Shown: in pieces, positions 1 through 32,000 of the stretch | Layout of the letters: each line of letters starts with the position of its first letter | Position numbering within the stretch: the stretch's first letter is position 1 | DNA from: an archaeon | GTDB taxonomy: Archaea > Asgardarchaeota > Thorarchaeia > Thorarchaeales > Thorarchaeaceae | Length of the DNA: 32,000 bases | Direction: 5' to 3' | Assembly (NCBI GenBank): GCA_024275415.1 | Contig: JAJRZD010000014.1 | Location: 1-32,000 of the forward strand | Made by a program: the position numbers and the translations under genes | Notes under the pieces: model-generated | Database searches by the model: none | What the model was told of the DNA's origin: nothing | The model's input: the letters and a program-made list of their open reading frames with translations, nothing else

Positions 1-186
1 ATGAGTACTACAATTCAATGCCAGACTGCCCTAGAGATATTGGCTATAGAAACCTGTGCAATCGCTGGCACATGGGAAAATGCTACGGTGATATTTCTCG
101 CTGGCGCAGATTCCTGTGCAGATTCAAACGGCGGATTGTTTCGAATGAGCGAGTCGATGCTTGAGCACGAAGGCATTTGTCATTAA
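1..186 (+). CDS. Hypothetical protein, probably 5'-truncated; frame uncertain
   Basis: Track ORF in frame 1, but frame 3 is also open from 3 to 164 (EYYNSMPDCPRDIGYRNLCNRWHMGKC...), so the true frame cannot be decided. Confidence 0.25.
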   Translation: MSTTIQCQTALEILAIETCAIAGTWENATVIFLAGADSCADSNGGLFRMSESMLEHEGICH

Positions 187-204
187 TTACGCGGAGGTGG
201 TACA

Positions 205-624
205 GTGAAAAAATATAGGAAGCAACTTATCAATATGCGTATTTTGTTTCTCGTAACTATCGCCTACGTCATATCTATCTATGTGATCTTTAGCGCAGAT
301 CCACTGATGTTTGTATTTTCAATGCTCTATTTGTCGATTACATTGTTTTTCATCTATGTCGAGTTCAATCAGAGATTGTCGTTCAGAATTCACAAATTGT
401 TGAACAGTCACAAAATGAAGTTCGATACTGCATTTTCGTCTGATTCGTCTGATATTTGCAATATTTGTGGATCAGAATATGTGGATTTCAATGAATGGCA
501 CCTCATTGAGCCACTGAACAAAATAGTACACTCTTTCCATGTGTGCATGACATGTGATGAATCAGGGATGTGGGAGGAATTCATTAACGAGAAACTAGGA
601 ATAGCGGAGGACCCGTCAAAATGA
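205..624 (+). CDS. Hypothetical membrane protein with C-terminal Zn-finger-like motifs
   Basis: Two hydrophobic segments (aa ~13-52), then CNICG...HVCMTC. Confidence 0.6.
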   Translation: MKKYRKQLINMRILFLVTIAYVISIYVIFSADPLMFVFSMLYLSITLFFIYVEFNQRLSFRIHKLLNSHKMKFDTAFSSDSSDICNICGSEYVDFNEWHLIEPLNKIVHSFHVCMTCDESGMWEEFINEKLGIAEDPSK

Positions 625-740
625 GTGCTGAGGTGGACTGGCAGGAGATATTCAAGAAACTGCTTGCTATAGCAAAGGAGGAACTAGAATCTGAACAAGG
701 ACGAGTTTCTGAGCGAGTTCAAGAAGAGGCTAAGGCTTGA
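621..740 (+). CDS. Small 39-aa helical protein (MSAEVDWQEIFKKLLAIAKEELESEQGRVSERVQEEAKA)
   Basis: ATG overlaps the upstream TGA (ATGA at 621-624); fills the gap before the integrase; below the ORF-track cutoff. Confidence 0.5.
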   Translation: MSAEVDWQEIFKKLLAIAKEELESEQGRVSERVQEEAKA

Positions 741-771
741 GGGGCTGAGCAAGAAGACTATCAGCGATTAT

Positions 772-1698
772 ATGTTTCATGCAAAAAGAATCTATCCGAT
801 AACACAGGAGCGAGTAGAGAATGAATTACTCGGTCAAGTTAACAATTCGTCATACAATCTTGTTCTATCAATAATCAAGAAACTTGAGAAGACCATGAAT
901 TTACAGTTAGATCTTTCAAAGTTCAGATATCGCAAGACTAGTTCTCGTGTAAAGCATTACGAAGAACTTCTTACACGCGAAGAGATCTATTTGATTATTC
1001 AGAACGCACGGACAACCGAGGCCTCTGCTGCGATAGCTGTACTCTGGGACGGAGCACTTAGGGCAAGTGAACTACTTTCAATTAAATCACAAAATATACG
1101 TCAGGATGAATATGGCTATGTCGTTGTTGTTGATGGCAAAACAGGCACACGTCCGGTTCGGCTCATTGAAAGCTCAGGTTTTCTAAGTGCATATCTTCGT
1201 CAACGTGGTGATGAGCCTGGTAGAATCTTCGCGCACACAAGTGCATGGTTGCGTGGGCACATCTATCGAGCGACTTCACGTGCTAGAATCAAGAAGCGTG
1301 TATATCCACATCTTCTTCGACATACAAGGCTTACCGAGTTATCACAGAAGCTTCCTCGTCAGGCATTCACAAGTTTCGCGGGATGGGTAAATGATACTGG
1401 AATGGATACAATCTATGTGCACCTTTCGCAAAGCGACATTGATGAAGCTGTTTTGAAAGCTTCTGGAATAATCAAGGAAAAGACGGATAATGTTGTTCGT
1501 CGCTGTCCTCGTTGCCATATTCTTACACCTAGTCAAAGTCACTGCTGTAATTGTGGTTCACTATTGAAAGTCGAGGCTGATGATTTTGAGAAACTTAAAC
1601 TTGAAACGCTTATGTCGCGCGTCTTACAGGATCCAGATGTACAACGAGTAGTAATCAGCAAGTTGAAAGACATATTAGAAAAACAAAAACGGCTCTAG
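772..1698 (+). CDS. Tyrosine recombinase/integrase with C-terminal Zn ribbon
   Basis: Catalytic set R (GALRASEL), K (GKTG), HxxR (HLLRH), W (AGW), Y (IYVHL); C-terminal CPRC...CCNCG. Confidence 0.92.
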   Translation: MFHAKRIYPITQERVENELLGQVNNSSYNLVLSIIKKLEKTMNLQLDLSKFRYRKTSSRVKHYEELLTREEIYLIIQNARTTEASAAIAVLWDGALRASELLSIKSQNIRQDEYGYVVVVDGKTGTRPVRLIESSGFLSAYLRQRGDEPGRIFAHTSAWLRGHIYRATSRARIKKRVYPHLLRHTRLTELSQKLPRQAFTSFAGWVNDTGMDTIYVHLSQSDIDEAVLKASGIIKEKTDNVVRRCPRCHILTPSQSHCCNCGSLLKVEADDFEKLKLETLMSRVLQDPDVQRVVISKLKDILEKQKRL

Positions 1699-1768
1699 TA
1701 AGGATATTAGATGGAATGACAACAAAATGAAATGAAAGAGAAGCCATTGCTTCCCTTTCTCATGGTTC

Positions 1769-2650
1769 CTAGAACCTGTTTGGTACAGGCTTCTCTCCAG
1801 AATAATCGTAGAACCCCATTCCAGACTTCCGCCCTACCCATCCTGCGCGAACCATCTTCCTCAGAAGGGCTGGTGCGCGATACTTGCTGTCTTTGAATTC
1901 CTCTACAAAATAGTCAGAGATATAGAGCAGAGTGTCAAGTCCTACAAAATCAGCGAGTGTTAGAGGGCCCATCGGCCAGTTTAATCCTAGATGGATTGCA
2001 GTGTCCATGTCTTCTACTGTCGCGACACCTTCCTGAATCGCAAATATCGCCTCGTTGATTGCAGGGACAAGGAGGCGATTTACAGCAAATCCTGGAGCCT
2101 CGTTCACCAATACCGTCTTCTTTCCTACCTTGTGTGAAACCCTCTCAATGACCTTGACGGTTTCGTCAGTTGTTGCTTGACCTTTAATGATTTCCACAAG
2201 ACCCATGACTGGCACAGGATTAAAGAAGTGCATCCCTATGAATTTCTCTGGCCTCTTCGTCACAGCAGCCATCTGAGTTATGCTGATGCTTGAGGTGTTC
2301 GATGCAAGTATTGCGTGTTCAGGAGCCGCTTCATCTACCGCCTTCCATGTGTCTAGCTTCAGCTTGACAATCTCTGGAATGGCCTCGATGACCAGATCCG
2401 CATCTTCTACTGCTTCTTTCAGGTCAAGGACACCCTTGATTCGTCCTAGAGACGCATCTATCTCCTCTTGGGTTATCCGCCCCTTCTTGAGTCCTCTCTC
2501 AAGATTCTTCTTGATGGTAGCGAGACCCTTGTCTATGAACTTCTGGTCGATATCACGCATCTTCACTTCATAGCCCGCCTGAGCACAGACCTGAGCAATT
2601 CCATTGCCCATCTGTCCAGCACCCAGAACTGCAATCTTTCGAATATCCAA
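1769..2650 (-). CDS. hbd: 3-hydroxyacyl-CoA / 3-hydroxybutyryl-CoA dehydrogenase
   Basis: GAGQMGNGIAQV Rossmann motif, HFFNP catalytic motif, GFAVNRL and PMGPLTLAD; TTG start at 2650 has GGAGG 8 nt upstream (alternative in-frame TTG at 2665). Confidence 0.93.
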   Translation of the reverse strand: MDIRKIAVLGAGQMGNGIAQVCAQAGYEVKMRDIDQKFIDKGLATIKKNLERGLKKGRITQEEIDASLGRIKGVLDLKEAVEDADLVIEAIPEIVKLKLDTWKAVDEAAPEHAILASNTSSISITQMAAVTKRPEKFIGMHFFNPVPVMGLVEIIKGQATTDETVKVIERVSHKVGKKTVLVNEAPGFAVNRLLVPAINEAIFAIQEGVATVEDMDTAIHLGLNWPMGPLTLADFVGLDTLLYISDYFVEEFKDSKYRAPALLRKMVRAGWVGRKSGMGFYDYSGEKPVPNRF

Positions 2651-2675
2651 TATGACTTCCTCCAATATGACTTCC
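2646..2675. repeat. Perfect 15-bp tandem duplication (tccaatatgacttcc x2)
   Basis: Read directly: 2646-2660 and 2661-2675. Confidence 0.95.
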
Positions 2676-2782
2676 AGTTGCGTTCGCCTCCTTTCTGGGT
2701 CCGTAATATGTCTGTCGCAAGAGGTTTTTCCCTATAGTAACAAATTGTGACCCATTTCTGTGACCCTCAGTTGTGGCTCTGC

Positions 2783-2790
2783 TATATATA
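2783..2790. promoter_or_regulatory. Candidate TATA box (tatatata) in the divergent hbd/MFS intergenic region
   Basis: AT tract about 22 nt upstream of the structured leader; symmetric, so it could serve either direction. Confidence 0.45.
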
Positions 2791-2808
2791 CCAAAAGCCG
2801 AAGGCTAG

Positions 2809-2920
2809 TATCGTGAAACATCATGGTCATCGCCACTGCTCCCATTGACCACATAGGTGGTCACTTTCTCCCATCAGCAGCATATACAGTGACCAGCCTG
2901 TTGTGTTTCATGAGGTGATA
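2809..2920 (+). ncRNA. Putative structured 5' leader / cis-regulatory RNA upstream of the MFS gene
   Basis: Four nested helices: 2811-2820/2904-2913, 2824-2830/2889-2895, 2836-2840/2876-2880, 2846-2852/2857-2863; both non-Watson-Crick pairs are G-U on the + strand. Confidence 0.45.
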
Positions 2921-2926
2921 GATATA

Positions 2927-3031
2927 ATGAAGAAAACAAAGACACACCCTGAACGAAGCGCCCCCCCACGAGGCCAAACACCTGACCTTCGCACGTTTGT
3001 TTACCGTTACCATTGGAGGTTGGACGAATGA
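2927..3031 (+). CDS. Putative 34-aa uORF/leader peptide (MKKTKTHPERSAPPRGQTPDLRTFVYRYHWRLDE)
   Basis: SD GAGGTGAT at 2912-2919, 7 nt before the ATG; its stop overlaps the MFS ATG (ATGA 3028-3031). Confidence 0.4.
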   Translation: MKKTKTHPERSAPPRGQTPDLRTFVYRYHWRLDE

Positions 3032-4482
3032 GTCGGCTCTCTGGATTTTTTGGTTTCCCGGATGCCAGTGGTGATATTCATCGGTTATCAGTCCTGCTGG
3101 CACTCCTTCTTCCAATCGTTGCCTTGACAATCACTCTTTCGAGCACGTTCTTCATAATATTCATTGCCGAGTGGCTTGGGAACGGCTCATACATCGAAGG
3201 GCTTGCTCTAGTTGGTGTCATGACAGTCCTGCAAATGGCAGTGCAGACCATCTTCGACTATCCGACAGCAGCGCTTGGGGACGCTCTGGGACACAAATGG
3301 ATCATCATGTCGTCCTTTCTCACATTCTCATTGGGCTTTTACATGGTGTCGCTAATTGGTCCTGGCACCTCTATAGTCTTCGTAGCAGTACTCTTTCTAC
3401 TGATGGGCTTTGGGAACTCTCAGCTAAGTGGGACGTTCATGGCATGGTTTGATAACAACTATCGAGTGGCCATGCCGGGCGACAGTGACCGCAAGCAATA
3501 TGGTGTATTCCTTGGTAAGGTAGGGATGCTCTTTCAAATAGTCGCCACGTTATCATTGATCCCTGGCAGCATCCTTGCTGTCATTTTTGGACGACCTTGG
3601 GTGTTCCAGATGCAGGCAATTCTGTGCATTATAATTGCTCTTGCCTGTTTCAAACTGATAGAGGATCTCCCTGAAGTCAAGGCAGCACGGACTAAGCGCC
3701 CATCCTTCAGCGAGTATACTGGCGTACTTTCTGACGGCATACGATTCCTGTTCAGCGACAAATATGTAACGTACCTCATTCTGGGAGGCTGTATCGTTAT
3801 GAGCACAGGAATGGTCTGGGGCAGCTTGATATTGTTCCCTATGTACTTCGCGTACCTCTTGACTGATGTGGCTGTTTCAAGCTTTAGGACGTTATTGTTT
3901 GGGATAGGTGTTGTAAATCAAGAGCGAAGTGGAGTCTGGTCCAAGCGGTTCGAGCCCAAGAAATGGATCCCTAGATTCAGATTCTTGCAGATGACAGGAG
4001 CGATGTTCTACATGGTTTTCGCGGTGGTCATGCTACTCTTTCCTCCTACATATACTGCTGTTGACATGCTCTCTCTCACTGTTCCATTCACCCAGCTTAT
4101 CATCATGCAGATCCCCTCCTCAAGTATAGTCCCTCTACTACTGATGCTGGTTACATTCACCATAAGCGGTTTCTTCGGAGGCTTCGCTGAGATTCTGACT
4201 CAGCGTGAACTGCTTGATGTCATTCCCAACAACATCAGAAACAGCATGTATTCTCTATCTCCAACCATTGCAACTCTGTTGGCAATGCCACAGATTGCAT
4301 TCTTCGGATGGCTCATCCCCGCAGGAGGGTTCCCCATCACACTTGCTCTTGCTGCCACGATATCCTTTGTGGGAGTGGTCTTGATTGCCAAAGGCCTGAG
4401 CCATCCGAAACCTATGGCTTCCGACCTTGTTCAGGTTCCTCAAGCTGAACCAAAGTCCATTAGTACAATACCGGAAGAGTAG
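3028..4482 (+). CDS. Major facilitator superfamily transporter
   Basis: About 12 hydrophobic helices; MFS motif A-like DYPTAALGDALGHK; GGAGG 8 nt before ATG 3028. Confidence 0.88.
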   Translation: MSRLSGFFGFPDASGDIHRLSVLLALLLPIVALTITLSSTFFIIFIAEWLGNGSYIEGLALVGVMTVLQMAVQTIFDYPTAALGDALGHKWIIMSSFLTFSLGFYMVSLIGPGTSIVFVAVLFLLMGFGNSQLSGTFMAWFDNNYRVAMPGDSDRKQYGVFLGKVGMLFQIVATLSLIPGSILAVIFGRPWVFQMQAILCIIIALACFKLIEDLPEVKAARTKRPSFSEYTGVLSDGIRFLFSDKYVTYLILGGCIVMSTGMVWGSLILFPMYFAYLLTDVAVSSFRTLLFGIGVVNQERSGVWSKRFEPKKWIPRFRFLQMTGAMFYMVFAVVMLLFPPTYTAVDMLSLTVPFTQLIIMQIPSSSIVPLLLMLVTFTISGFFGGFAEILTQRELLDVIPNNIRNSMYSLSPTIATLLAMPQIAFFGWLIPAGGFPITLALAATISFVGVVLIAKGLSHPKPMASDLVQVPQAEPKSISTIPEE

Positions 4483-4644
4483 AACCCCTTCCGGTCTATT
4501 TACTTTCCAATTATTATGTGGTAGTAACATTAATACTCTTACAAGCTATCTGAACTGATGTGAAACAATATGAATGGCCGTCCAACATTTCTAACGGTTT
4601 CCTATTCGAGTGGTGGTCTTGACACCCTTGGATACGAGAAGAAA

Positions 4645-5313
4645 ATGGTTCGCGAAAAGGATGTGAAGTTCGATGGTGAAGATGGCTCTCTGGAGCTGAC
4701 TGACATCCGCATTGTCTGGTATAAGAAACCATCCAAATGGGGTGGGCTTAAGAAGGTGGGTGCGGTTGCAGGAGCCCTTGCTGCAGCAGCAGCGGTCGAT
4801 GCGATTGGTGACTCTGTAGGCGGATATGCAGGTCGTGCAATTAGCAGGACTGGGAGAAACATGGGTTACCTTGCCGTGGGTGCAGCCATCTCAAGTTGGA
4901 CTATGGATTCCTATTATAATAGAGATAAGAACGGGAACACCGAGAGCCTGGCTGTTCCACTAGTTGCGATTGCTCAGGCTGCACAGAGCGGTGACCGATT
5001 GGTTCTCGAATTGAAATCCGGTGGCACCATGCAGTTCAAGTTCAAGCAGAAGAAAGTGATTCCGTCAATAATTGCAAACATCACATCTGCCCAAAATGAC
5101 GGCAAGTGTCCATATTGTGGGACTTCAGCAGGAAATGCGGTCAAATGTCCTAACTGTGGAGCTGCGCTTGAAGGCAGTGGAGGAGACCCATCATCAGGTA
5201 CCACAGAGTCCGTCACAATTACTATGGGTGAAGGAAACAAATTCTGTACCAATTGCGGAAATCCAGCACCCGGTGATGCACGTTTCTGCGGAAAGTGTGG
5301 GAACCCAATGTAG
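4645..5313 (+). CDS. Zinc-ribbon protein with putative PH/GRAM-like domain and Gly/Ala-rich hydrophobic insert
   Basis: CPYCG/CPNCG and CTNCG/CGKCG pairs at the C-terminus; beta-rich N-terminus interrupted by GAVAGALAAAAAV...GGYAG; start chosen at ATG 4645 (track 4570). Confidence 0.7.
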   Translation: MVREKDVKFDGEDGSLELTDIRIVWYKKPSKWGGLKKVGAVAGALAAAAAVDAIGDSVGGYAGRAISRTGRNMGYLAVGAAISSWTMDSYYNRDKNGNTESLAVPLVAIAQAAQSGDRLVLELKSGGTMQFKFKQKKVIPSIIANITSAQNDGKCPYCGTSAGNAVKCPNCGAALEGSGGDPSSGTTESVTITMGEGNKFCTNCGNPAPGDARFCGKCGNPM

Positions 5314-5327
5314 CATACCAGAACGAT

Positions 5328-5358
5328 TGGAATGAGAGGTGTTCTCACCTCTATTCCA
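5328..5358. terminator. Strong hairpin between convergent genes (possible bidirectional terminator)
   Basis: tggaat-g-agaggtg-ttct-cacctct-attcca: 13 bp with one bulge. Confidence 0.55.
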
Positions 5359-5360
5359 TT

Positions 5361-6113
5361 CTACAGAAACAAATTCTCTTTTCTGGCACGGTGAATGTCC
5401 GATGCCGTTTCTTTTCCTTTATCATAGCGATAGCCTCGGACTATGACGGCAGGGACTGCTTCATCTGCTTGCCCCATGACAAGCTCTGCTGCTGAAGCAA
5501 TTTGATCCACCTGACATACCAAAGAGCATTGCAATGTTCTTGAATAGAGGTCTCTTTTTCCTTTGTTATGTTTGAATGCATCTATCCCCGAACACCCAAT
5601 CGCGATGTTTATTGCGCCTTTCCTCCACGGTCGCCCTTCAGTGTCAGAAATGATGACGGCAATATCTTTGTTCAATATCTTCTGCAGTCCTGTTCGGATG
5701 GATTTCGCGCTATAATCTGAATTGGTAGGCAGTAGGACATATGAATCAGGAGGAGCATTGGAATGGTCGACCCCGCTGAAGTTACAGATGTGGCCATCTC
5801 GCAATTCGGTTATGAGTGCTCGTTCTTTTCTTAGTATACTCCTACTCTCTTGGAGGGCTATCTCGACCTGATATGTATCGAAATTGTTTCGTTTGGCGAT
5901 GGCACCTGCCCTTGAAGATACCGCTATTTCGGATTTGTGTACTATTCTTCCTTCAGACTTTGAAACGATAGTATGCGCTATCACAATGACATCACCATCC
6001 TTGACATCTATCCCAGACCCGGTGATGGCATCTGTGATGATTGTTGGCAAGTCATCGTTCTCTTGAATCAATGGAATACCTTTGATGGGAATAATTTCGA
6101 TGATATCCGTCAT
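5361..6113 (-). CDS. cofE: Coenzyme F420-0:L-glutamate ligase
   Basis: IVSKSEGR, NFSGVDHSN, VIISDTEGRPWRKGA, DQIASAAELVMGQADEAVPAVIVRG motifs; start likely ATG 6113 (track 6170). Confidence 0.92.
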   Translation of the reverse strand: MTDIIEIIPIKGIPLIQENDDLPTIITDAITGSGIDVKDGDVIVIAHTIVSKSEGRIVHKSEIAVSSRAGAIAKRNNFDTYQVEIALQESRSILRKERALITELRDGHICNFSGVDHSNAPPDSYVLLPTNSDYSAKSIRTGLQKILNKDIAVIISDTEGRPWRKGAINIAIGCSGIDAFKHNKGKRDLYSRTLQCSLVCQVDQIASAAELVMGQADEAVPAVIVRGYRYDKGKETASDIHRARKENLFL

Positions 6114-6354
6114 TGTGTCCAAAACCTGTATCGACAATCGCTCAATACCCAAAAAAAGGATGAGGTCCATAGAACTGGACTAGAATGCCATTCTGTGACC
6201 ATTTAAGGCATCTACAGGAAAACATTATAGGAGAAAACGTTGAGAAACACGAAGTCTTAGAAAGACGCATATATCAATTTCAAGTACTATGCGTTGTGTT
6301 TTGCGAGTTACTCCGCCAACGACACAGACAGCAATCTTGTGGTGTGATAATAAA

Positions 6355-8331
6355 ATGGGCAAGAAGGAATCTAGTGCTTACACAGATAGTGGAGGCGACA
6401 TTAGACAAGGCACCATTGCGAAATTCATGCGTAAAAGGACTCAGCTAGTTGGTTTTGAAACCGGTCTGAACAAGCATACACAGTATGCAATCGAGTTCTT
6501 GGACAATGCAATAGATGCGATTGAGAGTTGGTGGTGGAAGGCCGATAGTCATCCTCGACTTCAGGATAGTTTGGATCCAGCAATCATCGAAGAGGTCAAG
6601 GCAAAGCTCAAAGATGAACTGTACGATTCGATATCATTGAGCAAGCGTTTTGAGCGAGATGTGCGTGCCGGGAAAGAAATCAGTCTGCCCCCTCAAAAGA
6701 AGGAGTCCCTTGATGATAGGCTTACACAATTTCGGAAATTCCTTGTTCCATTCAGGTCTCTCATCAACAAAAGAGAGCCTCTGGTCGTGATCAAGCTGAC
6801 CGAGGTGTTCATGCCCGACCTCATCCCCATTGATGATGATGAGGGTTTCAAGGTGTACGAGTTCGTCTGTTTTGACAACGGTGTGGGTATGGTTCCCAGA
6901 GATTTAGAGAAATATGGGATATACCTTGCTTCTAGCAAGTCCGAGAAACTGAGGCAGACGCGAGGAAGTCAGGGATTTGGCGCTCCTTCCGCATTCAGCG
7001 ATGCGCAGAACACCACAGGAAAGCCCATCTTTACAGTATCGAAGCGTTTCACTGCGGACAAGGCAATCGCTGCTGATTTCTATACGACCACTGCGAACAC
7101 AAAAGATTACGTCAGCGGCCCCATCGAAATCGATCTGCCTTTCAAGCATGGGACCTACATCCGTTTGAATTACCTCAACATCCAATACCGAAGAGGGTAT
7201 GCTGATACCTACTGTGAAATGGCTTCACTTCTTAATCCCCATGTCACGATTGTCTTCATAGATCCTTATGGTGAGGTACATGTTCATCCAAGAAAAGTAA
7301 AGGAGTTCCCAAAGGAGCCAAAGTATGCCCAACCACATCCCGCAAGCATACGCATCGGAGAGTTTCAAGATCTCCTTCGTGAATCCGGGACTAGAGACCT
7401 CAAGAGCTTCCTGACCAAGGCATTTGTACGCCTCAGCGATAACAAGGCAAAGAAGATAATCGCCGCAGCAAACAAGGATCTCAGAAGACGGCACCTTGAT
7501 ACATTATCTCCTAGCACTCCGACTGACACTCTGGATAAGACTGAGGTCGAGCTACTTTACAAGGCGTTCTCCAATGAGGACTATATTGCTCCACCAACGG
7601 ACACGGTCGTACCAGTTGGAGAAGAGGTTCTTGAGGAAACTATCAGGAAGGCGTACAATCCTGACTTTGTAGCAGCAGTCACTAGGAAACCCACATCTGG
7701 AAAAGGACTATCATTCGCCGTAGAGGTGTGTATTGCCTATGGTGGCGAGATACGTAATGCAACTTCAGCTCCGATGGTACTCTGGAGATTCGTGAACCGA
7801 GTCCCTAAGCTGCGGGATAATAGCGACTGTGCCACATGGAAGGCAACGACCTTAGTTAACTGGAAAAACTACAAAGTCCCGACGTTTGACAATGGGATTC
7901 CTCGTGGCCCTATGATGATTCTCATTCATGTCGCCGGAGCATATGTCCATGTCATGTTCAAAGGACAAAGCAAGCAGGCGCTTGCAGAGGACGAGGTGTT
8001 GCTGAAGGAGATCAAGCTTGCATTGGAGGATGCAGGTCGGAAGTTCAGGAGATTTATCACCCGAAGAGAAACTGCACGACGAAAGGCAAAGCGTGCTGGA
8101 ATCCTTGCCATGTATGCAGACCAGTTTGCTCAAAGCCTAACGAATATCGTAAATGATGCATTAGGAAAACCAAAGTTCGATGCCGAACTCATCGCAAGTA
8201 AGCTTAGAGACTCCATTTCTGGTTTCGAAATGGAAAAGGATCAAGCTGAAACCGAAAGTGATACAGTAGGAACCGATCTGATTGCTGATATCCCGCTGGG
8301 GGATGGTTCTAAAAGCGAAACAGAGGTGTAG
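6355..8331 (+). CDS. top6B: DNA topoisomerase VI subunit B (with large insertion in the GHKL domain)
   Basis: EFLDNAIDA N-box, DNGVGM, TRGSQGFG, HGT, H2TH region, WRFVNRVP transducer; start likely ATG 6355. Confidence 0.95.
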   Translation: MGKKESSAYTDSGGDIRQGTIAKFMRKRTQLVGFETGLNKHTQYAIEFLDNAIDAIESWWWKADSHPRLQDSLDPAIIEEVKAKLKDELYDSISLSKRFERDVRAGKEISLPPQKKESLDDRLTQFRKFLVPFRSLINKREPLVVIKLTEVFMPDLIPIDDDEGFKVYEFVCFDNGVGMVPRDLEKYGIYLASSKSEKLRQTRGSQGFGAPSAFSDAQNTTGKPIFTVSKRFTADKAIAADFYTTTANTKDYVSGPIEIDLPFKHGTYIRLNYLNIQYRRGYADTYCEMASLLNPHVTIVFIDPYGEVHVHPRKVKEFPKEPKYAQPHPASIRIGEFQDLLRESGTRDLKSFLTKAFVRLSDNKAKKIIAAANKDLRRRHLDTLSPSTPTDTLDKTEVELLYKAFSNEDYIAPPTDTVVPVGEEVLEETIRKAYNPDFVAAVTRKPTSGKGLSFAVEVCIAYGGEIRNATSAPMVLWRFVNRVPKLRDNSDCATWKATTLVNWKNYKVPTFDNGIPRGPMMILIHVAGAYVHVMFKGQSKQALAEDEVLLKEIKLALEDAGRKFRRFITRRETARRKAKRAGILAMYADQFAQSLTNIVNDALGKPKFDAELIASKLRDSISGFEMEKDQAETESDTVGTDLIADIPLGDGSKSETEV

Positions 8332-10488
8332 GTGGTGCCAAAGAAAAAGAAGAGCTCGAAAAAACCTGTTCAGGCAACCCTTGGTGAACTGGTAGGCGAA
8401 AAGAAAGGCTCTCGTAAGACAAAGGCCCGTAAAACCACCGGGAAAAAAACATCTACGGAATCTGCTGCTTCCAAGACCAAGGCTAAGCAAAAGACTGTAA
8501 AGAAACCTGTTCCCAAATCTACCAAGAAAAAGGAATCTCCAAAAACAAAGAAGAAAGCCTCCTCATCAGCTACCAAGAGGAAACAGACAAAGGCGCCTCC
8601 GAAATTGGAAGGGCCTCCATTCACGACGCTTCCTGGCGTGGGTTCGAGGCTATCTGACAAACTCCTCAAAGCTGGATACACGTCTATCGAGAAACTATCC
8701 AAGGCACGGGCAAATGCATTAGCGAAGAAAATCGAGGGACTCAGTAAGGATGGTGCAATTAGGCTAATCACTGAGGCCAAACGAGCCATTGTTGATACAG
8801 CAAAGCCCCCTGAGGACGACGTTGATCAGGATCGGACACGCCCCTCTCTTACCGACCTTCCAGGAGTGGGAATGAAACTTGCCAAGGCACTAGAATCCGC
8901 AGGATATAACTCAATCTCACGGCTTTCACGCGCTCATGCTGAAGGACTTGCAGCCCGTGTTGATGGTCTGGGAAAAAACAGTGCCGTAAAGCTAATTGCC
9001 GCTGCGAAAAAATACATCAAAGAACGAGAACGCAGCATTGTGTTTAGTGAACCACCAGCCCCGACTGTGGCTACACCTGCCAAGACGGCTGGAACAAAGC
9101 CAAAGAAAGCACCAAAAAAGGTGCCAAAGAAGGAATCAGCCATTAAGACAAAAGAACCAGAGCCACCTGCGAAGCCTGCAAAGGCCAAGCTAAAAAAACC
9201 CAAGAAATCATCCAAAAAATCTGAGGAAGCGCCAGTGAAGAAGACAAAGCGCAAACCAGCTCCGAAACGAAAGAAATCGAAGATTATACGAAAGAAATCG
9301 GGTCTTAAAGTACCCAAAGCCGTGGAAACTCTTGCAAAGACAATGAAAACACGGTGGGCTGAAGTCGAGAAGATGGAAGAGGACGGTACCCTACCCAGTG
9401 GTCTTCCGGAAACCGTTGAGGTAGTCAGCCTAGGAGTACAGGATACTACAAATAGGCTCGTTGAAACCGCAATGGAAGTCTTGAATGAGGCACTGGTAAC
9501 AGGCCGACCAGCTTTCGAGATTCCGAGCAGGTCAAGCGACAATATCGTATGGGACGAGTTCAGAGACCTTCTCCTGTTAGGAATGAAGACTGTAAATCGC
9601 CCTTACCATTCTCTTGCATCCGTTGTTGATGCAACTCGAACAGCCCGGGTCATGGAGATTATCTATCAACTCTTGCGCTCCAACCTCCACGCAACGAAAC
9701 GTGAGGTATTCTATAGCGACGTGAACCTGTTTAGGGATCAGAAATACAGTGACAAGATTATCGAGGATGTTTCCTCTATGCTCAATACTACCAGAGATAG
9801 CGTACATATCGTTGCTAGTGCTCGTGGCTCTGCAATGGGGCGGGTCATAATTCGTGATGGAGGCGACATAATTGACCTCACGAAAATGGGTACTGGTGGT
9901 TGGGCAATTACTCCTTTCTTAGATCAGGTCGAAATTGTGGAAAGTGATGCAGAGTTCATCCTTGTAGCAGAGAAGGATGCTGCTGTTATGCGACTGGCTG
10001 AAGCAAAATACTGGAACCGACAGCCTTGCATTGTCCTTACTGGAAAAGGCTCTGGAGATATGGCTACGCGAGCGTTCCTCAAGCAGCTGGTGAAAGAGTT
10101 GGAGATTCCCGCCTTTGCGTTGGTCGATAGCGACCCCTATGGACATTACATCTATTCGGTATTTCTCCGAGGCAGCAAGAGGCTCAGCTATGAATCCCCA
10201 TTCATCGCGACCCCAGAGCTCAAATTGCTGGGAGTCCTCTCTCGGGATCTTGATGCATTCAATATTCCAAAAAGCGTACGTATCCCAATGGAGCCTGCCG
10301 ACATCAAGCGAGTTCGGGAGATGCTGAAGGAACCATTTGTGCAGAAGAACAAGGAATGGGTCCAAGACCTAAAACTGATGTTACAGATGAAAGAGAAGGC
10401 TGAGATCCAGGCGTTTGCCAGCCACTCATTTGAATATTTGACTGACGAGTACTTGCCCCAGAAGCTTGAAACTGGTGACTGGATTTAG
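8332..10488 (+). CDS. top6A: DNA topoisomerase VI subunit A (Spo11 family) with long N-terminal extension
   Basis: TKREVFY catalytic Tyr, VAEKDA and DSDPYG TOPRIM motifs, KAEIQAF; GTG start directly after the top6B stop. Confidence 0.95.
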   Translation: MVPKKKKSSKKPVQATLGELVGEKKGSRKTKARKTTGKKTSTESAASKTKAKQKTVKKPVPKSTKKKESPKTKKKASSSATKRKQTKAPPKLEGPPFTTLPGVGSRLSDKLLKAGYTSIEKLSKARANALAKKIEGLSKDGAIRLITEAKRAIVDTAKPPEDDVDQDRTRPSLTDLPGVGMKLAKALESAGYNSISRLSRAHAEGLAARVDGLGKNSAVKLIAAAKKYIKERERSIVFSEPPAPTVATPAKTAGTKPKKAPKKVPKKESAIKTKEPEPPAKPAKAKLKKPKKSSKKSEEAPVKKTKRKPAPKRKKSKIIRKKSGLKVPKAVETLAKTMKTRWAEVEKMEEDGTLPSGLPETVEVVSLGVQDTTNRLVETAMEVLNEALVTGRPAFEIPSRSSDNIVWDEFRDLLLLGMKTVNRPYHSLASVVDATRTARVMEIIYQLLRSNLHATKREVFYSDVNLFRDQKYSDKIIEDVSSMLNTTRDSVHIVASARGSAMGRVIIRDGGDIIDLTKMGTGGWAITPFLDQVEIVESDAEFILVAEKDAAVMRLAEAKYWNRQPCIVLTGKGSGDMATRAFLKQLVKELEIPAFALVDSDPYGHYIYSVFLRGSKRLSYESPFIATPELKLLGVLSRDLDAFNIPKSVRIPMEPADIKRVREMLKEPFVQKNKEWVQDLKLMLQMKEKAEIQAFASHSFEYLTDEYLPQKLETGDWI

Positions 10489-10715
10489 TCTTTTGAATAT
10501 GGCTTCTCTCGTTTGGTGCCACTTCTAGTACCAAGGGGTAAAGGCCCTTTGCTAGTTCCCATTATCGCTGGAGAATACGAGCTGTCATAGGGGTTTGGTC
10601 TTGTGTATGGACTCGGTTCTCCTCGCATTGTCTTGCTCAGTAATAGCCACAATGCAACTACGATGATGAACAGCACAACAGAAACAATTAGAACATCAGT
10701 ATACAATCCACCCAT
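10485..10715 (-). CDS. Small single-pass membrane protein
   Basis: One strong TM (VLIVSVVLFIIVVALWLLL) plus Pro/Ser/Tyr-rich tail; stop overlaps the top6A stop by 4 bp. Confidence 0.55.
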   Translation of the reverse strand: MGGLYTDVLIVSVVLFIIVVALWLLLSKTMRGEPSPYTRPNPYDSSYSPAIMGTSKGPLPLGTRSGTKREKPYSKD

Positions 10716-10857
10716 CGCATCTCACACCGCTCTGATGATTATTCTCCTTGAAGTGTTATTAATTATGTCATACTACAACAATAATATACTCGATGAACTA
10801 TTGTGAAGGAACAGGGAATTAGTCCTATTACAGAGAACTGAATTGACGAGATGAACT

Positions 10858-11808
10858 ATGATGATATCGAAGGTCGGAATTGAAGTAATCGATGCACATG
10901 CTCACTTCATGACATATAATACAGTGAAGGCAATCATTGAACGAGCAAGTCGTTCCACAGATGAAAGCCAATTCGAGAAGATTCAGAAGCGTGTTTCGTC
11001 CCTCACAGACATGAAGGAGTTCACGCTCCCCGATGAGAAATGGGATGCAGCCCAGATGTGGGTTGATGAGTTGAACAAGTATGGGATTACTGCGATTGGA
11101 ATGATGGTTGGAACAGAGTCTTGGGACGAGTTCACCGAGGCTCGCAGACGGTTCCCTGGCCGTTTTCTTGGATATGCGAACATCAATCCTGCTGATGAAA
11201 ATGCTGTAGAGTTGGTGAAACGGGCTGGAAAAGATGGCTTTCAAGGGATAAAGCTTTATCCAACATCTTGGAGCTTTCATGCTTCCGATGAGGTCGTATA
11301 TCCAATCTATGAAGAGGCTCTGCGACAGAAGCTTCTTGTGATAGCACATTTTGGCATCACGATTGGAACCCAAGCAGACCTGCGATACGGCAATCCCCTC
11401 GACTTGCAGAAACCGGCACACGATTTTCCCGAATTGAACTTCATGATAGCACATTTTGGAGCCGGATTCTTCAGAGAAGTCCTGATGCTGATGTATCAAA
11501 CAGATAACATCTTCATGGACTCGAGCGGGAGCAACTCGTGGATGAATTATCTTCCCTACGATCTCACCATTACAAAGATATTCGAGAAGGCATTGAAAGC
11601 AGGTGGTCCTGAGCGCATCATATTTGGTACAGATTCTTCATTTTTCCCGCGAGGTTTTCGCTATAATATCTTGGAGGCGCAGTACAATGCTGTACGATCA
11701 ATCTGCCCCCAGTTCTGCTATTCTGATGATGATATTGATAGGATTTTTCGTGGGAATATTCTGAGGATCACAGGATTATCGGGGCTAGATCGCACCGAAG
11801 ATGATTAG
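10858..11808 (+). CDS. Amidohydrolase family 2 (TIM-barrel metal-dependent hydrolase)
   Basis: IDAHAH, GIKLYP, AHFG (x2), MDSS, FGTDS motifs. Confidence 0.88.
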   Translation: MMISKVGIEVIDAHAHFMTYNTVKAIIERASRSTDESQFEKIQKRVSSLTDMKEFTLPDEKWDAAQMWVDELNKYGITAIGMMVGTESWDEFTEARRRFPGRFLGYANINPADENAVELVKRAGKDGFQGIKLYPTSWSFHASDEVVYPIYEEALRQKLLVIAHFGITIGTQADLRYGNPLDLQKPAHDFPELNFMIAHFGAGFFREVLMLMYQTDNIFMDSSGSNSWMNYLPYDLTITKIFEKALKAGGPERIIFGTDSSFFPRGFRYNILEAQYNAVRSICPQFCYSDDDIDRIFRGNILRITGLSGLDRTEDD

Positions 11809-13010
11809 GCTGACCGTATCTTCTTTTCTAGTCCTCTCAATCTCTTTGGAGCATCTGCCTCACGATACTTCTCTGCAGCAGCAGTGTACTTCGATAAAGC
11901 AGCCCTTGTGTTCCCAGCTTTTGCTAAGCGATCCCCTTCGCTTTCGAGAGCCTTTCCCCATTCCTCGTATGCGTCCCTTATACGTTGTGAGCACTTGGCA
12001 CGTTTCTTAGAATCAGTGCTGAACATGTAAAGCTCCCTTGCTTTCTTGTATTGAACAATTCCCCACTCATATTCTCTTTGTTTTATATGATCCTCAGCTT
12101 GGATATAGTGGTGTTCAGCCATCAAATCATAGCCTTGGTCAACTTTCCGAATTGCTTCTTGCACCAGTTTCTCGTTCTTGGCGTGTTGATACAATTTCTT
12201 TGCGATCTCAAATTGCTCGATTGCCTTTTCGTGTTCATTCTCTCTTAGCAAGGCTATTCCATGTTCCATCCTTGCCCTTCCCATCGTTTCATAGACATAG
12301 GAGGGATACTCAAAGGCGTCAGTGCTCATAGCGGCACCGCATTCAGGGCAGGTGGGTGCTTCTACGATGGATGGTGATATATCCGCCCCTATCCGCTTTG
12401 GTTTTCCTACTATCGCATCGATGAAGTCTTCAGATGTGTCACCACGTCCCTTGGGGAATAGGTGGGCGACAGCTTCTATTGTTTCAGGAATCACTTCTTC
12501 CATCGCTATATCATTTATCACCGGTCCTTCTACATCTACTACCTTTGGAGGTTCTATCTCCTTGAATGGCATCCCCTCTCGAATCTCACTAGACGAAGAT
12601 TCGGGCACCTCCCATGACATTACATCAGTGGATTCTTCTTCACGTTTGGTTTCCGCTTTAGAGTCGCCCATCAAGCTCCCTTCATCTTCCAAAGTAATGT
12701 CCTCGTCACTTGAACTGGGATTCTCTTGGTCAGGTGACTCTAGAGCCGAATCTTCAAGTTCCACAAGCATGTCATTAACAAGAAGGTCTCCTTCTTCCAT
12801 TGAGCCGTCCCATTCATCCACGTCGGGTAAGGCCGATTCATCTAAGGATTCAAAATCCTCAATGCTACTATCTGGGAGCTCATCCAACGGTGATGTATCG
12901 ATTGGGGCAACTGCCATGCCACCCACAATTCTAGTACCGCATTTCAGACAGAATGTCGAGCCCTTTCTAAGACTTGTACCACAATTTGGACAGTTGATGC
13001 TATCAGACAT
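11805..13010 (-). CDS. Zn-ribbon / acidic disordered / TPR-like repeat protein
   Basis: N-terminal CPNCG...CLKCG, long D/E/S-rich stretch, lone CPECG, C-terminal TPR/SNAP-like helices (KAIEQFEIAKKLY, YKKARELY, YTAAAEKY); start likely ATG 13010. Confidence 0.75.
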   Translation of the reverse strand: MSDSINCPNCGTSLRKGSTFCLKCGTRIVGGMAVAPIDTSPLDELPDSSIEDFESLDESALPDVDEWDGSMEEGDLLVNDMLVELEDSALESPDQENPSSSDEDITLEDEGSLMGDSKAETKREEESTDVMSWEVPESSSSEIREGMPFKEIEPPKVVDVEGPVINDIAMEEVIPETIEAVAHLFPKGRGDTSEDFIDAIVGKPKRIGADISPSIVEAPTCPECGAAMSTDAFEYPSYVYETMGRARMEHGIALLRENEHEKAIEQFEIAKKLYQHAKNEKLVQEAIRKVDQGYDLMAEHHYIQAEDHIKQREYEWGIVQYKKARELYMFSTDSKKRAKCSQRIRDAYEEWGKALESEGDRLAKAGNTRAALSKYTAAAEKYREADAPKRLRGLEKKIRSA

Positions 13011-13110
13011 TTCTGGAAACCTAATCAAGTTGTTCTGGGATGTACGATTTTAACATCCGACAGGAGTATGATGGACGCAGAGTGTATATGAATAAAATGC
13101 GTATTGTGTC

Positions 13111-13740
13111 CTACCAGAAGACAAAGTATGTGATAATCGTGATCACAATAGCAATGGTGAGCCCTCCGACCGACTGCACGAGTGTATGCTGATGGAGTAC
13201 CTGTCTTGACCAGACAACAGCAATCCATACTGGCACGACAAGAAGACCTAGGGCACCATATACAATGATTATTGCAGTACCAGGCCCACCCACTCCAGCA
13301 CAATGTACAGAAACCTTCGTTCGGAATGTTGCCGCCATGATACCAATGGTAACAGTAGCATATGCCATCGCCAAGACTGCCATGACATGACATGCTAGGA
13401 TCCAGTAGACAAATGAAGCTACGCTATAGCAGCCTATCGCAAATATGAAGAATTTTGCTCTCATCGTTCGCTCTGAAACGTCCAAATCAACGTTTCCGCG
13501 TCGAGCATCCAGTATGATGGGAAGAGGAGGAATGATTACCATGAGTACGAGGGCTATTACAACCGAAGAAGATGGTGTCAGGATGGGGCCTAGACCAATG
13601 GGTGAGGTATAGGAAATCACGATTGTGATATATAGGTCAAACAGTGGTGCAGGTGTCAATCTTGAAATTATTCTTGCCATCAATACTTTATTGCCGGTGA
13701 GTCCAAGTTCCTCGTCTGCAAACCTCAACCTTATTCTCAC
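13111..13740 (-). CDS. PAP2-like integral membrane phosphatase homolog
   Basis: About 6 TM helices; KVSVH and WSRQVLHQHT resemble the PAP2 C2/C3 motifs. Confidence 0.7.
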   Translation of the reverse strand: MRIRLRFADEELGLTGNKVLMARIISRLTPAPLFDLYITIVISYTSPIGLGPILTPSSSVVIALVLMVIIPPLPIILDARRGNVDLDVSERTMRAKFFIFAIGCYSVASFVYWILACHVMAVLAMAYATVTIGIMAATFRTKVSVHCAGVGGPGTAIIIVYGALGLLVVPVWIAVVWSRQVLHQHTLVQSVGGLTIAIVITIITYFVFW

Positions 13741-13805
13741 GTTCAGAAATCCTATTGAACTTCAATCTTTCCCAAAACAATAAAAAGAACCGCGGAATCC
13801 ACCAC

Positions 13806-13817
13806 GAAAAGCCTTAT
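13806..13817 (+). promoter_or_regulatory. BRE-TATA-like promoter for the roadblock gene
   Basis: gaaaagccttat matches the archaeal BRE+TATA arrangement, ~50 nt upstream of the ORF. Confidence 0.45.
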
Positions 13818-13869
13818 GTTGGATTTTATCCACGTACTTCATACCTAAGGGACCACAGAAACTTCCCAA

Positions 13870-14193
13870 ATGGATGTGCAACCTATGCCTGCGATGCCAA
13901 AACGAGAGATATTCGAGCGTATCATTCAAAACATTACCAGCAAATTCCCAGATGTCTATGCTGCGCTGTTTATTAGCCCTGAAGGCTTTCCAATCAACAC
14001 TTGGGGAGTCACTCTTGAGCGGGCTGAGGAGATTTCTGCCCTACTTAGTGCCCTTATCGGAAAAACAAAAGAAGTCATCTGCCAAGTCGAGGAAGGAACC
14101 GAGCTTCAATTTATCCAGATCCAGACTAACAAAGGTGGCATTCGTGTTGCTCCACAAGAGGAATTTATTCTGGTCACCCTGACTGGAATCTGA
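13870..14193 (+). CDS. Roadblock/LC7 domain protein
   Basis: ~100 aa; AALFISPEGFPI, ISALLSALIG, LQFIQIQTNKGGIRVAP pattern typical of the roadblock fold. Confidence 0.85.
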   Translation: MDVQPMPAMPKREIFERIIQNITSKFPDVYAALFISPEGFPINTWGVTLERAEEISALLSALIGKTKEVICQVEEGTELQFIQIQTNKGGIRVAPQEEFILVTLTGI

Positions 14194-14231
14194 TGGTGTG
14201 CGGTCACGATAGCTTCTATGCAAGAACCACC

Positions 14232-14271
14232 AGTTGCTTTCCATATGATGTTTTCACTCGGAAAGGCAACT
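14232..14271. promoter_or_regulatory. Inverted repeat directly upstream of the putative radA TATA box
   Basis: agttgctttcc (14232-14242) / ggaaaggcaact (14260-14271), 11 bp with one bulge; T-rich TATA-like tttttata at ~14279-14286. Confidence 0.4.
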
Positions 14272-14374
14272 AGTGCAATTTTTATACTCTCACACAACAA
14301 CTAGAAGATGGCAGGATGTTTGATATCCCATATTGACATAATCATTCAAACATTCAAAGGGAGGCCTATGAACA

Positions 14375-15391
14375 ATGGACGAAGAAATCGATTATGAGAA
14401 GTTCGATGAGAAAGAAGCCGATGATGGTGAGATTGACGTTAGTGGTGATGTTACAGGTCTAGAAGTTACCGATTTACCAGGGGTCGGTCCTGCGATTGGA
14501 AAACGACTTTCTGAGGCGGGATACAAGAGTGTTGAGGCAATTGCGGTCGCATCTCCTAGTGAACTCGCTGCAGCAGGTTCTATAGGTGAAACAACAGCAA
14601 CAAAGATTATCAAAGCTGCACGAGAGATGCTTGACATTGGCTTTGAAACCGCTGACGAGCTGTTGGTCAGGCGACAGAATGCCGGTCGTATTTCCACAGG
14701 ATCCACCGCACTTGACGAACTCTTCGGTGGTGGGATCGAAACTCAGAGCATTACCGAGATGTACGGTTCGTTCAGATCCGGCAAGACACAGATGGCACAT
14801 CAACTATCTGTCAATGTTCAATTGCCCGAAGGTGAAGGTGGGCTTGGTGCAACGGCAATCTATGTTGATACAGAAGGAACTTTCAGGCCAGAACGATTAG
14901 TCGATATGGCTGAAGCTGTCGGGCTTGATCCTGCAAAGGTGCTAAAGAACGTGGTTTGGGCGCGAGCGTACAATTCAGACCATCAGATTCTTCTATGTGA
15001 TCAGGCAATGGAAATGGCACCTGAGAAGAACGCAAAGCTGTTAGTTGTGGACTCGGTCACAAGTCACTTCAGAGCCGAATATACTGGAAGGGGAACCCTT
15101 GCTGCACGACAACAGAAGTTGAACAAGCACCTTCATCATTTACAAAGAGGTGCTGAGATCAACAATATGGCTGTCTATATCACCAATCAGGTCATGTCGC
15201 GACCCGATGCATTCTTCGGAGACCCAACCGCACCTGTTGGCGGCCATGTACTAGCACACGTTCCCCAGACACGGTGTTACTTGCGTAAATCCAAGGGCGA
15301 GCGTCGTATCTGTCGACTTGTTGACTCTCCGAACCTTCCAGAGGGTGAAGCTGTATTTGCAGTCCTAAAGGACGGCATACGTGACGTATAG
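14375..15391 (+). CDS. radA: DNA repair and recombination protein RadA
   Basis: N-terminal HhH (LPGVG), FETA polymerisation motif, Walker [21 protein letters not shown], Walker B LVVDS, L1/L2 loops. Confidence 0.97.
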
Positions 15392-15427
15392 TCGAATCAT
15401 CAAAATGAGGTGGTCATTTGGCCACGC

Positions 15428-16786
15428 TCATTGACTTGTGAACACAGCAGAGTCGATTATCGCCTGCACTAACTTTTTCCATTTTTCCAAGCCGTCTGGG
15501 CTTGAGGGATAGTTTCTGTATGCCTTGTCAATTTTCTTCATCAATGAGGCTGCTTTCTGTAGATTGCGTAAGAGGCCTGGTTTTCCAATACCTCTCTTGG
15601 CTCGAACGAGTTTGCTACCGATTCCCATCGAGAAGCCATCGCCTCGATTTGCGGCCATCAGATCTCCTGCCTCTAGCACACGCTTTGCGAACCCAAAATT
15701 CATGTCGTCGTCAGAAACATCTGAAAGCAATCTTTTGAATATCTCGAGTGATGCCAGTCTTCTTCCGAAATTGCATAGGAACCTTGTGTTGAAATGCCAA
15801 AGTCCCTTTGTGCTTGTGTTTCTCCGTGCAATGGCCTCTTTTGCGACTTCTCCAAGGATAATGCCGGCTCGCATCCCAGCACCGATTCCACCGCCATGTA
15901 TCGGATTCACCATCCATGCAGCATCCCCAACAAATGCAACACCATCTGCAACAAGACTCCAAATTGGTCTTCGAACCGGAACTGCGCCTCCTCCAGATTG
16001 AATCGCTTTACTTCTAAAGAGCAAGGGATACTCTTCCTTGAACTTGGCATACAGCGACTTTGGTGACCCTCTTCCGCCTCCTCCAGTTATCCCAACTCCC
16101 ACATTTGCACTTTTAGGTCCTTTCGGAAAGATCCAAGCATATCCATTTGGGGCGTATTCACCACCGAGGAATACTCGGGCCACCTCTGGTTCAGCAAACG
16201 GCATCTTCAGGTTCAGGATTTCGCGGTAGCATAAAGCAATATCCTTCTTATCAATCTCTGTTTCGACATATGGGCTGTCAATCTTCTTTCGAATTACTGA
16301 TGCGAACCCACTGGCATCAATGACAATCTTTGCCTGCACAGTGGATTTCTCACCTGTGTGAAGGTCTTTGTAATGTATGCCATTTACAGTTGCACCCTTG
16401 AATGTGGGTCCCCCGACATGCACCTCGGTCTTCAAGACTGCTCCTGCACGTAGAGCTTCACGCAGGAGCCGTTGCCCAAAGGCCCACCTATCTACAGTCC
16501 ATCCATCAAAATCACTCCAACCTCGAACCTTGAGTTCATTGACCATGTTTGGAGGGAATACATCTGCGCCAGCAATCACACTTGATATCTCTTCTCCTTT
16601 TGGATATTCTATTCCAGTCGCGTCAAAATGCGACTTACTGATTTCGTCACCGCAGACTTTTTGTCCAATCGATTCTTTGTCTTTCCTTTCGACTAGGAGC
16701 GTCCTTAATCCTAGCTCGGCACATCTTCTAGCCGTCACACACCCAGCAGAGCCTGCACCAATAATGACAACATCTACTTTTCTCAA
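15428..16786 (-). CDS. Geranylgeranyl reductase family flavoprotein (digeranylgeranylglycerophospholipid reductase-like)
   Basis: GAGSAG FAD motif, VCGDEIS, YAWIFPKG, GDAA...PIHGGGI. Confidence 0.9.
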   Translation of the reverse strand: MRKVDVVIIGAGSAGCVTARRCAELGLRTLLVERKDKESIGQKVCGDEISKSHFDATGIEYPKGEEISSVIAGADVFPPNMVNELKVRGWSDFDGWTVDRWAFGQRLLREALRAGAVLKTEVHVGGPTFKGATVNGIHYKDLHTGEKSTVQAKIVIDASGFASVIRKKIDSPYVETEIDKKDIALCYREILNLKMPFAEPEVARVFLGGEYAPNGYAWIFPKGPKSANVGVGITGGGGRGSPKSLYAKFKEEYPLLFRSKAIQSGGGAVPVRRPIWSLVADGVAFVGDAAWMVNPIHGGGIGAGMRAGIILGEVAKEAIARRNTSTKGLWHFNTRFLCNFGRRLASLEIFKRLLSDVSDDDMNFGFAKRVLEAGDLMAANRGDGFSMGIGSKLVRAKRGIGKPGLLRNLQKAASLMKKIDKAYRNYPSSPDGLEKWKKLVQAIIDSAVFTSQ

Positions 16787-16897
16787 GGTTGGTCAGCATT
16801 CTGATTGCGCTGTCGGTTATAAATCCAGCCTCAATAAGCCTATGTTACCATCCACAATCATTATCAATAACCCTCTTTCCCGCAAGAACGAACGGTC

Positions 16898-18205
16898 ATG
16901 AGAAACCTTGTAGTTGTTGGCATGCAGTGGGGCGATGAGGGAAAAGGGAAGGTCGTGGACTTTCTAGCAGAACATTTTGATGTGGTCGCGCGTTTTCAGG
17001 GTGGTAGCAATGCAGGCCATACCGTCATTGACGGGAATCGTATATTCAAGTTCCGGATAATGCCCACAGGTGCAGTCCGTGGCAAGAAGGTGGTGATAGG
17101 CAACGGAGTCGTGCTTGATCCCTTTGTGCTTGAGGAAGAAATACAGAGCCTAGAAAGTGCAGGAATCACCATTGACCTTCTGATAAGCGAACGGGCTCAC
17201 ATCATAACACCCTATCATATCCAGATTGATTCGCTCCAAGAGAAGATGAAGTCTGATATGAAGGTGGGCACCACAAAACGAGGAATCGGTCCTACTTACT
17301 CTGATAAGGTCTCTAGGATTGGCATACGCGTCTGTGATATCCTCTCTAATGAGTCCTCCCAATGGGAACAACTTAGCGAAGCTAGCAAGTTAAGAATTGG
17401 GAACCTGTACTCTTCTCAAATCGACATACCAGTTACAGAGATATTCAATCGACTTCGAGATGTCCTCCTTAAGCTCAGGGATTACGTTGGTGATACGGGA
17501 GAGTTTCTCCTTGGCGCGATTCATACCGGCAAGAGGATACTCTTCGAGGGGGCTCAGGGAGCCCTACTTGATATCGACCACGGCACGTACCCCTATGTGA
17601 CTAGTTCGAACTGTGTTTCTTCTGCAGCAGCGACTGGGAGTGGGATTTCATTCAAGCATCTTGATGCCGTTCTAGGGATTGCCAAGGCATACACCACAAG
17701 GGTTGGACAGGGCCCCTTCCCCACTGAGATACAGGATACAATGGCCGAACACCTCCTTAAGACCGGCAAAGAGTACGGGACAATCACAGGGAGGGCAAGA
17801 CGCTGTGGTTGGCTTGATCTTGTTGCTTTACGATATGCGGCTCGAATAAATGGGACTGAGTTTCTTGCTTTGACAAAGGCTGATGTCCTTTGTGATATTG
17901 ACCCTGTGCAGGTGTGTGTAGCGTACGAGTTGGATGGCGAAGAACTCTGCTCTATCCCTGCTAATACAAGTGTGCTGGACTCGGTGAATCCTGTCTATGA
18001 GGAAATGCCGGGTTGGCACTCCATACAATCAGATGAGTATGAGAACCTTCCAGGGACTCTGCGAGAGTACATCTCTACCATTGAGAAGCTTGTGGACTCG
18101 AAAGTAGTCATAGTATCAGTAGGACCCGACAGGAATGACACAATCATCGTGCCAGGATCCCACTCAGATATGCTTGAACTCAACGATAACAATCGAGATG
18201 ATTAG
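16898..18205 (+). CDS. purA: Adenylosuccinate synthetase
   Basis: QWGDEGKGK, GGSNAGHT, GTTKRGIGP, EGAQG, YPYVTSS, TGRARRCGW. Confidence 0.97.
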   Translation: MRNLVVVGMQWGDEGKGKVVDFLAEHFDVVARFQGGSNAGHTVIDGNRIFKFRIMPTGAVRGKKVVIGNGVVLDPFVLEEEIQSLESAGITIDLLISERAHIITPYHIQIDSLQEKMKSDMKVGTTKRGIGPTYSDKVSRIGIRVCDILSNESSQWEQLSEASKLRIGNLYSSQIDIPVTEIFNRLRDVLLKLRDYVGDTGEFLLGAIHTGKRILFEGAQGALLDIDHGTYPYVTSSNCVSSAAATGSGISFKHLDAVLGIAKAYTTRVGQGPFPTEIQDTMAEHLLKTGKEYGTITGRARRCGWLDLVALRYAARINGTEFLALTKADVLCDIDPVQVCVAYELDGEELCSIPANTSVLDSVNPVYEEMPGWHSIQSDEYENLPGTLREYISTIEKLVDSKVVIVSVGPDRNDTIIVPGSHSDMLELNDNNRDD

Positions 18206-18700
18206 GATTCCCACCACTAGTGCCATGATAGGTGGCATGAAGTTCAGGAATGCCTCGAAATAGGTCAGAATCGCATCTGGTAGTGGTGGTACGGCTAGAA
18301 TGAATGCGTAGGTAAGCAAGAATCCATAGATTGCAAAGATTGGATACAGGACTGGCCCTCCACTTATCACTAAGAGAAGCGCAAGCACGGCAAGTTTGCT
18401 CTTTGTAGGATCTAAGAGCCTTATCGGGATTGTTTCAGAGTCATCAAATTGGAAATAATAGCCGATGAGCAAGGTGGGCATTCGAACCCTGATTAATTCT
18501 AATATCTGAAGTGCCAGCTGGACTGATAGTAGGAGAATGGTGTGAACGATCATGTACGCCAATAGGACTGCATTCAGGAACGGTAACTCACCTGAGAACA
18601 GCTGAAAGCTCTCAATGACGCCCACTAATACAAAGAAGTTCAAGACCAATAAGGCAAAGTGTCCGAACACACCACTGAGAACCTTTTTGCTTCTCTCCAT
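18164..18700 (-). CDS. Hypothetical 4-TM membrane protein
   Basis: Four hydrophobic segments; overlaps the purA 3' end by 42 bp; start likely ATG 18700 (track 18709). Confidence 0.7.
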   Translation of the reverse strand: MERSKKVLSGVFGHFALLVLNFFVLVGVIESFQLFSGELPFLNAVLLAYMIVHTILLLSVQLALQILELIRVRMPTLLIGYYFQFDDSETIPIRLLDPTKSKLAVLALLLVISGGPVLYPIFAIYGFLLTYAFILAVPPLPDAILTYFEAFLNFMPPIMALVVGILIISIVIVEFKHI

Positions 18701-18761
18701 TTGAATCACTACCAGTCAATGAAAAACGGTGTATAAAGGATTCTGTACGCAAGCATCAAGT

Positions 18762-19355
18762 TCATATTATCTTGTGAAGCCGTGACCCCATTGAGGATGG
18801 GTCAGATGCACGGATTTCCTTCTGCTTCTCGATGGCCTTCTCAACTAGGGTTGTAAAGAGGCCATCAATGTTCTCGCCTGTCTTGGCGGAGGTCTCATAA
18901 TGGTCAACATTCAACCAGTTGCTAATCATCTCTCCAGCCTCTGGGGGAACAAGTCTATCTGACCTGTCGATTTTGTTTGCGACCACTGCAACGACAGCGT
19001 TCGGACAGACATTGATGAACTTCGTGTACCACTCTCCCACATCCAAGAACGTCTGCGGACGTGTTACATCATACACTATGATTGCCATGGATGCGCCTGC
19101 CATGTAACGCCGTCTCAGTTCGTTATAGGTGGGTTGTCCTGCAAGATCCCATAAGACCACTCGCGCAGTCAGCACCTCCTTGTCTTGCTGAGTGAACTGG
19201 ACCGTCTTTAGTGCAAAGGTGGTGCCAATAGTCATAATATACCGGTCACTGAAACTACCCTCTGTGTATCGTTTGATACAGCTAGTCTTTCCCACCGCAC
19301 CATCGCCGAGAGCGACCAGCTTGAACATATGCGAGATAGCTTCAGTGGACACCAT
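18762..19355 (-). CDS. Rab-like small GTPase (Ras superfamily)
   Basis: G1 GDGAVGKT, G2 TIGTTF, G3 WDLAGQ, G4 NKID, G5 ETSAK; no C-terminal Cys. Confidence 0.93.
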   Translation of the reverse strand: MVSTEAISHMFKLVALGDGAVGKTSCIKRYTEGSFSDRYIMTIGTTFALKTVQFTQQDKEVLTARVVLWDLAGQPTYNELRRRYMAGASMAIIVYDVTRPQTFLDVGEWYTKFINVCPNAVVAVVANKIDRSDRLVPPEAGEMISNWLNVDHYETSAKTGENIDGLFTTLVEKAIEKQKEIRASDPSSMGSRLHKII

Positions 19356-19551
19356 TCTAACCCCTTACAACAAACCCGTCAAGGTCTTCACTTGAGATGA
19401 TTTAAGGAATCTGGATACTTCCTTGTAATATACTTCTGTATGATGTATTCTACAAATGAAACAGTTTTATTCTTTGCTTGGACTCATGTATCAGCCAAAC
19501 CTTTTTTGGTGTGTTTTCCTTGTGTCTGGATGACACTTTGGAGTGAGCGCA

Positions 19552-20283
19552 ATGGCTGAAGAATTCCTTAATCGATTGAACAAGCTGGAAGAAAAGATTG
19601 ACGGGCTTGGTGAAACATTGATGCGAATGATAACAATCCTCGGCAATGTCACCGAAGTCAAAAGCGACCTGAGAATGGCAAAAGAAGAGATTCTCGAGGA
19701 ATTCAAGAAGATGCCAGCACCCTCCCAGCCTGGTGTGACCAAGGACGAGATTTCCCAACTGCTCGCCTCTATCCCAACGGCAGAAGGGAGTTCAGGTTTG
19801 TCGGCTGAAGAGGTTTCTCAAATCGTCAAGGGAGAACTTGCTGCAATCTTGGATCCGATTCTGGCGTCAATCGAAGAGCTCCGTGAAGGACTGACAACAA
19901 AGATTGATGCAATTGAACTGCCTGAACCAGTTGTTGTGACGGCAGGGACTACTGCACCAGCCCCAGCGACCGAAACCGCAGCACCTCCCATCCCCACTGG
20001 AGGTTCTATTTCCCCCGACAAGGGCATGAAAGTCGCCGACCAGCTTGACAGGATTCTTGCCTCTCTCAGAATGGGGTGCAAAGCCGGTGATGTACTGGAG
20101 ATCATGAACGACTCGAAAGCAGAGATACTCAAGATAGTGCCCTCAGACCCGATAATGGTCAAGATTGATAAATGGGTAGGTGTCGTGAACACATATTCTC
20201 GTAGACATGAACTTCAAGCAAAAGACATACTGAAACTGAAGAAAGACCTGAAGGCAGAGATCCCGAAGTATCGTCCAGCGTAG
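19552..20283 (+). CDS. Hypothetical coiled-coil / Pro-rich linker / helical C-domain protein
   Basis: Heptad-like N-terminus, APAPATETAAPPIP linker, helical C-terminus; GGAGTGA SD before ATG 19552. Confidence 0.8.
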   Translation: MAEEFLNRLNKLEEKIDGLGETLMRMITILGNVTEVKSDLRMAKEEILEEFKKMPAPSQPGVTKDEISQLLASIPTAEGSSGLSAEEVSQIVKGELAAILDPILASIEELREGLTTKIDAIELPEPVVVTAGTTAPAPATETAAPPIPTGGSISPDKGMKVADQLDRILASLRMGCKAGDVLEIMNDSKAEILKIVPSDPIMVKIDKWVGVVNTYSRRHELQAKDILKLKKDLKAEIPKYRPA

Positions 20284-20286
20284 GAC

Positions 20287-20715
20287 TCACTCTTGATCTC
20301 CCATCGACATCAGTCTGAGTGTTGCCAGAGCACGGATAATATCAGATGCAGATATTACTCCGGTAATTGCATCACCCTCCATCACAGGCAAGTGTGTTCT
20401 ATCTGACTGATTCATAAGTGAAACTGCCTGCCCAATTTCTGCATCGGGATTTATTGTCACGACTGGTGTTGTCATGATTTCACCGAGGGTCACAGTATGA
20501 TACGCCTCATCAGAGAGCAATTGTGCTGCGATGACATCTCTGCGTGTGACCATCCCAACAAGGATGTCGTTCTGGGTCACGATCAGACTTCCGACATTCT
20601 CTACTGCCATGAGCTTGGCAGCATCGACTACTAATGCGTCTGATTCAGCCGTTATGATCATCGATGTCATGAAATCCTTCACTTGCAGATCCAATTCCAC
20701 TCCTATGAGTTTCAT
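20287..20715 (-). CDS. Stand-alone CBS-pair protein
   Basis: VKDFMT, VGSLIV, GMVTRRDV, EIMTTPV, HLPV, GVISASDI. Confidence 0.9.
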   Translation of the reverse strand: MKLIGVELDLQVKDFMTSMIITAESDALVVDAAKLMAVENVGSLIVTQNDILVGMVTRRDVIAAQLLSDEAYHTVTLGEIMTTPVVTINPDAEIGQAVSLMNQSDRTHLPVMEGDAITGVISASDIIRALATLRLMSMGDQE

Positions 20716-20733
20716 ATTATCAGATGACCATGA

Positions 20734-21339
20734 TCACATCTGTGGCTGGGACATGTCATTTCGATTCTTAAAAACCCCTTGTGCCACTGTCAGGAATACT
20801 TCTTGTACCCTATCTCCAGTCTTTGCTGACGTTTCATAATATGGTGCCTGATACCAATCTCTAAGCATCTCCCCGGGTTGCTGTGGAACCATGCGTTGCC
20901 CTTCTAGGTCAATCTTGTTAGCGCATATGACCACGAGTGCATCAGGGCTTACCTCACGTAGTGATTCGTACCAATTGTTCATCGCCATGAATGTTTCTGG
21001 TTGGGTCACATCATACACTATTATAGCTGCAGAAGCTCCTTTCATGTATTGCCTTCTGAGCTCCTTATATGTGGCTTGTCCTCCCATATCCCAGATCACA
21101 AGCCTGACCAATCGGACTTCACCATCATCATCCACGAACTCCACATCCTTTGTCGAGAACGTGGTCCCGATAGTCTGTTTGTATTCCTCATCAAAAACGT
21201 TGTCTGTAAATCTCCGCAGTAGTGAGGTCTTTCCAACTGTGGCTTCTCCAAGAAGGACTATTCGGAACTTAAAGCCGTCAAATCCGTCTGGTGCAGCCCC
21301 GACTGATGGGTCTAGAACTTCGTTTGTCCTTTCAGCCAT
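20734..21339 (-). CDS. Rab-like small GTPase (Ras superfamily), paralog of 18762-19355
   Basis: G1 GEATVGKT, G2 TIGTTF, G3 WDMGGQ, G4 NKID, G5 ETSAK; no C-terminal Cys. Confidence 0.93.
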   Translation of the reverse strand: MAERTNEVLDPSVGAAPDGFDGFKFRIVLLGEATVGKTSLLRRFTDNVFDEEYKQTIGTTFSTKDVEFVDDDGEVRLVRLVIWDMGGQATYKELRRQYMKGASAAIIVYDVTQPETFMAMNNWYESLREVSPDALVVICANKIDLEGQRMVPQQPGEMLRDWYQAPYYETSAKTGDRVQEVFLTVAQGVFKNRNDMSQPQM

Positions 21340-21451
21340 TTATAGAAAACCCCACTGGCAAGAACAATCTAATCATCCTTTATGAGTCTTATATGTTTTC
21401 TTCGCAGGGAACATGATGGCTGAGTCTGATAACGTCAAGTCTGTTTGACAT

Positions 21452-23116
21452 CTACCACTGTCCATCTCTAGGCAGATGAATCTCGAATCCCACTGCCGGG
21501 TTACCGATGGCAAAGTTCTCCAACACTTCTGGATTAATCTCTCCAAACAGACCGCAAGGCTCATCATCGATCGTTATTACGGCTGACCTTCCGTTGATAA
21601 AAGTGGGGTTATCGGACGGAACGAATTTGAAGCGACCGTCCAATCCCATTCCTCTGAGAAGGAATCCTATTTCGTTCATGAGGTCTGTCAGGTTGACGCT
21701 TACATCCGTCGTCAGTCCGCTCACGGAAGGTATCTGGTTGATTCGAGTTTCTGCGGTTTCAGAAGGAACCACAATGTCTCCCACCTCAAAGACCTTCTGA
21801 GGAAGATCCACATGTTGATTCTGGGCAATGAAATCGAGAAGAATTGGTAGTAGTGCATTCCTCAGCACAGAGTAATCGCTGCTTTTCGGATTTCCCGTTT
21901 TAACAAGGGCATCGCGTCTGTTTGCATTGACCTGCATCATTTCAGGCGAACTCAGAATATAACTCATGATCTCCTGATACTTCATGCCCACTAGCAAGTC
22001 CCTGACCCTGTTCTTCAAGCGAGTCAACGGTTGAAGTCTGCCTACAGTCATTGTCGCTGGCAGTGTTGGTTCAATCCTATCAAACCCATATCCCACTGCA
22101 ACATCCTCGATAATATCCACAGGATGGAGGATATCAGTCCTATATTGTGGCACTTGAATGGTCAGAATCCCTTTCGAGGACATTCGTGCGTTATAACACA
22201 TCTTTGTTAGGCTTTCAATGATTTCCTCGTCAGTCAACTCGAGACCCGTGAGGGCAATAATATCTTTCCGGCTGACCTTCATGACTAATGGTTTCAGGTC
22301 AGGGGTTTCCATGAGCGAGCCATCTGGATACTGTATCGTCACTGATTCGATTGCCCCGCCCCTTTCACCCAACGAGGTCACCATGATATTGAGTGCCTGA
22401 TTGACCGTTGGAAGGTGCGTCCCTGTTACCTCGACAAAAACGTTCTTTGTTTCTGTTGTCAGTCTTCCCAAATCATTGCTATTTATTATGGGTGGCAAAC
22501 TCAGGAACTGTCCAGCTGAATCAGCAAGAGCAGGCCATTTTTTGAACGATGATATAATCGAACCGAACTCGATTCCCTTCTCATGGCTTTTCAGAATTGA
22601 CGGGCCGTCCATTTCTTCGTCATATCCCAATGGTGCGAAGACGATCTTTGATGGTGTTTCTGGGTAGTATCTCACAGGGTATTTGATATCGTCATGCACA
22701 TACAACCCGATGCTGGCCTTCCTTCTATTTCTTCCATGTGTGGCTGTCAGTGCCTCCTGAAGATGCATATAGTCAACAAGAAGCTCCTCATTAATTTCAA
22801 CACCTTTTACTATTGCACAGGAGATGAACTTTCTAATTTTGGCGAGTCCTTTCTCGACAATGACCTTCTTTCCGGACTTCTTCACAGGGAACGAAGGCAG
22901 TCCTTTTTGAATGCCTAGAAATGCCTTGATTGCCCGAGCGATACCTTCAGCTGATAGCATGTCCTGTCTATCAGGGTTAATCTCGATTTCTATCTCATTT
23001 CCCTCGACCCTTTCCACCTCTGCTTTAAGGAGGAAGAGGATGTCTTCAAGTTCTTTGATTGCGAGCTTCTTTCCAATCAGACCTACAAGTGAATCAATTC
23101 TGCAACTGACAATCAT
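21452..23116 (-). CDS. pheT: Phenylalanine--tRNA ligase beta subunit (archaeal type)
   Basis: NPDRQDMLSAEG, SLPPIINS, VFVEVTGT, YRTDILHPVDIIEDVAVGYG; ATG 23116 with GAGGTGA SD. Confidence 0.96.
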   Translation of the reverse strand: MIVSCRIDSLVGLIGKKLAIKELEDILFLLKAEVERVEGNEIEIEINPDRQDMLSAEGIARAIKAFLGIQKGLPSFPVKKSGKKVIVEKGLAKIRKFISCAIVKGVEINEELLVDYMHLQEALTATHGRNRRKASIGLYVHDDIKYPVRYYPETPSKIVFAPLGYDEEMDGPSILKSHEKGIEFGSIISSFKKWPALADSAGQFLSLPPIINSNDLGRLTTETKNVFVEVTGTHLPTVNQALNIMVTSLGERGGAIESVTIQYPDGSLMETPDLKPLVMKVSRKDIIALTGLELTDEEIIESLTKMCYNARMSSKGILTIQVPQYRTDILHPVDIIEDVAVGYGFDRIEPTLPATMTVGRLQPLTRLKNRVRDLLVGMKYQEIMSYILSSPEMMQVNANRRDALVKTGNPKSSDYSVLRNALLPILLDFIAQNQHVDLPQKVFEVGDIVVPSETAETRINQIPSVSGLTTDVSVNLTDLMNEIGFLLRGMGLDGRFKFVPSDNPTFINGRSAVITIDDEPCGLFGEINPEVLENFAIGNPAVGFEIHLPRDGQW

Positions 23117-23121
23117 CTCTC

Positions 23122-24633
23122 TCACCTCAAGAAGTACTTCCTGCGCAACCATGCTAGGTCACGTGAATACAGCTCGCGAATGTCGTTGATGCCCATGGAC
23201 GCCATATACAGTCGTCCCGATCCTATTCCCCATGCTAGGACTGTATCCTTGATTCCGTGGGGATGTGTGACCTCGGGTCGGAATATCCCTCCGGGGGCAA
23301 CCTCAATCCATCCGAGAACATCATGCTTTGCAAAACACTCAACACTTGGTTCAGTGAAGGGGAATTGTCCGGGTTTGAATTTCATCTTCTTAATGCCAAC
23401 ACTCCTAACAATCTCTGCAAGATACCCCATGAGGTCTCGCAAGGTCAGGCCCTTGTCCATGATAATGCCTTCGCACTGGTTGAATTCCATTGCATGCCTG
23501 GCACTCAGGTTCTCTGCTCGGAAGTTCCTATCAATGATGAACATTTTTTGTGGTGGCTCTTGATGTTCTGACAGGTATCGCATCGACACTGGTGTGGTGT
23601 GAGACCTCAGAACGAGCCTCTGGGCGACCTCTTTGCTGAAGGGCGCTTGCCATCCGGTCGAACCTGTATCACCTCCGTTCTCGTGGACTGCCTTCACGGC
23701 CTTGTAATAACGCGTATTGAGAATGTCCCCGTGGTCATAGGGACTCACCACCCTGAACTGATCCTGTACTTCTCTTGCGACATGATCTTGGGGCACAAAG
23801 AGTGTGTCATTATTCCAGAACTCGGTTTCCACATAAGGTCCGAACCACTCTGTGAATCCTAAGCCCACAAGTATCTCCTTGAGCCAATCATTGAACTCTG
23901 CATATGGATGCTTCTTTCCATAATTGACATATGGTGGGTCTATGGTCACGTTGAACGGCCTGAATGGTGCCCCTCTCCAAGAGCCCGATGCTATCATCTC
24001 AGGAGTAAGGTTGACAATTCCCTCTGTTGTGGATGTCAATAATGTGTCAATAGTATCCTTTCTATCTTCAATGACTTGCGCTTCAAACTTTTTTGTAACG
24101 ACTCTCTCTACAAGATTCCTAGAGATGCTAACCTCTAACCCTTCATCCAGATGTTGTGGGACGGTATCGTTGCCTTCATTCAGTTTCTTTAGCACTCTCA
24201 TCACTGGAGAGTCTGCCTCGTCCATTTTGGCCTCAAGGACGGTCTTCCCCTCTACCTTCGTAATCCCTAGCCATCCATTTCTCTTCGCCCAGTTGATGGC
24301 AATTCCCTTTTCCTTGTTATTCAGGGATGCCTTTTCTACAGCCTGATCGACAGAGATATTGTTTCCGAGTTCCTTCACAGCCGCAAAGAGCCGGACTTCA
24401 GGAAGCCAGTTCATAGCATATTGTTTTCCTTCGTCAGTTAGGCGATACGAAACACTTTCTCGGACATCTAATCGTATCAGATTCCTCTCTGCGAGTGCAT
24501 TCAGTATCGACACAATCCGATCTGTTCTCTCTCCTAGGTTCTCTGCAATGGCTTCTGCGGGGACTGTCCCGTCCACTTCGACTAAAGCTTTGAGGACTTT
24601 CCTTTCTCCTGCTGTTAGATGTTGTTCATTCAT
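23122..24633 (-). CDS. pheS: Phenylalanine--tRNA ligase alpha subunit (archaeal type, N-terminal wHTH extension)
   Basis: GKKHPY, FVPQDHVARE, LRSHTT, RNFRAE, EFNQCEG, FPFTEPS, AWGIG. Confidence 0.96.
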   Translation of the reverse strand: MNEQHLTAGERKVLKALVEVDGTVPAEAIAENLGERTDRIVSILNALAERNLIRLDVRESVSYRLTDEGKQYAMNWLPEVRLFAAVKELGNNISVDQAVEKASLNNKEKGIAINWAKRNGWLGITKVEGKTVLEAKMDEADSPVMRVLKKLNEGNDTVPQHLDEGLEVSISRNLVERVVTKKFEAQVIEDRKDTIDTLLTSTTEGIVNLTPEMIASGSWRGAPFRPFNVTIDPPYVNYGKKHPYAEFNDWLKEILVGLGFTEWFGPYVETEFWNNDTLFVPQDHVAREVQDQFRVVSPYDHGDILNTRYYKAVKAVHENGGDTGSTGWQAPFSKEVAQRLVLRSHTTPVSMRYLSEHQEPPQKMFIIDRNFRAENLSARHAMEFNQCEGIIMDKGLTLRDLMGYLAEIVRSVGIKKMKFKPGQFPFTEPSVECFAKHDVLGWIEVAPGGIFRPEVTHPHGIKDTVLAWGIGSGRLYMASMGINDIRELYSRDLAWLRRKYFLR

Positions 24634-24667
24634 TGTGGAATCAGAGCTCCTTTGCTGGAATGGATGG

Positions 24668-24753
24668 TTGGAATGTCATACATAACGAGGACTGATCCAG
24701 TCATAGAAGAAGGCCCTATCGGGCGTGACAAAATTGGCATGACCACATTCCAA
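24668..24753 (-). promoter_or_regulatory. Branched stem-loop in the pheS leader region
   Basis: Outer 9-bp inverted repeat 24668-24676/24745-24753 enclosing hairpins 24690-24702 and 24713-24724. Confidence 0.35.
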
Positions 24754-24924
24754 TACACCTGCTTTCGGGGTATCTAGATTTCACATTTTAAGGTTGCCGT
24801 TGAGTGAAAGTTGGATGTGTCGCAATGTTCAAATATGCTCAACAAGGTTGAACTCTCAGGTAGTTGCCAAACAGCCTCTTGTTCTTGGTAACCTTATGTC
24901 CATTTCTACGGAATGGTGAACAAT

Positions 24925-26004
24925 ATGTCTGCCGAACGTCAAAAACTAAAGAAGAAGATACAGCAGCTGAAAGCATACAAAGGTAGACATAGTTCCTTTA
25001 CAACGCTCTACGTACCCCCGACCAAGAACCTAACTGAAGTCATCAACTTTGTGAAGACCGAACTTGCTGGTGCCGACAATATCAAGAGCAAGGCAAATCG
25101 AAAGAACGTACAAGACAATCTTGCCGCTATACTCAATGAATTGACTCTAATAGGCAAGCTGCCTGAGAATGGCATCGCATTCTTCTTTGGGATTGAAGAG
25201 GAAGGGGGCACCAATCGAGAGATACGAGAGATAATCGTTCCTCCTGCTCCAATCTCGCAATTCATCTATCTTTGTGGGCGTGAGTTCGTCACAGAAGAGC
25301 TAGAGAACATGACCCATCCAAAAAGCCTGATTGTCATCGTACTAATCGAAGGTGGAAAAGTCACTGTAGGCTATCTTCGTGGTAAGCATATCGAAATGGT
25401 TCTGGACGAGGATTTCTATATCATTGGCAAGACTCGTGCTGGTGGGCAAAGTGCAAAACGGTACTTGAGGATCCGCGAAGAGAAGATGCAGGAGTTCTTC
25501 AAGTACGTAGGCCAGAAACTCAAAGAGTTGCTACTGGACAACATCGACAACGTAGATGCTATCGTACTGGGTGGAAACACCATCCGTTGCCAAGAGTTCA
25601 TAGATAAGGGCGACCTTGATTATCGGATTCGTGAGAAGATTGCTGATACGATAATCTCCGTGAGTATGATTGACGAAACAGGTCTTTTTCAAGCGGTAAA
25701 GGAAGCATCTCGAGTCTTGAAAGAAACCGAGATCTACAAGGAGCGTCAAGCATGGGAGAATTTCATGCAGGATCTCATGAAGGGTTCCAATATCGTCACT
25801 TATGGGACTGCAGAAGTTCTTGAGGCTCTTAAACAGGGGAGGGTCGAAACGCTCATGGTCGTTGAGGACGAAGCTGATTTAATTGACGAACTCTACGACG
25901 AAATATCGGCTTATGGGACGGAACTCATGGTCTTTTCGACCCAGACCGAGTCAGGGGCACAGCTCAAGTCATTTGGAGGAATTGCCGCTCGATTAAGGTA
26001 CTAG
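24925..26004 (+). CDS. prf1: Peptide chain release factor aRF1 (short, divergent)
   Basis: NIKS, YLCGREF (YxCxxxF), GGQS, FGGIAARLRY; GGTGA SD before ATG 24925 (track 24913). Confidence 0.92.
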   Translation: MSAERQKLKKKIQQLKAYKGRHSSFTTLYVPPTKNLTEVINFVKTELAGADNIKSKANRKNVQDNLAAILNELTLIGKLPENGIAFFFGIEEEGGTNREIREIIVPPAPISQFIYLCGREFVTEELENMTHPKSLIVIVLIEGGKVTVGYLRGKHIEMVLDEDFYIIGKTRAGGQSAKRYLRIREEKMQEFFKYVGQKLKELLLDNIDNVDAIVLGGNTIRCQEFIDKGDLDYRIREKIADTIISVSMIDETGLFQAVKEASRVLKETEIYKERQAWENFMQDLMKGSNIVTYGTAEVLEALKQGRVETLMVVEDEADLIDELYDEISAYGTELMVFSTQTESGAQLKSFGGIAARLRY

Positions 26005-26009
26005 TGCTT

Positions 26010-26420
26010 CTAGCCCGGTGGCTTTGGAAGGTCTGCCATTGTATCAATATCGATAATCCAATCATTCAGGGCGTTCAGAATCTCATCAATGTACTTTGTA
26101 AGCATGTCTTTGAACCGTTCAAGATGCTCCTGACGTAGCTTTCCCTTCTTCTTCCTAAAGTCCTTGACGCGTCTTGTGAGACCCGTTGACCATTTTCTCA
26201 AATTCATCTTCGCCTTGCGGTCCGTGAACACGATCTTTGCTGCTTTCGTTGTCCTTTGTAGTTCAATCAGTCGTTCAATCGACTTCTGAACCGATATGAG
26301 ACTGGCCACAAGTGTTTTCGCATCGGATTTCGTGTCAGGATTCCGGGTCGTATAATAAACCTCTTTTAACTCCCTCTTCGCGATTCTCACCTGTGCTTCA
26401 AATTCCCTTAACTCTTGCAT
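26010..26420 (-). CDS. Hypothetical basic alpha-helical protein
   Basis: 136-aa ORF with ATG start, K/R-rich helices; 37 nt downstream of the Cas4-like gene on the same strand. Confidence 0.7.
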   Translation of the reverse strand: MQELREFEAQVRIAKRELKEVYYTTRNPDTKSDAKTLVASLISVQKSIERLIELQRTTKAAKIVFTDRKAKMNLRKWSTGLTRRVKDFRKKKGKLRQEHLERFKDMLTKYIDEILNALNDWIIDIDTMADLPKPPG

Positions 26421-26457
26421 GGTAACCTGAATCCCCCGAACTCAGATTATTCTTTTG

Positions 26458-27102
26458 CTATACTGCAGAATGATTGCACACTCCTTGTTTGCTGAAGGGA
26501 CATAACCGGCATTTCCGTGGTGATGGCTTCGGACGCGCTTCTCTTTCTCTGTACCATATCTCATCCAGTTTCTTGATTGATTTAACGGTTCTTGGCTCAT
26601 TGAACCGTTGAGAAAACCTGACGCCCGCATTACATCTCCAACAGGATGAATGTTCATTGTTATGCAAGCAGTCATCCGCAACAGTCTGAAGGCAATACAC
26701 CGTTGTGATCATTGTCGAGCGAATTGAAAACCCTTTTTCTTTCAGTCCCAAGACATAAAGGGACGCTTGAAACATATCTTCCTCTATCGGTTTCTTGGGC
26801 AAGACACTTCGAGGAAACTTCCTCTCGATTACCTCCTCCAATACCGGACCTGAACCACAGCGGACTATGATGCTGTCGAATCGCCCTCTGAATCTATAGG
26901 TCAGCGAAACAACGTTCTTTTCTGAGAGGATTATCTTTCTCATCGACGTTCCTTTATCGCATTGTTCTAGGAACTCATTGAGTGACCAATTCGACTTCAC
27001 AGGCGACCTAAAACCAAGTCCTCCGCTGAAGGAGCTTGGCCCCCTCAGATAGATGAGCAGGAGAATTATCGCTATGAAACTCACCAGAAAGAACCAGCTC
27101 AA
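26458..27102 (-). CDS. Cas4-like PD-(D/E)xK nuclease, catalytic/C-terminal part, with N-terminal TM helix
   Basis: RGRFD (motif II), IERK (ExK), QASLY (QxxxY), C-terminal CRLC-x7-C; TM WFFLVSFIAIILLLIYL; TTG 27102 preceded by GGGGTGA. Confidence 0.72.
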   Translation of the reverse strand: MSWFFLVSFIAIILLLIYLRGPSSFSGGLGFRSPVKSNWSLNEFLEQCDKGTSMRKIILSEKNVVSLTYRFRGRFDSIIVRCGSGPVLEEVIERKFPRSVLPKKPIEEDMFQASLYVLGLKEKGFSIRSTMITTVYCLQTVADDCLHNNEHSSCWRCNAGVRFSQRFNEPRTVKSIKKLDEIWYREREARPKPSPRKCRLCPFSKQGVCNHSAV

Positions 27103-27106
27103 GATG

Positions 27107-27364
27107 TCACCCCAATATCCACAATACCGCCATGATCGTTGCCAGAGCAAACAGGAGTGCCTTTATTGTCCATGGCTTGTTGTCTGCTCTATGATGCTCT
27201 CCCACTGCCATCTGATTGTGCAACTCTGTCCCCCTCGAAGTCCATTCATTCATGTGTGTCCCGTGAATCCTTTGCAGGTGATACCTGTATTCACAAATGA
27301 ACTGGGTTCGGAGATCTGATACTGAACGGAACCGTTCAACAGGTTTCGACCGGTCTGTTCTCAT
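27107..27364 (-). CDS. Small protein resembling the Cas4 N-terminal segment, with C-terminal TM helix
   Basis: SVSDLRTQFICEY (first Fe-S Cys motif), RGTELH (GxxxH), then TM IKALLFALATIMAVLWILG. Confidence 0.68.
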   Translation of the reverse strand: MRTDRSKPVERFRSVSDLRTQFICEYRYHLQRIHGTHMNEWTSRGTELHNQMAVGEHHRADNKPWTIKALLFALATIMAVLWILG

Positions 27365-27557
27365 TGTACTCGAACTGATGTTTCGATATAACCTGAAAAA
27401 CTCCTATCAGATCTGACTCGGTCATAGGTACGAAAATGCCATCATTGCTTATCAAAAAGTGGAGTACAAACAGGAGAGGTTTATTTATATTCTTCAATCA
27501 ACATGTCGTAGGACACGGATTAGCACAGCAATCCGAGGGAATCAATGCTTGGGTGAT

Positions 27558-27986
27558 ATGATGTCTGGTGATGACGGTTACGATGGTGCCACCGCAGGTA
27601 GAGTTTTGACATTTGATGAGAGTGAGTCTGTCACTTTTCCAAAATCCTTTCGAGATGCAATGGGGACGGATCAAGGTCTGATGGTGCTTGTCTATAAAGA
27701 CAGGCTGATTAAGATATTCCCCCTAGAAACTGAGGATGTCACATATTTGAGCCTTGAAATCGGAAAGCTTACAAATGATTTCCTGACCAAGCTATCGCAG
27801 ATTTTCAAAGACTGCGGACTTGTGGATCTACTATTTTCAACTGGGGTTTGCTTACGTGGGACGCGATGCTTCTATGAATGCTATTTCAACCCAAGTCAGC
27901 TGAATACCACCGTAGATGAGCTTCGTTCTGCACTCTCAAAATTAGACGGAGTCAAACAGGTCGTAGTGGAGAGAGTCTTATCCTAG
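27558..27986 (+). CDS. AbrB-like / ACT-like domain regulator
   Basis: N-terminal VLTFDESESVTFPKSFRDAMG resembles a swapped-hairpin DNA-binding motif; C-terminal beta-alpha-beta ACT-like pattern; GGGTGA SD before ATG 27558/27561. Confidence 0.55.
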   Translation: MMSGDDGYDGATAGRVLTFDESESVTFPKSFRDAMGTDQGLMVLVYKDRLIKIFPLETEDVTYLSLEIGKLTNDFLTKLSQIFKDCGLVDLLFSTGVCLRGTRCFYECYFNPSQLNTTVDELRSALSKLDGVKQVVVERVLS

Positions 27987-28049
27987 GACAAGAATCTCAC
28001 CATCACGTTTTTTGAATGAGAATGTGTTAGGATACGGAGCACTCCCTTT

Positions 28050-28649
28050 ATGCAAGAACTAGCAGGGTTCCTGACAGGTCTTATTGTACAAGGGTACCTA
28101 GGACTCTTCATCGCCTGTTTTCTGATCAACATGTTGCCTTTTGCCCCCTCGAATATGGTACTTGCTGGGGTCGCAAAGGTTCTTCTTCCCTACATGGGCT
28201 GGGTGGAGATTGGCATTATTGTTGCAGCGGCAGCCACTCTCGCGAAGGTCGTTCACTACTATCTTGTAAGAACCTCTCGTGTGGTTCTCTCTGAGGAGAA
28301 TCTCTCAAAACTGGATCGTGAACGCGAGCGTGTTGAGAAATGGGGCCCTCTTGCCATGTTTTTTGCTGCGGGATCCCCGTTTCCTGATGACCCAATAATC
28401 GTATACGTTGCCCTGACAAAGTATAATGTCGTCAAGTCCTTTGTCAGTTATTACTTGGGCAAGGTTCTTGTCACTCTTGCAGGAGCATTCATCGGAGGGG
28501 CTCTTGGTGAACTCTTCGGTTCAATTCCAATGATAATCGCATCCCTTGCACTGACTCTCCTCATTACCGCCTACCTGTTCACTCGGGAGCGCGAGGAAAC
28601 TCCGGTTATCATGGAAACCGACAATGCCATCTCTGATGTACACGCTTAG
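28050..28649 (+). CDS. DedA/VTT (SNARE-associated-like) membrane protein
   Basis: Hydrophobic; PFAPSNMV, FFAAGSPFPDD, YYLGK motifs typical of DedA/VTT. Confidence 0.78.
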   Translation: MQELAGFLTGLIVQGYLGLFIACFLINMLPFAPSNMVLAGVAKVLLPYMGWVEIGIIVAAAATLAKVVHYYLVRTSRVVLSEENLSKLDRERERVEKWGPLAMFFAAGSPFPDDPIIVYVALTKYNVVKSFVSYYLGKVLVTLAGAFIGGALGELFGSIPMIIASLALTLLITAYLFTREREETPVIMETDNAISDVHA

Positions 28650-28717
28650 TCTGTATTTGCTTTGGCACAAGTCTTAAGTGTCAAGGTTTCCGCTAAGTTC
28701 ACTTGCAGGTCTTCAAG

Positions 28718-29116
28718 ATGCCCGGTACAAGTACTATCGACGTTAAGTGTGTGAAGTGCAAGAATGTCTTCGAAGCAGTGGTGATTGACCACATAGACCT
28801 GTCCGAGGATGCTGATTTGATACGAAATCTGAAGGCGGGTAAGGCAAACAGGGTGCAATGTCCCAAGTGTCGAAAGGTCATGTATCTGGACCGTAGCCTG
28901 GTAATCAATTTTGAGCCTCAAAGCCTGATTGTGGTTTACGATAGCAAGGCCAAGTCCAAGGCGAAAAAAGAAGTCCACAGAAGGGAGTTTGAGTCTGTCA
29001 CAGCTTTCAATGAAACCCTTTCTGAATTGGCTGGAGAAACAGAGTTTCAGGTGGTCAGCGACCTGCCCACCCTCAAGAAACTCATCGATGAATATGCGAA
29101 GATGTATGTTATCTAG
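28718..29116 (+). CDS. CpXC-domain zinc-binding protein
   Basis: CVKCKNVFE...IDL...L..G...VQCPKC pattern; start likely ATG 28718. Confidence 0.7.
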   Translation: MPGTSTIDVKCVKCKNVFEAVVIDHIDLSEDADLIRNLKAGKANRVQCPKCRKVMYLDRSLVINFEPQSLIVVYDSKAKSKAKKEVHRREFESVTAFNETLSELAGETEFQVVSDLPTLKKLIDEYAKMYVI

Positions 29117-30219
29117 GATTGTCGTTTCCCAAGCAGAAACTCCTCGACCCACCTTTCTGCCCTGTACATGGTTGTAGGGGCAGGTGGCATTTTGAACCCG
29201 TAAGCCGAGAGTGACTCGAGAGCTCCACCAACGCCTCTGCGGATTGCAAGCTTTGTCCCGCGGACTGCGTCAAAGAGTATTGGTGCGGCATTTGGTCCAT
29301 CTGTTACTTCCATCCTGATATCTATCTTGATGGGTGCACCACCGAACTGTCTTCCAAGGATATAGAAGTACGAGTCCCTGCTGTTATCCATGAAATTGAC
29401 ATAGTCTGACGAGCCTGCGACCAACGGGGCATCATATGGGAGATCCTGACTAATGGCAGAGCTTTTGACTCCTCGCTTTCGCATCCGTCCACGATAATGG
29501 GAATCCAGCGACTCTGCCCCGCCTCCGACATCTAACTGATAACTCTTGTCAACTCTCACCCCGCGGGCGACCAACAGTTGTAAGATGTTTCTGTGGAGCA
29601 CGGTGGATCCAAGTTGGTCTTGGATGTCGTCCCCAACCAAGGGGATCTTTTTCTCTTCGAATTTCTTGCTCCATTCGATATCAGATGCTATCGGTATTGG
29701 TGTCCCGTTGATGAAGGCACACCCCGCATCAAGGGCCGCCTGTGCGTAGAATTGAGAGGCATTCTCAGCAGAGCCAGGAAGGAGGTTCACTACTATCTCA
29801 GTGCCTGCCTCTTTCAACGCCTTGACAACATCTACTTCTGGTTTGGTCGATATGGTGACAAGGGACATCAGCATATCATCCACACCATCGTGGAGCTCTC
29901 CCTTCTGGACTTTCACTCCTGTCTTGGGAACCTCTGCGAATCGCATGACATTATTGGGCGAGGCAAATATGGCATCTGCCAGATCCAAGCCAACTTTGCT
30001 ATCCACAACATCGAATGCCGCAACGACCTTGATGTCATTGACATGGAAACCTGCGAAATCGGCGTATCCTAGCCCTACAAGTTCCTCACTGTTGCTCTTT
30101 ACGTTCTTGTAGTACTCAAGACCTTGCACGAATGCGCTTGCAACATTGCCAATGCCTACAAGTGCCACTTTAATCCCGTTCATCTTGATTGCCTCTCTTG
30201 CAATTGGTTCTTCGAGCAT
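29113..30219 (-). CDS. ino1: myo-inositol-1-phosphate synthase homolog (actinobacterial/archaeal type), divergent active site
   Basis: VALVGIGNVASAFVQG, AAFDV, IFASPNN, FYAQAALDAG, GDD; start at ATG 30219 or 30183 (the track extension to 30375 is IS-derived sequence). Confidence 0.85.
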   Translation of the reverse strand: MLEEPIAREAIKMNGIKVALVGIGNVASAFVQGLEYYKNVKSNSEELVGLGYADFAGFHVNDIKVVAAFDVVDSKVGLDLADAIFASPNNVMRFAEVPKTGVKVQKGELHDGVDDMLMSLVTISTKPEVDVVKALKEAGTEIVVNLLPGSAENASQFYAQAALDAGCAFINGTPIPIASDIEWSKKFEEKKIPLVGDDIQDQLGSTVLHRNILQLLVARGVRVDKSYQLDVGGGAESLDSHYRGRMRKRGVKSSAISQDLPYDAPLVAGSSDYVNFMDNSRDSYFYILGRQFGGAPIKIDIRMEVTDGPNAAPILFDAVRGTKLAIRRGVGGALESLSAYGFKMPPAPTTMYRAERWVEEFLLGKRQS

Positions 30220-30299
30220 CCGTTCCCCTTTAAGTTTTATGACCATAGAATAGTTGAGCTGCCAGCTTTGACATATTAGCACTTTTCCCAACTTCTGGC

Positions 30300-30772
30300 T
30301 CTGTGAAAAGTCACACTCCACGAAGTTCAGGCGTCCTATGTTATGGAGGACTACCTTTCCTCTCCCAAAGGTCACTCATCCACACGAGATCCCAAGACTC
30401 TTTAGTGTACACCTGTACATGATCCTCCATCTACAAGAACCATCAGACGACTCTCGCATTTCCTCAACACCTTCCGGATGAATGTCCTTGCGTCAAGACC
30501 TGACCTACCTCTGGTGACCCGGACTGCAAGGAACTCTCAGGAACCAACGTCTATGGCGGTTCAGAGGTATCTCCATCGACCTCCCATCTTGACCTTGAAC
30601 TCGTCGATGGTCACAGCTCGTCGAAGTGCTTTTTGTACAGTGAAGAGGGAGGGATCATGAGGGACAGACCTACAAGGTAGAGGAGGATTCCAAGGGCATG
30701 TGTTTCGACATATGTCCTGTCCCGTTTGAAAATACCACTGGCTTTCAGGGATTCTCTCATGAGTGTTAACAT
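30300..30772 (-). pseudogene. Degenerate IS6-family (IS240-like DDE) transposase
   Basis: MLTLMRESLKASGIFKRDR...LLYLVGLS, then frameshift to RRAVTIDEFKVKMGGRWRYL*TAIDVGS*EFLAVRVTRGRSGLDARTFIRKVLRKC...VLVDGG, then frameshift to YR..LKSLG...VTFG; in-frame TGA at 30561-30563 and 30537-30539; 3' boundary approximate. Confidence 0.8.
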
Positions 30773-31161
30773 ACTTTCCTAGGAGTCAGTGGATTCTTTG
30801 CTTCCTTCCTCCAACCTTAAGTTGACACCCCTCCCATGTGAATACGTAGACTTAATTGGGTATGATGCACATAGAGTAATGGACGTAAGGTCAATACACA
30901 ATGCAGCTCGAGAAATGTGATCCTGACAATAGTAGGATGACATCTCCTCATGTCGTAGCTGAGTGGAATGTTCATCAAATTTGAAGATTCCATCCTCACA
31001 TGATGTTCAGAGGAAGGCTACGTATGAAGGGAATCTGAGCGTATTATGTTCATCAGAAAATGGGGTGGACCTTGTGTTGCCTACTGGCAAATATTAGGAA
31101 ATGTATTGACCTTCGTCCACTTCTTCTCTGTGGAGATTGCTAGGATGGTTTACGTCCTACG

Positions 31162-32000
31162 TCACTCCTGTGCCTTAATCGATCCTGCCAAAAGATCCAC
31201 TATATCCACGGTTCTGACACTGCTATTGATTAGGTCTGCACCAGAGTTAAGATTGGTCTCACAGAACGGGCAAGCTGTAATGATTATCTCTGCACCAGTT
31301 CCTTCTGCTACCTTGACCCTATCAGCAGCTATCCTCTTTGACAGGTCTGGGTCATAGGAGCGTAAGCCCCCGCCTGCACCACAGCATATTGCTGCACTTC
31401 TGTTAGGGTTCATCTCTACGAGTTCCAGCCCCGGAATGCCGTCTATCACTTTCCTTGGCTCATCATAGATTCCCAACTCTCGCCCGATATGACAGGGGTC
31501 GTGATAGGTCACCTTCTTGGTTTCAATGTTCTTGAGAGGAATTTTCTGTTCCTCGATTAACTGGGCTGCGTATTGAACGATATGAACGATTTCAGGAAGG
31601 TCTAGATCAAACAATTCTGCGAAGTCCTTCTTCAGGGTCTTCATACATCCGGCACATGAAACAATAATCTTCTTCGCCCCAGATTCCTTGATCGCTTTAG
31701 CCGCTCGCTCTGCGTTTGTTCGGGCAACTTCCTGTTTCCCTGTCCTTAGTAGGACTGAACCGCAACATGGTTCATTCTCCATGACAAAGAAATCTTCCCC
31801 GACCGCGTGAAGGATTCGTGCAGTATTCTTCGCTGTTTCCTGCATCCTGAGGCTTGCGGTACATCCTGTAAAGTACAGTGTATCACCTTCAGTCGGGATG
31901 TCAAATTCCATCTCTTTGACCCACTCCCGTTTGACTGATGCCTCTTCTTGGTATGGGTTGTCATTAGTACTGATGCTTGCAGCTAGTCGGTCTCTTGCCT
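31162..32000 (-). CDS. CCG-domain Fe-S oxidoreductase (HdrD/GlcF-like), 5'-truncated by the window edge
   Basis: YFTGC, CCGS, SCAGC, YHDPCHIGR, CCGAGGG, TACPFC; frame stays open from 31911 to the window end. Confidence 0.9.
   Translation of the reverse strand, partial: ARDRLAASISTNDNPYQEEASVKREWVKEMEFDIPTEGDTLYFTGCTASLRMQETAKNTARILHAVGEDFFVMENEPCCGSVLLRTGKQEVARTNAERAAKAIKESGAKKIIVSCAGCMKTLKKDFAELFDLDLPEIVHIVQYAAQLIEEQKIPLKNIETKKVTYHDPCHIGRELGIYDEPRKVIDGIPGLELVEMNPNRSAAICCGAGGGLRSYDPDLSKRIAADRVKVAEGTGAEIIITACPFCETNLNSGADLINSSVRTVDIVDLLAGSIKAQE

Follow-up and report, generated by a model that had tools for sequence, protein, structure and literature searches.

Background

Topoisomerase VI (Topo VI) is the archaeal ancestor of plant Topo VI and of the meiotic break-maker Spo11. 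The canonical archaeal A subunits (Top6A; S. shibatae 2ZBK, M. jannaschii 1D3Y and M. mazei 2Q2E) are proteins of 301-389 residues without an N-terminal module, which carry the catalytic tyrosine of a 5Y-CAP domain and the E and DxD residues of a Toprim domain, and which are encoded next to the B subunit, Top6B. The eukaryotic enzyme depends on two DNA-binding partner proteins, RHL1 and BIN4, that are separate from it and absent from archaea (PMC11302465).

A tandem array of (HhH)2 domains on a topoisomerase is known from the type IC topoisomerase V (Topo V) of Methanopyrus kandleri, whose 12 such domains wrap DNA and serve as a processivity factor, and in which the removal of repeats lowers activity; the tandem arrangement is described by the authors of that work as unusual for (HhH)2 domains (PMC9489208). 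These domains form a tightly packed C-terminal array that includes three AP lyases, and the catalytic domain to which it is attached is unrelated to that of Topo VI. The (HhH)2 fold is also that of the N-domain of RadA/Rad51, and modules of the HHH_5 family are found on the ribosomal proteins eL32 and eS25 of Asgard MAGs and at the N-terminus of Haloarcula marismortui L32e.

The present work concerns a window of 32,000 nucleotides from a Thorarchaeaceae genome (assembly GCA_024275415.1, contig JAJRZD010000014.1), in which an earlier note based on the DNA letters had pointed out a Top6A fused to two HhH repeats, and had suggested that the repeats, which match the N-domain of RadA, might link break formation to recombination. 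The attribution of the window to an Asgard archaeon made in that note agrees with the label Candidatus Thorarchaeota carried by homologs. It was also allowed there that the architecture might already be known as a common one, but no description of an HhH-Top6A fusion was found in the searched literature on Topo VI, Asgard archaea and HhH domains.

Results

The Topo VI locus and its catalytic core

The features of the locus are collected in Table 1. The core of HhH-Top6A is matched by the Pfam families TP6A_N (4.1e-20) and TOP6A-Spo11_Toprim (4.6e-55, profile positions 1-170 of 170), and its closest match in the PDB is 2zbk_A (7.3e-62). The two features by which Top6A/Spo11 proteins are recognized, a 5Y-CAP domain with its catalytic tyrosine and a Toprim domain with its E and DxD residues, are both present. 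The catalytic core was described in the earlier note as intact, and this is confirmed by the motifs R457-E458-x-x-Y461, E547-K548-D549-A550 and D599-S600-D601, which are invariant in 44 orthologs; the sequence R457-E458-V-F-Y461 fits the R-[DE]-x-[YF]-Y context, R457, E458 and Y461 themselves being invariant in this set.

Table 1. Positions of the features of the Topo VI locus in the window
Feature	Position	Strand	Description and basis
Top6B gene (partner subunit, 680 aa)	6289..8331	+	Topo-VIb_trans 7.5e-43 (Pfam)
Shine-Dalgarno-like GAGGTG	8323..8328	+	inside Top6B 3' end; read from sequence
HhH-Top6A gene	8332..10488	+	718 aa when counted from GTG 8332; intact Top6A
Lysine-rich disordered tail (aa 1-95)	8332..8616	+	33% K, net +29; AF2 pLDDT <50 for residues 1-88
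PIP-like motif V-Q-A-T-L-G-E-L-V (aa 13-21)	8368..8394	+	Q-x-x-L-x-acidic-hydrophobic-hydrophobic, without aromatic pair
(HhH)2 unit 1 (aa 96-151)	8617..8784	+	Pfam HHH_5, unit HMM, AF2 pLDDT 83-88
Inter-unit linker, acidic, proline-containing (aa 152-171)	8785..8844	+	AF2 pLDDT <50 for residues 158-168
(HhH)2 unit 2 (aa 172-227)	8845..9012	+	Pfam HHH_5, unit HMM, AF2 pLDDT 85-91
K/P-rich disordered linker (aa 228-330)	9013..9321	+	31% K, 16% P, net +29
Top6A catalytic core (aa 331-718)	9322..10485	+	winged-helix/5Y-CAP and Toprim; Pfam, PDB, invariant columns
Catalytic Tyr461	9712-9714	+	5Y-CAP domain
Toprim E547	9970-9972	+	metal-binding E
Toprim D599-S-D601	10126-10134	+	metal-binding DxD

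The gene that adjoins HhH-Top6A directly on its 5' side encodes a GHKL ATPase domain with an insert of ~94 aa, a transducer and, by composition, an acidic C-terminal tail; the GHKL domain and transducer are those expected of a Topo VI partner gene. Its alignment with PDB chain 2q2e_B (1.6e-57) skips from query residue 80 to 175 and covers the N-box, the G1 and G2 motifs and the switch-lysine region. Because the Top6A gene is coupled to that of an intact Top6B, GHKL domain and transducer included, its product is read as part of a topoisomerase and not as a free Spo11; judged from its sequence, it most likely serves as the A subunit in a functional Topo VI, a type IIB topoisomerase, for which ATP-dependent strand passage is predicted.

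The GAGGTG element stands 3 nt from GTG 8332 and 6 nt from GTG 8335, and the second of these codons is the likelier start, both by this spacing and because it aligns with the M-S-K-K-K at which the orthologs begin. We infer that the element acts in translational coupling from Top6B to Top6A. The two ORFs of the window lie in one frame, with a single TAG between them. Read-through of this stop codon to give a Top6B-Top6A fusion was considered and rejected, Top6B running on in the Top6A frame in just 3 of 35 uncut family loci (L054, L062 and L084). Top6B also continues in the Top6A frame at a locus of the sister family that was read by its coordinates (L041). Because continuation in a shared frame is limited to these three loci and L041, read-through is not a conserved feature. 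An apparent single frame of 1364 aa in another genome (G315) was not upheld, since a stop splits it into a 705-aa Top6B and a 658-aa Top6A.

HhH-Top6A nests with the Top6A proteins of 15 other Asgard families in a clade with support of 100/100, while the second and third Top6A copies of Thor genomes fall outside this clade; the second Top6A/B pair of the present genome, encoded elsewhere, is euryarchaeal-like and carries no arms. By this sequence placement, HhH-Top6A is a vertically inherited Asgard-type Top6A. The Asgard Top6A clade was placed nearest to the eukaryotic proteins by a 2025 study (PMC12680538).

Composition and fold of the N-terminal arm

In comparison with canonical Top6A, the protein is longer by a conserved arm of 330 residues ahead of the core, which is made up of a lysine-rich tail with a conserved tip motif, two (HhH)2 units and a K/P-rich linker, and thus includes two polylysine tracts. 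The net charge of the arm, computed from composition, is about +67 over its 330 residues. The K/P-rich linker terminates in a conserved junction motif, K-x-x-R-K-x-S-G-L-x-V-P-K-A-V (aa 317-331).

The two in-frame repeats of ~55 aa that were quoted in the earlier note are present in the ORF, and the domain scan proposed there returns HHH_5 in two stretches (E=7.1e-17, 62.1 bits against a Pfam cut-off of 27 bits). Each repeat contains, in ~55 residues, the two GxG-hairpin HhH motifs and the connector helix of an (HhH)2/HHH_5 unit. The units are identical to each other at 27 of 54 positions, both are basic (net +7 and +5) and embedded in polycationic tracts, and their GxG hairpins, together with the lysine after them, are invariant or nearly so in orthologs. 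Hairpin glycines are G102 and G104 in unit 1 and G178 and G180 in unit 2.

The full-length AF2 model, which derives from a shallow alignment and is weak in the core (mean pLDDT 54.5), is too poor to place the arm, so the fold search was confined to the tandem fragment. Each unit is modelled as four helices with pLDDT 83-91, and the linkers have pLDDT below 50. The top Foldseek match for the tandem is NusA AR1-AR2 (1.6e-5), with Topo V ranked second; the units are superposed on RadA-N and NusA AR2 at 0.9-1.4 Å, and one unit is aligned with M. maripaludis RadA at an rmsd of 0.9 Å over 57 columns with 37% identity. By sequence, the best PDB match for aa 87-225 is to residues 611-752 of Topo V (3.7e-5), and PDB chains of eL32 match the unit tandem at 1e-3 to 4e-3. 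Pfam and Foldseek agree in describing the protein, as the earlier note did, as a Top6A/Spo11 subunit with two HhH modules of the RadA/Rad51-N fold.

The array resembles that of Topo V, for which DNA binding is known, in being a tandem of (HhH)2 units on a topoisomerase. It differs in that it is N-terminal, comprises 2-7 units in orthologs and is interspersed with disordered K-rich linkers, and it implies no lyase function.

Conservation of the arm

The arm is kept in 80 of 86 Thorarchaeaceae genomes, including that of the window, and over 100 protein clusters show the architecture. Uninterrupted copies of the gene in the family have open frames of 642-954 aa, and most orthologs have an ATG start at the same conserved N-terminus. 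Comparison with three same-genus orthologs gives pN of 0.15-0.49 against pS of 0.62-0.90 for the arm segments; pS exceeds pN by a wide margin in each of them, which indicates purifying selection on the arm. On the strength of these patterns in the sequence, the extension is translated; the start downstream of ~9330 that was allowed for in the earlier note is contradicted by the conserved N-terminus, the ATG codons of the orthologs and the excess of pS over pN.

The family contains copies with 2, 3, 4, 5 or 7 (HhH)2 units, an ortholog of 950 aa being a case with 7, and because the units within one protein are often sister to each other, tandem duplication is indicated. The sister family is represented by one genome, whose orthologous Top6A (L041:772-2031) has 420 aa; its K-rich tail is short and lacks the conserved tip motif, and HhH units are absent from it. 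Two candidate short forms within the family were discarded: the 505-aa frame of one genome (G368) is broken by a run of N, and the gene of another (G367) is cut by the contig end.

Relationships of the (HhH)2 units

The RadA of the window, encoded at 14375-15391, has the N-domain quoted in the earlier note, in which it was stated that this domain and the two repeats share the spacing between LPGVG and AGY. The spacing is indeed the same in all three (LPGVG-x9-AGY), but the spacer has 9 residues and not 10. Within the same genome, the modules carried by a membrane protein and by eL32, eS25 and RpoK are as close to the Top6A units as RadA is, or closer. In a search of 1.84 billion representatives, the best non-Top6A matches are fusions to eL32 and eS25, and no RadA occurs among the matches that were domain-scanned; a protein of 1747 aa that was matched in 22 stretches in this search (P0124) is an HYR-repeat protein, and the match is spurious. 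In the eL32 and eS25 of the genome, K/P/E-rich linkers join the HhH module to the core. Outside Top6A, these fusions are the nearest relatives of the tandem; they differ from it in their host protein and presumably in their nucleic-acid partner. Modules of the same type are also fused to kinases and to WD40 and PQQ propellers.

The phylogeny of the repeats and RadA N-domains that the earlier note had called for yields a weakly resolved unit tree, in which most Top6A units group with a membrane-protein unit and RadA-N, lying in the other half, is not nearest. Specific descent from RadA is thus not borne out by the pairwise scores, the global search or this weakly resolved tree. RadA lies outside the Top6BA operon because ORFs on the opposite strand intervene, and the suggested link between break formation and recombination finds no support, Top6A being paired with an intact Top6B and RadA being separated from it by those opposite-strand genes. 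The arm is without a demonstrable tie to RadA or recombination.

The PIP-like tip motif

Q14, T16 and L17 are invariant in 44 orthologs, within a tail that is otherwise of low complexity, and this invariant N-terminal Q-x-T-L motif is a new element of HhH-Top6A. A Q-[AST]-T-L sequence at most 25 residues from the ORF start is found in one other ORF of the genome among ORFs of at least 150 aa. Q14 and L17 occupy positions 1 (Q) and 4 (aliphatic) of the canonical PIP motif, but the aromatic pair at positions 7-8 is replaced by L-V in the protein of the window and by V-I, L-V, V-V, H-D, H-E, V-E, M-E and similar pairs in orthologs. The canonical PIP motifs of the genome, in PolD DP2, the Y-family polymerase, NreA and Fen1, have the form Q-x-x-[LV]-[TS]-D-F-[FLI]. 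The tip shares with these clients Q at 1, L at 4, an acidic residue at 6 and its place at the extremity of a disordered basic tail, and by prediction it may also take up their pose in the PIP site; it differs from them in lacking the aromatic pair and in being N-terminal, whereas their motif is C-terminal.

A predicted complex of Top6A aa 1-45 with the PCNA of the same genome, G000:C47:2416-3186, has an ipSAE of 0.81, against 0.00 for the best control, and passes a mark that 58 of 80 solved complexes and 2 of 110 mismatched pairs attain. At least 70% of contacts are common to the three runs, the partner pLDDT is at least 54, and the predicted contacts are between Top6A residues 9-21 and PCNA residues 38-47, loop 129-134 and C-tail 249-257, which form the canonical PIP site. 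On this model the tip may dock on PCNA, but the score may stem from a resemblance to PIP complexes already solved. No report of a Topo VI PIP was found in the searched literature on Topo VI with PCNA or PIP. Topo VI subunits have been co-purified with NucS in Pyrococcus abyssi, according to a review (PMC4929162).

Discussion

The arm is probably a flexible polycationic element that binds duplex DNA independently of its sequence and so holds Topo VI on DNA. It has been gained by Top6A within Thorarchaeaceae; contact with backbone phosphates through the HhH hairpins would be supplemented by the electrostatic attraction of the lysine tracts. An arm of this kind would keep the enzyme on DNA or chromatin, with a rise in local concentration or processivity, and would help it to grip a second duplex or the DNA on either side of the gate segment, in the manner of the tandem array of Topo V; an A2B2 enzyme would have two arms. 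DNA binding by the arm and an effect on topoisomerase activity are suggested by analogy, from the family membership of the units and from net charge. The ligand need not be duplex DNA, because closely related modules are carried by ribosomal proteins, by a subunit of RNA polymerase and by a membrane protein, and a wrapped, clamp-like arrangement is not implied, because the units are parted by long disordered linkers, unlike those of Topo V. (HhH)2 domains, such as NusA AR2, are also able to mediate protein-protein contacts.

Two alternative explanations concern the existence and the source of the arm. The first would treat the extension as an annotation artefact, with translation from ATG 9343 and an upstream frame that is open by chance; the GTG with which the ORF opens, and the fact that its earliest in-frame ATGs are at 8872 and 9343, are compatible with this explanation, but it is made extremely improbable by an open frame and residue conservation over ~1 kb in ~80 genomes, by the ATG at the conserved N-terminus of most orthologs, and by pN far below pS and a GAGGTG just upstream of the GTG start. 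The explanation that follows the earlier note, an origin of the modules from RadA and a coupling of Spo11-like breaks to RadA recombination, has in its favour that the fold of the units is that of the RadA N-domain, that repeat 2 is identical to this domain at 23 of 55 positions, and that the distance between RadA and Top6BA is 3-8 kb both in the window and in each of the 5 other family genomes checked. It is nevertheless very unlikely, given that repeat 1 is nearer to four other modules than to RadA, that eL32 and eS25 fusions rank first in the global search, that the unit tree groups most Top6A units with the membrane-protein unit and RadA-N elsewhere, that the Top6A gene is coupled to an intact ATPase subunit, and that RadA is kept out of the operon by ORFs of opposite orientation.

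The remaining alternatives concern what the arm does. NusA AR2 binds the alpha-CTD of RNA polymerase, and the HhH units could likewise be protein-protein or RNA-binding adaptors rather than DNA binders, as might be suggested by the place of NusA AR1-AR2 at the head of the Foldseek matches for the tandem and by the presence of the same kind of module on eL32, eS25, RpoK, kinases and WD40 and PQQ propellers. The basic charge of the units, which sit in the polycationic tracts of a DNA enzyme, the near-invariance of the GxG hairpins and the following lysine, and the equally good structural matches to Topo V and RadA-N make this unlikely. A stronger competitor, to which we would nonetheless give somewhat less than an even chance, is that the arm serves mainly to offer PCNA the PIP-like motif and thereby lets Topo VI move along with the clamp, in which case the HhH units and lysine tracts would act as spacers or make secondary contacts. 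The invariance of Q14, T16 and L17, the rarity of the motif near ORF starts in the genome and the modelled pose in the PIP site, with a score above that of the best control, argue for this explanation; the loss of both PIP-defining aromatics, the D-F-[FLI] of the known PCNA clients of the genome, the H-D, H-E, V-E or M-E of some orthologs at positions 7-8, and the abundance of solved PIP-PCNA complexes, likeness to which could itself produce the pass, argue against it. The preferred explanation remains an arm that holds the enzyme on DNA.

Thorarchaeaceae would represent another route to added DNA-binding capacity, in the form of a built-in (HhH)2 array of 2-7 units. The resemblance to RHL1 and BIN4, which also provide extra DNA-binding capacity for a Topo VI of the Asgard/eukaryote lineage, is a functional analogy only: those proteins are polypeptides of their own, in which no homology to the arm was detected, whereas the Thorarchaeaceae part is fused in cis. 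HhH-Top6A in this respect converges on the design of the unrelated Topo V, and the natural series of 0-7 units lends itself to the study of how a type II topoisomerase is tuned by DNA tethers. The presence of the HhH module on eL32, eS25 and RpoK of the genome suggests its wide use in this lineage as a portable nucleic-acid anchor.

More tentatively, and from the modelled complex, the Asgard-type Topo VI of Thorarchaeaceae could be a clamp-coupled type II topoisomerase, with its invariant, non-aromatic tip motif in the PIP pocket of PCNA and the polycationic HhH arm as a leash of ~300 residues, at work on DNA crossings near the replication fork. If this were true, it would be the first direct link of a type IIB topoisomerase to PCNA, and one in the archaeal lineage whose Top6A forms the sister group of eukaryotic Top6A/Spo11; binding of PCNA by the tip would provide a route by which such an enzyme reaches replication forks.

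Gene pair and domain architecture

Pfam assigns to the Top6A reading frame two HHH_5 domains (E=7.1e-17), TP6A_N (4.1e-20) and a Top6A/Spo11 Toprim domain (4.6e-55), and the protein has the defining features both of Top6A and of the (HhH)2 domain. The repeats, coordinates and catalytic motifs read from the sequence in the earlier note were all borne out, and the spacing that it described between LPGVG and AGY is present, with a spacer of 9 residues rather than 10. The N-terminal arm (residues 1-330) carries, by composition, a net charge of about +67 per Top6A subunit.

Features of the Top6B-Top6A gene pair, the Top6A protein and related genes on other contigs (C numbers) of the same genome (G000)
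Feature	Position	Strand	Remarks
Top6B	6289-8331	+	680 aa; Pfam Top6B transducer
HhH-Top6A ORF	8332-10488	+	718 aa; opens GTG-GTG directly past the Top6B TAG stop
Putative SD-like GAGGTG	3 nt 5' of GTG 8332, 6 nt 5' of GTG 8335		sequence inspection
Top6A lysine-rich tail	aa 1-95		33% K, net +29
Top6A (HhH)2 unit 1	aa 96-151
Top6A inter-unit linker	aa 152-171		short, acidic
Top6A (HhH)2 unit 2	aa 172-227
Top6A K/P-rich linker	aa 228-330		net +29
Top6A catalytic core	aa 331-718
Second Topo VI operon	L039 (G000:C123:48000-53500), ORFs 2306-3358 and 3351-4877	-	Top6B 508 aa overlaps Top6A 350 aa; compact
eL32 with HHH_5	G000:C73:116829-117710		HHH_5 N-terminal; long K/P/E-rich linker
eS25 with HHH_5	G000:C28:41193-42095		HHH_5 C-terminal; long K/P/E-rich linker
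RpoK/Rpb6 with HHH_5	G000:C30:71547-72236		HHH_5 N-terminal
580-aa membrane protein with HHH_5	G000:C64:3736-5475		HHH_5 C-terminal

At three loci examined, Top6A starts at the Top6B stop or at most one codon from it in the same frame (window 8329-8337; L084 2640-2645; and the sister-family locus L041 766-774), and at most other loci examined the two genes overlap out of frame. Such junctions look more like tightly coupled translation than like read-through. The GHKL fold of the window Top6B is interrupted between N-box and G1 box by an insert of about 94 residues relative to M. mazei Top6B (window 6529-6810, residues 81-174), and the alignment of the two proteins skips from query residue 80 to 175; the acidic C-terminal tail of the window Top6B (residues 640-680, net -9) is opposite in charge to the Top6A arm.

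Conservation and translation of the extension

HhH-Top6A is real and conserved. The gene was found in 80 of the 86 Thorarchaeaceae genomes (own genome counted), with an open frame of 642-954 aa in every gene uncut by a contig end; two apparent short forms in the family are explained by a run of N and by a contig end. Among 5.8 billion proteins searched, the same Pfam architecture recurs in more than 100 clusters of 650-840 aa, which nearly always carry the label Candidatus Thorarchaeota and no name more specific than "helix-hairpin-helix domain-containing protein" or "SPO11". The earlier note had allowed that the architecture might already have been described as common in archaeal Top6A; no description of a Top6A-HhH fusion was found in the literature searched, and the databases merely label the proteins.

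The N-terminus is kept across orthologs (M-S-K-K-K ... V-Q-[AS]-T-L-G-[ED]), most of which have an ATG there, and Q14, T16 and L17 are invariant in 44 orthologs. When pN and pS were computed per segment for the window gene against three same-genus orthologs, pS was 0.62-0.90, with synonymous sites near saturation, and pN was 0.15-0.34 in the HhH units, 0.32-0.49 in the tails and 0.07-0.10 in the core; because pN is low compared to a near-saturated pS, the entire extension is under protein-level constraint. The kept N-terminus, the ATG starts of orthologs and this constraint together contradict the possibility of a true start downstream of about 9330, and on such sequence criteria the extension is real and translated.

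Fold and relatives of the HhH units

AF2 predicts the tandem fragment as a pair of four-helix bundles (pLDDT 83-91) with a disordered linker between them. Foldseek matches the tandem to NusA AR1-AR2 (1.6e-5) and to Topo V, and the single units to NusA AR2 and to RadA/Rad51 N-domains (rmsd 0.9 A over 57 columns, 37% identity), so that the description of the units as RadA-N-like is correct at the level of the fold. The best PDB sequence match to Top6A residues 87-225 is topoisomerase V residues 611-752 (3.7e-5), followed by eL32, the NusA C-terminal domains and Rad51/RadA.

The genome contains about 19 HHH_5 matches; besides RadA, eL32, eS25, RpoK/Rpb6 and a multi-pass membrane protein of 580 aa each carry a single fused module. 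In pairwise comparisons within the genome, repeat 1 is nearer to four of these modules than to RadA, and the RadA and membrane-protein modules are about equally near to repeat 2. When the tandem region was run exhaustively against 1.84 billion representatives with HMMER, the matches ranking next after the Top6A clusters were eL32 proteins bearing 2-4 units and eS25 proteins bearing 2; those of them that are named come from assemblies labelled Loki- or Thorarchaeota. Kinases, WD40 and PQQ propellers, an RNA polymerase subunit and zinc-ribbon proteins ranked lower, and RadA was absent among the domain-scanned matches. In a unit tree, which at 56 columns is weak evidence, 25 of the 36 Top6A units group with the membrane-protein unit (support 93/95), and RadA-N lies in the other half with the eL32 and eS25 units. 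Specific descent from RadA therefore failed its test and is unsupported by the pairwise scores, the HMMER ranking and the tree.

The N-terminal tip and PCNA

The sole strictly conserved element of residues 1-95 is Q14-x-T16-L17, within V-Q-A-T-L-G-E-L-V. The genome's canonical C-terminal PCNA-binding (PIP) boxes, in PolD DP2, Y-family polymerase, NreA and Fen1, read Q-x-x-[LV]-[TS]-D-F-[FLI]; the Top6A tip resembles them in Q1, L4, an acidic position 6 and hydrophobic positions 7-8, but lacks the aromatic pair and is therefore not a canonical PIP box. In a controlled complex prediction pairing Top6A residues 1-45 (alignment A1) with PCNA of the same genome (alignment A2), ipSAE was 0.81, compared to 0.00 for the best control; of 80 solved complexes 58 attained that mark, as did 2 of 110 mismatched pairs. 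Three runs share at least 70% of contacts, with partner pLDDT of at least 54, and place Top6A residues 9-21 on PCNA 38-47, the interdomain loop 129-134 and the C-tail 249-257, which is the classical PIP site. The model is support for binding but no proof of it; solved PIP-PCNA complexes are numerous, so the prediction may have passed through likeness to those structures, and docking of the tip on PCNA is a tentative proposal which we hold to be somewhat improbable. No report of a PIP motif in Topo VI was found in the literature searched; one review records only the co-purification of Topo VI subunits with NucS from Pyrococcus abyssi (PMC4929162).

A 296-aa DUF2797 protein of the same genome (G000:C9:37853-38740) ends in a canonical-looking PIP box, Q-T-G-L-L-D-F-I, resembling those of PolD DP2, NreA, Fen1 and the Y-family polymerase, and is a possible unrecognised PCNA client.

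Relationship to other Topo VI enzymes and to RadA

The genome carries a second Top6B/Top6A pair without the extension, which is to judge from its sequence of the euryarchaeal type, and other genomes of the family contain a third, very divergent Top6A-like copy. The best PDB match of the window Top6A core is S. shibatae Top6A (7.3e-62), with yeast Spo11 still detected (2.1e-6), and that of the second Top6A is M. mazei Top6A (2q2e, 8.2e-64). In a Top6A tree (38 rows, 393 columns) the long proteins and their sister-family ortholog nest in a 100/100 clade with the Top6A of 15 other Asgard families, and the second and third copies fall outside it. This fits a published scheme of one conserved Asgard Top6A nearest the eukaryotic proteins, extra copies akin to other archaea and a third copy in Thorarchaeia (PMC12680538), the main text of which does not mention HhH domains. 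That the genome also encodes a second, plain Topo VI suggests that the two enzymes divide the work between them.

The earlier note had also proposed a possible link between break formation and recombination. The distance from RadA (window 14375-15391) to the Top6B-Top6A pair is 3-8 kb both in the window and in each of the five other genomes of the family that were checked (G313, G315, G333, G335, G387), but opposite-strand ORFs intervene and the genes are not co-oriented throughout, so RadA and the pair do not form one operon, and the linkage may be mere conserved gene order within one family. Nothing was found for programmed break formation, and the intact Top6B partner makes Top6A a topoisomerase subunit.

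Proposed role and distribution of the arm

It is established for the family that (HhH)2 domains bind the backbone of DNA irrespective of its sequence. The arm can be pictured as two basic beads on polycationic threads, with two arms per A2B2 enzyme. In Topo V, a tandem (HhH)2 array surrounds DNA and is a processivity factor, and removal of repeats lowers activity (PMC9489208); the likeness is that of a tandem HhH array on a topoisomerase, and the window protein is not of the Topo V family. The analysis shows the architecture, conservation, fold, disorder and charge of the arm; it is from this precedent, the properties of the domain family and the charge that we infer DNA binding and an effect on the enzyme, the arm being read as a putative built-in, sequence-independent tether which would increase affinity or dwell time and perhaps help to hold flanking or crossing duplexes. 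Eukaryotic Topo VI gains DNA-binding capacity in trans from RHL1 and BIN4, both of which archaea lack (PMC11302465), a likeness to the arm that is functional only.

Within the family most genomes have two units per Top6A, G318 has three, G335 and G385 four and G387 seven, and protein clusters P0099 (844 aa) and P0122 (950 aa) have five and seven; units of the same protein are often neighbours in the unit tree, the pattern that tandem duplication would leave. In the one sister-family genome the orthologous Top6A (420 aa) has a K-rich tail of about 70 residues and no HhH unit. Top6A is 390-500 aa long in other Asgard families, and in several of these families the protein (465-495 aa) bears an N-terminal domain of about 80 residues (L136:43-1431:-; also L130, L133, L135, L139 and L120), which at L136 (residues 9-78) scores 29.8 bits against Pfam Rad60-SLD (cut-off 23.8) and 27.4 bits against ubiquitin (cut-off 25.4). 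In view of these ubiquitin-like domains, lineage-specific add-ons seem to accumulate at the N-terminus of Asgard Top6A, ubiquitin-like in some families and HhH arrays in Thorarchaeaceae.
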